IMG/VR virus record: IMGVR_UViG_2565956658_000004
Location: 1-64,000 of that record
Origin: a virus
Taxonomy: Duplodnaviria; Caudoviricetes
Direction: 5' to 3' (one strand)
DNA: 64,000 bases
Shown: positions 1-64,000 of the stretch, one piece after another
How the letters are laid out: every line of letters begins with the position of its first letter
Numbering within the stretch: position 1 is the stretch's first letter
Made by a program: the position numbers and the translations under genes
Notes under the pieces: model-generated
What the model saw: the letters and a program-made list of their open reading frames with translations, nothing else
Databases searched by the model: none
Told to the model about the DNA's origin: nothing

Positions 1-144
1 TTAACTTCTCCAAATCGATTCTTTAAACTTGGCATTGGCTACCAGATCCGTAATTTCCGATTCATTCACGTTGTCATATATATGAGTCATGTTGCCCCCG
101 AACACAGTCAGTGTTCGGGTGAGGGTGGAATATTTAAATCTCAT
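1..144 (-). CDS. Small early phage protein (47 aa, MRFKYSTLTRTLTVFGGN...), not in ORF track
   Basis: ATG at 144 overlaps the stop of the ATPase gene; open frame to TAA at 1-3. Confidence 0.6.
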   Translation of the reverse strand: MRFKYSTLTRTLTVFGGNMTHIYDNVNESEITDLVANAKFKESIWRS

Positions 145-1211
145 GCTGACCATCCCTCCATGTCTGACTTTGCTTGGCAGGCATTTAAAATATTTTGTTC
201 GTATTTCGACCCTCTGAAATATTCAGCAGGTCTATTAAGTGCATTAATGTTTGGCGCTTTCTGAATATCTTGCAGAGCAAGTTTGTAGTCATTCTCTAAG
301 CGCGAATCTGACTCAGTCTGTAACTGTTGCTCATTTGCCTGATGAGCTTGTTTGTTTCGCTCAATAATGGCTTGAATACCTGCACAGGTCTCATCAAACT
401 TCTGTTGTTGAACATCATGTAGACTATTAAACCCACGTTTGCTGCAATATTTCTCTATATCAATGCCTGCCTGTTGCATTAAATGCTCAAGCTCTAAATA
501 TTGATTTCCATTGATACACGCATTGGCAGTTCCAGACAGCAACCACTGTCTGAGTAGAACGCCGTCACTTTCATTTAACTGGCGTGGTTCTAAAAACAGG
601 CGAGTACGGTCTTTTGTCGCAACTGCTATATTGTCATGTGTCAGATCCAGTACCGTAGAAAATTCATATTCGATGCCATCACGCTGTTCTGCTTTCATCC
701 CAACTCTTTCTACACGCTTTTTGCCATTATCGTTGGTTTGAATGGTTTCCATTTTTGAGCGGATGGTTACGATAATATTGATACTGGATTGAAGCATTGC
801 ATCAATAAACTTACGGTGTTGAGGTGTTACCTGACTCCAAGCACCCCATGAATTACCTTTAAAGGTTGTAGAGGATAATTTATCCACCATTTCCAAACAG
901 CCACCAACACCAGACCATTCATGTGTGATGCTGTCCAGAATTAAAGTATCAAAGCCTGCATTCTCAGCCGCTTTAATCACTGAGATAAACTTTTCAGGTG
1001 TGTAAGGTGGTTGAATGTTGGCATGTTCAAATTCAACCAAATCATCGTAGAGTTCAGCACTACTATTTTCTGTGTCAGCTACAGCGATACGACCGCCAAT
1101 ACCTTTGGCAAGTAATAAGGCTGTAAATGTTTTTCCTGAACCTGTAGGGCCAGCAATCGCCAATCGTAATTTGGCATTTTTACGCTCAGCCTTTTTAAAG
1201 AATACTGTCAT
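141..1211 (-). CDS. Sak4-like / AAA_24 phage recombination ATPase
   Basis: Walker A GPTGSGKT, Walker B LILDSITHEW, EYEF motif; early-left position. Confidence 0.85.
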   Translation of the reverse strand: MTVFFKKAERKNAKLRLAIAGPTGSGKTFTALLLAKGIGGRIAVADTENSSAELYDDLVEFEHANIQPPYTPEKFISVIKAAENAGFDTLILDSITHEWSGVGGCLEMVDKLSSTTFKGNSWGAWSQVTPQHRKFIDAMLQSSINIIVTIRSKMETIQTNDNGKKRVERVGMKAEQRDGIEYEFSTVLDLTHDNIAVATKDRTRLFLEPRQLNESDGVLLRQWLLSGTANACINGNQYLELEHLMQQAGIDIEKYCSKRGFNSLHDVQQQKFDETCAGIQAIIERNKQAHQANEQQLQTESDSRLENDYKLALQDIQKAPNINALNRPAEYFRGSKYEQNILNACQAKSDMEGWSA

Positions 1212-1221
1212 GATCTAATCC

Positions 1222-1572
1222 TTAATTCGACTTTGCGTTGTGGTATGCAATACGTTGGTTTGCGCTATATGGCGTGCGATGGAAGCAGTCTTTCGCAAAC
1301 ATTGATTTGCGTTCTTTTTTACGTTGATCATTAACTTCTTGGCGTAAGTTACTGAGAATGTATGGTTTTTCTTTGAGTAATTCAGCACTTACAGTTTTTG
1401 AAGCGTTATGTGATTCAATACGAATATCAGTTAAATTTTGATTCGTAGAGAAGATTTGAGGGCCTAGACGCACGTGATAGCGAGTAACTATATACTCATT
1501 AAAAAGTGATGTGCCTTGAATGGGTTTGCGGACTACTTCTTCAGTAGTTTTTTTAAATTCGCGGAATGACAT
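1222..1572 (-). CDS. Hypothetical early phage protein
   Basis: ORF coupled to neighbours in leftward operon. Confidence 0.65.
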   Translation of the reverse strand: MSFREFKKTTEEVVRKPIQGTSLFNEYIVTRYHVRLGPQIFSTNQNLTDIRIESHNASKTVSAELLKEKPYILSNLRQEVNDQRKKERKSMFAKDCFHRTPYSANQRIAYHNAKSN

Positions 1573-2028
1573 TTAAATACCCTCCGTCAAATTATGTTTT
1601 TTGATGTAAGAAACGAGGGCAGCATTGATGCCTTGGTGATCTAGGTTAATTGTGAAATCGTTATATTTATGTTTGCCAGTGATATCAGTAATTACACCGA
1701 TCTCAAGGTTATTAATCTCAATCACAGACTCGTCATGCTCGATGGATGTGTCAAATGTAAATTTAACTGGGACGATAAAGCTTCCCATACTGACAATCGC
1801 ATCACCTGTAATATTAGATGTTAGCTTTGTGGTCGCTACTTGATAGTAATCTTGAGTTATAACCTGTTGCTCAAGGATAGGTGTAATAGTGTCGCTGGCC
1901 TGAACTTTGTTGATAGCCCAGTACCAACAAAATATAAATAGAGCTGCGAACAGCCATGTTAAAAGCACGACAGATACAACTTTTAACACTGATGTATTGT
2001 CGTCAATCGTTTTTAGTTCCATAATCAC
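1573..2028 (-). CDS. Hypothetical early protein with one N-terminal TM helix
   Basis: Hydrophobic stretch VVSVVLLTWLFAALFIFCWYW; GAGGTG RBS; first gene after PL. Confidence 0.65.
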   Translation of the reverse strand: MIMELKTIDDNTSVLKVVSVVLLTWLFAALFIFCWYWAINKVQASDTITPILEQQVITQDYYQVATTKLTSNITGDAIVSMGSFIVPVKFTFDTSIEHDESVIEINNLEIGVITDITGKHKYNDFTINLDHQGINAALVSYIKKHNLTEGI

Positions 2029-2044
2029 CTCATGTTTAAGTAAG

Positions 2045-2080
2045 AAGCCCTGATGCCGTGGAAAGTTTTCAGGGCTTTTT
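2045..2080. terminator. Intrinsic terminator-like hairpin in PL leader
   Basis: AAGCCCTGA...TCAGGGCTTTTT. Confidence 0.6.
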
Positions 2081-2097
2081 GCTGTCTTGTTGGAAAA

Positions 2098-2148
2098 ATA
2101 GTAAGCTAACTTACCTTTATAGTCAAGCGTTTAGGTAATTAAAATTAC
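2098..2148 (-). promoter_or_regulatory. PL promoter with two repressor operators (OL)
   Basis: Minus-strand TTGACT-17-TACTAT (2126 to 2098); palindromes GTAAGCTAACTTAC (2101-2114) and GTAATTAAAATTAC (2135-2148). Confidence 0.75.
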
Positions 2149-2216
2149 TTTAATTTGATTTTAACTTACTTTTTTGTGTTTAATAGACAAAAGAAAACCT
2201 GCATAAGGCAGGTTGT

Positions 2217-2546
2217 ATGGAGTTTATTAAGATGAATGAAGATACTAAAAAGTTAGAATGTGGTGTAATTCCAGCTGGCACACGAATTAAACTGTATGAA
2301 GCACCACTCATACTTCAACAAGATACTGAGGTTAATACTTCGCAAGCGTTTATTGATAAAGCCTTGAAAGATGAGCAGGACTTTTATAATGGTATTGGGG
2401 TTGTTGGCGAACATCCCACTGATAAATTGGCGCAAGGTGCATTATCATCAATGACTATATCTAATGCTATTTCGGGATCAGGTTTGAAAATTCTTCCAGC
2501 ACCTGCTCGCATCGAAATCGTTGATAATCTGGTGTCTGAACTTTAG
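2217..2546 (+). CDS. Hypothetical protein in immunity region
   Basis: 109-aa ORF convergent with the cI operon. Confidence 0.5.
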   Translation: MEFIKMNEDTKKLECGVIPAGTRIKLYEAPLILQQDTEVNTSQAFIDKALKDEQDFYNGIGVVGEHPTDKLAQGALSSMTISNAISGSGLKILPAPARIEIVDNLVSEL

Positions 2547-2630
2547 AAGTTATCCGATGACATTGCAGTTGCAAATCCTCCAGCTTCTGCTTTAGCTGTT
2601 CTGGACATGGGTGCGTTTCTATTAAAGCTC

Positions 2631-3167
2631 TTACAGCAACGTTGATTGCTGATGTTGTTTATTTTCTTCTATTGAAATTGCTATAAGTATAAGTACACCT
2701 ATAACTAAGGCAACACCAAATATATATTTTATAATTGTATAGAGATTCCTTTTTTTTACTTCTTGTTCCTTTTTTAACAAATTTTGATATTCATCATGAA
2801 TAATGTTGATTTCATCCAAAATTAGACGGTTTATATTGTTAAGCTGCTTAGTACCATCATTTTCTGTATAAGAGTATTTTTTAGTTAGCTGTTCTCTAAT
2901 TTCTTTAATCCGATCATCAGGATCATAACCATATATTATTTTTGTTATGTAAAAACATAAAGGTGCGAATAACCACCATAATAGTAAAAATAAACAGAAA
3001 ATTATGCCTATAGCCCTTAAGATTGCTTCAATAAATCCATAGCAATATAGACATATTGCAAAAACAACAAACGACATAATATAAAAACCAAGCCAAGACT
3101 GCTTTTCATATTCTTTAGTTTTTAGCTCAATTAGTTTAGTTAAATTTTTATGAATTTCATTAAGCAT
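2631..3167 (-). CDS. Membrane protein downstream of cI (rex-like position)
   Basis: Three hydrophobic segments, very AT-rich, co-oriented with cI. Confidence 0.7.
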   Translation of the reverse strand: MLNEIHKNLTKLIELKTKEYEKQSWLGFYIMSFVVFAICLYCYGFIEAILRAIGIIFCLFLLLWWLFAPLCFYITKIIYGYDPDDRIKEIREQLTKKYSYTENDGTKQLNNINRLILDEINIIHDEYQNLLKKEQEVKKRNLYTIIKYIFGVALVIGVLILIAISIEENKQHQQSTLL

Positions 3168-3265
3168 TCTATCCCCATTATTAAATTTTTCTTACTCGGT
3201 TTAGTCATGAGCCACCCAATGGTCTAAATCCACTCATTTTTTCGCCTTTATAAAATATTTTTAGA

Positions 3266-3982
3266 TTAACCTGAGCGATAACGAACACGGCCAAAAACTT
3301 TGAATTGATTACCGTAGCTATCATCATAAAGTGGGGTGACAGTTTTATCTTTATAAGCCTTATTTCTTGGATGTAGCGTTAATACACCGCCTTGCTCTTT
3401 AAATATTTGCCTGATGAGTGCTTCTTTTTCAAAATAAATCGCATAGGTTTCTCCGTCCATAATTTCTGTATCCGAAGTATCTATTCCAACAGCATCACCA
3501 TCAAATAGATATTCTTCGTTACTATCACCTTTATTCATGATTAATTTGAAGTTTTGAGATTTTATATTGCGCTTTCGGAAAAAATCTGGCTCAAATGAAA
3601 GTTGTTTTTTTATTTCGTCAAAATGAAATTCAATAGATTCACCATCACCGCTACAAAAACGGACGTTATACATATTAATCCAAATCTTTTGGTCTCGCTC
3701 TTCTTGTGCTAAATCATCATGAGTAATTACGCTTGGAATACCATCAATAAATGCAGCTACTTTTTCCGCATTACTGGTATCTGTACCACCATTTAATAGC
3801 CAATTGGGTGTTGAATCTAAAGCTTTAGCGAGAGCCATTAAACTTTCATGTTTGGGTAGATTCTCGTCTTTTTCCCAATAAATTACAGATGTTTTTGATA
3901 CACCAACTACATCAGCTAATTGTTGCTGAGTTAATTTTTTTTCTTTGCGTAGTTTTTTAAGACGTATTCCTAAGGTTTCCAT
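3266..3982 (-). CDS. cI: CI-like repressor (XRE HTH plus S24-like domain); probable start METLG at 3982
   Basis: LTQQQLADVVGVSKTSVIYWE HTH; GDS motif; C-terminal GRVRY; divergent from cro. Confidence 0.9.
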   Translation of the reverse strand: METLGIRLKKLRKEKKLTQQQLADVVGVSKTSVIYWEKDENLPKHESLMALAKALDSTPNWLLNGGTDTSNAEKVAAFIDGIPSVITHDDLAQEERDQKIWINMYNVRFCSGDGESIEFHFDEIKKQLSFEPDFFRKRNIKSQNFKLIMNKGDSNEEYLFDGDAVGIDTSDTEIMDGETYAIYFEKEALIRQIFKEQGGVLTLHPRNKAYKDKTVTPLYDDSYGNQFKVFGRVRYRSG

Positions 3983-4003
3983 TACAAAACACCATTCTGC
4001 TAT

Positions 4004-4066
4004 GTAAGTAATCTTACCAATTGACAAGGTAAGTTTTATGCTATTTAATTTGGTAAGTTAAATTAC
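4004..4066 (+). promoter_or_regulatory. OR operators and PR promoter
   Basis: GTAAGTAATCTTAC (4004-4017), degenerate site 4029-4042, GTAAGTTAAATTAC (4053-4066); TTGACA(4021)-17-TTTAAT. Confidence 0.75.
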
Positions 4067-4082
4067 TTTTTAGGTAGCTTAG

Positions 4083-4289
4083 ATGACTAAATCTGAAGCA
4101 CTAAACCTGCTCAAATGCTCTGTTACACAATTGGCCGTAAAACTTGGAATTTCCCACAATGCCATTAGTCAATGGGACGAAGAAAAAATCCCTTTGGCTC
4201 GCGAGTATCAGATTAAAGACCTTGCTAGTGGTAGAGAGCCATTAAAGCGATCAGTTGCAATCACCCAGGAAAAATCATGCAGAACATAA
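4083..4289 (+). CDS. cro: Cro-like repressor
   Basis: QLAVKLGISHNAISQW...IP HTH; divergent from cI. Confidence 0.85.
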   Translation: MTKSEALNLLKCSVTQLAVKLGISHNAISQWDEEKIPLAREYQIKDLASGREPLKRSVAITQEKSCRT

Positions 4290-4594
4290 ATTTTACAATC
4301 TTTTCATTTAGCAAGAAATTACTTGCTCCGATGTCAACTCGCGTACCACTAGAAATACAAGAATTGGTTGATGACTTAGCAGAAAGCCAAGGCAGTGATA
4401 GAGCAAAGTGGTTGAGAGAAGCCATAGATTTAAAGATCGAGCTAGAGACAGGTCAATCATCTATTGAAGCATTAAAAAAATCAAAGAATACAACGTATTC
4501 AAGCGTATTCACGAATGTATACAAGACCGTGAATACATTTTTTCAGACATTAAAAAAGCCCGAAGTTGCGATTCGGACTTTTCGTGTTCAATAA
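4277..4594 (+). CDS. DNA-binding regulator in CII position (ribbon-helix-helix-like)
   Basis: STRVPLEIQELVDDLA...RAKWLREAI pattern. Confidence 0.6.
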   Translation: MQNINFTIFSFSKKLLAPMSTRVPLEIQELVDDLAESQGSDRAKWLREAIDLKIELETGQSSIEALKKSKNTTYSSVFTNVYKTVNTFFQTLKKPEVAIRTFRVQ

Positions 4595-4612
4595 CTTGGA
4601 GAGATAAAGAAC

Positions 4613-5017
4613 ATGGATAATTTACCAAAACACCCATGCGCTGGCAAATGCAGCGAATTTAAAGAGGAGCAGTGCAAGCACTGTTTAATTCCTAATACTA
4701 CTTACAAGTTCATCGAAGGTGGCAAGGTCGTTTATATAGATTCTGAAAAATCAGATCAAATAATGACGATCACTCAGGTACAAAAGAATGGTGTGCTGAT
4801 AGATGGAAATAGTAATTTTGCACTAAACCATTTAATCCGTAATGCAACACCAGAAGAACACAAAGCCAATAAGCGTTTAACAGGCGCAACTTACTTTTTG
4901 GGTTGGGATTTAGCTGCTGGTAATGATCAGCATATAGAACATCTTGCTAAAAGTATTTCTAAAGATGAGCGCATCCATTTGAGCAACGCAATCAAAGCTC
5001 AACAGGAGGTCTCATGA
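4613..5017 (+). CDS. Hypothetical phage protein
   Basis: GGAG RBS; Cys-rich N-terminus; overlaps next gene. Confidence 0.65.
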   Translation: MDNLPKHPCAGKCSEFKEEQCKHCLIPNTTYKFIEGGKVVYIDSEKSDQIMTITQVQKNGVLIDGNSNFALNHLIRNATPEEHKANKRLTGATYFLGWDLAAGNDQHIEHLAKSISKDERIHLSNAIKAQQEVS

Positions 5018-5322
5018 TCTCTCAAGAAAAATTTAGTTCTCAGGCTGAGCACAAGCAAACACAATCTATCCAGTCTTTTTATGATCCAGCACTTCATACA
5101 TTGGAAAAATTGCTTGATGTGCGCAAAGCCAATTTACGGAAACGCAATGACGATGAATCCAAAGCGGCTGTAACACGCAATGAGTTCATACAAGCACTGC
5201 ATGATGAGCATCGTATTTCTATTTGGTATGCAGCTGAAGTTGTATCGAGTTTAAAACGTGCTAGGAAAATAAATTGTTTCGGCAGTTTTATCAATCTTCC
5301 GATTCAGGTTGGTGAATCATGA
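5014..5322 (+). CDS. Hypothetical phage protein (possible winged helix)
   Basis: ATGA coupling on both sides. Confidence 0.65.
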   Translation: MISQEKFSSQAEHKQTQSIQSFYDPALHTLEKLLDVRKANLRKRNDDESKAAVTRNEFIQALHDEHRISIWYAAEVVSSLKRARKINCFGSFINLPIQVGES

Positions 5323-5828
5323 CTGATAACGCCTCAATTCTTGTCCTTACAGATATTCTGCTGCTGCCAGTGGATGAACGCTTACAAGCCATTAAGGAAA
5401 AATTTGCCAAAAAAACTACTGAGGAACTTCTTGAGCTGGTGAGCACATTAGTTAATGTGACTGATGTTTATACCAATGCTTGTGATGAGGCTGTAGAGCT
5501 TCATTTATCAATTCACTCTGACGTGCATCCAGATAAGTTGAATTACAACAAACCAAGTTTTCATGGTGCATTGAATGGATTAATCCTTGCGACAAAAGCA
5601 CCTAATCAAGCTGTACTTTGTCATAGCTGTGCTTATAAGCAAGGTACTTTAGCAAATTCATCGTTAAGCACTCAGTCTGATGTTGCTTACGCTTTAAGTG
5701 AATGTGCGACTTTCAATTGTCACCAAAATATTGAAAACCTTGATTGCCCAAGTGCTGATGACATTAAACGTATGCGTCCATGTAAAGGATGGGCGCAGCA
5801 TGTGAAGATGAGAGGGGCAAAACAATGA
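5319..5828 (+). CDS. Hypothetical protein with Cys/His-rich C-terminus
   Basis: CHSC, FNCH and RPCKGW motifs; translationally coupled. Confidence 0.65.
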   Translation: MTDNASILVLTDILLLPVDERLQAIKEKFAKKTTEELLELVSTLVNVTDVYTNACDEAVELHLSIHSDVHPDKLNYNKPSFHGALNGLILATKAPNQAVLCHSCAYKQGTLANSSLSTQSDVAYALSECATFNCHQNIENLDCPSADDIKRMRPCKGWAQHVKMRGAKQ

Positions 5829-7726
5829 ATATGGTGAATAATTTTGATTTATTGCCTCATGAATTGATCATTGATAATTTCGCTGGTGGCGGTGGGACTA
5901 GTACAGGTCTTGAACAAGCTTTTGGTCGACCTGTTGATATTGCTATCAACTATGACCCAAAAGCACTAGCAATGCATCGCGCAAACCATCCTGAAACTAA
6001 ACATTATTGTGAATCAGTTTGGGATATTGACCCAATTGAAGTCACAGGCAACCAACCAGTAGGCTTAGTTTGGCTTTCTCCAGATTGTAAGCATTTTTCC
6101 AAGGCAAAAGGTGGCAAACCTGTTGAGAAAAAAATTAGAGGATTGGCTTGGGTTGCATTACGTTGGGCTGCTAAAACACGTCCACGGATCATCATGCTTG
6201 AAAATGTTGAGGAGTTTAAAACTTGGGGTGATTTAGGACCAGATGGTCGCCCATGCCCTAAAAAGAAAGGGCGTACTTTTAACTGTTTTGTTAATGCGCT
6301 TAAACGTCAAGGGTATAACGTTGATTGGAAAGAATTACGTGCCTGTGACTTCGGTTCACCAACTATCCGTAAACGGTTTTTTTTAATTGCTCGTCGTGAC
6401 GGTCTTTCAATTAAATGGCCACAACCCACACATGCAGATCCTGAATCTAAAGCAGTTAAGACAGGCAAATTGAAACCTTGGCGAACTGCGGCAGAATGTA
6501 TTGATTGGTCTATACCATGCCCAAGTATATTTGAGCGTAAAAATCCGTTAGCTGATGCTACATGCAAACGCATAGCTACAGGAATTATGCGCTATGTTGT
6601 GAACAATCCTAATCCATTCATAGTTAAATCTAATCATACGGCCAGTTACTACAATTGTTTCCGTGGTCAGCAAATTAACGAACCACTTCAAACTATAACA
6701 AGTGCACCGGGTTTTAGTTTAGTAGTGCCATTTTTAGCTGGTGCTGGTGGACCTAAATACTCAGCTAAACCTACAACTATAAATAAACCTATTGGCACGT
6801 TGGTAGCCTCTGGAAATTACAAAGCGATTATTTCACCTGTGCTCATTAAGTTTAGATACAACAGCATGGGAGAGAGTATTCAGAATCCACTACCAACGAT
6901 TACTGCTGGAAGTTATATCAAGCGACCTGGTGGTGCTGGTCATGCTTTAGGTTTGTGTGTACCTAAATTGATAAGCCCAGTTTTAACTGAGTGTGCAAAT
7001 GCATCATCGCCAAGATGTATGCCCGTTACAGGTCCACTCAGAACAATTTGTGCAAATGTTAAAGGCGGGCATCACGCGTTAATTGCACCTACATTGGTTG
7101 TAAATACTTCTAATCATTCTGGTAATAGTGCAAATAATCCACTGCATACAATTGCTACAGGTGGTCATCATGCTCTTGTAAGTGCATTTATTGCTAAAAA
7201 TTATACTGGTGTGGTTGGTAGCCCTGTAACAGGACCAGTTCATACAGTGACGGCTAAAGATCATCACAGTTTAGTTACAAGCAATATCATCAAATTGCGT
7301 AATAACAATGTTGGTCATGCTGTAGATGAACCACTTCATACGATTACCACTTCAGGTGGACATTTTGCGCAAGTACAAGCATTTCTAACTGCGTTTTATG
7401 GAAATGAAAAAGATGGCAATCATTTGACAAACCCTTTAAGAACTGTGACAGCTAAAGAACGTTTTGGTTTGGTAGCGGTCGCTGATCAAGTCTACCAGAT
7501 TGCCGATATCGGTTTTCGTATGTTGCAGCCAGTTGAGTTGTACAAAGCACAAGGCTTTCCAGAATCATATATTTTCAGTTATGGAATTGATGAGCATGGC
7601 AATACGATCAAGCTGACCAAAACTGAGCAAAATCGGATGGTGGGCAATTCTGTACCGCCACAGTTATCAAAAGCTTTAGTTTTGGCGAACTTCCAGCATG
7701 AAAAAGTATATGGGGGAGCAGTATGA
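5825..7726 (+). CDS. DNA (cytosine-5) methyltransferase with repetitive variable region
   Basis: FAGGGG, SPDC, ENV, RKRFF and GNSV motifs; repeated PLxT(I/V)T units. Confidence 0.92.
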   Translation: MNMVNNFDLLPHELIIDNFAGGGGTSTGLEQAFGRPVDIAINYDPKALAMHRANHPETKHYCESVWDIDPIEVTGNQPVGLVWLSPDCKHFSKAKGGKPVEKKIRGLAWVALRWAAKTRPRIIMLENVEEFKTWGDLGPDGRPCPKKKGRTFNCFVNALKRQGYNVDWKELRACDFGSPTIRKRFFLIARRDGLSIKWPQPTHADPESKAVKTGKLKPWRTAAECIDWSIPCPSIFERKNPLADATCKRIATGIMRYVVNNPNPFIVKSNHTASYYNCFRGQQINEPLQTITSAPGFSLVVPFLAGAGGPKYSAKPTTINKPIGTLVASGNYKAIISPVLIKFRYNSMGESIQNPLPTITAGSYIKRPGGAGHALGLCVPKLISPVLTECANASSPRCMPVTGPLRTICANVKGGHHALIAPTLVVNTSNHSGNSANNPLHTIATGGHHALVSAFIAKNYTGVVGSPVTGPVHTVTAKDHHSLVTSNIIKLRNNNVGHAVDEPLHTITTSGGHFAQVQAFLTAFYGNEKDGNHLTNPLRTVTAKERFGLVAVADQVYQIADIGFRMLQPVELYKAQGFPESYIFSYGIDEHGNTIKLTKTEQNRMVGNSVPPQLSKALVLANFQHEKVYGGAV

Positions 7727-8673
7727 GCTTGGACGCAACCATATGGGCATGGCGAACACGTCAGAAACAGAAAAGTGGTGGAGCATTAAAACCACTTAAA
7801 AAATTAGTGCTTCTATCGATGGCAGATCGTGCTGGTGAGGATCATGTTTGTTATCCAAGTATTGCACGTCTTGTAGAAGATACAGAGATGGATCGTAAAA
7901 CAGTTCTGAAAATTATTGATGAACTGATTGAGGATGGATTGATTGAAGATACAGGTGAGCGAAAAGGACGTACAAAGCAAGTAAAAGTCTATCGTTTATT
8001 TGGTGTTAAAGGTCGTGAAACAGTACCAGTAACGGTACTCTTTAATGATGAAAATAATGATTTAAACAGTACCAACAATGGAACAGTTCCAACAGTGGAA
8101 CAGTTCCAACAATCCGTTGAAACAGTCCCAACAATTCCGCCTAACAGTCCCAACGTTGGGACACGGAATCTACCAAAGAATCTTCCAGAAGAATCTATAA
8201 ATAAAAAACATTGGCTTTGTTCAAAAAAATTGAGTGAAGAAATTTCTCAAGCAGATCCAGACACTAATCCAAATGACATTCTAAATGCGACTTGGTTTAA
8301 CCGCGAATTTAGAGCATTCGAGTTATTCAATGCTGAGAACAATCTTTGTGATGAATTGATGATTTACCACTTTGCGAACCGGTTGCTTGAAGCGAAAGCC
8401 AGATATGACGGTATGAAACAACCTCGCTCATATTCAACCAAAGGTAATTACAAGGCTAAATCAACACTTTCATTGACTGATAAACAAATCAAACTTTTTG
8501 CCGAAAAACTCTCTCAACTTTCAAGCTTTAGCAAATATTCGGAAGGTAGGGAAAGTTACGAGCAATTTGCAGCTCGAATCGCAACCAAACTGAAAGACCC
8601 TAAATATTTTACTGAATGGCTGCCTTATTTACGCGAGGTTGGCTTTGTTCAGCATGGAGATTATGCAGCATGA
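7723..8673 (+). CDS. Phage replication initiator (N-terminal HTH, lambda O-like)
   Basis: KLVLLSMADRA...CYPSIARL motif; internal iterons. Confidence 0.85.
   Translation: MSLDATIWAWRTRQKQKSGGALKPLKKLVLLSMADRAGEDHVCYPSIARLVEDTEMDRKTVLKIIDELIEDGLIEDTGERKGRTKQVKVYRLFGVKGRETVPVTVLFNDENNDLNSTNNGTVPTVEQFQQSVETVPTIPPNSPNVGTRNLPKNLPEESINKKHWLCSKKLSEEISQADPDTNPNDILNATWFNREFRAFELFNAENNLCDELMIYHFANRLLEAKARYDGMKQPRSYSTKGNYKAKSTLSLTDKQIKLFAEKLSQLSSFSKYSEGRESYEQFAARIATKLKDPKYFTEWLPYLREVGFVQHGDYAA
8019..8165 (+). repeat. Iteron cluster / probable phage replication origin
   Basis: About six AACAGT(A/T/C)CC units, most followed by AAC, within the initiator gene; A-rich tract downstream. Confidence 0.75.
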
Positions 8674-9038
8674 TGAGTTTAAACACATATGCAGACCTTC
8701 AAGCTGCAAAAGCATTAATTCAAGACTTTGATGGTCGTATGTATATCGAGCGCGATAGTTTCTTTGATAACAATTTTGATGTCGTCGCAAATGAGAACGA
8801 GTTGGAGCAGCTGCGCACTGCAGTTAATAAAATTGAATTTATACCTGGTTCATATGTGTACGTTGATTTCACACACCAGCTTGAAAAAGATTCACCAAAA
8901 ATTCACTTCCAAGGTAAAGGCGTTTTAGATCGAGTTGAAGATGGTCGTGTCTATGGTCGATTAGATGATGGCCGAACTTTCACTTGTCTGTTTGATGATA
9001 TAGCCCTAACAGCTAAAAAAGGGCAAATGTATGAGTAA
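8670..9038 (+). CDS. Hypothetical phage protein
   Basis: Probable ATGA start overlapping the initiator stop. Confidence 0.6.
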   Translation: MMSLNTYADLQAAKALIQDFDGRMYIERDSFFDNNFDVVANENELEQLRTAVNKIEFIPGSYVYVDFTHQLEKDSPKIHFQGKGVLDRVEDGRVYGRLDDGRTFTCLFDDIALTAKKGQMYE

Positions 9039-9708
9039 AACCCCCAACTGGAAAAACATTGTTATCAATAAAGGCAATATTGATGGTTTGGAAGAAGAAG
9101 CAGACAAACGCACACATCGTAAAGCACGTGAACGCAGATCCACAGACGTAAAAACTGTTGTTCAATGTCCAATAACAACACAAAGCATGGGTTTAGACCG
9201 CTTACATACTTGTTCTAACGGTGGAATGGTTATTCAAGGAGAAGAATATATCGCTGTTAAATTGCCATACGGTATCAGCACAAACGATATTTGGCGTTTA
9301 CAGACAGATAGCAAGGGAAAGCCTAGCGTTGGTTTGAGTGATGAAGCTAAGTATTTCAAGCAGCGTGTTTACCGCATGTACGCACCAATTTTAAGAGCTC
9401 TGGGCTGGAAGCCTACAAACAGACCATGTGAAGTGCGTTTAATCGTTCAGCCACCTAAAAAGCTACAAAGTTATAGCGCATCTAAATATCCACGCTATGA
9501 CATCGACAATTATTCAAAAATCTTAATCGACTCTTTGAAGGGTATAGACCTACTTTTCAAAGATGACAATGTATTCGTCCAAGAGAAGGTGCAGTTAGCA
9601 GAGCCGATTACTGGCGGTTGTGTATGGCTTTCTTGCGTGTTTATAGGAGAAACGAACTGGCTTGATAAAAAAGTTGATTTTGATTGGTTGGCGGGTAGAC
9701 AGGCATGA
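9031..9708 (+). CDS. rusA: RusA-family Holliday junction resolvase
   Basis: DIDNYSKILIDSL...DD motif. Confidence 0.8.
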   Translation: MSKTPNWKNIVINKGNIDGLEEEADKRTHRKARERRSTDVKTVVQCPITTQSMGLDRLHTCSNGGMVIQGEEYIAVKLPYGISTNDIWRLQTDSKGKPSVGLSDEAKYFKQRVYRMYAPILRALGWKPTNRPCEVRLIVQPPKKLQSYSASKYPRYDIDNYSKILIDSLKGIDLLFKDDNVFVQEKVQLAEPITGGCVWLSCVFIGETNWLDKKVDFDWLAGRQA

Positions 9709-10139
9709 AAATTAAAATTGGTATCGATTGCGGTGTAAATACAGGTTTTGCTGTTGCCATAGATGGGATTTTAACCCGTGTTGAGTCGATGACAATCACA
9801 CAAGCTATGGAAGCTGTTAAAGAGTTGCATAAACAATATCCAAATTTGATTGTTCGTATCGAGGATGCACGGAAGCGTACATGGTTCGGTAATGCTGATG
9901 CCCGTCAAGCCAAGTCGGGAGCTGGTGTACGTGAGGGAGTCGGGTCAGTTAAGCGCGATTGTTCGATATGGGAGCAATTCTGTATCGAGCAAAACATTAA
10001 GTTTGATCTGGTACATCCAGCAGCAAACATAACTAAAACTGAAGATGCCTACTTTAAGAAACTAACAGGTTGGTCAGGTAGAACAAATGAGCATGGTCGC
10101 GATGCAGCCATGCTAGTACATCAATTTAAAGCGGTTTAG
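9705..10139 (+). CDS. RuvC-fold (RNase H-like) putative resolvase/nuclease
   Basis: IGIDCG, IED and HGRDAA motifs. Confidence 0.65.
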   Translation: MKIKIGIDCGVNTGFAVAIDGILTRVESMTITQAMEAVKELHKQYPNLIVRIEDARKRTWFGNADARQAKSGAGVREGVGSVKRDCSIWEQFCIEQNIKFDLVHPAANITKTEDAYFKKLTGWSGRTNEHGRDAAMLVHQFKAV

Positions 10140-10153
10140 AGAGGGTTTCGACA

Positions 10154-10636
10154 ATGAAGTCTGATGAAGTACGTTCAAATGCACAGCTAGTTCTTGAAGC
10201 GATTGAAGATTTACATGCCCAAGAGCAAATCGTTACTCGTACTACTCTTGCAGATCTAACTGGTTTGCAACTTTCTATTATTGATGATCGATTATCATAT
10301 CTTGTGGACACGGGGCAAATCATCAGGGTTCAACGTGGTGTATTTGTGCCTGCAATCAAGCATCGTACTGCGCGTATGATGACTAAAACCGTTTTGCCCG
10401 ATGGTACTGTCAGTATTGAGATAGGGAATGCCACAACCACTGTTTTAACGCTGACACCACGGGAAGCCCGTAATTTAGGTAATTTATTAATTGGTGAAGC
10501 CATGCAATACAGCAACATTGAGCTTGGTCATCACATGGCAATTATTCAAAGCGAAGTTTCAGGGCAAATGCGTAAATTATCTAAGCAGATGAATGATTTT
10601 TTAGATAATGATAATAAACAAGGTGAATTGTTGTAA
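10154..10636 (+). CDS. Winged-helix protein, candidate late transcription activator
   Basis: TRTTLADLTGL...RVQRGVF wHTH; last gene before the late region. Confidence 0.55.
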   Translation: MKSDEVRSNAQLVLEAIEDLHAQEQIVTRTTLADLTGLQLSIIDDRLSYLVDTGQIIRVQRGVFVPAIKHRTARMMTKTVLPDGTVSIEIGNATTTVLTLTPREARNLGNLLIGEAMQYSNIELGHHMAIIQSEVSGQMRKLSKQMNDFLDNDNKQGELL

Positions 10637-10670
10637 ATTGTTAGGTATAAAATTGATAATATTTTAACAA

Positions 10671-11615
10671 TTGTTGAGGTCTTCAGTGTCGCAGAAATCA
10701 AGCAATCATCACTATGTACCACGAGGTTTATTAAAGAATTGGTACATTAAAAATTCCGACCATAAAAACCAGGGATTTTGGAAATATCAAAGACGAAATG
10801 GTGAAGTTAGTCTTTTTCCTAATCCTAGTTCAACTAAATCCAGTTGTTCAGAGAAACATTTGAACACAACTTATCAAAATATTTTTTCAATTGCTCAAGA
10901 GGTGATTGAGGATAGCGATTCAATTGAGGATGAATTAGCAAAATTGGATACATCTGCCTTAGAAATCATTAATGAGAAACTTGTTTCTAAGGAATATATT
11001 GAATCTTCGGAAAATTCTGATCAAAGTAGCATTCGTTTCGGCATATTGGAAATTGACTCTGAGTTGACAGAGCAAGAAAAAAAAATATTGGCTAAATTTA
11101 TTTTGTCATTACATTTTAGGCATCCAGAAACTCTAGAATTAGCTAAAGAAATGCTTGAAAAAGAAGCACAACCAACTCTTGATTTTTTACAAAAAAAATT
11201 AGAAAAATACGGGATTGGTGATCATTTGGACTTTTATAAAAAGAATACCAATTTATTTACTATGTTAAAGACATTGAATAGTCCTGAAAATTTCCAACAC
11301 ATCTACAATATGGATTGGCGTATAGCGGTTTTCAATAATGATTTCCTTATAAGTGGCGAAAAACCTTTAGTCATTAATTTTTTAAAAAATGAAATCAAAC
11401 CCGATTTAGGATTTACATTGTCTTTATCACCAAATGTTCTCCTGATAGGTAATCATTCTCTATTATTAAAAGATGATCTCGAAAGTTTACAAAAATTTAT
11501 AAATGATTTTATATTAGACTACAATAGTATTGTTTGCGAGCAATCACGATATGCAATTTCTTCTCATGAACTAAATAAAGATTTAGCAGATATTTATTTA
11601 AGCGCATTAAAATAA
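10671..11615 (+). CDS. DUF4238-like protein (moron)
   Basis: N-terminal HHYVPRGLLKNW; low GC. Confidence 0.7.
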   Translation: MLRSSVSQKSSNHHYVPRGLLKNWYIKNSDHKNQGFWKYQRRNGEVSLFPNPSSTKSSCSEKHLNTTYQNIFSIAQEVIEDSDSIEDELAKLDTSALEIINEKLVSKEYIESSENSDQSSIRFGILEIDSELTEQEKKILAKFILSLHFRHPETLELAKEMLEKEAQPTLDFLQKKLEKYGIGDHLDFYKKNTNLFTMLKTLNSPENFQHIYNMDWRIAVFNNDFLISGEKPLVINFLKNEIKPDLGFTLSLSPNVLLIGNHSLLLKDDLESLQKFINDFILDYNSIVCEQSRYAISSHELNKDLADIYLSALK

Positions 11616-11660
11616 CCCCCTATAAGGTTCGACACTCCCACCTAACTCACTGATCATTAT
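11616..11660 (+). promoter_or_regulatory. Late-promoter motif copy 1 (before terS)
   Basis: CCCCCTATAAGGTTCGAC followed by a -10-like hexamer. Confidence 0.7.
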
Positions 11661-11677
11661 GCTATTGAAAGAGCATA

Positions 11678-12343
11678 GTGATCATGTCTGAAAAAAAAGT
11701 AATTGATTGGGAAAAAATTGAACTCGATTATCGGGCTGGCGTTAAGTCTTTGCGCGAAATTGCTACCGACCATGAAATTTCAGAGGGTGCAATTCGTAAG
11801 CGTGCCAAGCGCGATGATTGGGTTCGTGATCTATCTGCAAAAATCAAAGCTAAAGCAGAGGATTTGGTACGCAAAGACTTGGTACGCAGTGAAGTACGCA
11901 CCCAAAACACTATTTCAGAAAAAGAGACAATTGATGCCAATGCACAGCAACAGGCAGCAGTGCGATTGTCTCAACGCAAGGATATTCTGCGTTCACGTTC
12001 TATCACAATGAAACTATTTGATGAACTTGAGTATCAAGTTGGTGTTGAAAATGCTGAACTTCTGGAACAGCTTGGCGAGATCATGCGAGATGAGGATGAG
12101 AAAGGGCAGGATAAATTAAATGATGTTTATCACAAAATCATTTCATTACCTGGGCGTGTTAAGGCTGCTAAGGATTTAAGCGATGCTCTTAGTACATTGA
12201 TTCGGCTAGAACGTCAGGCATTTGATCTCGATGATAAGAACAATACAACGATAGACCCACTTCAAGCACTACTCGATCGTATCTCTCAGGGTAATAGTTC
12301 GGCACTGTCACCAGTTGCACAGGACAAAGACTATGAGAATTAA
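11678..12343 (+). CDS. terS: Terminase small subunit
   Basis: DWEKIELDYRAG...SLREIA...AIRKRAKRDDW HTH; upstream of terL. Confidence 0.8.
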   Translation: MIMSEKKVIDWEKIELDYRAGVKSLREIATDHEISEGAIRKRAKRDDWVRDLSAKIKAKAEDLVRKDLVRSEVRTQNTISEKETIDANAQQQAAVRLSQRKDILRSRSITMKLFDELEYQVGVENAELLEQLGEIMRDEDEKGQDKLNDVYHKIISLPGRVKAAKDLSDALSTLIRLERQAFDLDDKNNTTIDPLQALLDRISQGNSSALSPVAQDKDYEN

Positions 12344-12445
12344 TACTGTGTACGTGAATATCACAATGATTGACCCACATCAAAATTATTCTATTCACGT
12401 ACACGCGTTTATTTTGCCTAAATTTATACAAAATGAGGTAATGAC

Positions 12446-14110
12446 GTGTTTAATGCTGCTCTAAAGCCTCTACCAACAAATGAAGCAGAACTTGAGCGCT
12501 GCCTTGCTGACCCTATTTGGCGTATTTTTTCAGGTTGCCTGTATAAGATTAAAATTAAGGGTGACGACTTTCGGGATGAATATGGTGTATTGCAAGTAGC
12601 TGAATCGTTTGAAATGCCATTTAAGCCGAATGAAGCCCAGATTAGATTCATGGATCGGCTTTGGTACCGCAATATTATTTTAAAAGCCCGTCAGCTTGGC
12701 TTTACGACACTGATATGTGTCTTGTGGCTTGACCATGCACTTTTTAACGCAAACCAGAACTGCGGCATCATCGCTCAGGACTTACCAACTGTTTTTAATA
12801 TCTTCAAAGATAAGATTAAGTTTGCCTACGATAATCTGCCACCAGAGATACGTGAAAGGTTTCCTTTAAAAACCTGCAATAAATCAGAGATGGAGTTTGC
12901 CCATAATGGCTCAACCATTCGTGTAGCAACTTCTTTCCGTTCAGGAACCATTCACCGCTTACATATTTCCGAGTTCGGTAAAATCTGTGCCACTGATCCT
13001 GCCAAAGATGATGAGGTAATTGAGGGTTCAATTCCAACAGTGCCAACCAATGGTGTTCTTGTCATTGAATCAACGGCAGAGGGCCGCAACGGTTCATTCT
13101 ATGAAATGGTGCAGCTTGCACAGAAGAATTATGCGTTACGCAAAATATTAAATAGTAAAGAGTATCGCTTTCATTTTTATGCATGGTGGCAAGAACCCAA
13201 ATATCGTCTTGATGCTTCAGCTATTCATATTTCAGCAGATGATCATGCCTATTTTGATGAAATTCAAATAAAAGTCAAAGAGGTAATGAACATTGATTGT
13301 CGAATCGACCCAGATCAACGAGCATGGTATGTCTTAACACGTGACAATGACTTGCGTGGCGATCAGTCTAAAATGTGGCAAGAATATCCATCATTCCCTG
13401 ATGAAGCATTCCAGGTTGCTAAAGATGGTAATTATTATGCCAAGGATATGTTGGCACTTAGAAGACGTGGTGGTGTATGTGAGGTTGAAGTCCTTGATAT
13501 ACCAGTAAACACATTTTGGGATATTGGAAATAGTGATGGCTGTTTTATCTGGTATCAGCAATCAATGAACCAACAAGACCGTTTTATTAATTGTTACGAA
13601 GCCCACGGTGAGAACCTACAGCATTATGTTGCAGAGCTGACAAGTCATGGTTATGTATTTGGTACACATTATTTACCGCATGACGCAGCTCATCGACGGT
13701 TAGGTGATTTCAATAAATCCACATTAGAACAATTAGAGGATTTATTACCTGGACATAATTTTGTAATCGTTCCACGTATCACCTTATTAAATACAGGCAT
13801 TCAATTAACCCGTAAATGCATGAAAAATTACTGGTTTGATAAAAAGCGATGCAAATTAGGTATTGAGCGAATTGAGGGCTATCAAAAGAAATTTTCGCAA
13901 ACAGAGAAGCGTTTTATTGATGTACCCAACAAGGCAAATGGATGTAGTGAGAGTGCAGATGCCTTGCGACAACACGCACAGGCAAAAGAAGCAGGTTTAC
14001 TAGAAGATTATGTTCATACGCAAAGCCGTGTAGGGCTTGGTGATAGTGAAAAAAGACATGATGATTTGTATGAATATCAAGATGAGCCGACAGACTGGCG
14101 GTTAGTGTAA
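12446..14110 (+). CDS. terL: Terminase large subunit
   Basis: LKARQLGFTT, LHISE, ESTAEG, WDIG and LPHD motifs. Confidence 0.95.
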   Translation: MFNAALKPLPTNEAELERCLADPIWRIFSGCLYKIKIKGDDFRDEYGVLQVAESFEMPFKPNEAQIRFMDRLWYRNIILKARQLGFTTLICVLWLDHALFNANQNCGIIAQDLPTVFNIFKDKIKFAYDNLPPEIRERFPLKTCNKSEMEFAHNGSTIRVATSFRSGTIHRLHISEFGKICATDPAKDDEVIEGSIPTVPTNGVLVIESTAEGRNGSFYEMVQLAQKNYALRKILNSKEYRFHFYAWWQEPKYRLDASAIHISADDHAYFDEIQIKVKEVMNIDCRIDPDQRAWYVLTRDNDLRGDQSKMWQEYPSFPDEAFQVAKDGNYYAKDMLALRRRGGVCEVEVLDIPVNTFWDIGNSDGCFIWYQQSMNQQDRFINCYEAHGENLQHYVAELTSHGYVFGTHYLPHDAAHRRLGDFNKSTLEQLEDLLPGHNFVIVPRITLLNTGIQLTRKCMKNYWFDKKRCKLGIERIEGYQKKFSQTEKRFIDVPNKANGCSESADALRQHAQAKEAGLLEDYVHTQSRVGLGDSEKRHDDLYEYQDEPTDWRLV

Positions 14111-14128
14111 AAAATTGGAGCAAATAAC

Positions 14129-16393
14129 ATGACAGACAATACGCCAGTAAATGACGAGCTAGAATTAAATTTACATGAAGTACAAGAAATACACTACGAA
14201 ATTGAGCACCAACCGTTATGGCGCAGTACCGCTGATAAAGAAATGGATTACGCAGATGGTAATCAGCTTGAAAGTGATCTGCTCAAACGTATGGAAGCAA
14301 TTGGCATTCCACCTGCAGTAGAGAACTTAATTGGTCCAGCGATACGGGCTATTGAGGGTTTTGAAACAAGTACACGTACAGATTGGCGTGTCACTGCAAA
14401 TGGTGAACCGGGCGGACAGGATGTTGCCGATGCTCTTAACTACAAATTGAACCAAGCTGAGAAACAATCTAAAGCTGATAAAGCGTGTAGCAATGCGTTC
14501 AGACCTCAAATTTGTTGCGGTATTGGTTGGGTTGAAGTAAAGCGAGAATCTAATCCATTAGAATATCCTTATCGTTGTACGGCTGTGCACCGCAATGAAA
14601 TTCATTGGGATATGAAAGCTCAGGAAGATGATTTAAGTGATGCTCGTTGGCTCAGACGCAAGCGTTGGGTTCATCCACAACGGTTAAAAGCAGCATTTTC
14701 ACAGCATAGAGATTTGATTGAGCGAATTGCACAGCATGGTTCATCGTGGTGGGAACATGATGGTGTATTAGATGGTGGACAAAGTACAAACTTGAGTAAT
14801 GCTTGGGCTAATCAACGTGCTTGGTCATTAGAAGAACAGTATTGGTACAATCCATCATCTAAAGAGATTCTTGTCTGTGAATATTGGTATCGACGCTGGG
14901 TTGAAGTCATCATGTTACGCTTTAACGATGGTCGTATCGTAGAGTTTGATGAAGATAATCCTGCACATTTATTTGCGGCAGCTAATGGCCATGCAATACC
15001 AGAACGTGCGACCGTTGCACGTGTGCGTCGTGCTTATTGGATTGGCCCACACCAGTTACACGATTCACCTTCGCCATATCCGCATAAATATTTTCCATAT
15101 GTACCGTTCTTTGCGTTCCGTGAGGACAATACGCGCATACCATTCGGTTTTATTCGTGATATGAAGTATCCGCAGGACTTGGTGAACAGCACACAAGCCA
15201 AGTTGCGTTGGGGTATGAGTAGTGTCCGTGTTACAGCAACGAAAGGAGCTACCAAGCTAACACCTATGCAGGTTCGCCAACAGATCGCACGTCCTGATAG
15301 TTATATCGAATTAGATAGAACTCATATGGCACAGCAAGGCTCTCGTTTTGAAGTAGATCGAGACTTTGAACTGAATCAGTATCAATTTCAGATGTTGAAT
15401 GATGGGCGTATGGCAATTGAGCGAACTAGTAGCATTACGTCAGGATTTCAAGGAAAACAAGGCTCAGCTACTTCAGGTAAACAGGAAGCGATTCAGGTTG
15501 AACAGTCTGATCGTTCAATGCAAAAAGTAATGGACAATTTTAAGGAATCAAGAACTTTAGTTGGTGAACAACTTATTGCCCTAATCATTGAGGACCTTGG
15601 GCAGAAAGAAGAAGTGGTCATTATCGAAGGTGATGCAGTAACAGAAGATCGTCGAGTGCATATCAATAAACCAGAAGTGGATGAATTGGGGTACACATAC
15701 CTTTCAAATGACGTACAGCGTACTCGACTTATGGTTGCATTGTCAGATGTACCAAGCTCTAAAAGCTTTATGGAACAGCAAATGCGTGCATTGTCTGAGA
15801 TTATTAAGTCATTACCTGCCAATATTCAGGTTGCTGTATTGCCTTATGTTATTGCGCTTACTGATACACCATTCAAGAAAGATGTTATTCAAGCCATTAA
15901 GGATGCTTCACAGGCTCCTACACCAGAGCAAATCCAGCAACAGATTCAGGATGCAGTAAAACAAGCACTGGCTGATGCAGGTAATGATATTAAATTGCGT
16001 GAATTGGAGCTTAAAGAGCGTAAAGCTGGCAGTGAGATTAAAGAAATTGATGCTCGCTCAGTTCAGATTGGTGTCCAAGCTGCATATTCAGCAATGCAGA
16101 CAGGGGTGCAGTTAGCTCAAATGCCTATGATTGGACCTATTGCTGATGAGGTAATGAAGGGGGCAGGCTATCAAAATGCCAAAGGTGATGACCCTAATTT
16201 CCCAACCGCAGAACAGACAGCAGCGCGTGATGTACGTTTACCATATTTAGAAGGTGAAGGGGCGCAGATTGGAAGTGAAGGACTGGCAGAGGTGCAACAG
16301 AATTCCAGTCCTATGAATCCACCTGTTCCTAAGCAAAGTGGTGTAGGTATGCAGGGGATTGAGACGGAGAGGACTTCTGATAATGTTCAGTAA
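14129..16393 (+). CDS. Portal protein (P22-like)
   Basis: 754 aa, after terL; PYVPFF motif; C-terminal coiled coil. Confidence 0.85.
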   Translation: MTDNTPVNDELELNLHEVQEIHYEIEHQPLWRSTADKEMDYADGNQLESDLLKRMEAIGIPPAVENLIGPAIRAIEGFETSTRTDWRVTANGEPGGQDVADALNYKLNQAEKQSKADKACSNAFRPQICCGIGWVEVKRESNPLEYPYRCTAVHRNEIHWDMKAQEDDLSDARWLRRKRWVHPQRLKAAFSQHRDLIERIAQHGSSWWEHDGVLDGGQSTNLSNAWANQRAWSLEEQYWYNPSSKEILVCEYWYRRWVEVIMLRFNDGRIVEFDEDNPAHLFAAANGHAIPERATVARVRRAYWIGPHQLHDSPSPYPHKYFPYVPFFAFREDNTRIPFGFIRDMKYPQDLVNSTQAKLRWGMSSVRVTATKGATKLTPMQVRQQIARPDSYIELDRTHMAQQGSRFEVDRDFELNQYQFQMLNDGRMAIERTSSITSGFQGKQGSATSGKQEAIQVEQSDRSMQKVMDNFKESRTLVGEQLIALIIEDLGQKEEVVIIEGDAVTEDRRVHINKPEVDELGYTYLSNDVQRTRLMVALSDVPSSKSFMEQQMRALSEIIKSLPANIQVAVLPYVIALTDTPFKKDVIQAIKDASQAPTPEQIQQQIQDAVKQALADAGNDIKLRELELKERKAGSEIKEIDARSVQIGVQAAYSAMQTGVQLAQMPMIGPIADEVMKGAGYQNAKGDDPNFPTAEQTAARDVRLPYLEGEGAQIGSEGLAEVQQNSSPMNPPVPKQSGVGMQGIETERTSDNVQ

Positions 16394-16481
16394 TATTCAT
16401 CATTTTAAATTAAAAAATATGATACTTATATTAAAGTGCTCATCAATGGTGATGGATACTTTTACTTTAGGATAAAATAAC

Positions 16482-16742
16482 GTGTTTAATTTTAAAGAAC
16501 TTACCGAACTACTTAATGATACTAAGAAATTACGTGATCAATTTAAGCAACAACTAGAAGGTTTTGAAAATACTTTGCCTCAAGATTTAGCAGATAACGA
16601 AACTATCTACGATGCAAAAGTTGAAGGAAAACCATTGGATCTTGATAAACTACATGAAGATATCAAATCTAGCTACGAAGATACTATCGAGTCTTTTGAT
16701 AAAGCTATTCAAGATTTCGAAGAAATGCTTTCCCTCTCTTAA
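16482..16742 (+). CDS. Small acidic helical protein (moron)
   Basis: AGGA RBS, GTG start, own terminator. Confidence 0.6.
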   Translation: MFNFKELTELLNDTKKLRDQFKQQLEGFENTLPQDLADNETIYDAKVEGKPLDLDKLHEDIKSSYEDTIESFDKAIQDFEEMLSLS

Positions 16743-16762
16743 GTTTGAAATCTGGTTCAGAT

Positions 16763-16806
16763 TTCTAAATAAAAAGACAGTCATTTGACTGTCTTTTTAT
16801 TTAGAA
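16763..16806. terminator. Bidirectional terminator, perfect 21-bp inverted repeat
   Basis: TTCTAAATAAAAAGACAGTCA-TT-TGACTGTCTTTTTATTTAGAA. Confidence 0.8.
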
Positions 16807-17052
16807 TCATCCCTTTTAAATACAGAATTGCAAATTGAACAATAAATTCAAGCTAAAGTATTGAATACATTACATTTAACACTTGCATTGATCGATATAA
16901 GAAATTAAAGAAAAATAGGGATTAGACCAAGAATAAAAACCATTTTTTTTTAAATTTGTAACATAAATTACCAAATGATCAATATTTACTAGTTAGAACT
17001 CAGCTTTCTATATAAAATTGGAACGATAATAAAAAAATATAGGTGCATAAGA

Positions 17053-17907
17053 ATGAAGCTAATACTTGTACTTGGAATATGGAACTATAATTTAGATACA
17101 GATGATGATGAAATTAAACATAAAATAGAAGATATATGGATTGATAGTTTAAAAGAAGGATTAAAAATAGCAAAGTTAGATTCACAGAAACTAAATTCGG
17201 TTGATATCGAGTTAGTTTATTTCGGAGATCTATATAGAAAATTTGATACTTTCATTGCTGATAGTAGTGATGAACTAGAAGCACAGATGTTAGCCGAAGA
17301 AATTGCTTGTGAAATTGATAAAGATCAAGTCGATTTAGCTAAAAGTAAAGTCCAAATCATGGGGCCTGGTAATCAGTTCTTAAAAGAACTAGTCAAAATT
17401 ATTCAAGGAAAATTTCCATTTATAGATAGTTCAATACTCAAAATATTCTGCCAAGAAACAGATTTATATTTTAATAATAAGAAATACTATAATCTGGGTC
17501 GTGAAATTTTTTTTAGTGCTTTAAAACGAGCATCAAAAAAAAAGCAAAAAATCGTTGTGGTCGGACATTCACAAGAATCTGTAATTTCCTATGATTTATT
17601 AGTAAATAGTAATGAATATCCAGTAAATAAGTTAATCACTTTAGGTTTACCGTTAGCGATCAAAAATTTTAATAAAATTTTAAAATCTAGGCATGAAATA
17701 GAAATGCCTAAATCAATAAAAGATGGAAAGTGGTTTAATACCGTTGGAATAGAGGACTTTGTTTCATTATATCCATTAAACGGAAGTATATTCAGAACAT
17801 CCCCTACAATTACGAATATACCTGTACAAATTTATGATCATAGTCCACACGACATTCGGAGCTATTTAAGCAATCCAATAGTTGCGAGTGAAATTTATAT
17901 GTCCTAA
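17053..17907 (+). CDS. Alpha/beta-hydrolase-fold protein with degenerate motifs
   Basis: VVVGHSQES elbow, ITLGLPL, D-F-V and late His. Confidence 0.7.
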   Translation: MKLILVLGIWNYNLDTDDDEIKHKIEDIWIDSLKEGLKIAKLDSQKLNSVDIELVYFGDLYRKFDTFIADSSDELEAQMLAEEIACEIDKDQVDLAKSKVQIMGPGNQFLKELVKIIQGKFPFIDSSILKIFCQETDLYFNNKKYYNLGREIFFSALKRASKKKQKIVVVGHSQESVISYDLLVNSNEYPVNKLITLGLPLAIKNFNKILKSRHEIEMPKSIKDGKWFNTVGIEDFVSLYPLNGSIFRTSPTITNIPVQIYDHSPHDIRSYLSNPIVASEIYMS

Positions 17908-17951
17908 GTTTTATAAACTTATTTTTATTGAGTATATAAGAGGGAAACCTG

Positions 17952-18569
17952 ATGAGTGATCAATTATATAATTGTACTTATGATTTAGATGATACTTATA
18001 TCATTCCTATTAATAGAAATATAAACGACCTTGTTGTGAAAGAAGTACCCAGGTATAGACTTCATGGAACAAAATGGGATAAGAAAAAATTTACTTATAA
18101 TTTTATTAATTTTGATTATTCTGGTTTGGATAATACAGACGTTGTAAATGCATTTCTTATGGCGACTAATCTATGGTGCGAACATATAGATGGGTTGGTA
18201 TTTCAAGAATATAGTTCAAATGATGCCGATATTCAAATAGGATTTTTTGGTGGAAACCACGGAGAAAATTCAAAGTGTAGAAATGATTTTTCCAGTTCAG
18301 GTTGTTATGCACATGCTTTTTTTCCACCACGTGATAGATATGATCTCCGTCTTTGTGGAGATATACATCTCAACAGGAAAGTGCAATTTACAATTAGTGA
18401 GGATGAAACGGATAAAATTGATCTTGTGACAGTTTTTGCTCATGAATTAGGGCATGCACTTGGTCTGGAACACTCAGGAAACTTGGATGCCTTGATGAAT
18501 CAAAAATGTCTGATGCCCCATCGATATCTTACAAACGATGATATTTCTGGAATACAGAGACTTTTTTAA
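17952..18569 (+). CDS. Matrixin-family (M10) zinc metalloprotease
   Basis: HELGHALGLEH, Met-turn ALM, AHAFFP, GDIH. Confidence 0.9.
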   Translation: MSDQLYNCTYDLDDTYIIPINRNINDLVVKEVPRYRLHGTKWDKKKFTYNFINFDYSGLDNTDVVNAFLMATNLWCEHIDGLVFQEYSSNDADIQIGFFGGNHGENSKCRNDFSSSGCYAHAFFPPRDRYDLRLCGDIHLNRKVQFTISEDETDKIDLVTVFAHELGHALGLEHSGNLDALMNQKCLMPHRYLTNDDISGIQRLF

Positions 18570-18633
18570 ATATTTACGCTGTCATTAAATTTATTAAATT
18601 TAATAGACTTAATTTTCTAAAAATGGAGTTACT

Positions 18634-19074
18634 ATGAAAATATTACTCGTAGCAATAATAACATCAATATCTTTGAGTGCGTGTACCACAATCTCCACTC
18701 AGAAGTCCGATTTCAGCAAGAGCCCAAATGGCATAAGAATTATCCCCTCTCAAATAATGCTATTAGTTGATGGAACTGCTAAGAAAACTAGGGTTCTGAC
18801 CGTTCCTGATTATGCTATGGCTTATGATATAAAACCCCACACAGTATTTGCTAAGCATGACTTTAATGTGACTTTATCTGATACAGGTGCTCCGTTAACA
18901 ATTACTTCAAATCAAGATACAACTTCATTTCTATCTATTCTCGGAAAAGCAGTTGATATTGCTAGCAAAGATGCTGCAGGGGGTGGGTTAGTAAATGACG
19001 AGATGAATGGTACTTTTGGTTTGGAATCAGGTGCTTATATTTTTAAAAATAATCAATTCATGAAAATTAAATAA
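18634..19074 (+). CDS. Lipoprotein
   Basis: Signal peptide with LSAC lipobox. Confidence 0.8.
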   Translation: MKILLVAIITSISLSACTTISTQKSDFSKSPNGIRIIPSQIMLLVDGTAKKTRVLTVPDYAMAYDIKPHTVFAKHDFNVTLSDTGAPLTITSNQDTTSFLSILGKAVDIASKDAAGGGLVNDEMNGTFGLESGAYIFKNNQFMKIK

Positions 19075-19095
19075 GTTACTATAACTCCTTGATAT

Positions 19096-19131
19096 TATAT
19101 AAAAAACGACTTAATAGTCGTTTTTTATATA
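19096..19131. terminator. Bidirectional terminator
   Basis: TATATAAAAAACGACT-TAAT-AGTCGTTTTTTATATA. Confidence 0.75.
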
Positions 19132-19258
19132 AACAGAGACTACCAATTAACAGCATGATTACCCACATCGCAATCATGGCTGACACATTCACCAATAATG
19201 CCATTCTTTATTCTGTATTCCTTAGCGCATTGAGCGCAATATTCTGCCATTTTTAATA

Positions 19259-19301
19259 CCCCCTGTAAGGCTAACGCCATCATATCCAATTCCTTGAAAC
19301 T
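19259..19301 (+). promoter_or_regulatory. Late-promoter motif copy 2 (before scaffold/capsid)
   Basis: CCCCCTGTAAGGCTAACG ... GAAACT. Confidence 0.7.
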
Positions 19302-19390
19302 TGTCTCATGTTGAGCAATCAGCAGCTAAACGCTAGATAACTCTAGCCATTCTGACCTTAGCGGCTACAGCGATAAGTAGTAGGAACGAC

Positions 19391-20434
19391 ATGGATATTA
19401 CAGAGCAACAACAAGAGTTGATTGAATCAGATAACGTTACACCAGAACTTGCATCGCAACTGTTATGGCAGGCGATGAATGATGGCGATACCACAACACA
19501 AACTGTGGAAACAGGTAGTGAGCCAGACACTACCCAAGCTGGAAATGACAAAAAATCTGAAGAAACAGCAGGCGGTACGCAACAAAACCAAGAGCAACAA
19601 GCACAACAGCAGCAACCAATTGTCGATGAAAGCCAATTGAATGCTGAAAATGCCGTGATTGTTGCCAGAGATGGTAAGCATCACATTCCTTTTGAAAAAT
19701 TAGCAGAAGCACGAAATGCTGAAAAGGAATGGAAGCAAAAGTATGATGAGGCGCATCAACAATTAGCGCAACTTCAAGCTAATGCTCAGGAACGTAAAGA
19801 CAACGGTCAGGCTGCAACGGTACAGGATAACCAAGCGAATATCGCTCAACAAGCGATTGAACAGGGTGTAGACCCTGTAATATTTGGTGATTTTGACGAA
19901 AAAGGTTTAACTGATGGTATTCAGAAACTTGTTGATATGCGTGTAGCTGCAATGGTGCAAAAGCAGTTTGAAACTGTATTAGCTCCAATCCAACAGCAAC
20001 AACAGGTGAGTGCAGAGCAAGCGCATTTTAACGAAATCTTTACAGCACATCCTGATGCTGAATCCATCGTGGAGTCCAAAGAGTTTAATACTTGGTTGGA
20101 TAATCAGCCGAGTATTACCAAGGATGCGTACAGTACAGTTTTAAATAAAGGTTCGGCTTCGCAAGTCGTTGAACTCTTAGGACTGTATAAGTCTGGAACA
20201 CAATCAACTCAAGCTACACAACAGCAAAATGACGCTGTCCGTGTAGCAGCGATGCAAGCTGTCAATAAAGCTCCAACAAACGTTCCGCATAGCGTGACGG
20301 ATTTTCCTGCTGGCAATCCTACAGGACAATCCAATGATGAGCGTCTAGCTAACCTATCTGGTCCTGAATTACTTGCAGAGATGAGTAAATGGACACCAGA
20401 TCAGATCGACGCTTATTACGCACGCAATGCTTAA
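19391..20434 (+). CDS. Capsid scaffolding protein
   Basis: Gln-rich, acidic, coiled coil; directly upstream of capsid gene. Confidence 0.75.
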   Translation: MDITEQQQELIESDNVTPELASQLLWQAMNDGDTTTQTVETGSEPDTTQAGNDKKSEETAGGTQQNQEQQAQQQQPIVDESQLNAENAVIVARDGKHHIPFEKLAEARNAEKEWKQKYDEAHQQLAQLQANAQERKDNGQAATVQDNQANIAQQAIEQGVDPVIFGDFDEKGLTDGIQKLVDMRVAAMVQKQFETVLAPIQQQQQVSAEQAHFNEIFTAHPDAESIVESKEFNTWLDNQPSITKDAYSTVLNKGSASQVVELLGLYKSGTQSTQATQQQNDAVRVAAMQAVNKAPTNVPHSVTDFPAGNPTGQSNDERLANLSGPELLAEMSKWTPDQIDAYYARNA

Positions 20435-20459
20435 TTACATTGTTGTGGAGAAATAAACC

Positions 20460-21749
20460 ATGCCAGGTAAAACAAACGCTCCGTATGGCGACAAAACTAA
20501 TGCAGTGCAGCAGTCCGCAGGTCTTTTTGCCAAAAGCTTACGTCGTAAAAGCCTAATCAATAATATGGTTGGGAAAATGCAAAATGGCGAGTCAAGTGCG
20601 GCAAGCCAAATTAAAAATGAATCATCCAAGCACATGCCGATTCTTCGTGTGACGGACTTGGGCAAACAGAAAGGTGATGAAGTTACCTATAACTTGATTC
20701 AACCTGTGAATGCCTATCCGATCATGGGTAGCGAATATGCCGAGGGCCGTGGTACTGGTATGTCGATTGTGGAAGATCGCTTACGAGTAGATCAGGCACG
20801 TTTTCCAATTGATCTTGGTAATGTGATGACCTCAATTCGTTCACCAGTAGATTTTCGTAATATTGGACGTCCAATCGCTCAGGATTTGATGGATCGTTAT
20901 TGTGATTTATCAGCACTGGTCCATTTGTGTGGCGCACGTGGTTTCCAAAATAGCGCTGAGTGGGCTGTACCACTTCAATCACATCCGAAGTTTAAGCAGA
21001 TTATGGTCAATGATGTGAAAGCACCGACCAAAAACCGTCACTTTATTGTTGCTGGCGATGCTGTTCAACCTTTCAAAGTGAATGCTGGTGAAGCTGATTT
21101 TGCAACAACAGATCTATTCACTATGGACACTGTAGACAGCATGCGCTCAGTAATGGATGACATGGTATTGCCACCGCCATGTATTCAGGTTGAGGGTGAT
21201 GAAGCTGCAACAGATGAGCCTTTACGTCTGTGGATCGTATCACCAGCACAGTACCGTTGGTTTGCTAAACAGCAGAACTTCCGTACTTTAATCAGTAATG
21301 CGGTAGCACGTTCTTCCAACGCTAAGAATCATCCATTATTCCGTGGTGAAGTTGGACTTTGGAATAACTTCTTGATTCGCAAAATGTCTCATGCGATTCG
21401 CTTTAATCCTGGTGATCCGATTCGCTATTCAACTAGTTTTACCAGTGAAGCAGAGGACAATGCTTTAGTACCTGCTTTGGGTGCTGGTTATGCAATAGAT
21501 CGCTCAATCATCTTAGGTGGGCAAGCATTAGCTGAAGCTTTTGCAGCGCATAAACGTACAGGGATTTCATATTTCTGGTCGGAAAAAGAATTAGACCACG
21601 ACGATAAAGCTGAGCTCTTGGTTGGTACGATTCGCGGTATTAAAAAGATTCGCTTCAATGTCGATGTAAATGGCGATGGTAGCGAGTTCCAATACACAGA
21701 TCACGGCATTGTTACGGTTGATACCGTCGTGAAGCTACAGGGTTCTTAA
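20460..21749 (+). CDS. Major capsid protein (N4-gp56/DUF4043-like)
   Basis: 429 aa; DLGKQKGDEV and HPLFRGEVGLWN motifs; strong RBS; followed by terminator. Confidence 0.85.
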   Translation: MPGKTNAPYGDKTNAVQQSAGLFAKSLRRKSLINNMVGKMQNGESSAASQIKNESSKHMPILRVTDLGKQKGDEVTYNLIQPVNAYPIMGSEYAEGRGTGMSIVEDRLRVDQARFPIDLGNVMTSIRSPVDFRNIGRPIAQDLMDRYCDLSALVHLCGARGFQNSAEWAVPLQSHPKFKQIMVNDVKAPTKNRHFIVAGDAVQPFKVNAGEADFATTDLFTMDTVDSMRSVMDDMVLPPPCIQVEGDEAATDEPLRLWIVSPAQYRWFAKQQNFRTLISNAVARSSNAKNHPLFRGEVGLWNNFLIRKMSHAIRFNPGDPIRYSTSFTSEAEDNALVPALGAGYAIDRSIILGGQALAEAFAAHKRTGISYFWSEKELDHDDKAELLVGTIRGIKKIRFNVDVNGDGSEFQYTDHGIVTVDTVVKLQGS

Positions 21750-21754
21750 TGATT

Positions 21755-21790
21755 AGGCTGCATGGTTATTAGACCATGCAGCCTTTTATT
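21755..21790 (+). terminator. Terminator after capsid gene
   Basis: AGGCTGCATGGT-TATTAG-ACCATGCAGCCTTTT. Confidence 0.7.
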
Positions 21791-21812
21791 TGATTTTCGG
21801 AGTATTGCAATC

Positions 21813-22286
21813 ATGGCAACTATTACACGCAAGCGTAATCCGCTTATGTTCGGTGGAGCATCACCGTTTGGGAACTTAACTGCTTTGTCATTCGCTATAG
21901 CGACTAATGCAAGTGGTGCGGTGATTGAATCAAATTCTACTGCAGCCGTCGCATCAGGTGATGTTATTGAGATTGGTTTATTACCATGCGGTATGCGTTT
22001 GGATGATGCTCAGATCATCATTACAACAGGTATGACCGCATCGGTTACAGGTTCACTCGGTTTTAAATATGCGGATGGTGTTGATTCGACAGAAGTGCCA
22101 CAGGACGCAGCTTATTTTATTAGCGCAGGTGCTTTATCCAATACTGCACGTCTACGTGCAAATGGTACAAAGCTAGTCACTTTACCCAAAGATGCCATAT
22201 TAACATTGACGACTGGTGGTGCGGCTAACGCCAAATCCTCAGATATTAAAATTGTTGTGACAGGTGAGCTAACAGGCCCACGTTGA
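21813..22286 (+). CDS. Virion protein, probable capsid decoration/cement
   Basis: Small Ala/Gly/Thr-rich beta protein after capsid; GGAG RBS before ATG 21813. Confidence 0.6.
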   Translation: MATITRKRNPLMFGGASPFGNLTALSFAIATNASGAVIESNSTAAVASGDVIEIGLLPCGMRLDDAQIIITTGMTASVTGSLGFKYADGVDSTEVPQDAAYFISAGALSNTARLRANGTKLVTLPKDAILTLTTGGAANAKSSDIKIVVTGELTGPR

Positions 22287-22358
22287 ACAGACTAAGTGAG
22301 CATTTATCGGGGGTAGATGATTTTATTCTAATTATCTATCCCTTAATTTATTAGGAGA

Positions 22359-23210
22359 ATGGAAATGAAATTAGGTCTAATCGCAGCAATTGCTTACAGT
22401 ATCAATGTGGCTTATTGCGCATCAATGGGTGATGAACAACTGTCTTGGAATGATGCACCTGAAGGGATTAAAAAGGGTATTGAGGCAGGTGTAGAGTTCC
22501 ATTTAAACAATCCTGATACCACACCAGAACAATCCCATGAAGAATGGTTAAAGGACAAAGAACAAAATGGCTGGGTGTACGGTGAAACTAAAGACTTAGC
22601 TAATAAAACCCACCCTAATATTTTACCGTATGACCAATTACCACCAGAACAGCGTGCTAAAGATCATTTGTTCAAAGCTGTAATTAACTCGATTAAAGAC
22701 TTACCTGATCCAGATGAATACTTAGAATTAAGCGCTCAATTGGTTAAGTTACAAAAACAGATTTTAGATAATCAGAAATCTACAACCGTACTTACACAGA
22801 AACAGGCAGTTGGAGTTGGTGTTCGATACATCCACAAAACCCGTGAACGTTTTCAAGATCATTTGTATGGCACAGGTCTTACTTTTGAGCGCGGTGTAAC
22901 AGTTGTTCTTCCAGAAACAATTGCATTGAAATTTTTGGGCCATACAGAGTTTGAGCGTGTAGATGCTAATACTGAGGTTGCATTTGTGCAAGATCAGATT
23001 ATTGAAGATTTAGCTAAAAAGCAGAAAGAAGAACGTCAGCAAGAAGATAAAATCTTTGATGAAATTGAAGCTATCAAAGGTATGCGAACCAAGGATTCAG
23101 TAAAAGAATACATTAAGGCTCGATATAACCAAGATATTCAGGAAAATTTAAAACTTGCTGAATTACAGGCAATCGCAATTGAAAAAGTGCATAGTTTTGG
23201 GGTTATCTAA
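22359..23210 (+). CDS. Phage protein with RyR-repeat-like domain
   Basis: HEEWLKDKEQNGWVYGETKD...THPNILPYDQLP. Confidence 0.7.
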   Translation: MEMKLGLIAAIAYSINVAYCASMGDEQLSWNDAPEGIKKGIEAGVEFHLNNPDTTPEQSHEEWLKDKEQNGWVYGETKDLANKTHPNILPYDQLPPEQRAKDHLFKAVINSIKDLPDPDEYLELSAQLVKLQKQILDNQKSTTVLTQKQAVGVGVRYIHKTRERFQDHLYGTGLTFERGVTVVLPETIALKFLGHTEFERVDANTEVAFVQDQIIEDLAKKQKEERQQEDKIFDEIEAIKGMRTKDSVKEYIKARYNQDIQENLKLAELQAIAIEKVHSFGVI

Positions 23211-23884
23211 TGTTACTCAGTGAATTACTACGTCGTTTTCGTGTAGATGCTAATGACAAGGTCGAGCCTTATTTTAATGAGGATATTGATGTCATTGCTT
23301 GGCTGAATGATGCAGTCAATGAAGCCTGTACACGTGGACGCTTATTACACGAAAGTCAGAATCCTGATGTATGTCAGATTCCTATAACGACAAGTAATTC
23401 ACAATACCCATTGCATCCTTCAATTTATGAATTAACTTTAGTTTGGTTTGAACCAGATAACGGCTTCCGTGGCTCTAATTTAGCCTTAGTATCGCCAGAG
23501 TATCTCGATCAACGATACAGATCAGAAAATTGGAGGCGTTTAAAGGGAATGCCACAGTTTGCTATTCAGGATGATACAACGATCCGACTTGTTCCTGCGC
23601 CTGATCTCACAGGTGAGTTGCAGCTTGAAGGTTATAGAGTACCCATTGTTCATATGGAGAATGATAACGACATGCCAGAGATCAACCAAATACACCATGT
23701 CCATTTAATTCAATGGGCCTTATACAAAGCATTCAGTGTGCCTGATTCAGAGTTTTTTGATCCAAACCGTGCAGCAATCGCTGAACAAGTCTTTACGGAT
23801 TATTTTGGGTTACGCCCAGACAGTGATTTACGTCGTATGGCACGTGAAGATACCCCACAAATTGTGCAACCATTTTTCCCTTAA
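23210..23884 (+). CDS. Head-tail adaptor protein
   Basis: WLNDAVNEA and LIQWALYKAF motifs; position. Confidence 0.7.
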   Translation: MLLSELLRRFRVDANDKVEPYFNEDIDVIAWLNDAVNEACTRGRLLHESQNPDVCQIPITTSNSQYPLHPSIYELTLVWFEPDNGFRGSNLALVSPEYLDQRYRSENWRRLKGMPQFAIQDDTTIRLVPAPDLTGELQLEGYRVPIVHMENDNDMPEINQIHHVHLIQWALYKAFSVPDSEFFDPNRAAIAEQVFTDYFGLRPDSDLRRMAREDTPQIVQPFFP

Positions 23885-23890
23885 TTACAG

Positions 23891-23935
23891 CCCCCTGTAA
23901 GGCTAAGACATTTCGTTAGGCAATGATTCAATACC
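23891..23935 (+). promoter_or_regulatory. Late-promoter motif copy 3
   Basis: CCCCCTGTAAGGCTAAGA. Confidence 0.65.
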
Positions 23936-23965
23936 TTTAACCACAAGGTATTGAGTATTTTTATC

Positions 23966-24373
23966 ATGGCTAACACGCTCTACGATTACTGCCGACAACG
24001 TTTTTTAGAATCCAATATCAACTGGATGACTGACACTGTTAAAGTGATCTTGGTTGATTTTGGTGGTTACACTCCACAAACTTCTACACACCAATATCTA
24101 TCAGATATTTCATCATCAGCGCGTATTTCTACTCCAGTTACATTGACCTCTAAAGCCACTACTGGTGGTGCTGCCGATGCTTCTGATTGTACTTTTTCTG
24201 CTGTGTCTGGTGCATCTATTGAAGCCATTGTGATCTACAAAGATACGGGTACTGAAAGTACCAGTCCACTGATTGCCATTATTGATACTGCAACAGGTCT
24301 ACCGATCACGCCTAACGGGGGCGACATTATCGTGACTTGGGACAACGGCACGAACAAAATCTTCAAGGTTTAA
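23966..24373 (+). CDS. Virion structural protein
   Basis: GLPITPNGGDIIVTW motif typical of tail-associated proteins. Confidence 0.7.
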   Translation: MANTLYDYCRQRFLESNINWMTDTVKVILVDFGGYTPQTSTHQYLSDISSSARISTPVTLTSKATTGGAADASDCTFSAVSGASIEAIVIYKDTGTESTSPLIAIIDTATGLPITPNGGDIIVTWDNGTNKIFKV

Positions 24374-24383
24374 TGGGTGGATT

Positions 24384-24809
24384 ATGTTCAACTTATTTAA
24401 AAAGTCGTTGGGTGTGTGTGAAAAATGCAAGGAACTTGAACAAGAAAACCTTGCATTACAGCAACGTGTTAAGCAGCTTGAGGGGAAACAGGTTGCTTTA
24501 ATTATTGAGCGTGATTTTTGGGTAGAGCAGGGTCGTAATCTACAGAACAATTTGCAGACATGGCAGCGTTTGTATTCAGATATGTATGACCAGTTAGGCA
24601 AAGGCGTGGTCACAGATCAGGATATTGCTGACAATCTTGCACTTGCATCAGCACAATTAAAGCAACCTCTTACCACCGTTGAAGCAGTACGGTCATTGAC
24701 TGCATGTATGGATGCAGCAACACAAGGTAAATACACATCAGTATTTGATAATGCAGTTGAGAAAATTGTCTTGAATGATCAATCTCGATTGGAGAATAAA
24801 GATGAGTGA
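24384..24809 (+). CDS. Hypothetical coiled-coil protein
   Basis: ORF in late operon. Confidence 0.6.
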   Translation: MFNLFKKSLGVCEKCKELEQENLALQQRVKQLEGKQVALIIERDFWVEQGRNLQNNLQTWQRLYSDMYDQLGKGVVTDQDIADNLALASAQLKQPLTTVEAVRSLTACMDAATQGKYTSVFDNAVEKIVLNDQSRLENKDE

Positions 24810-25107
24810 AAAACCAAAGCCAGCACCGATTACCATCGGTGCTGGAGGTTTTGAATCTGAGCGATTAGGTAATAATCAGCCCAACATGCAATGTCGTTGG
24901 GATATTTTGATTCATTTACCTAAGTTTCAGATGTTTGCAGTAGAAAAATCAAGGCAGTCGCATGGCAATGTAATGGAATGGATTATTGGTTTTGTTCAGG
25001 ACCAGTATTACCAAGATGCCAAGGCATTTTTTGAGTCTTATGAACAATGGCACAACGAAAAAGGCTATTGGGCAAATGAAGATGTGTTTGGTCAACCCAT
25101 AGAGTGA
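24802..25107 (+). CDS. Hypothetical phage protein
   Basis: GGAG RBS before MSEKP. Confidence 0.6.
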   Translation: MSEKPKPAPITIGAGGFESERLGNNQPNMQCRWDILIHLPKFQMFAVEKSRQSHGNVMEWIIGFVQDQYYQDAKAFFESYEQWHNEKGYWANEDVFGQPIE

Positions 25108-25113
25108 TTTGTT

Positions 25114-25878
25114 ATGGCTGGGATCAGAATTGAATTTGCTGAGTTTGGTGATTTTGACTATTTTGAGGTCATACGTTCACTTACACCTATGACAGATTTG
25201 AATAATTTGCCATCGCCTATTGTTACTAACCTTTTAACAATGTTCTATGTCGATACCAATATTGTTGAGGGAGGAACTTATTATTATCGAGTTGTTGCTT
25301 GGCTTGACGGTAATAAAGCGGTAAGTGATGAAGTTAAGGTTACAGCAGTTCAATATGATCCATCATTTAATATTAAGATTGTTGGCGATCAGATAATTGA
25401 TATTAAGGGTGCAGTTACACTAAGTGGTGGGAATGCAACAATTACAGATGACTATTTTATTGGAAGTAAACAATCACCACCTAATGGAATGTGGGAATGG
25501 TATCGTAATATTGGCGTTTTACAATTTTTAGTTAAAGGTAGTGGAAATGTTGCTAAAGAGTGGGCCAGTAATGTTCGATACAAAATTGAAATATCTGGAA
25601 GCACATGCTTCTTAAATTTTTATACAAGCTCACCTTTTAATAATAATCAGATCTACTTTGATGTAGGGAATATCAATACTGAATTTAAAAAAATATCGAT
25701 CATAAGATTGAGTAATGGTTCATTTAGGGCATTTGTTGATGATGTGGAAACTTCAATTATCAATAACTCTAATTATAATTTCTCAGGTTGGGGATCATCT
25801 GAGACGAATTATATTGGTGATAACAGTTTGTCTTTTAAGTATTTAAGATGGTACTACAACATTAATGCAGTTCCTTAA
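25114..25878 (+). CDS. Tail-associated protein: FN3-like N-terminus plus variable beta-sandwich (candidate receptor-binding)
   Basis: YVDTNIVEGGTYYYRVVA; AT-rich C-terminal half. Confidence 0.6.
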   Translation: MAGIRIEFAEFGDFDYFEVIRSLTPMTDLNNLPSPIVTNLLTMFYVDTNIVEGGTYYYRVVAWLDGNKAVSDEVKVTAVQYDPSFNIKIVGDQIIDIKGAVTLSGGNATITDDYFIGSKQSPPNGMWEWYRNIGVLQFLVKGSGNVAKEWASNVRYKIEISGSTCFLNFYTSSPFNNNQIYFDVGNINTEFKKISIIRLSNGSFRAFVDDVETSIINNSNYNFSGWGSSETNYIGDNSLSFKYLRWYYNINAVP

Positions 25879-25901
25879 ATTTTAATGTTGAGGATGATGT
25901 A

Positions 25902-28900
25902 ATGCCAAACCCATCAAAACCGTTTTCAGTTACTGCAACTTATTTAAATAATCCTGAACCTTCACCACTTACTAAGCCGTTCTATATTGTCCCTACATTT
26001 GATCCAAATATTGGTGGCGAAGAACAGGTAATAAACTCTGCTGGTTTTGAATCATTTGTATCGGGCAGTCATAGACTTGTATTTAATCAAGCTATCAAAA
26101 CATCTGGTTTTGAAAGCTCTGGCTATGCCAGTCCTACAGTTGTTAATAAAAATAAAGAGATTAAAACAACAGGATTCAATAGTTTATCGTTTTCACAGCC
26201 TATAATATTTAACTCAAGGCAGTACATAGATAACAATAACAGGGGCTTCCTGTCTCAAGCATTTGGTACGCCATTTCTTATGGGTGGTGTTAAATATGTC
26301 ATGCCCAGTGGTATTACATCTCAGCAAATTGGAACGCCCAATGTAATCAATACAAGGGCGGATCAGTATATTCAAGGGCAGGGAATTGCCCCACTAAGTA
26401 TTCCAAGCCCCACAGTTTCACCACGGTTTTTAGCGCCTACAGGCATCAAGTCTGATAATTTTGGTCAGCCATTCATACAGCGGAGTCCAAGCCCAATTGG
26501 GTTTGAAACTTCATTTTATGGAGTGGCATGGGTATCACACAGTCCACGTCATTTATTACCTGGCATGGTTGATGGGTTTAATGCTGGATATCCGACAATA
26601 TATGACCCGACTCAACGGGTTTTACTTGACGGAAAGGGCATAGAGGGTGGGATTTTTGGTGATACAGCATTAAGAAACACTAGAAGAATCTTAACTGTTA
26701 ATGGTATTGATGCAGCACAGTTTAGTGACTGGGCGACTGTAGAAAGCAATTTAAGGATTATCACGACCAAAGGGTTTGATTCCCAATCCACTGGTACAAG
26801 TACAATACATAATAAAACACCATCCATTGCACCCACAGGCTTTGACTCGCTGAGTGGGTTAAGTGTTGATATTGGATATCGTAATCGGGAATTAAAACCT
26901 ACTGGTTTTTATCAACTGAAATTCGGATTACCTAAACTAGAAAAACCACCTGAACTGCGTCCATCAGGTTTCAATGCCAATAGTTTCGGTAATACATTTA
27001 TCTCCAATTTCACCAGAACAATTACCAGCAAAAGTATAGATTCTCAAATATTTGGTGAACATGATACATGGTACCGCTATCGAACACTTTCACACACTGG
27101 AATTAATGCGTCGGCATTTGGTTTGCAACGTGTTGAACATGGTAGACGTAATATATTGGCTCTTGGTGTAGACCATTCTGCATTTAGTTCTGGTGCATGG
27201 TTTTCCTATGGGATACGGGAATTACAGGCTTTTTCAATTGAAGCGCCATTGATACCACGGCATCAGATCGTTGGTGCTCGGAAAATTATGCCTTTTGGAT
27301 TTGTGGCCACATCATTTGGCGAACGAATTATCCCAGAGTCACAAACAATATATTCTCAAGGCTTCAGTAATACATTTGGTTTATCTAGTATTGATCTTGG
27401 CACAAAATATATTGAGCCAAAAGTTTTCTTTACTTATGACTCTGACCAATCTCAACGCTTCGGTGCGGCAAAATTCTGGAATCTAAGACAGAATGTCATC
27501 CAGACATTTGATGCAAATAGTGGACTGGCACCGCCTAGGTTTAATGGCTGGACTAGCATTGAAAATCGAAACAAGACAATTGGGGTTATTGGTACTGATC
27601 AAAGCCGGTTGGGTAATGGATTCATTGAAAATAATGCTCGCCTGATACAGCCGACAGGGATTAATGCGCTTAATTTTGACAGACCACTGATTGCCGATCG
27701 GGTACGATCATTAAAGCTGGATGGGATAGAACCACTCTATATATCGGGTTGGACAGTTGTCTACAATGATGCTCGTGTGATTTCCCCAAGTGGATTTAAT
27801 AGCCAGACCATAGGGAGTAGCTCAGTTGAGAATACCCGTCGTTATTATCCACGTGTAGGTAACTTTGAAAGCCTTGAGATGGGCTTGCCAATGATCAGTG
27901 ATCGTATCCGTACACTCTCAATTGAATCCAGACATAGTATTGAGCCACCAGTAGTACCATTGCCTAAGATTGACCTATATACACGCTATATAGATGAGGT
28001 TGGACGTAATGATGACTATATGGCATTTGGTAATCCATCATTAACTATCCATTGGAATATCATTTCTCCACGCTGGACACTACGAGATGCGTATGGGTTT
28101 CCAACAGTTAGTAACCTAACACCTGAAATACCTGTGTTCGGGCATAACAGTGAAGAATTCGGCAATCCGTTTGTTCGAACGCAATGGAGATCATTACAAC
28201 AGATTGGTACAAATAATCAGTTATTTGGGCAGTCTGAAATAGCCTATCGGAATAAAACGATAGGCGTGAATAGCTTTAATCAGTCAAAGTTTGGAAATCC
28301 CAAAGTCACTAAGACAGGTGTACCACCATACTATCCTCAACATATTTGGCTCAATGCTGTTGATTTAGATGGAGCGCAAATGGAAGGACATGGAATATCT
28401 GAGCCTAAAGATCAAGTATCACTTCCATTTATTCGGTCAAATGTCATATCACCTAATGGATTTAATGCAAGTAGCATTGGTCAAGCAAGAGCTCAGTCAA
28501 ATGGGATTATAGTAGAACCCGGTATTCAAGAATTAACTGTTGGTAGCCATAGTGTCGGATTAAAAAATCGTGTTCTCAAGATACCATCTATTGATGATTC
28601 GATGGTTGTTTCCAAGCCAAGGTTATCTCCACATACAATTTATGCTGTAATGGATTCCCCAACACAGGCTCGACAGAATCATGAACCTGCAAATCTCCAT
28701 TATGTAAATAGTGATAGTGGTGCAAGGCCACCGGGTGAAGTTTTTGGATTTCCTTCTATTTCTTTACAGCACAGACAGGTACATGCCTATATCGGTGATG
28801 TAAGTAAAATTGAATCAGGGCATCAAATTTCTCTAAAAAAGCGGACTATTATTGTTGATAAGGGTATTTCTAGTTTAAAAATAGGAATACATATCTTTGG

Positions 28901-29444
28901 ACCTTTCATTCAAAATCTTGAGCAATATGAATCAGTGAATGAATCAACCGTAGGGAATTTAACAATAAAATTAAAGGGAAATGGATTACAAATATTAGAA
29001 CCAAAAGGTTTTGATAGTTTAGACGTACAAAATACTACTGTTGAACATAAGAACCGAATAGTTGAATTAAGTGGTTTTGAAAATCTTGAAATGGGGCAAT
29101 CTAAGTATAACGACACACCTTTCCTTTGGCAGGGATTACGTATCGGAGAATTAATTAAAGGAGCTTATGGTGGATTTGAAAGCATGTCTTTTGGGCAATG
29201 TTGGATATCACTCAAAGTACGTGATTTAAGAGTCGAGGGTTTTGACTCATTTGCCTGTGAATATGATTATACCGCTTTCGATAAGCGAATGAGGGTGTGG
29301 AAAACAACGTTGCCAAAACCAAGTCAGAGTATCCAGCCTGTAGGCTTTGACGCATTCAGCCAAGGCGTTCCTAATATTAAACCAGCAGTGCATTACATCC
29401 GTCCTGATGGTAATGCAGATCAGTTTAGGAAAGGTGGATTTTAA
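25902..29444 (+). CDS. Large repetitive virion/tail fibre-like protein
   Basis: 1180 aa with recurring PxGF...FGxP units. Confidence 0.65.
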   Translation: MPNPSKPFSVTATYLNNPEPSPLTKPFYIVPTFDPNIGGEEQVINSAGFESFVSGSHRLVFNQAIKTSGFESSGYASPTVVNKNKEIKTTGFNSLSFSQPIIFNSRQYIDNNNRGFLSQAFGTPFLMGGVKYVMPSGITSQQIGTPNVINTRADQYIQGQGIAPLSIPSPTVSPRFLAPTGIKSDNFGQPFIQRSPSPIGFETSFYGVAWVSHSPRHLLPGMVDGFNAGYPTIYDPTQRVLLDGKGIEGGIFGDTALRNTRRILTVNGIDAAQFSDWATVESNLRIITTKGFDSQSTGTSTIHNKTPSIAPTGFDSLSGLSVDIGYRNRELKPTGFYQLKFGLPKLEKPPELRPSGFNANSFGNTFISNFTRTITSKSIDSQIFGEHDTWYRYRTLSHTGINASAFGLQRVEHGRRNILALGVDHSAFSSGAWFSYGIRELQAFSIEAPLIPRHQIVGARKIMPFGFVATSFGERIIPESQTIYSQGFSNTFGLSSIDLGTKYIEPKVFFTYDSDQSQRFGAAKFWNLRQNVIQTFDANSGLAPPRFNGWTSIENRNKTIGVIGTDQSRLGNGFIENNARLIQPTGINALNFDRPLIADRVRSLKLDGIEPLYISGWTVVYNDARVISPSGFNSQTIGSSSVENTRRYYPRVGNFESLEMGLPMISDRIRTLSIESRHSIEPPVVPLPKIDLYTRYIDEVGRNDDYMAFGNPSLTIHWNIISPRWTLRDAYGFPTVSNLTPEIPVFGHNSEEFGNPFVRTQWRSLQQIGTNNQLFGQSEIAYRNKTIGVNSFNQSKFGNPKVTKTGVPPYYPQHIWLNAVDLDGAQMEGHGISEPKDQVSLPFIRSNVISPNGFNASSIGQARAQSNGIIVEPGIQELTVGSHSVGLKNRVLKIPSIDDSMVVSKPRLSPHTIYAVMDSPTQARQNHEPANLHYVNSDSGARPPGEVFGFPSISLQHRQVHAYIGDVSKIESGHQISLKKRTIIVDKGISSLKIGIHIFGPFIQNLEQYESVNESTVGNLTIKLKGNGLQILEPKGFDSLDVQNTTVEHKNRIVELSGFENLEMGQSKYNDTPFLWQGLRIGELIKGAYGGFESMSFGQCWISLKVRDLRVEGFDSFACEYDYTAFDKRMRVWKTTLPKPSQSIQPVGFDAFSQGVPNIKPAVHYIRPDGNADQFRKGGF

Positions 29445-30688
29445 TGGCAGGTTTAAAATTATTTCCGATCGCAGGGATGAACAATGTTTCTGCTGATGAT
29501 GCTTTACAACGTGGTGGTGATTCACCCAAACTTTTTGTGCGTGATGCGTTGAATGTCGATATCTCAGATACGGGACGTATTGCCTTGCGTAAGGGGGCAG
29601 TTCAAGTATCAGCATCAAACTTTAAGAATATCTGGCAAAGCCCATTACACAAGGATGTATTTGCGACACTGGATCATGATGTTGTGTTAGTCAATCCTAG
29701 GGACTGGAGCCACAGGATACTGGGTGAAAATATTGTCGGCCAATACGCAAGCTATAAGGTCGTTAATAATCTGGTGTATATCTGTACTGATATTGATTTA
29801 TTTGTCTTTGATGGCGTTGCATTAACAGCGTTGAATGTTCCTTTACCTTATTTTAGCAAGGAACCCATTCTAGGCGATGGTGGGCAGTTACCGCATGGCA
29901 ATTACGTGATTGCTATGTCATTGCTTAAAAATGGCAGAGAGTCAGGTCTATCTGAGTCAAGGCTGATTAAAATTGATAATGACCTTACACAAACCAATCC
30001 TGATTTTGCGATCAATAGTTTAAAAAAAATCCAGATCAATATTCTTGAATTGAAATTGCTGAATATTGATGCGGTACGGGTTTATATCACTTACACAAAT
30101 GGTAGCGTGCTCAGGCATTATGATGATTTCAATATCAATGGACTGGGTTCAAACATTGATATTCTTTCCGTGGATAAGCTTGGTTTTGAAGCACAGTTCG
30201 AGAATTATTCACCGATGCCAATTGGTAAGTTTTTTGATTTCTGGAATGGTCGATTACTTACTGCAGATAAAAATATTATCTATTTTTCTGAACCATTGGC
30301 ATATCACCTCAACGATGAAAAGTACGGCTTTGTGATGTTGCCTCAGCGGATCACTTTCTTAATGCCAGTTGATGGTGGTATTTGGGTGGGGCAAGTGGAT
30401 CATGTAGTGTTTTTGAGTGGTGGTCAGCCTGATGAAATGACTTTTATCAGAAAAACTGCCCATGCACCTGTGCCATCCAGTGCAATGCTGGTTGATAGTG
30501 AAACAGTGGGGAGTGATATTTCCCAAGGTGGGGCGAAGTCTGCCTTGTGGTTAGCTGAGAACGGCTATGTAATAGGTACGTCTACGGGTCAAATCATTGA
30601 ACTACATGCAGGCACATTAAAAGGCATTACATCAAAGTCGGGGAGGTCTGTAAGGCTAGGGAGAAGAATAATCACTGCGCTAGGCTAA
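29444..30688 (+). CDS. Tail protein (nozzle/tail tubular-like beta protein)
   Basis: GMNN...DALNVDI N-terminus; beta-rich; position. Confidence 0.6.
   Translation: MAGLKLFPIAGMNNVSADDALQRGGDSPKLFVRDALNVDISDTGRIALRKGAVQVSASNFKNIWQSPLHKDVFATLDHDVVLVNPRDWSHRILGENIVGQYASYKVVNNLVYICTDIDLFVFDGVALTALNVPLPYFSKEPILGDGGQLPHGNYVIAMSLLKNGRESGLSESRLIKIDNDLTQTNPDFAINSLKKIQINILELKLLNIDAVRVYITYTNGSVLRHYDDFNINGLGSNIDILSVDKLGFEAQFENYSPMPIGKFFDFWNGRLLTADKNIIYFSEPLAYHLNDEKYGFVMLPQRITFLMPVDGGIWVGQVDHVVFLSGGQPDEMTFIRKTAHAPVPSSAMLVDSETVGSDISQGGAKSALWLAENGYVIGTSTGQIIELHAGTLKGITSKSGRSVRLGRRIITALG
30644..30686 (+). promoter_or_regulatory. Late-promoter motif copy 4 (inside 3' end of upstream gene)
   Basis: AGGTCTGTAAGGCTAGGG ... 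TAGGCT at the same spacing as other copies. Confidence 0.55.
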
Positions 30689-30720
30689 ACCATGATTTAT
30701 TCAATGAAAGGGTTTGTATC

Positions 30721-31305
30721 ATGGAGCGCAAGTTACAACAAGCTATTGCCGGTGATCTAGGGCGAGAAAATTTTGATTACACTGCAAATGGAATTTATCT
30801 ACCTCGGCAGGGAATCTTAGTTTCTGGTGAGTACTTTGACCGCATTAATGGTGGGGAATGGCAACATACCTGTAACCTTGTGGTCAATGAGGGTTTGGCA
30901 CATCTGCTTAATGTCGCAATGGGTAGTAAAGCCAAGGCAGCAGGTTATTATCTTGCATTGTTCAGTGGTGCAACCGCACCAGCTGCAAACTGGACAGCCG
31001 CCAACTTTGCTGCGGTGTCATCTGAGATTGTCAGTTTAACAGAGGGCTATACCAATGCCACACGTCCACAGTGGACACCAACCGACACTACAACCAACCA
31101 GATTGACAACTTTGCCGCAACTGCCACAGTCACCATTGCTACATCATCTCAGTTAAATGTTACTGGTGCCGCATTGCTGACCAACAATGTCCGTGGTGGT
31201 ACTTCTGGTACATTGATCTCTGCCTCAAAATATAGTGCAGCACGTACCTTTCAGGATGGGGATGTCTACGACATCGGTTACCGTTTAAGTTTCACTGCCG
31301 CATAA
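30721..31305 (+). CDS. Virion structural protein
   Basis: NLVVNEG motif; Ala/Thr-rich. Confidence 0.7.
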   Translation: MERKLQQAIAGDLGRENFDYTANGIYLPRQGILVSGEYFDRINGGEWQHTCNLVVNEGLAHLLNVAMGSKAKAAGYYLALFSGATAPAANWTAANFAAVSSEIVSLTEGYTNATRPQWTPTDTTTNQIDNFAATATVTIATSSQLNVTGAALLTNNVRGGTSGTLISASKYSAARTFQDGDVYDIGYRLSFTAA

Positions 31306-31309
31306 GCTT

Positions 31310-33895
31310 ATGCACAGCCCACGCCCGTATGGGCTTTTGGTGCTTGATGGTGAGCTGAGTAATCAAGATCAATTATTTATTGATCAAGAACTTAAAATTC
31401 TAACGAACAACAAGTCCCAATCAAATTTAGAAAGCATCAGGCAAGTAAAAAACTTGCCTGATGGTGGTTATGTCATTCTGCAAGATATGGGTGGCATTTT
31501 AAAGGCAATCGCCTACAAAGGGATGTTTACCCAGACAATTCAATTTGATGGGCTAATTAAGTTCTATGTACCTATGCTATTCAGTGGGGTTATTACACAT
31601 GCAAATGTTAGGGCTGAACAGGGTGTTGGAATTAAACTGACTGAGCAATGTCGTCGTAGATTAAATAATTATTCAATAAATAAACTACCTCCAAAAAAAT
31701 TATTTTTGAAAAGGTTTGTCATTGAACCACATCCTGTTCTGGCGACTGAATTTGCTGGTGATGGTCTGAGTGATGTCGTAACAACACAATATGCAGAGCA
31801 GCACCCAACATGGTATAGCGGTGCAATGTCTGAAGTGATGCAGATTTCTGGTGGCTATGGGATACAAGTATTTAATTTTTTGCCTGAAGATAATATTGAG
31901 CAAGCGAAATACATCATTCCACCCAAATATTTGAATAAAATTTTTGATGAACTCCATGATGTTAGGTTGCCTTGTTACAGCGGCATACCACCTGTTTTGG
32001 GGCAGTTTCAGTTCGACTATAAGTTTTATCATACCAATGGTGTTGTATTTGATAATGAGAGTAAACCTTGGTTAATAAAAATTGATCCAAGTGGCGTATG
32101 GGCAATGCCAATGCCTATTATCCCAGTCACAGCAACACAGGCATTTCGAGAATATATTGAATCTGTTAATGACATAGAAATATTAAAAATTTTAGACAGA
32201 TTTGGTGCGTTGCCAAGCGGTGAGGGAATGCCCTTAATTCAGCAAGATTTTTATGCTTGGAAAAGAGCTGGAGTAATCATAAAGGTTTGTGACTCATCCG
32301 ACTTTTATGAGCATATTGCTTATTCAGATGCTTGTGGCTGGACATTTAACTCATCAGGTACAGAGTGCTTTAATACCGCATATTCTGTTAATGAAGATGG
32401 CTTAAAGTTTGGTGTTGCTTACAAGGCTAAGTTTAATTTTAAGGCCGCTGATCGATTAGGTTGGTTAAGTAAAATCGACATTATTGGTAAGAATGCAAGC
32501 ATTGTTTCAAAATATCTAAGTTCACTACTCAATCTTTTACCTAAGGGCGAACAAAAAACCTTAGCAATTCTTTATAAACTACGTCGTGTTTCTAAGGATG
32601 ACATTTTTCAGCTTGCTCAAACAAGTTTAGCTGATCCTATGGGCGTAACTTCAGTTGATGTTGATTACTGGCATAATCTTGAACTAACGCCGATTGCTCA
32701 ACATACTGGAAAAGTTGTAAAAGTTGGGCAAGGATATTTATTTCACAATGCTTTGCGCCAAAATCAACCTCAAATCAAGTTTCCAAATGTAGGACGTAAA
32801 GGCTGTATTTCTTTTGATTTTAGTCCAGTGAAATCAGTCGATAAAAGCTCGAAGCCAAATTGCGATACCATCATGTATGGTTATTATGTTGAAGACAGTC
32901 TCAAAGTCGTCAAATATTTTGTCGACTGGCGTTCATACATTGCTGAGTACAGTGGAAATTTTGAACGAATAATGATCGTTGGTTCATGGGAACAATTAGA
33001 ACGTGTTGGATCCACATCGTTACAAGGATACTTCTATACAAGTGATCTTGATTATCGAGAAACGTTTTCACCAACTGAAATTAAAACAACGATTATAGGT
33101 GAGGATAAGGGCTTTGATACCAAGCCGCATTTTAGTTTTTTGTTTCCTGGCTCATGCAACGGTGAAGTATGGAGAAACCGCTATTTCACTCATAAAACAA
33201 TTACGACTACTTACAACAGTGAATCGATTGCTATCGGTATATGCATTCCTTTTTTTGACCGTAACTCCATATTGTTGGCAAAGAAGAAAGCCACCTCAAG
33301 TACCAGCAATCATGAGCAACTGGAATTGCTTTACGTTCAGGACCCATATAAGTACATCTATTGGACCTATGATTTTGTATATGCATGGGTAGGCCCAATT
33401 CCCAAGAGAACGGGTAAGCCAGAACCCGTAAATGGAAACCCTGTATGGGTGGAAATTGAGCAATACAACCCGACTGAATTTTCAGACTTTGCTGATCAGG
33501 GGGCTTGGTTGCCAACTGCACCCTATGACATTACATGGCTGGTCCATCCTGATTCAAACCAGTGGAACTACAATGGCGGTGGAACCATACCCAAGGTTAA
33601 GGAATATTCAAAGACTGAGGTAAAAGGCGCAGAAACAACTGGTGATCTGTCATTTAGCGTTATTGATCAAGCGTACAAAGTCTTTGCAAAATTACCCGAT
33701 GAAGGATATTTCACAACGTCTCCAAACAATGCAGGAAACCTGTTCTATAAGGATGCCTGTAGGGTTGTATTTGGAGACAGTGTATATGCCAACATATCTG
33801 AACTAGACCAAAATAACCGTCGATATAAGTGGGGTTATTCAGCATTGGTTGACGATAAGTCTGCATATCATTTTATTGGAGTAATCAATGAGTAA
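31310..33895 (+). CDS. Large virion/tail protein
   Basis: 861-aa ORF in late operon. Confidence 0.65.
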   Translation: MHSPRPYGLLVLDGELSNQDQLFIDQELKILTNNKSQSNLESIRQVKNLPDGGYVILQDMGGILKAIAYKGMFTQTIQFDGLIKFYVPMLFSGVITHANVRAEQGVGIKLTEQCRRRLNNYSINKLPPKKLFLKRFVIEPHPVLATEFAGDGLSDVVTTQYAEQHPTWYSGAMSEVMQISGGYGIQVFNFLPEDNIEQAKYIIPPKYLNKIFDELHDVRLPCYSGIPPVLGQFQFDYKFYHTNGVVFDNESKPWLIKIDPSGVWAMPMPIIPVTATQAFREYIESVNDIEILKILDRFGALPSGEGMPLIQQDFYAWKRAGVIIKVCDSSDFYEHIAYSDACGWTFNSSGTECFNTAYSVNEDGLKFGVAYKAKFNFKAADRLGWLSKIDIIGKNASIVSKYLSSLLNLLPKGEQKTLAILYKLRRVSKDDIFQLAQTSLADPMGVTSVDVDYWHNLELTPIAQHTGKVVKVGQGYLFHNALRQNQPQIKFPNVGRKGCISFDFSPVKSVDKSSKPNCDTIMYGYYVEDSLKVVKYFVDWRSYIAEYSGNFERIMIVGSWEQLERVGSTSLQGYFYTSDLDYRETFSPTEIKTTIIGEDKGFDTKPHFSFLFPGSCNGEVWRNRYFTHKTITTTYNSESIAIGICIPFFDRNSILLAKKKATSSTSNHEQLELLYVQDPYKYIYWTYDFVYAWVGPIPKRTGKPEPVNGNPVWVEIEQYNPTEFSDFADQGAWLPTAPYDITWLVHPDSNQWNYNGGGTIPKVKEYSKTEVKGAETTGDLSFSVIDQAYKVFAKLPDEGYFTTSPNNAGNLFYKDACRVVFGDSVYANISELDQNNRRYKWGYSALVDDKSAYHFIGVINE

Positions 33896-35228
33896 TCGCT
33901 ATCGGGATGATATTCACGAAATCATTGCTTACTCGAATAGCACATTCGGACAACAAGCTAGTGTTACTGACGAGGTGATGCATGTCACCGATAATGTTAA
34001 ATCTAAAGTAACAGTCCATAGTGCTGATGAGGTTGTGGCTGCGGATGATATTGTTGACCGCAGGATTCAGGCACTGAATGACCAGATTGCCTTGGTCGAT
34101 ACTTTTATTGGGCGCAAGCGCCACATTGACCATATTTTTGAAAAAATCATTTTAGTTGATCGCTTCAAGGCGCGGTTACATGCCAAGACATTTATTGATG
34201 ATGTGATTGATACCGCCAATAGTCATCGTGAACATTATACGGGCACTACAAAGGACATGCTGGTTGTGTCTGAGAATATTGTAGGTCACAAGCACAGTGT
34301 TTCAAGGATTACCGATAGGCTCAAGGTCAGTGACCAGTTCAATCGCCCACGGTATCGGGATAATGTGACAGATATTCTGGTTGTCACCGATCTTTTTGCA
34401 CGCCATAGAATCCGTTCATTCATGCATGAACGGATTGTCAATCAGGACATATGGCACAGTACCCGACATGCTCAATCCAGAGTTTATGAGCTTATTGGCA
34501 TTAAAGACAAGGGAATAGGGCGGTTCTCCCAACAGGTTATTGATCATGTTGGCTTTGCAGAACGGTATCAACAGCGTTTATTTGCTGTGCAGTATGTTGT
34601 GGACGTGCTTAACGCTACTGAAGAATTTAAGCAGTTACGTCGTGTAAAACAATGGATTTATGAAAATCTGGCAATTGTGGAACAGCCAGCAGGCAAGTGT
34701 TACGCAAAGCAGTTTATCAATGAACTGTTGTTTCTGGATGATGATGTACTGGGCGAACGTCATCGTGGATTTGCGTGGACGGCCAATGTTGATACATGGG
34801 CAATGTCACGTTACGACAGCTATCAATTCCATGACATGGTTGTTATTGATGAAGTGTTATATGGCATGAATGACAATGGAGTTTTTCGCGTTGATGCGGA
34901 TAGCGAAGTTGCTGCCAAGGTAGTGACAGGTCAACTGGATGTAGGGAAAGGACAACTTGTTCATCCTGTTGCTGCATATCTTGAATACCAATTATCTGGC
35001 AGTTCCAAAAAGCTGGAAGTGGGTGTAAGCACCACACAAAGTGGCACAAGGCAGACCTATTACTATTCGTTACCAAATGAGCAGGCGGACTATCTAACCA
35101 ATGGTCGGGTGTTGTTTGGGCGTGGACTACGTGGTCGGCACTTTGCCTTTGAATTTAGGGTCAGTGCCCAGTCTGGCTATATCAATGATTTAAGCATTGA
35201 TGTGACTCCAACCAAGCGGAGAATTTAA
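33888..35228 (+). CDS. Virion/tail protein with repeated Asp-containing units
   Basis: 446 aa; C-terminal GRGLRGRHFAF. Confidence 0.65.
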   Translation: MSNRYRDDIHEIIAYSNSTFGQQASVTDEVMHVTDNVKSKVTVHSADEVVAADDIVDRRIQALNDQIALVDTFIGRKRHIDHIFEKIILVDRFKARLHAKTFIDDVIDTANSHREHYTGTTKDMLVVSENIVGHKHSVSRITDRLKVSDQFNRPRYRDNVTDILVVTDLFARHRIRSFMHERIVNQDIWHSTRHAQSRVYELIGIKDKGIGRFSQQVIDHVGFAERYQQRLFAVQYVVDVLNATEEFKQLRRVKQWIYENLAIVEQPAGKCYAKQFINELLFLDDDVLGERHRGFAWTANVDTWAMSRYDSYQFHDMVVIDEVLYGMNDNGVFRVDADSEVAAKVVTGQLDVGKGQLVHPVAAYLEYQLSGSSKKLEVGVSTTQSGTRQTYYYSLPNEQADYLTNGRVLFGRGLRGRHFAFEFRVSAQSGYINDLSIDVTPTKRRI

Positions 35229-35230
35229 TC

Positions 35231-37819
35231 ATGATGTATCCAACACTTGATGTCGTGGACAAAGCCGTTGAGCAGGTTCATGATAAGATGAATCTTTTTG
35301 AAAGTCGTATAAGTTCATATACATCGCAGCTTACAACTGCATTGAATACGATGAGTAATATTGTTGTAGGTGGCGATTAACCAGAAGCCCCTTTACTAGA
35401 ATACAATAATAATTTACCACCAAATTATCAGCTGATTACTCCACCTAATTTCATTTTACCTTCGATAGTACCTCCTGTACTCGATTTTGGTGAAATGCAA
35501 GCAATAGCGGCACCGCAACCCATAAAAATTCCAGAAATTACGTTTAGTGTTGACCTGCCTGTACTTCCAGCCTTGCTTGTTCCACCAGCAATGGATGAGA
35601 TAGAACTGGAAGATCCTGTATTTGATTTGGACGCTTTAACTTTACCCGCAATGCCTGATCAGGTATTTGAATTGGGTGATATGCCAGTACCCGTTGATTT
35701 AAGCAGGATTCTAGCTGATCTGGATCTGTCTGGTCTGGAATTGCCAGAGGCCCCAATTGCTGTAACACCAACCGAAATTGCTGCTCCAGTTTTAGCTGTT
35801 TTGGAAAAACCAGAGAAACCAGAATATGAAGAACTGGATTTTCCCGAATTCCCTGAACTTGAAAAGTTTCCTGAATTCCCTGAGTTTGATAAAAAATTAG
35901 AGTTGCCTGAACTTGATTTTAAAAAAATTAATACGGAGTTTGATGACCTCATCACCAATGTGGATGAAACAAATACATCGATTAAGGAGGAAACAACAGA
36001 ATTTATTGATAGCTATCTCGCTTCAGTCGATGATACATATGGCTCTCTAGAGGATGCACGGTCTGAGACATACGATATTTTTGTACGTGATTATGATATT
36101 GCTGAGCATGAGAAGCTAAAGGCCTCAAACTGGTTTTTCGATATGCTTGAAAGCTGGCGCAATGGTGAAGCCACTCCGTGGTCAGGCGTACAGCAACAGA
36201 TTGAGCAGCAAAGTATTGATGCCGTATTCGACAGGGAAAATCGGGTAACCCAAAGTGAGGTTAAAGCAGTTTATCAGGACTGGGCTGCACGTGGATTTTC
36301 AATGCCGCAGGGTGCAATGGCAAAGCGAGTTGACTATGTTCGCACACAGGGTAATTTACGTGCATCAGAAGCGTCACGTGCGGTAGTTGTTGAAGCATTT
36401 AAGGAAAAAATTCAGGAAGTGCGTTTGATCTTTGATCGCTGCCTTGATATTGAGCAACGTTTGTATGATCGTTTCATGCAGAAGAAAAAACATGAGCTGG
36501 ATATTGTTCAGTTAAAGTTTGATTTTGCAAAGATGCGTTTAAGCGAATTGAAAGAAGCCTTTCAAATCCGTATGGATGCAACCAAGTATTTTATGGAAAT
36601 CTATAAATACTTTATTGAAATGACCATGAAGAAAATGGATGTTATTCGTTTTCAACTGGAGTACATGGATTTTGAAATGAAAATCCGCCAATTTGCCATT
36701 GATTTATATAAACAGAAAGTCGAAGCAATCATGGCGAATGTTGAGGTGTACAAGACATTACTGGACACAGTAAAACTGAGGGCTGATACGATCAAGACCC
36801 AGTTTGACTTATATAAAACAGAAATGGATGGTTTTTCAACTGAATCCAATTTTGAAAAATTAAAAGCTGATTTATATGCAACACAGGTTCAGGCAGAGGG
36901 GCAACGACTAGGTTTATTTGAAACAATGGCAAAAAATTATATTGCCAATATTCAGGGATTGAGCGCAAGGGCAGATGTCCTTAATAAGCAGCAGGACCTA
37001 AAGCTTGATGCAGCCAGAGTTGACCTGCAACGCTACCAGTCTGATCTGGACTATCGTCGTACGATATTGCAGGAACAGTCAAAAGCCAATCAGGATTTAA
37101 CCAGCAACTATGTGCGCCAGATTGAGGCATTTAAAACAGCGGTTGGTATGCAGCTTGGTGTTGTTGACGCAAAGGGTAAAAATGCCCAGATCCGTGCCAA
37201 CCTTAAAATTGCCAATGCGGACATGCGCTCAAAGTATGCTGACATGAATGCCCGTATCAGTATTTCCAATGTTGATCTACAGACCAAGTTTCTGGACATG
37301 CAGAGCCGTTCACAGCTTGCCAATCTTGATGCCCAGGTGAAGCAGGCCGACATGCTGACCCGTGTTGGAATATCCAATGCGGAAATTCAGGCCCGTGTTG
37401 CCGAGTCCAATGCACGTATGTATACAGCTAAGGCAGATGTGCAGGCTAAATATGCTGATATGCAGACCCGTACCACCCTTGCGGTCGCTGATATGCAGAG
37501 CAAGAATGCTGATATTCAGGCACGGGTTGGAATTGCAAACTCAGAAATTCAGACTCGTTTTGCCGAGCTTAACTCCAAGATTGGGGTTTCCAACAATGAG
37601 ATGCGTCTTAAACAGTATGATTCGCAGATCAGCAGGATGTTCCAGAAAACCCAGTTGGCGTTGGATGCGGAAAAGGCCATTGCACAGTATTCAGCACAGT
37701 TGGCGGCTGGTGCCTTGTCTGCAATGCACGTTTCAGCAAGTATTAGTGGCAGCGGTTCAAGCTCAATGAGCTATGGTGCAAGTGAGTCTGAAAGTACGAG
37801 TCATAACTATAGTTATTAA
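35231..37819 (+). pseudogene. Coiled-coil internal virion protein interrupted by in-frame TAA at 35378-35380
   Basis: ATG 35231 directly follows the previous stop; 49 codons, TAA, then the same frame continues into the 774-aa ORF (WAARGFS motif). Confidence 0.75.
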
Positions 37820-37850
37820 CTAATATTTTAAGCTTGATTGGTAAAATGTA

Positions 37851-39086
37851 TTATGTACATATTTGCCAAGGGCAAGAGTCTTTTTCAGGAATTGGGTCAT
37901 AGTCATCACCATCGCCAGGCTTGCTTGGAGGTGGAACTCTACTTATTTCCAGTTCTATTTGTTTTAACTTGGAACTTAAGTCTACATTGTCCTGAGTAAT
38001 GCTCTCTCGCAATTGATTATATATATTTAATGTGTCTGGATTCTCAATCGATAATTTTGAAATTATCTCAATTAATAGATTGTTTTTATTAATAGATTCT
38101 CTGATTTGGGATAATGCAGCGGTTAGTGTTTGAAGATTTGTGCCTCTATTGTCAAATGCTGTATTTGATTTTTTTAAGTACTTTTCAAATTCATTTTTTG
38201 ATTCATTGAGCTTAGAAACTATTTGTTTGTTAAGTTCATCTTCTTTTTCAATTCTATTTAATCTAATTAGAGTAATTGCATCATATATTTTTACAGCCTC
38301 AATAATATTTCTTTCAATTTCATTAAAAACTGATTTATTTATCTTGCTTGGAGTGTATAAATTTGGATCTGGTAATCGATTGTATAATGTTAGGGCATCA
38401 AAATCACCTTGCTTTAGATCTCTAGGGTCACTATTTCTTATGAAAAGATTTAGTTTATCTTTAGCAAAATCATAACATTTGTATGAATTTAAACATTTAC
38501 CATCTAAATCATTCCAAATTTTCCATCGATAATCAATTCGCTGTCTAAATTCTATAACCTGTAATTTTTCTGTTCTTCCATTAAGAAATTGGCATTCAAC
38601 TCTCGTGGCATTTCCTAAGAAATCAGCATACTTAACTTTATAAAACAGTGGATCCTTATCGAGTTCGAGCAAACCTAATTGATTGTAATCGTTATATACT
38701 TTAGCAATCGGAATAGGTCTTGATCCAAATAATGCATCTTTTAGGGTTTCCAATAAATTTTTACTTACTCCATTTGATGTGCAAATAATTGGATCATGAC
38801 TATTTTCCATGCTGTTTTTAATCGATAAATCAATACGATCAATATATTTCATAACGCTTTTATCAATAATAGGCATACTCTCTTGTATACCTTTTACAAC
38901 ATTATCTTTTATATTTTCTGGTAATTTATTAAATAGTTGTCTTGTTTCAGGCCCTAAATCTGCCATGACTTTACCTTGTACCGTCACCTCCACATCTTGT
39001 TCTGAATCAAATAGCCCAGCATGTGTTGATTGAGATAAAATAAAACAACTAAGACTTAAATTTAATAAGTTTATTTTGCGCCCCAT
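37851..39086 (-). CDS. Secreted/periplasmic moron protein
   Basis: Probable start MGRKINL with signal peptide ending THA-G; antisense to late genes; AT-rich. Confidence 0.7.
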   Translation of the reverse strand: MGRKINLLNLSLSCFILSQSTHAGLFDSEQDVEVTVQGKVMADLGPETRQLFNKLPENIKDNVVKGIQESMPIIDKSVMKYIDRIDLSIKNSMENSHDPIICTSNGVSKNLLETLKDALFGSRPIPIAKVYNDYNQLGLLELDKDPLFYKVKYADFLGNATRVECQFLNGRTEKLQVIEFRQRIDYRWKIWNDLDGKCLNSYKCYDFAKDKLNLFIRNSDPRDLKQGDFDALTLYNRLPDPNLYTPSKINKSVFNEIERNIIEAVKIYDAITLIRLNRIEKEDELNKQIVSKLNESKNEFEKYLKKSNTAFDNRGTNLQTLTAALSQIRESINKNNLLIEIISKLSIENPDTLNIYNQLRESITQDNVDLSSKLKQIELEISRVPPPSKPGDGDDYDPIPEKDSCPWQICT

Positions 39087-39149
39087 AAGTATCGCTCTTT
39101 TTATTGTAATGAAAAAATAATACAAAATTATAACTAACTTTTCTACACA

Positions 39150-39191
39150 CCCCTTGTAGGGTTCGACAGGTGGTAAGAGATAAGAAACCAT
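39150..39191 (+). promoter_or_regulatory. Late-promoter motif copy 5
   Basis: CCCCTTGTAGGGTTCGAC ... AACCAT. Confidence 0.7.
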
Positions 39192-39220
39192 ACATGGTAA
39201 ATGTCTTATAGGTATTCATC

Positions 39221-41134
39221 ATGTATGGTATGCAGCGCCCAAAAAAGGATGGTCAATCTGAACTCATTGAGGGTCAGGGCACAGGAACCTCCGACAGTAT
39301 TAAAAAAAATGTACCCGCAGGAAGCTTTATCATGCCTGCAGATTCAACACAAAAAATCGGTCCCAAAAACCTTAAAAAATTGGGAAGTCCCCAGCCAGTT
39401 AATCTTAGTAAAGGTGAGTTCCAAATCCCTCCTGAACAGGTTCATCAGGTTGGTGTGCAAGCCTTGGAACAAATGAAAGATGCCACGCATACACCTGTTC
39501 CAGATCAACAGGGTTTTGGCTTTAAGCCTGATGCAACAAAGTCACAAGTCCAACTACAACGTGAACCACCTAAACTGGGTTTCAATGCGGCAGCTTTAGG
39601 AAATTATCAGAACAATATTAAGATTGGTGAGAGTGGTAGGCCTGAACTGTTCTTTGCTAGTGGTGGTGTTGTGCCTCATGTAGATGATGACTTAAGTAAA
39701 TCATTTACAGCGGACGTTCTACGAAATTCTAGGGATAATGCAGCAAACAGTTTTAGCCAAGGAAATTATGCGCGTGGGGTAGGAGAAGCAGTGCGTGGAG
39801 TTGTTGGATCAGTCCCAGCAGCTGCATATGATGTTTCAAAATCAGCTTATAACACTTTTGGTCGACCAGTCGCCAATGCAATTGATGGCTTTTTAGGTAT
39901 GGGGGAGAACCAACAAACAGCTATTGCTAAGCCAGACCCTACCAAATTAGCAACAAATGTTACACCAGCAGCAGCCAAACCTGATCCTGCAAAAACAAGT
40001 AATGCTGCAACCTCGGCAACCCAACCTAATTTAATGACAGGCGTAACTCCAGAAAAAGCAGCAACAGCAGTTTCATCTGATTTATCTCAGCAGAATACGA
40101 AGCAACCAGTTTCAATGTTTACAGATACATCGAATCAGAATACTGCACAATCTGCTGGCAATCCTTACGCTATTCAGTCAAAGGGCAATAGTTTTAGTTA
40201 TGCTGATCCACAAGCCGCAGCGCAGGCACGGGCAGCAGGTGTTCCTGAACTTCAAGGCTCAGGTATTCAAACTGGATTAGGTATCCGTGGTGTTAAAGAT
40301 TTTATGGCAAATACCCGTGAGATGGGAGCCAGTGATCAGCAAATACAAGCTGCTCTGGCTCGTCGAGAAATGAATTTGGGAATGCAGGGTTTTGGTGGAA
40401 TTGCTCGACAGCTACAAGTACAAGAGCGTACACCAGCGCAAGAAGCACAGTTGCAGACCGAAATCCAAAGAATAAGCACTCCAATAGCAGGTGCACGTGG
40501 CTTAACAGCAAGCCAGCGTAACCAGATTAATGACCTACAACAGGGTTATTCAAACCGTGAAAATGACGTTTATAAAACTTATGCTAACAATGCAGCAGCT
40601 TTACAGCGTGAAGCTATGGGGCAGGTAGGACAGAATTATCGTGCTGAGTTAGGTGAGCAAGGCGCAAATAGTCGTTTTAACTCTAATTTAGAACTTGATG
40701 CTCAGAAATTTAATGCTACGAATGATCTGGCCAACCGTCAATTTAGTGCTGAACAGTTAAGCAACATGCCAGCACGTATGAAGCAACAAGCTGAATTGAA
40801 TTTGCTTCAACAGTATGATGCAGCTCAGACTGATGAAGAAAGAAAGCCGATTCTTGAAAAATTAGGGATGTTGAGAGGGCAGGCGCAGCAGCAAGTTGGT
40901 AAACTTACACCATTTAAGCAGTATGAAGTGGTTGATGCAAAAGGTAATGTGACACAGCCAGCAAAAGATTATTTCATTGATGAACAAGGGCGAATTATCG
41001 ACCCAATGGCAAATATGCAGTCGCAGCAAATTCCACAAGCAGCGATTGAACATCTGCGCAAGAATCCAAATCAATCTACATATTTTGATGAAATGTTTGG
41101 TAAAGGCTCCGCTGCTAAATATTTGAAGGGGTAA
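39221..41134 (+). CDS. DNA ejection (internal virion) protein
   Basis: Gln/Ala-rich; GQGTGTSDSI...LSKGEF N-terminus; C-terminal AIEHLRKNP...FDEMFGKG. Confidence 0.7.
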   Translation: MYGMQRPKKDGQSELIEGQGTGTSDSIKKNVPAGSFIMPADSTQKIGPKNLKKLGSPQPVNLSKGEFQIPPEQVHQVGVQALEQMKDATHTPVPDQQGFGFKPDATKSQVQLQREPPKLGFNAAALGNYQNNIKIGESGRPELFFASGGVVPHVDDDLSKSFTADVLRNSRDNAANSFSQGNYARGVGEAVRGVVGSVPAAAYDVSKSAYNTFGRPVANAIDGFLGMGENQQTAIAKPDPTKLATNVTPAAAKPDPAKTSNAATSATQPNLMTGVTPEKAATAVSSDLSQQNTKQPVSMFTDTSNQNTAQSAGNPYAIQSKGNSFSYADPQAAAQARAAGVPELQGSGIQTGLGIRGVKDFMANTREMGASDQQIQAALARREMNLGMQGFGGIARQLQVQERTPAQEAQLQTEIQRISTPIAGARGLTASQRNQINDLQQGYSNRENDVYKTYANNAAALQREAMGQVGQNYRAELGEQGANSRFNSNLELDAQKFNATNDLANRQFSAEQLSNMPARMKQQAELNLLQQYDAAQTDEERKPILEKLGMLRGQAQQQVGKLTPFKQYEVVDAKGNVTQPAKDYFIDEQGRIIDPMANMQSQQIPQAAIEHLRKNPNQSTYFDEMFGKGSAAKYLKG

Positions 41135-41136
41135 AG

Positions 41137-41160
41137 ACCACCACCCGAAGGGTGGTTTTG
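41137..41160 (+). terminator. Terminator
   Basis: CCACCC-GAA-GGGTGG-TTTT. Confidence 0.65.
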
Positions 41161-41212
41161 CTTACTAAATTTTATACAGATATGGTAAAATTGATGTTAG
41201 AGGTGAGGGTAC

Positions 41213-41767
41213 ATGCTGATTAATCGAGAACGTGAAAAAATCATAAATTTGGTGGCTTATTTTGCAGATAATGTAAATTATCTTGGCAAAACAAAGTTAT
41301 TCAAATTGCTTTATTTTGTTGATTTCGAACATTACAAATTGACTGGTCGTAGTGTTACTGGTTTAGATTATTATGCATGGAAAATGGGACCAGTTCCTAC
41401 AATGTTGTTTGATGAAATAGAACGACCTGAGCCAGACATGCAGGAAAAGGTAAAGGTGCAGCAAAAGACTTTACAGAATAATAAAAAGATGTTCTGCATT
41501 GAGGCTATTGCTCAGTTTGATAGTCGATTATTTACCAAAAGAGAATTACGACTTATAGGGGAATTTGCTCAAAAATATAAAGAAGCGAAAGCGGAAGACA
41601 TGGTTGAAGCCACTCATTTGGAAAATCTACCATGGAGTAAAATCTATAACTCCCCAACAGGCAAGCAGAAAATAATTCCATATGAGTTGGCATTAAGAAC
41701 TCAAGAGTTGGAAGAAATGAAAGCCTTTATAAGTGAAAGACAAGATTTTATTGGTTTGTTTAAATGA
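41213..41767 (+). CDS. Panacea-domain (DUF4065/SocA-like) antitoxin
   Basis: KTKLFKLLYFVD...AWKMGPVP...TH...PW. Confidence 0.85.
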   Translation: MLINREREKIINLVAYFADNVNYLGKTKLFKLLYFVDFEHYKLTGRSVTGLDYYAWKMGPVPTMLFDEIERPEPDMQEKVKVQQKTLQNNKKMFCIEAIAQFDSRLFTKRELRLIGEFAQKYKEAKAEDMVEATHLENLPWSKIYNSPTGKQKIIPYELALRTQELEEMKAFISERQDFIGLFK

Positions 41768-42177
41768 ATGATGTAGGTTCGGTTTTTCTTCATAAAGAAT
41801 TTGAGTTTGCTGATGGTGGAAAAGCACAAAAATTCTTTGTAGTTATTGGTAGGCATAATGGGGTTGTGATTGCTGCTAAAACAACTTCACAGCAACATGG
41901 GCGTGGGATTAGTTATGGCTGTCAACCTTCAGACAGATTCCATAATTTTTATCTACCTACAGGTAGTTGTTACTTTGACAAGTGTACATGGGTTTGTCTT
42001 GATGAATTTTATGAGTTTTCGGACTCTGAGTTATTTAATGCAAGGTTTAGTGGCACGGTTCGATTTACTTGTACTCTTGATGCTGCACATATGAAAATAT
42101 TACAGGACTGCGCAAAGGAGAGCGAAGACATAACATCAATTCAGGAAAATATTATTAATAATAGCATTGTGCAATAA
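41764..42177 (+). CDS. PemK/MazF-like putative toxin
   Basis: F-x-D-G...K-FFVVIG...KTTSQ pattern; ATGA-coupled to the Panacea gene. Confidence 0.6.
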   Translation: MNDVGSVFLHKEFEFADGGKAQKFFVVIGRHNGVVIAAKTTSQQHGRGISYGCQPSDRFHNFYLPTGSCYFDKCTWVCLDEFYEFSDSELFNARFSGTVRFTCTLDAAHMKILQDCAKESEDITSIQENIINNSIVQ

Positions 42178-42299
42178 AATTATTAATCATCTGCGTGATT
42201 AATAAGAATTGTTTAAAGAATGGTTCAAAACTTTGCATGGAATGGAAATAGAGTTAAAATGAACAAAATATGCATATTTTTTAGACATAAGGTGGTTCA

Positions 42300-43037
42300 A
42301 TGGTAGCCCCGATACCGAAAACAAAAGCAGTCGAATTGTTAGCGGAACTTTCTAGCTATGAGAGATTGCAAGTTGTCATGTCTGAATTTAATACAAATAA
42401 ATTTTTAAGAGATATTAAAAAACTATTTGATAGTAAGGTAGACATTGCTAATTTGTGGATATGTAAAGGGTTTGTTTATTCTTTATCTAATCAACCTGAA
42501 GCGATGGTTGATGCTTTTAGAAATGCACAAAAATTAGGTGCAACTGATAAATACTCAATGTTCAACCAGGCTACACAATATATTCTTCATGGATATTATG
42601 AAAATGCCATCGAGGCATTAGTATTAAGTAAGGATGATGTAGCCCAAGAACAGCTTGAAAGAATCGCTATCTCGACTTTTGATTATGATCAGATCGAACA
42701 GCATGACTTAAGTGTAGTGGCAAAAAATAATTTATTAAAAAGAAAATCAAGATTAGCTGAGCTAGGTATTGATATTAATGAGGCAAAGGTACTCATGAAT
42801 GCTTTCTTTCAAATATTAAAAAGTCGTAAATGTAGGTTTGGTTTGGTACATCATGATACTAATCAAGACGAATATTATCTGCATTTTGAGGCTGTTACTG
42901 ATATTGATATGACACATTCAGTTTTGAATGAGTTTGACATTTATATTGCTGAGCATCCAGAGCTTTATAAAGTTAATTCTAAAATTAATATTGTACTCAC
43001 GCCTATTTCATCAATTAGACATAATTCTGTAGCGTAA
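42300..43037 (+). CDS. TPR-like helical protein partnered with HEPN
   Basis: TPR-like LWICKGFVYS...AFRNA; 1 bp from the HEPN gene. Confidence 0.6.
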   Translation: MVAPIPKTKAVELLAELSSYERLQVVMSEFNTNKFLRDIKKLFDSKVDIANLWICKGFVYSLSNQPEAMVDAFRNAQKLGATDKYSMFNQATQYILHGYYENAIEALVLSKDDVAQEQLERIAISTFDYDQIEQHDLSVVAKNNLLKRKSRLAELGIDINEAKVLMNAFFQILKSRKCRFGLVHHDTNQDEYYLHFEAVTDIDMTHSVLNEFDIYIAEHPELYKVNSKINIVLTPISSIRHNSVA

Positions 43038-43038
43038 C

Positions 43039-43446
43039 ATGAGTTTTAAGCCACAACATAGACTGAGTTATGCTCTCGAGCTTTATGATTCTGAATTTTC
43101 AGGTGAGGTACATAATCGATGTATCATTCATCAAGCATATTACGCAGCTTTGAATCAGGTTCAATACGAAATTGAGAATCGACTTTTTTTTATTGTTGAT
43201 GATGAGGATCGCAAAAAGCAGTCACACAAGGCGTTTATAGATGCCTGTGAAAATCAGTTGGGAAAATTGGTTGCTGGTGATGTCCGTAGACAATTGTTGG
43301 TCTCTATTGTCAATAACTTGCGTAGAGCAAAAAGACTGCGAGAAACTGCTGATTACAGATTAGATTCAAATATTGATAAAACCAGTGCTCAGGTTGCATT
43401 AAGACATGCTCAGGAAATATTTGATACTCTAGAGCAATTTGATTGA
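43039..43446 (+). CDS. HEPN-domain protein
   Basis: QAYYAA, SH and R-x2-ADY (RETADY) motifs. Confidence 0.8.
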   Translation: MSFKPQHRLSYALELYDSEFSGEVHNRCIIHQAYYAALNQVQYEIENRLFFIVDDEDRKKQSHKAFIDACENQLGKLVAGDVRRQLLVSIVNNLRRAKRLRETADYRLDSNIDKTSAQVALRHAQEIFDTLEQFD

Positions 43447-43473
43447 AAAAAAACCTGCAATTGCAGGGTTTTT
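43447..43473. terminator. Bidirectional terminator
   Basis: AAAAAAACCTGCAATTGCAGGGTTTTT between convergent genes. Confidence 0.7.
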
Positions 43474-43506
43474 AATAGTTGATTCGCAAGTCGAATGATG
43501 TCAACA

Positions 43507-44322
43507 CTATTTGATTTGATTCATGACACTTTGCACTTGTTCTTTAGTTAAAGGCTTCATTTTTTCATTCATACAAGCACTATAATCTTCAATAATCATA
43601 TTTTCTTGTTTAGTAATTAATTCATCTTTTAGACAACGATCCTTTTCACATTTACTGTTTCGCACTAGCTTCTTAAAATCATCATATCTTTTAGTATTCG
43701 CATTTTTGGTTTTTAAAATATTAAATAATTTCTCTGAGTAAGCTAAATATTTCTCTCTATTTCTAGGGTTTATAACTTGATCAGGGTCTTGTCCAATTAA
43801 CGAATGTAATAGATGCCCAAACTTAGGTGCATATGCTCTTTCTTGCTTTGAATTTAATTCTCCATCAGTATGGGCATATGCATCCGCATATGCATGTATC
43901 AATAGCCCCGCTTTCCATATATCTTCAGGATCTTTTAGGTTGTTTTTTATTGCATTTTCTATAGATTTTCTTCTAGTTTTAATATCCTCACTATTGCCAC
44001 CATGCAATGAGTGAAGTTTAGTTACTACATCGTTGGTAAATTCATTACTTGCAAAAGGAAACTTATTTTTAACTGCATTCACAATTGCATCGTATTTTTT
44101 ATAAGCATCAGGATATTGTGAGAAATAAGTTAACGCCATTGTATCTGAGATGTTTCTTCCAGCTATTCTAGATACCATATAAGATGTAGTTGAGTGCCCC
44201 ACGCTACTTGATTTATTAGTACTTGGAGCACATTCTATTACTGCATCGAAAGGACTTAGTTCACCAGCAAAGGCCGTTGAACTAAAAAGCGATAACAAGC
44301 TAAGTAAAAGAACTTTTTTCAT
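43507..44322 (-). CDS. Secreted protein with Zn-dependent phospholipase C/P1 nuclease-like motif
   Basis: Signal peptide MKKVLLL...AFA; SQYPD, LHSL, HAYADAYAH, GH...PD. Confidence 0.6.
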   Translation of the reverse strand: MKKVLLLSLLSLFSSTAFAGELSPFDAVIECAPSTNKSSSVGHSTTSYMVSRIAGRNISDTMALTYFSQYPDAYKKYDAIVNAVKNKFPFASNEFTNDVVTKLHSLHGGNSEDIKTRRKSIENAIKNNLKDPEDIWKAGLLIHAYADAYAHTDGELNSKQERAYAPKFGHLLHSLIGQDPDQVINPRNREKYLAYSEKLFNILKTKNANTKRYDDFKKLVRNSKCEKDRCLKDELITKQENMIIEDYSACMNEKMKPLTKEQVQSVMNQIK

Positions 44323-44415
44323 TTTTATTCCCCTTATGTATATAAAATTTAATAATAAACAGACATATGAGGGGAAAGTCAAACTTATTTTTCTGGCGCT
44401 TCTTTGCTTGCCTTA

Positions 44416-44503
44416 TTTCTAAATCATCTGTGAGATGAACAACCATGGGTAAATCGCAATCGTATTCAACAAACTTTTCTAAATCATCTATGCGATGAAC
44501 AAC
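44416..44503 (-). CRISPR. Type I-F mini-array: two 28-nt repeats and one 32-nt spacer, no cas genes
   Basis: Minus strand: GTTGTTCATCGCATAGATGATTTAGAAA, spacer AGTTTGTTGAATACGATTGCGATTTACCCATG, GTTGTTCATCTCACAGATGATTTAGAAA; TCATC/GATGA hairpin and TTTAGAAA handle. Confidence 0.9.
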
Positions 44504-44623
44504 TAGAGAAATCTAACAACAATCTCTCTAGCTTCATTAAGATAGCACAACTTTTGCTGTGCCACCTTTTTTTTGTACAGGTGGTTAATTCATTGTTTTC
44601 AATGAAATTAATTTAGCGACCAC
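44504..44623 (-). promoter_or_regulatory. Putative CRISPR leader
   Basis: Non-coding, AT-rich, abuts the consensus-like repeat; inverted repeats and IHF-like AAACAATGAATTA. Confidence 0.5.
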
Positions 44624-44642
44624 TTGCAGGGTTTTTTATCGA

Positions 44643-45527
44643 CTATTTGCCTCTAAAAAATTTTATCAATTCAGATTGTTTAAGGTGATAAGGGTAATCT
44701 TGCATTATCCTTGCATCTATTTCTTTAGTTCGTTCAACTCCTAAAGTCAAACTAGCTGAAAATGCCCCATCAGAAAAATGACTTTGGATATCTGATGCCA
44801 TTTTTGGATTGAGTAATCTGATCGAGTCTGAGTAACAAATCCACCATCTAGAAACCCACATCATATGTAACGCTGTATTATTTGCATGGCTCTCAAAGTT
44901 TGGGCTCTTCGATTGATATTTTTTTTCTGCATTGCTATACAGCGCAATCAAATGGTGAACATACTCAACTGCAACAGGAATTGATTCAAATGGGATTTCG
45001 TCAATGTGCTCAACATTGAAGCGCTGGTGAACAAGTTTATATGCATCGCTGTAACTTAAATGCTTGGTCTTAGCTACAAGCATGTTTACAGCATTGGTTA
45101 GCGGTTCTCGGTCAGATTTATGCGTTTTGGCTAAAAATTCCTTACGGACAAAATAGCAATCTTCAAGCTGCTCGAATACTTCCCAAGCTTGGTCAGTGTC
45201 GAGCATTTTAGCGTGTCGTGCTGCACCGCGTTCTGTCCAGAGGGTCAACACACGTGTTTTGGATGAAATTTGTGTGTGAATATTATTCACGAGCAAATCA
45301 TTTGTGAGTAGCTTTAAACTACTCACAAAATCTTTGAGTTCTTGGCCAGCAATTTTGAAGAAGTGTTTACCCTCAACAAAACGTTGTTTGTTGTTTGAAA
45401 AGTTTTTACGAATATTGTCTGTGTCGGTGCCATAGAAGCCGGAAAGCATTTCGGTAGTAATAACAGGAATGGATTTGAAGTTTATAATTGATACTTGCGT
45501 ATCATTGATTTGTGCTAAACTTGCCAT
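44643..45527 (-). CDS. ant: Phage antirepressor (ORF6N-type N-terminus, P22-Ant-like C-terminus)
   Basis: PVITTEMLSGFYG, RFVEGKHFF, LWTERGAARHAKMLDTDQAWEV; AGGA RBS before ATG 45527. Confidence 0.85.
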   Translation of the reverse strand: MASLAQINDTQVSIINFKSIPVITTEMLSGFYGTDTDNIRKNFSNNKQRFVEGKHFFKIAGQELKDFVSSLKLLTNDLLVNNIHTQISSKTRVLTLWTERGAARHAKMLDTDQAWEVFEQLEDCYFVRKEFLAKTHKSDREPLTNAVNMLVAKTKHLSYSDAYKLVHQRFNVEHIDEIPFESIPVAVEYVHHLIALYSNAEKKYQSKSPNFESHANNTALHMMWVSRWWICYSDSIRLLNPKMASDIQSHFSDGAFSASLTLGVERTKEIDARIMQDYPYHLKQSELIKFFRGK

Positions 45528-45597
45528 GTCAGTTTTCCTTGTTCGGAAGTTGATAACTAGCCCCATAAATCTTGGTCGAGGAGTGGGGCTTTTTTTT

Positions 45598-45661
45598 ATC
45601 CCCATTGGGGATGTATTTAATTTATAACCACAAAAACCTATTGTCAATCCCCAATGGGGAT
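45598..45661 (-). promoter_or_regulatory. Pant promoter flanked by two palindromic operators
   Basis: ATCCCCATTGGGGAT (45598-45612) and ATCCCCAATGGGGAT (45647-45661) bracket minus-strand TTGACA-17-TAAATT. Confidence 0.8.
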
Positions 45662-45706
45662 ATTACTATTAATTTAATAAATCGAAATTTTGTTAGAGAA
45701 ATAGAT

Positions 45707-46069
45707 ATGGCTAGAAATCTTGATGTTGAATACAAGATGCGTATGACGCAAGAGCTTAAGGAAAAGATTGTTGAATCAGCAAAATTTCATAACCGTTCTA
45801 TGAATGCTGATATTGTTGCGAGAATTGAACAAAGTTTTGAGCCTGATTTTTTTAAAATAACAAAATTGAATGACTTAGAAGAACCCGCAGCCTCCATCGA
45901 AATTGGTGCTATAACAATTGGTTTGTATGAATCTCAATACAAAGAGATCAAACTAACGCAACTAGGTCTTAATTATTGGCTCTTAAGTTACCATGCTGTT
46001 TTGTGTCATCTAAGAGATGAGAGTGCCAAGCAACTTATTGAGCTGGGTTGTGCCTACACCACATTGTAA
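45707..46069 (+). CDS. Arc/Mnt-family repressor
   Basis: YKMRMTQELKEKIVESAKFHNRSMNADIVARIE. Confidence 0.85.
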   Translation: MARNLDVEYKMRMTQELKEKIVESAKFHNRSMNADIVARIEQSFEPDFFKITKLNDLEEPAASIEIGAITIGLYESQYKEIKLTQLGLNYWLLSYHAVLCHLRDESAKQLIELGCAYTTL

Positions 46070-46118
46070 ATCTAGATTTTAAAGAGGATATAAACATATT
46101 CAGTATTTTAAATCATGA

Positions 46119-47249
46119 TTAATTACACTGCACCATACCACCAATATCTCGACACACCCCACCATTTTGCTGAAAATAAGTGCCATTATTGCCTGCATAT
46201 CGGTTGCCTTGGTTATCCCAACACCCTGATCCATCGCAACTCGTCATATGCGTGGACTGTGGTGCTGGAGCGGGGGTGGTCATTGGTGTTGAGTTGTTGA
46301 TGGTAGTGTAATCATCGTAACGAGTTTTAGAACTTGAGTAGCTGTCGGTATTTTGATAATAATCGTTTGAAGTTAGAGAGCTTGTATCCTCTGTAGAGCG
46401 TGTACGATAAACGTACTTATTGCTATTGCTGTCATCGTATGAATGGTAATTGTTTGAATAACTTGACGTAGTTCCCAAATTATTATTTTGTCTTTCTTGT
46501 TGAGGTGGTGTGGTTGTTCCGTTATTCAAATCCATTTCCCGAGGCTTCACATCATGATTCTGTGGGTTTTGTTGCACAAACTGAGCAAAAGGGTTTTCTT
46601 CTTTCTTTTCTTGTGGCTTAACAAATTGAGCAAACGGATTCTGTTGATTAGTGGTTTGCTGTAGTTGATTATCTTGAGTTGGGTTTTTCCGCTGCACTAA
46701 GCTCGAACCAACAGCTATAAAAATAAAGGTAGTAACAAATAAAATCACTGTGGCGCTAACTAGTGGTATCCACCAAGATTTTTTTTGATATCTATTATTT
46801 AAAGTTTCCTTAACATATTTTGTCTGTTTTCTTGCATAGGCGAAATACCAAATAATGATATACCAAAAGCCTAAACCTCTTGCTACAGTTGTGGATTGCT
46901 CAAGATTAGCATCGGCTAAATACGAAAGAAAATTAATGAATAAAATAAATACAATGGTAAAAATCAACCAGTTTCTCGCATTACTCGCTTCATTTGAGTT
47001 GCCGAGAGCTTGCCAATTTTTCATTTGTAAAAATGAACCGAAAATAGGAGTAAACAGTAAGCTCCAATTTGCAGCCGCATTTGGATTCCACAATTCGATT
47101 TGTTTTTTTCTTGGTTGCGGTGATTCTGTTTTTATTGGCTGTTGATGTGTTTGTGCAGGCTGAATATTTTTAATTTCTAATTTATTACCACAGCTACTAC
47201 AAAACTTAGCATCGTTACTATTCGTTTGCCCACATTGATTACAGAACAT
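46119..47249 (-). CDS. Zinc-ribbon inner-membrane protein with long polar C-terminal tail
   Basis: CNQC/CSSC ribbon, 3-4 TM helices, NPFAQF repeat, Cys-paired C-terminus. Confidence 0.8.
   Translation of the reverse strand: MFCNQCGQTNSNDAKFCSSCGNKLEIKNIQPAQTHQQPIKTESPQPRKKQIELWNPNAAANWSLLFTPIFGSFLQMKNWQALGNSNEASNARNWLIFTIVFILFINFLSYLADANLEQSTTVARGLGFWYIIIWYFAYARKQTKYVKETLNNRYQKKSWWIPLVSATVILFVTTFIFIAVGSSLVQRKNPTQDNQLQQTTNQQNPFAQFVKPQEKKEENPFAQFVQQNPQNHDVKPREMDLNNGTTTPPQQERQNNNLGTTSSYSNNYHSYDDSNSNKYVYRTRSTEDTSSLTSNDYYQNTDSYSSSKTRYDDYTTINNSTPMTTPAPAPQSTHMTSCDGSGCWDNQGNRYAGNNGTYFQQNGGVCRDIGGMVQCN
46572..46642 (-). repeat. 71-bp inverted repeat, left copy
   Basis: Reverse complement matches 47390-47460 at 70/71 positions. 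Confidence 0.95.
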
Positions 47250-47316
47250 TTCCCCACCAAAAAATTTAATAATTATATAAAGTTACGATAGAGTATTTTT
47301 TAAACTTCTTCAATAC

Positions 47317-47358
47317 ACCCCTCTAAGGTTCGACCATTTTCATTATAAAAATCATGAT
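47317..47358 (+). promoter_or_regulatory. Late-promoter motif copy 6
   Basis: ACCCCTCTAAGGTTCGAC ... CATGAT. Confidence 0.7.
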
Positions 47359-47382
47359 AGACGCATATTTTAGGAGTGCGTC

Positions 47383-59234: not shown

Positions 59235-59879
59235 TTAGTGTGTGTTTGGTCGGAATTTATGCATGTCAGCTTTTGGTGCGGCTGTGAACTCATCCACTGG
59301 CATTTCAAAGAAAAAGTCTCTTGCTTGTTCATGGCTACAGTTAAGCCAATCATTGCGACGATCTCGTGGTATTACGATGATTGATCGTTTCTCGTCATCT
59401 AATGCATGAAATTGATTCATGAATGGGTGTAGATCTGAATTGATCGTCAACATCGACATTGATCTATATTCAACGCCATCAATAACCGCATATTCATAAA
59501 TGCCTGCGACGGTAAACGGCATTTCATCTCTACGATAAATTCCATACCAGTGAGACTTTCCATCTATGTATTTTGGTTCAAAAATAGTCTCAACTGGAAT
59601 TAAGCAAAATTGGCTTTTCTTCCATGCATTTCTAAAACTTGGCTTTTTTTCTACAGTCTCAGTTCTAGCATTGTATGTATTCTTAGCTTTCTTAATATCA
59701 TCTAACCACGGTGCAACTAGACCAAATCTGGCCAAGCGCCATTCTATGTTGCCGCGCTTGGAGAAAAGGATAGGGGCCTCATAGTTAGGGTAGATGTCAG
59801 CTTTATAGTCAAAAGTAGGCTCAAATAGATTTAATAATTGAGCGCGGCTTCTGGCAATTGGTTTGTAGTTGGCACACAT
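59235..59879 (-). CDS. SOS response-associated peptidase (SRAP/YedK family)
   Basis: MCANY start, NARTET, FEP, HPFM. Confidence 0.9.
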   Translation of the reverse strand: MCANYKPIARSRAQLLNLFEPTFDYKADIYPNYEAPILFSKRGNIEWRLARFGLVAPWLDDIKKAKNTYNARTETVEKKPSFRNAWKKSQFCLIPVETIFEPKYIDGKSHWYGIYRRDEMPFTVAGIYEYAVIDGVEYRSMSMLTINSDLHPFMNQFHALDDEKRSIIVIPRDRRNDWLNCSHEQARDFFFEMPVDEFTAAPKADMHKFRPNTH

Positions 59880-60045
59880 GAATCTGGCCTCAATAGTGAT
59901 AACAATAACTATGAACATTTTATATGTATTGTTGGTTGCTAGTTTGGTTATAAATGAGATATTTGATGATGTAAAAAGAATGCTCTTTATGGTTTGTAGG
60001 GGGAGGTGAGTCCTTTATCAAGAGATTAAATTTTTAAAATTCAGA

Positions 60046-61242
60046 TTAATAACTATAAAAGAATAAAACTAATGTATAGATAAATAGAGCTATAGATATA
60101 ATAATAGAGGATGTCATCTTTCCTACAGTCCAGTTATTCTTTCTATCCAGTTCTTTTGAAATTTTTCCTATTTCCTTAGCCTCATCAGCAAACTTAACTT
60201 TTAAATTTTTAAAAACATCAGTGTATTCATTTTTAAGCTCTTTTAAAGTTGAATATTGGCCAAGAATATTTAAAATTAATACCACAACCATGCATAGTAC
60301 CGTCATAAGAACAACAAAATTTCTTGTAAAGTCAAAATTCTGCTCAGCGTTATTTTTAATTTGAGCTGTTGCAAACCAAATTCCTGCAGGGATAGCCAAC
60401 ATTTTTGTAGCTACAGAATCAAAAGTATCGTTTATTTTTTTTGTGTATTCAGTTCTTTTCTCATTATATTCTTTCCTTACCTTGTCAAAGCTATAGTCAT
60501 CAACAAAGCTTTGATAGCTATGAAGAATATTAGTAATAAGTGGATTGAGATGTCTAATCATATGGCTGAAACGGTCTTTCTCATCAATATCTTTGATAAA
60601 CCCCGTTACTTCTTTACACATTAAATGAATGATTGCTTCTCTATGCATATCTTTATTCATTAATGTCTCAAGAGTTTGTATGTCCAAACACTCTTTGAGA
60701 TCATTTTCTGTAAGTGTGAATTTAAACTTATAAGAGCGATTGAAAAAAATTGTGCCTTGATCACTCTTAGTATTCTCTGATAAAAAATTTATAAATTCAT
60801 ATATTTTATAAAGGTTTAAATAATTAAGATAATTTTCATCCGTAGAGTCTTTATTAAAAAGCATCTGTGAAGATGTAAAAAATAAGTCCTTAATTGGATT
60901 AATAATATAATGGGGATAAGACAATAATTCATCCCAGTTGTAACAGATGATGAAATCATCACCATTGTTGATGTTATTTTTTTCAAGTTTGATTTCATAA
61001 GTGTATTCTGGAAAAAAGTGGCGGTCCTTAATTCCGTCTAAACTTGCAGTAGGGCTAATAAGAACATTATTTTTTTTTATACGTAGGGAACTATCTGCTA
61101 AACCAGCGCTACTTAATTCATTTAATTTTTCTAAAATTTCAGAGTTTAATGCAATCCAACCAATAAATTTATCATGAGTATCCTCCCTATCTTTTAAAGA
61201 TAGTAAGATATTCTGATACGTAGTTACTGTGTTGATTGTCAT
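60046..61242 (-). CDS. Membrane protein with three C-terminal TM helices
   Basis: YSFDKVR...KMLAIP followed by TM segments; ATGA-coupled to the YejK-like gene. Confidence 0.75.
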   Translation of the reverse strand: MTINTVTTYQNILLSLKDREDTHDKFIGWIALNSEILEKLNELSSAGLADSSLRIKKNNVLISPTASLDGIKDRHFFPEYTYEIKLEKNNINNGDDFIICYNWDELLSYPHYIINPIKDLFFTSSQMLFNKDSTDENYLNYLNLYKIYEFINFLSENTKSDQGTIFFNRSYKFKFTLTENDLKECLDIQTLETLMNKDMHREAIIHLMCKEVTGFIKDIDEKDRFSHMIRHLNPLITNILHSYQSFVDDYSFDKVRKEYNEKRTEYTKKINDTFDSVATKMLAIPAGIWFATAQIKNNAEQNFDFTRNFVVLMTVLCMVVVLILNILGQYSTLKELKNEYTDVFKNLKVKFADEAKEIGKISKELDRKNNWTVGKMTSSIIISIALFIYTLVLFFYSY

Positions 61243-62321
61243 TCGTCATCATCTAAATTGGGTTTGGTGCCATTCTTAGCATGGTCGATTTCCTCTAAGA
61301 ATTTAGGGTTAAGTAGAGTTTCATCTATTTCAATTTTACCATTTTTGCGATCAATTTGCTTACCTATAAGGTGACGAGCGACACTTAATGACACATCCTT
61401 ATTGCTGCTGCTTATTTTTTTGAAGTCTCGTAAAACCCCCTTACTAATTTTTATATGATTAGACAAATTATGTTTATCACTAGCGTGTTTGAAAAAATCT
61501 TCACTTCTTTCAGGAAAAAGACGTTTAGCCACATGTTCAAGAAGCACATCTTCATTATTTTTTAATTTCTCGGTAATAAAAACATGCGCTTCAGACAATT
61601 TCATGTCTGTCTGCGTATGATCTAGTTTCAATTCATCTTTAATGAAACTTTCAATTGCGGATTTTAAGCCTCTTGTTTCCTCTCTAGGGGCATTTTTATC
61701 GACAGCACATCCAATGAATTTTTCAAAATAATCACGGACTTCATTTGCATTACCCTTTTTAAATCGAATATATCTTTGGGATAACCCTTCAATCCAATCA
61801 TTAATATTTATTGTTGCACCCAAATGCAATTTTTCAATATCTAATATTTCTCTAGCAATGAAATTTAAATCTTGATCTACGTCAGTACCTTTGGTTTTGT
61901 TGATAACTGCAATAGCAAGTTTAACTTGATCAGCAACTTGATATTCAAAGAAAACTAAATAACCGCCATTGATGCGCTTATCATTCTTTAATATTTCTTC
62001 AAAATGTGTAGCAAGTTCAATTGTTAGTTGCACGAAATCCTCACATGACGTGCTTCCAACATAGAAATTTTTTAATTTTTGTTCAAATGCTGGCTCGACC
62101 TCAGGATCATCATTTACAGCAAATTCACCTACATAAAGACTAGCTTTGGTAAACAGTTGTATCAAATCAACTTTTAAATCAGCATCTAATTTAGAAATAT
62201 CATTCTCTTTGTCCTTGATCTTTGAAATGATATTATCATCTGAATTTTCACCATTGGAATCATCAGTTTTATAACTTTTTGCGCGTCTAATTTCATGCGT
62301 TATAATATGTTGTATTGACAT
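61239..62321 (-). CDS. Nucleoid-associated protein YejK/NdpA-like
   Basis: I-x-H-I-I-x-H-x-I start, GGYLVF, LDIEKLHLGATIN, YFEKFIGC. Confidence 0.8.
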   Translation of the reverse strand: MSIQHIITHEIRRAKSYKTDDSNGENSDDNIISKIKDKENDISKLDADLKVDLIQLFTKASLYVGEFAVNDDPEVEPAFEQKLKNFYVGSTSCEDFVQLTIELATHFEEILKNDKRINGGYLVFFEYQVADQVKLAIAVINKTKGTDVDQDLNFIAREILDIEKLHLGATININDWIEGLSQRYIRFKKGNANEVRDYFEKFIGCAVDKNAPREETRGLKSAIESFIKDELKLDHTQTDMKLSEAHVFITEKLKNNEDVLLEHVAKRLFPERSEDFFKHASDKHNLSNHIKISKGVLRDFKKISSSNKDVSLSVARHLIGKQIDRKNGKIEIDETLLNPKFLEEIDHAKNGTKPNLDDDE

Positions 62322-62726
62322 TTTTACCCCGAAGTATTTAAAACCGTTTTCAAAATATCTGTATATTATCCAATGTATAATTTTGAATCTATAATAATTA
62401 TAACTTTTACTCTTGAATATTAATATTAATAGATACTTCACCACATTTAACTTGTACAAAGCATAAAAGAAGTTGCATTTCGACTTATGAAAATTCAGCA
62501 GTCGATTTAGACAGCCTTACAATAGATTCTTCCTTAACACACAAAGCATTGGAAATAGAAGTGAATGAAGTGCCACCAAAACTTTTAGCGCTATATTTTT
62601 AACATCGTTCGGCTTATACTGCCCCGAACTTTTCGTACATTTTTTCCACAGTAATCAGAAATATACAAAATTCCTAGATTTTTGCTCATATCAATAATCG
62701 ATTGAAAAAATTAAAAGATATATTAA

Positions 62727-63146
62727 TTAAGTTCTGAACATACCTAAAAAAACATAAGCAGCGTAAAAAAGAGCTCCAAATATGAATGTATAAAACTGTA
62801 AAGTATTTTTGAAACTCATCATATTTACACATTCATTTAGTTGGTGATAGAGACATAGCTTTTCCTGAGGGTTAACAGATTGTATAAATAAAGCATTGAT
62901 ATTTGCGAGCTTTGCATATGTTCCCAAATACGATGCACCAAAGCAAAAACTTGAACTAATTAATAAAAGAGAAATTAGTGGTAAGTACATAATAGTTGAC
63001 CACTTTTCATCTTTAATCTGAGTCAAAATATAGCCGATTGATGCCGTTGAGACAGTAAGAAGCATGAATGCTGTTTTTTCCAAAATTGCTTTATTAATCT
63101 TATGTAATTCAAGAACAGACTCTTTGTTTGACATCTTTAATCTCAT
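62727..63146 (-). CDS. Small three-TM membrane protein
   Basis: Three hydrophobic helices; downstream of integrase. Confidence 0.7.
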   Translation of the reverse strand: MRLKMSNKESVLELHKINKAILEKTAFMLLTVSTASIGYILTQIKDEKWSTIMYLPLISLLLISSSFCFGASYLGTYAKLANINALFIQSVNPQEKLCLYHQLNECVNMMSFKNTLQFYTFIFGALFYAAYVFLGMFRT

Positions 63147-63280
63147 ATAAGGTTATAATAATTCGATAATAATTACAGAAGAGTGTTCAATTCTTCACTT
63201 ACTTAGCTGTAAAATTCCAATCTGAATTGGTTACTAAAGTCTACTAGCTATCACCAACATTGGCCTAATCTTGAATCACT

Positions 63281-64000
63281 TTACAAGACATTTTGTCTTT
63301 GATCTCCTAAAACAATTTCTTCTATCTCATTCATCGCTGCTCGAAGCTTCTTATCACTAATTTGAACATAGCCTGCTGTGACATCATTTTGATCTTCGTT
63401 CTTGTGATTCAGTAGTTTTTTAATTGTATATTTCCCATAGTCCAGACTTTCAGCAATTGAACCATAGGTACGGCGTAGATCATGGAAAGTAAACTGGATA
63501 CCACAACTTTCATTGATCTTGGCTCTAACTTTTGAAATATTTGTTATGTGACCAGATTCAGATTTTGCAGAAGGGAAAACCCAATCTACAGTGATTTGCT
63601 TTCGACGCTTCTTCATCAACTCCCAAAGAAAATCACCCATAGGAAGAGTATGAGGTTCATTATTCTTTGGATCTATTGAGGTGATATAACCATATTTTAA
63701 ATCTACAGCAGACCATGCCAGCGATTCACACTCTTCTCGTCTAAAACCAGTAAGGATCAAAGTGATAAGAAAGTCTTTATTGGTCTCAAGCTGCTGGCCA
63801 CGATCATCAAAGTTTAATACAGCATTAATCCAATCAGGTAGCTTATCTTCATTGATATATGAGCTACGTCTACGAATTTTATTCCAAGACTTTTTAGCTG
63901 TTAAAGTTTTAACTGGGTTGAGTGGGGGAATGATAGATTGTTCATCATCATCCAAATAGTGTTCGATCGAAAAGTTATAAATTGCTCGAAAGACCCGCAT
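63281..64000 (-). CDS. int: Tyrosine integrase, C-terminal part (5' end outside window)
   Basis: TGFRREE, HDLRRT, LLNH and VTAGY catalytic residues. Confidence 0.93.
   Translation of the reverse strand: MRVFRAIYNFSIEHYLDDDEQSIIPPLNPVKTLTAKKSWNKIRRRSSYINEDKLPDWINAVLNFDDRGQQLETNKDFLITLILTGFRREECESLAWSAVDLKYGYITSIDPKNNEPHTLPMGDFLWELMKKRRKQITVDWVFPSAKSESGHITNISKVRAKINESCGIQFTFHDLRRTYGSIAESLDYGKYTIKKLLNHKNEDQNDVTAGYVQISDKKLRAAMNEIEEIVLGDQRQNVL

What the first reader, a model, noticed from the sequence alone, without database searches (positions are those of the whole stretch)
44416..44623. Phage-borne, cas-less type I-F mini-CRISPR array with leader
Seen: two 28-nt repeats (26/28 identical, both differences in the hairpin loop so the TCATC/GATGA stem and TTTAGAAA handle are kept) around an exactly 32-nt spacer. 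An AT-rich leader-like region lies on the side of the consensus-like repeat, and there are no cas genes in 64 kb. Established: 28/32 geometry with this hairpin and handle is type I-F, and the repeat closely resembles Acinetobacter I-F repeats. Inference: the phage borrows host Cas6f/Csy, either to target a competing element (the spacer reads FVEYDCDLPM in one frame, like coding DNA), to repress a promoter by partial pairing, or as an RNA anti-CRISPR decoy. It lies downstream of the antirepressor on the same strand, so it may be expressed at infection or induction. I found no self-match by eye, but the check was not exhaustive.
Basis: partly seen in the sequence, partly recalled or inferred. 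Interest (0 to 1): 0.9.

Follow-up and report, generated by a model that had tools for sequence, protein, structure and literature searches.

The report
Prophage-borne cas-less I-F mini-CRISPR array
An Acinetobacter prophage carries a real two-repeat, one-spacer CRISPR array but no CRISPR protein genes, most likely to borrow a host's type I-F machinery against rival phages, which is a new example of an already described viral trick.

Summary
On the minus strand lie a leader, a 28-nt repeat (44503..44476), a 32-nt spacer (44475..44444) and a second repeat (44443..44416) that differs only at two loop bases. The proximal repeat is 28/28 identical to a repeat in an Acinetobacter chromosomal array beside csy genes, and 1 nt from long I-F arrays. 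Searches with four Cas families found nothing in the whole 104-kb provirus record.

A homologous cassette lies in a prophage of A. venetianus RAG-1. It shares 56/66 leader bases and has identical repeats but two other spacers, and that genome has a full I-F operon. One RAG-1 spacer matches a phage gene in another Acinetobacter genome 32/32 with a 5'-CC PAM. This supports the reading that such arrays lend guides to host Csy complexes against rival phages.

For the window's own spacer I found no target at 3 or fewer mismatches. Whether its lysogen has an I-F system is unknown, and expression is untested. The array sits 139 nt downstream of a P22 immI-like antirepressor gene.

Tests for a cas-promoter-silencing RNA (Cracr) were negative, and the element is not a solitary repeat (Racr). 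Verdict: a new member of a known kind. This scan has already noted cas-less phage mini-arrays on other DNA (8 listed).

The parts
44476..44503 (-). Leader-proximal repeat R2 (28 nt), consensus-like
   Evidence: It is 28/28 identical to all three repeats of the RAG-1 prophage mini-array, and 28/28 to one repeat of a chromosomal array in genome G096. It is 1 nt from the repeats of long arrays L014/L016.
44444..44475 (-). Single 32-nt spacer
   Evidence: No protospacer with 3 or fewer mismatches was found.
44416..44443 (-). Distal repeat R1 (28 nt). It has two substitutions, both in the 5-nt loop. It would supply the 3' hairpin of the only crRNA.
   Evidence: The hairpin forms in the predicted fold.
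44424..44483 (-). Predicted mature 60-nt crRNA: 8-nt 5' handle from R2, the spacer, and the 20-nt hairpin part of R1. This is an inference.
   Evidence: Inferred from the established Cas6f cleavage position at the 3' base of the repeat stem (recalled knowledge), applied to the sequence read. Not tested.
44504..44569 (-). Conserved leader-proximal segment (66 nt). It includes a 13-bp hairpin (core 44545-44562) and ends in CTCTA at the repeat junction.
   Evidence: 56/66 bases are identical to the RAG-1 cassette, and this segment plus the array is the only part shared with that 8-kb locus. The hairpin appears in the fold, with base changes that keep pairing. Host leaders also end in CTCTA.
44570..44642 (-). 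Rest of the intergenic region between the antirepressor stop and the conserved leader. It is not conserved in RAG-1.
   Evidence: The only sigma-70-like site is a weak one at 44669..44642.
44643..45527 (-). Antirepressor gene (ORF6N domain, phrog_2127), directly upstream and co-oriented with the array
   Evidence: Pfam ORF6N E=7e-19. phrog_2127 E=1e-67. The ATG and ribosome-binding site were read.
45598..45661 (-). Candidate P_ant: TTGACA at 45647..45642, a 17-nt spacer, TAAATT at 45624..45619. It is flanked by two 15-bp palindromes (45598-45612 and 45647-45661). It is the likeliest source of read-through transcripts into the array.
   Evidence: There are 2 palindrome copies, and 0 of 100 shuffles reached that number. 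That transcripts from here reach the array is inference.
45572..46069 (+). Divergent Arc/Mnt-like ribbon-helix-helix regulator (context; P22 immI-like)
   Evidence: PDB AmrZ E=2.5e-5. Arc-like PHROGs.

Best explanation
This is a functional-looking, cas-less type I-F mini-CRISPR array carried as a small cassette (a conserved ~66-nt leader, two repeats and one spacer) in the accessory immI-like region of a temperate Acinetobacter phage. When the phage is in a cell that has a compatible I-F system, transcripts crossing the array would be cut by the host's Cas6f in both repeats. These transcripts probably read through from the antirepressor promoter. Cleavage would give one 60-nt crRNA that loads into the host Csy complex and directs Cas2-3 against DNA carrying the protospacer next to a 5'-CC PAM. 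The most likely targets are competing phages or prophages, so the array would act as guide-RNA-based exclusion of rivals. Shown: the anatomy, the repeat identity with host arrays, the absence of cas genes, the conserved cassette with different spacers in a second prophage whose host has an I-F operon, and a perfect PAM-flanked phage target for one of that relative's spacers. Inferred: transcription, processing, loading, interference, and the identity of the window spacer's target.
For: (1) Canonical geometry and more than chance. (2) R2 is 28/28 identical to a repeat in G096's chromosomal array that flanks csy1-csy2-csy3-cas6f-cas1-sized ORFs. It is 1 nt from the repeats of L014/L016 and L022. 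In A. calcoaceticus the neighbouring genes are Cas2-3, Csy2, Csy3, Cas6f and Cas1 by Pfam. (3) In 13 phage and host repeats, 60 of 60 stem cells pair. One stem pair changes on both sides (U-A to C-G) in 2 repeats of another phage mini-array. (4) Both substitutions in R1 fall in the loop. (5) The RAG-1 prophage holds the same cassette. The leader is 56/66 identical while the repeat is 28/28 identical. At the leader's rate, 28/28 has a probability of about 0.01. It has 3 repeats and 2 spacers, none shared with the window. All three RAG-1 repeats are identical, as expected after leader-end acquisition. (6) RAG-1 has Cas6f and ORFs the size of a full cas2-3/csy1-3/cas6f/cas1 operon. Its array repeats have the same stem and handle. 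(7) RAG-1 spacer 1 has a 32/32 match preceded by CC in genome G025. It has 3-mismatch matches in G025 and G039, so 3 of 247 genomes match when RAG-1's own array copy is counted. The target product hits phrog_7964 (5e-41), and its neighbours hit PHROGs 1984 and 1824, so it is a phage gene. RAG-1 has no second copy at 3 or fewer mismatches. (8) Four Cas families are absent from the 104-kb record. (9) The kind is described in print: viral mini-arrays carry host-identical repeats and mostly target related viruses (PMC11656645, passages read).
Against: No protospacer was found for the window's own spacer. INPHARED phages gave 15 records, all at E of 0.9 or worse. IMG/VR gave 0 exact matches and 0 for two codon-wobble patterns. 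JGI metagenomes gave 0 for both patterns. None of 247 Acinetobacter genomes matched at 3 or fewer mismatches. PLSDB gave only 26/32 matches. In the cassette family only 1 of 3 spacers has an identified target. None of 3 spacers of the L007 phage array hit the phage collection convincingly. Whether this prophage's host strain has any I-F system is unknown. No good sigma-70 promoter lies inside the leader. A stable hairpin sits between the antirepressor gene and the array, so expression is uncertain. If expression depends on P_ant, it would be shut off in a lysogen that makes the Arc-like repressor. R1 has T where 12 of 13 aligned repeats have G at the first loop base. R1 supplies the crRNA's Cas6f-binding hairpin, so processing could be weakened. 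Rfam recognised no CRISPR repeat family here.
Confidence: 0.55

Rival explanations
1. RNA counter-defence. The array is transcribed early with the antirepressor and acts against the host's I-F immunity. It could act as a competitor or decoy that fills Cas6f/Csy with a harmless guide (Racr-like). Or it could be a Cracr-type guide that makes Csy sit on a cas or creT promoter.
For: Phage RNAs that mimic I-F repeats inhibit I-F systems (PMC10651486, abstract and passages). Viral crRNA-like arrays that silence cas or creT promoters are reported, including one three-spacer array predicted against A. baumannii I-F loci (bioRxiv 10.1101/2024.10.29.618823, sections 7, 9 and 10). The position behind an early, repressor-gated antirepressor promoter would suit an infection-time function. 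No target was found for the spacer.
Against: It is not a solitary repeat. It has two repeats and a full-length 32-nt spacer, whereas the I-F Cracrs described are shorter than normal crRNAs. No CC-flanked PAM-proximal match of 9 or more was found for the window spacer, or for 6 other phage mini-array spacers, in 82.7 kb of ten I-F cas/array loci. None was found for the window spacer or the two RAG-1 spacers in RAG-1's own 16-kb I-F locus. No neighbour resembles a solved anti-CRISPR such as AcrIF24 by sequence (0 of 3 neighbours tested). The sister array holds a perfect, PAM-flanked phage protospacer match, which is the signature of a real guide. A. baumannii I-Fb-type loci were not among the loci tested.
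Confidence: 0.2
2. Inert passenger in this host. It is a once-active cassette that now sits in a lysogen without a compatible I-F system, or whose target no longer exists. It would be kept only by linkage to the antirepressor module.
For: No target was found. The distal repeat has begun to diverge. Only 12 of 247 Acinetobacter species genomes show long arrays of this repeat family (19 or more matches each), so most potential hosts lack the machinery. There is no promoter of its own.
Against: The proximal repeat is perfectly conserved against a leader that has diverged 15%. Both changes in R1 spare the stem, the cleavage site and the handle. The cassette is kept in two otherwise unrelated contexts, each with different spacers. 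A temperate phage meets many hosts, so absence of cas genes in one lysogen would not make the array useless.
Confidence: 0.17
3. Guide aimed at a bacterial chromosomal gene. The spacer pairs imperfectly with a conserved Acinetobacter gene for a secreted 677-aa protein. This would let Csy bind without cleavage (lysogenic conversion by CRISPR interference), or prime adaptation.
For: CC plus 26/32 identity occurs in 5 A. baumannii records. The same CC-flanked site has 22-26/32 matches in 16 of the 30 ortholog loci fetched, and 50 of 247 genomes have the gene region. Two of the six mismatches (positions 6 and 18) are at every-sixth positions that do not pair in type I complexes (recalled knowledge).
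Against: The BLAST E-value is 9, so it is a chance-level score in that database. Position 4 in the seed is mismatched. Pairing is best at the PAM-distal end, the opposite of known regulatory crRNA-like RNAs. The peptide at the site is conserved in 28 of 120 homologues, and 0 of 120 have the version the spacer would encode. So the spacer was probably not taken from this gene.
Confidence: 0.06

Closest known systems
Virus-borne cas-less mini-CRISPR arrays of phages, prophages and archaeal viruses (survey by Faure et al. 2019 and the SPV1/SPV2 competition experiments of Medvedeva et al. 2019, as summarised in PMC11656645; I read passages of that review only)
   Same: One or two spacers, no cas genes, repeats identical or nearly identical to host arrays, and a sister array whose spacer targets another virus with a correct PAM.
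   Different: Here the subtype is I-F of Acinetobacter. The cassette has its own conserved 66-nt leader unlike the host leader, and it sits beside an antirepressor gene. For the window's own spacer no related-virus target was found.
Racr, RNA anti-CRISPRs made of solitary repeat units (Camara-Wilpert et al. 2023, PMC10651486; abstract and passages)
   Same: Phage-encoded mimic of an I-F repeat without cas genes. It would bind Cas6f.
   Different: Racrs are single repeats that form aberrant Cas6f-Cas7f subcomplexes. This element has two repeats around a full 32-nt spacer and should give a normal crRNA.
Cracr arrays, viral crRNA-like regulatory RNAs (Liu et al., bioRxiv 10.1101/2024.10.29.618823; outline and sections 7, 9, 10)
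   Same: Cas-less arrays on phages that reuse host Cas proteins. The preprint includes I-F examples and one array predicted against A. baumannii loci.
   Different: [quoted passage not shown] None of these was found here.
Acinetobacter I-F systems with two arrays ('I-Fa' of A. baumannii, also on the phage-plasmid PPTOP; Rubio et al. preprint 10.1101/2023.09.20.558655, passages)
   Same: The same repeat family. The loci I fetched have a divergent cas2-3, then csy1-3, cas6f, cas1, and arrays on both sides. The preprint says the two arrays' repeats differ at nucleotide 4, the position where the mini-array repeat (G) differs from L014/L016 (C).
   Different: Those are complete systems with cas genes and long arrays. 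Assigning the mini-array repeat to 'I-Fa' is my inference, because the repeat logo is a figure I could not see.
P22 immI region (mnt, arc, ant); recalled, not looked up
   Same: Divergent Arc/Mnt-like repressor and antirepressor genes, with palindromic operators around a near-consensus promoter.
   Different: A CRISPR mini-array follows the antirepressor gene here.

Membership tests
Type I-F CRISPR array | 28-nt repeats separated by 32-nt spacers | tested here: met
   two 28-nt copies, 60-nt period.
Type I-F CRISPR array | Repeat folds into a 5-bp stem with a 5-nt loop, followed by an 8-nt 3' handle; the stem is conserved by covariation | tested here: met
   60 of 60 stem cells pair across 13 repeats, and one pair shows a change on both sides. 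The handle TTTAGAAA is intact in both window repeats.
Type I-F CRISPR array | Same repeat found in arrays adjacent to cas1, cas2-3, csy1-3 and cas6f | tested here: met
   identical or 1-3 nt different repeats beside Pfam-confirmed Csy2, Csy3, Cas6f, Cas1 and Cas2-3 in Acinetobacter genomes.
Type I-F CRISPR array | Protospacers flanked by a 5'-CC PAM | tested here: inconclusive
   Met for the sister array (RAG-1 spacer 1: 32/32 match preceded by CC). The window spacer has no confirmed protospacer.
Virus-borne cas-less mini-CRISPR array | One or two spacers inside a viral or proviral genome | tested here: met
   The record is an IMG/VR provirus. Phage genes lie on both sides.
Virus-borne cas-less mini-CRISPR array | No cas genes on the element | tested here: met
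   Cas6f, Csy3, Cas1 and the I-F Cas2-3 domain gave 0 matches in 103,936 bases. Other Cas families were not searched.
Virus-borne cas-less mini-CRISPR array | Repeats match the CRISPR system of the actual host | tested here: inconclusive
   Met at genus level and for the sister prophage's host RAG-1. The window's own host genome was not available, because the record has no host flank.
Virus-borne cas-less mini-CRISPR array | Spacer targets a related or competing virus | tested here: inconclusive
   Window spacer: no target. Sister array: 1 of 2 spacers targets a phage gene.
Virus-borne cas-less mini-CRISPR array | Transcribed and processed by host Cas proteins into crRNA | not testable with these tools
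The RNA runs listed hold only small shares of the stretch.
Racr (solitary repeat unit RNA anti-CRISPR) | A single repeat unit without a spacer-repeat partner | tested here: not met
   Two repeats and a full-length spacer.
Cracr (viral crRNA-like regulatory RNA) | [quoted passage not shown] | tested here: not met
   No CC-flanked run of 9 or more in ten I-F loci (82.7 kb) or in RAG-1's 16-kb locus. This test is limited to the loci held, and I-Fb-type A. baumannii loci were not included.
Cracr (viral crRNA-like regulatory RNA) | Shortened spacer and degenerate repeats; frequent linkage to acrIF24 | tested here: not met
   The spacer is 32 nt and the repeats are near-canonical. 0 of 3 neighbouring proteins match any solved anti-CRISPR by sequence. 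This is a weak test for acrIF24.

The most novel reading that the evidence does not exclude
The antirepressor gene and the guide RNA form one infection-time operon, a two-pronged attack on resident or co-infecting rival prophages. The antirepressor would force the rival out of repression. The co-transcribed crRNA would make the host's own Csy/Cas2-3 cut the rival. The whole unit would be gated by the Arc/Mnt-like immI switch. In all 3 Acinetobacter phage mini-arrays I examined, a phrog_2127 antirepressor gene is the neighbour. This hints that the linkage is not accidental.
Probability: 0.12. Interest if true: 0.65.

Novelty: new member of a known kind. Interest (0 to 1): 0.35.

Why it matters
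Cas-less mini-arrays show that phages use host adaptive immunity as a weapon against each other. This example adds a compact, leader-bearing I-F cassette in Acinetobacter prophages, a genus of clinical importance where I-F systems are themselves mobile. It also offers a tractable test case. A. venetianus RAG-1 is a cultured strain that has both the sister cassette and a complete I-F operon, together with a predicted perfect target. The recurrent placement beside antirepressor genes suggests that guide expression may be tied to the phage's secondary immunity switch, which can be tested. The principle itself is already in print, so the finding extends known biology and does not change it.

Tried and rejected
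1. Host I-F status through sequencing runs. I laid contigs of two isolate runs that hold the locus (X1, X7) and of run X5 on the A. calcoaceticus-type I-F locus (L058:3500-13600) at 80% likeness or more. X1 and X7 gave only two tiny pieces (59 and 44 nt) from one contig each, which is no real cover. X5 behaves like a mixed sample, with low-depth fragments 85-90% alike. RAG-1-type loci are also only about 79% like this reference and would have been missed. So this is no evidence either way.

I could not reach the host contig that way.

3. The leader plus array (320 nt) against INPHARED phages gave no match. A leader pattern in IMG/VR found only the RAG-1 provirus.

4. Spacer searches that found nothing useful. 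RAG-1 spacers in IMG/VR found only themselves. Against phages they gave only weak hits. The 29/32 hit in Curvibacter phage P26059A falls in a hexapeptide-repeat gene and is likely a by-product of that repeat. L007 spacers against phages gave nothing convincing. I did not search the L007 and L003 spacers against the 247 Acinetobacter genomes.

5. The 26/32 chromosomal near-match was followed through and remains unresolved (see rivals).

6. A homologue of the RAG-1 target gene or of the 677-aa chromosomal protein in the 104-kb record: none.

7. A conserved second leader hairpin next to the repeat is present in the window fold but is not kept in RAG-1 (read). I rejected it as a feature.

8. Literature searches for this specific Acinetobacter cassette listed no paper describing it. 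These searches cover only the held library, and supplementary tables (for example Tables S2 and S3 of the Cracr preprint) were closed.

Full report
**What is there.** Two 28-nt direct repeats lie at 44416-44443 and 44476-44503. They are 26/28 identical and 60 nt apart, so the spacer is exactly 32 nt. A degenerate pattern for the repeat with up to 3 mismatches finds only these two copies in the 64-kb window. None of 100 dinucleotide-preserving shuffles gave a hit. The 103,936-base IMG/VR provirus record to which the window belongs also holds only these two copies.

Read on the minus strand, each repeat begins GTT, has a TCATC/GATGA stem around a 5-nt loop, and ends TTTAGAAA. The order on that strand is:
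- intergenic leader, 44642..44504
- repeat R2, 44503..44476
- spacer, 44475..44444
- repeat R1, 44443..44416

R1 differs from R2 at two loop bases only. Both hairpins form in the predicted fold of the region, whose z-score against shuffles is -4.3. Rfam recognised no repeat family here.

**Is it a type I-F repeat of Acinetobacter?** Yes, by comparison with sequences fetched here.
- A scan of IMG/VR for the stem-and-handle pattern gave 15 stretches. They include long arrays whose repeat differs from R2 by one base (L014, L016), with 32-nt spacers throughout.
- A scan of species-representative genomes gave three Acinetobacter loci. All three genomes have Cas6f, with arrays of the same stem and handle next to it.
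- In A. calcoaceticus the adjoining genes are Cas2-3, Csy2, Csy3, Cas6f and Cas1 by Pfam.
- In a scan of 247 Acinetobacter genomes with the leader-plus-array sequence, 12 genomes showed long arrays of this family. One of them (G096) contains a repeat 28/28 identical to R2, flanking ORFs of the same sizes as the csy operon.
- Across 13 phage-borne and host repeats, all 60 stem cells pair. One stem pair is changed on both sides in two repeats of another phage's mini-array.

A preprint on A. baumannii describes an 'I-Fa' system with two arrays whose repeats differ at nucleotide 4 (10.1101/2023.09.20.558655, passages). The loci I fetched have that layout. R2 differs from L014/L016 at exactly that position. 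Assigning R2 to 'I-Fa' is my inference, because I could not see their repeat logo.

**It is cas-less and phage-borne.** Six-frame searches for Cas6f, Csy3, Cas1 and the I-F Cas2-3 domain found nothing in the 104-kb record. The surroundings are phage genes:
- a CI-type repressor at 3266-4027
- a Panacea-domain protein and a weak HEPN-domain match
- a giant virion protein
- a second, Mu-like element in the last 40 kb

There is no host flank, so the host strain's own CRISPR status could not be read from the record.

**Immediate context.** Directly upstream on the same strand is an antirepressor gene (44643..45527; ORF6N domain, phrog_2127). Its promoter region has:
- TTGACA, a 17-nt spacer and TAAATT (45647..45619, minus strand)
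- two 15-bp palindromes flanking it
- a divergent gene that encodes an Arc/Mnt-like ribbon-helix-helix protein

This resembles the P22 immI switch (recalled).

Inside the 139-nt leader there is no good sigma-70 promoter, but there is a strong hairpin without a U-tract. The array is therefore most likely transcribed by read-through from the antirepressor promoter. This is inference. Downstream lies a gene for a secreted protein (weak DUF6765 match) with what looks by eye like its own promoter.

**A sister cassette.** A prophage of A. venetianus RAG-1 (L021, and the same DNA as IMG/VR L004) carries three repeats, each identical to R2, around two different 32-nt spacers. BLAST of that 8-kb locus against the 104-kb record aligns only the leader-proximal 66 nt and the array. 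The leader segment is 56/66 identical while the repeat is 28/28 identical. At the leader's rate of change, that repeat identity has a probability of about 0.01. The leader hairpin is kept through changes that preserve pairing. Both leaders end in CTCTA or CTATA at the repeat junction, as host leaders do. Otherwise they are unlike host leaders.

The RAG-1 cassette also follows an antirepressor gene of phrog_2127, although the two antirepressor proteins are not alike by BLASTP. A third phage (L007) has a four-repeat, three-spacer array that ends in a clear terminator. It lies next to a phrog_2127 antirepressor whose gene is 72% identical to the window's over 393 nt, and close to a tape-measure gene. 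A fourth record (L003) has a two-repeat array. Small I-F arrays are thus recurrent in Acinetobacter phages. In 3 of the 3 whose neighbourhood I examined, an antirepressor gene is adjacent.

**Evidence on function.** RAG-1 has Cas6f and ORFs matching a whole cas2-3/csy1-3/cas6f/cas1 operon, so its prophage array has machinery to use. Spacer 1 of that array has a 32/32 match in another Acinetobacter genome (G025), preceded by CC, the I-F PAM. It also has 3-mismatch matches in G025 and G039. Counting RAG-1's own array copy, 3 of 247 genomes match. The target is a gene of hexapeptide repeats. Its product hits phrog_7964 at 5e-41, and its neighbours hit other PHROGs, so it is a phage gene. RAG-1 has no second copy. 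Spacer 2 found nothing. This is the signature described for viral mini-arrays, which carry host repeats and guides against other viruses (PMC11656645, passages).

**The window's own spacer.** I found no protospacer.
- INPHARED phages: 15 records, none better than E = 0.9.
- IMG/VR: 0 exact matches, and 0 for two codon-wobble patterns.
- JGI metagenomes: 0 for both patterns.
- 247 Acinetobacter genomes: 0 at 3 or fewer mismatches.
- The 104-kb record itself: nothing at 10 or fewer mismatches.

PLSDB gave one recurrent near-match, CC plus 26/32, in five A. baumannii records that are chromosome-sized. The same CC-flanked site has 22-26/32 matches in 16 of 30 fetched ortholog loci. It lies in a conserved gene for a secreted 677-aa protein of no known family.

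Several points speak against that site as the source or target. The BLAST E-value is 9. Seed position 4 is mismatched. The peptide at that site is conserved in 28 of 120 homologues, and none has the version the spacer would encode. I leave it as unexplained and give the chromosomal-target reading a low probability.

**Rival readings.** The array is not a solitary repeat unit of the Racr kind (PMC10651486), because it has two repeats and a full-length spacer. [quoted passage not shown] I tested each of these.
- No CC-flanked PAM-proximal match of 9 or more exists for the window spacer, or for six other phage mini-array spacers, in 82.7 kb of ten I-F loci.
- None exists for the window spacer or the two RAG-1 spacers in RAG-1's own 16-kb locus.
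- The spacer is 32 nt.
- None of 3 neighbouring proteins resembles a solved anti-CRISPR by sequence.

A simple competitor or decoy effect cannot be excluded. The array could also be an inert passenger in its present lysogen.

**Limits.** Whether the lysogen has an I-F system is not known. Expression and processing are untested. Supplementary tables of the Cracr preprint, which may list Acinetobacter loci, were closed. Literature searches turned up no description of this particular cassette, but they cover only the held library.

**Verdict.** This is a real, cas-less I-F mini-array with a conserved leader. The guide-against-rivals option is favoured by the sister array, but the window's own target, its host machinery and its expression remain unshown. 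It is a new member of a known kind. This scan has already reported cas-less phage mini-arrays on other DNA. The antirepressor linkage and the RAG-1 test system are the most useful new points.

Noticed in passing
window 45572-46069 and 45598-45661: P22 immI-like switch. An Arc/Mnt-like RHH gene is divergent from the antirepressor gene. A near-consensus promoter (TTGACA, 17 nt, TAAATT) is bracketed by two exact 15-bp palindromes ATCCCCAWTGGGGAT.
   Followed up: partly
L007:3443-3650 (IMGVR_UViG_2531839355_000004): Another Acinetobacter phage mini-array with 4 repeats and 3 spacers of 32 nt. The stems vary with compensatory changes, and a rho-independent terminator follows. It lies downstream of an HTH regulator and is divergent from a phrog_2127 antirepressor. 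Its spacers had no convincing hit in the phage collection.
   Followed up: partly
L003:4076-4163 (IMGVR_UViG_3300012079_000099): A two-repeat, one-spacer I-F-like mini-array with degenerate repeat ends in a 36-kb viral contig. I did not examine its context or target.
   Followed up: no
L060:1-372, L061:1350-1952, L063: The target of RAG-1 spacer 1 is a phage gene made of tandem 18-nt (hexapeptide (D/N)A(Q/R/W)V(Y/S)G) repeats. One guide therefore has many near-matches per gene, each preceded by CC. The same motif gives 13 places in Curvibacter phage P26059A.
   Followed up: partly
L013:14-3880 and L020:19-4144: Long Acinetobacter arrays with unusually heterogeneous repeats. Positions 4-5 and the loop differ between neighbouring repeats, while the stem and handle stay fixed. 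Some spacer blocks are duplicated.
   Followed up: no
L014, L016, L009/L013 (IMG/VR records): Records classed as proviruses contain long host-type CRISPR arrays with host-type leaders, and in L016 the end of the cas operon. Host CRISPR loci therefore sit inside virus calls.
   Followed up: no
L024:5669-9545 (record bases about 89.7-93.5 kb): The 104-kb provirus record holds a second, Mu-like element (rve transposase and an AAA_22 MuB-like ATPase). The record is therefore at least two prophages side by side.
   Followed up: no
L018:4948-6981 and orthologues L067-L082: A conserved Acinetobacter gene for a secreted 677-aa protein of no known family, in a cluster with DUF6160 proteins. It carries a CC-flanked site with 22-26/32 matches to the window spacer in 16 species.
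   Followed up: partly
window 43507-44322: A secreted protein gene (weak DUF6765 match, no PDB relative by sequence) starts about 95 nt downstream of the array on the same strand, with a TTGACT-type promoter-like site of its own that I saw by eye. If transcripts cross the array, Cas6f cleavage would also trim its mRNA leader. I did not test this.
   Followed up: no
window 43400-45700: Most sampled words of this stretch also occur in contigs of wastewater and freshwater metagenome runs from several studies (shares 0.40-0.75).
   Followed up: no
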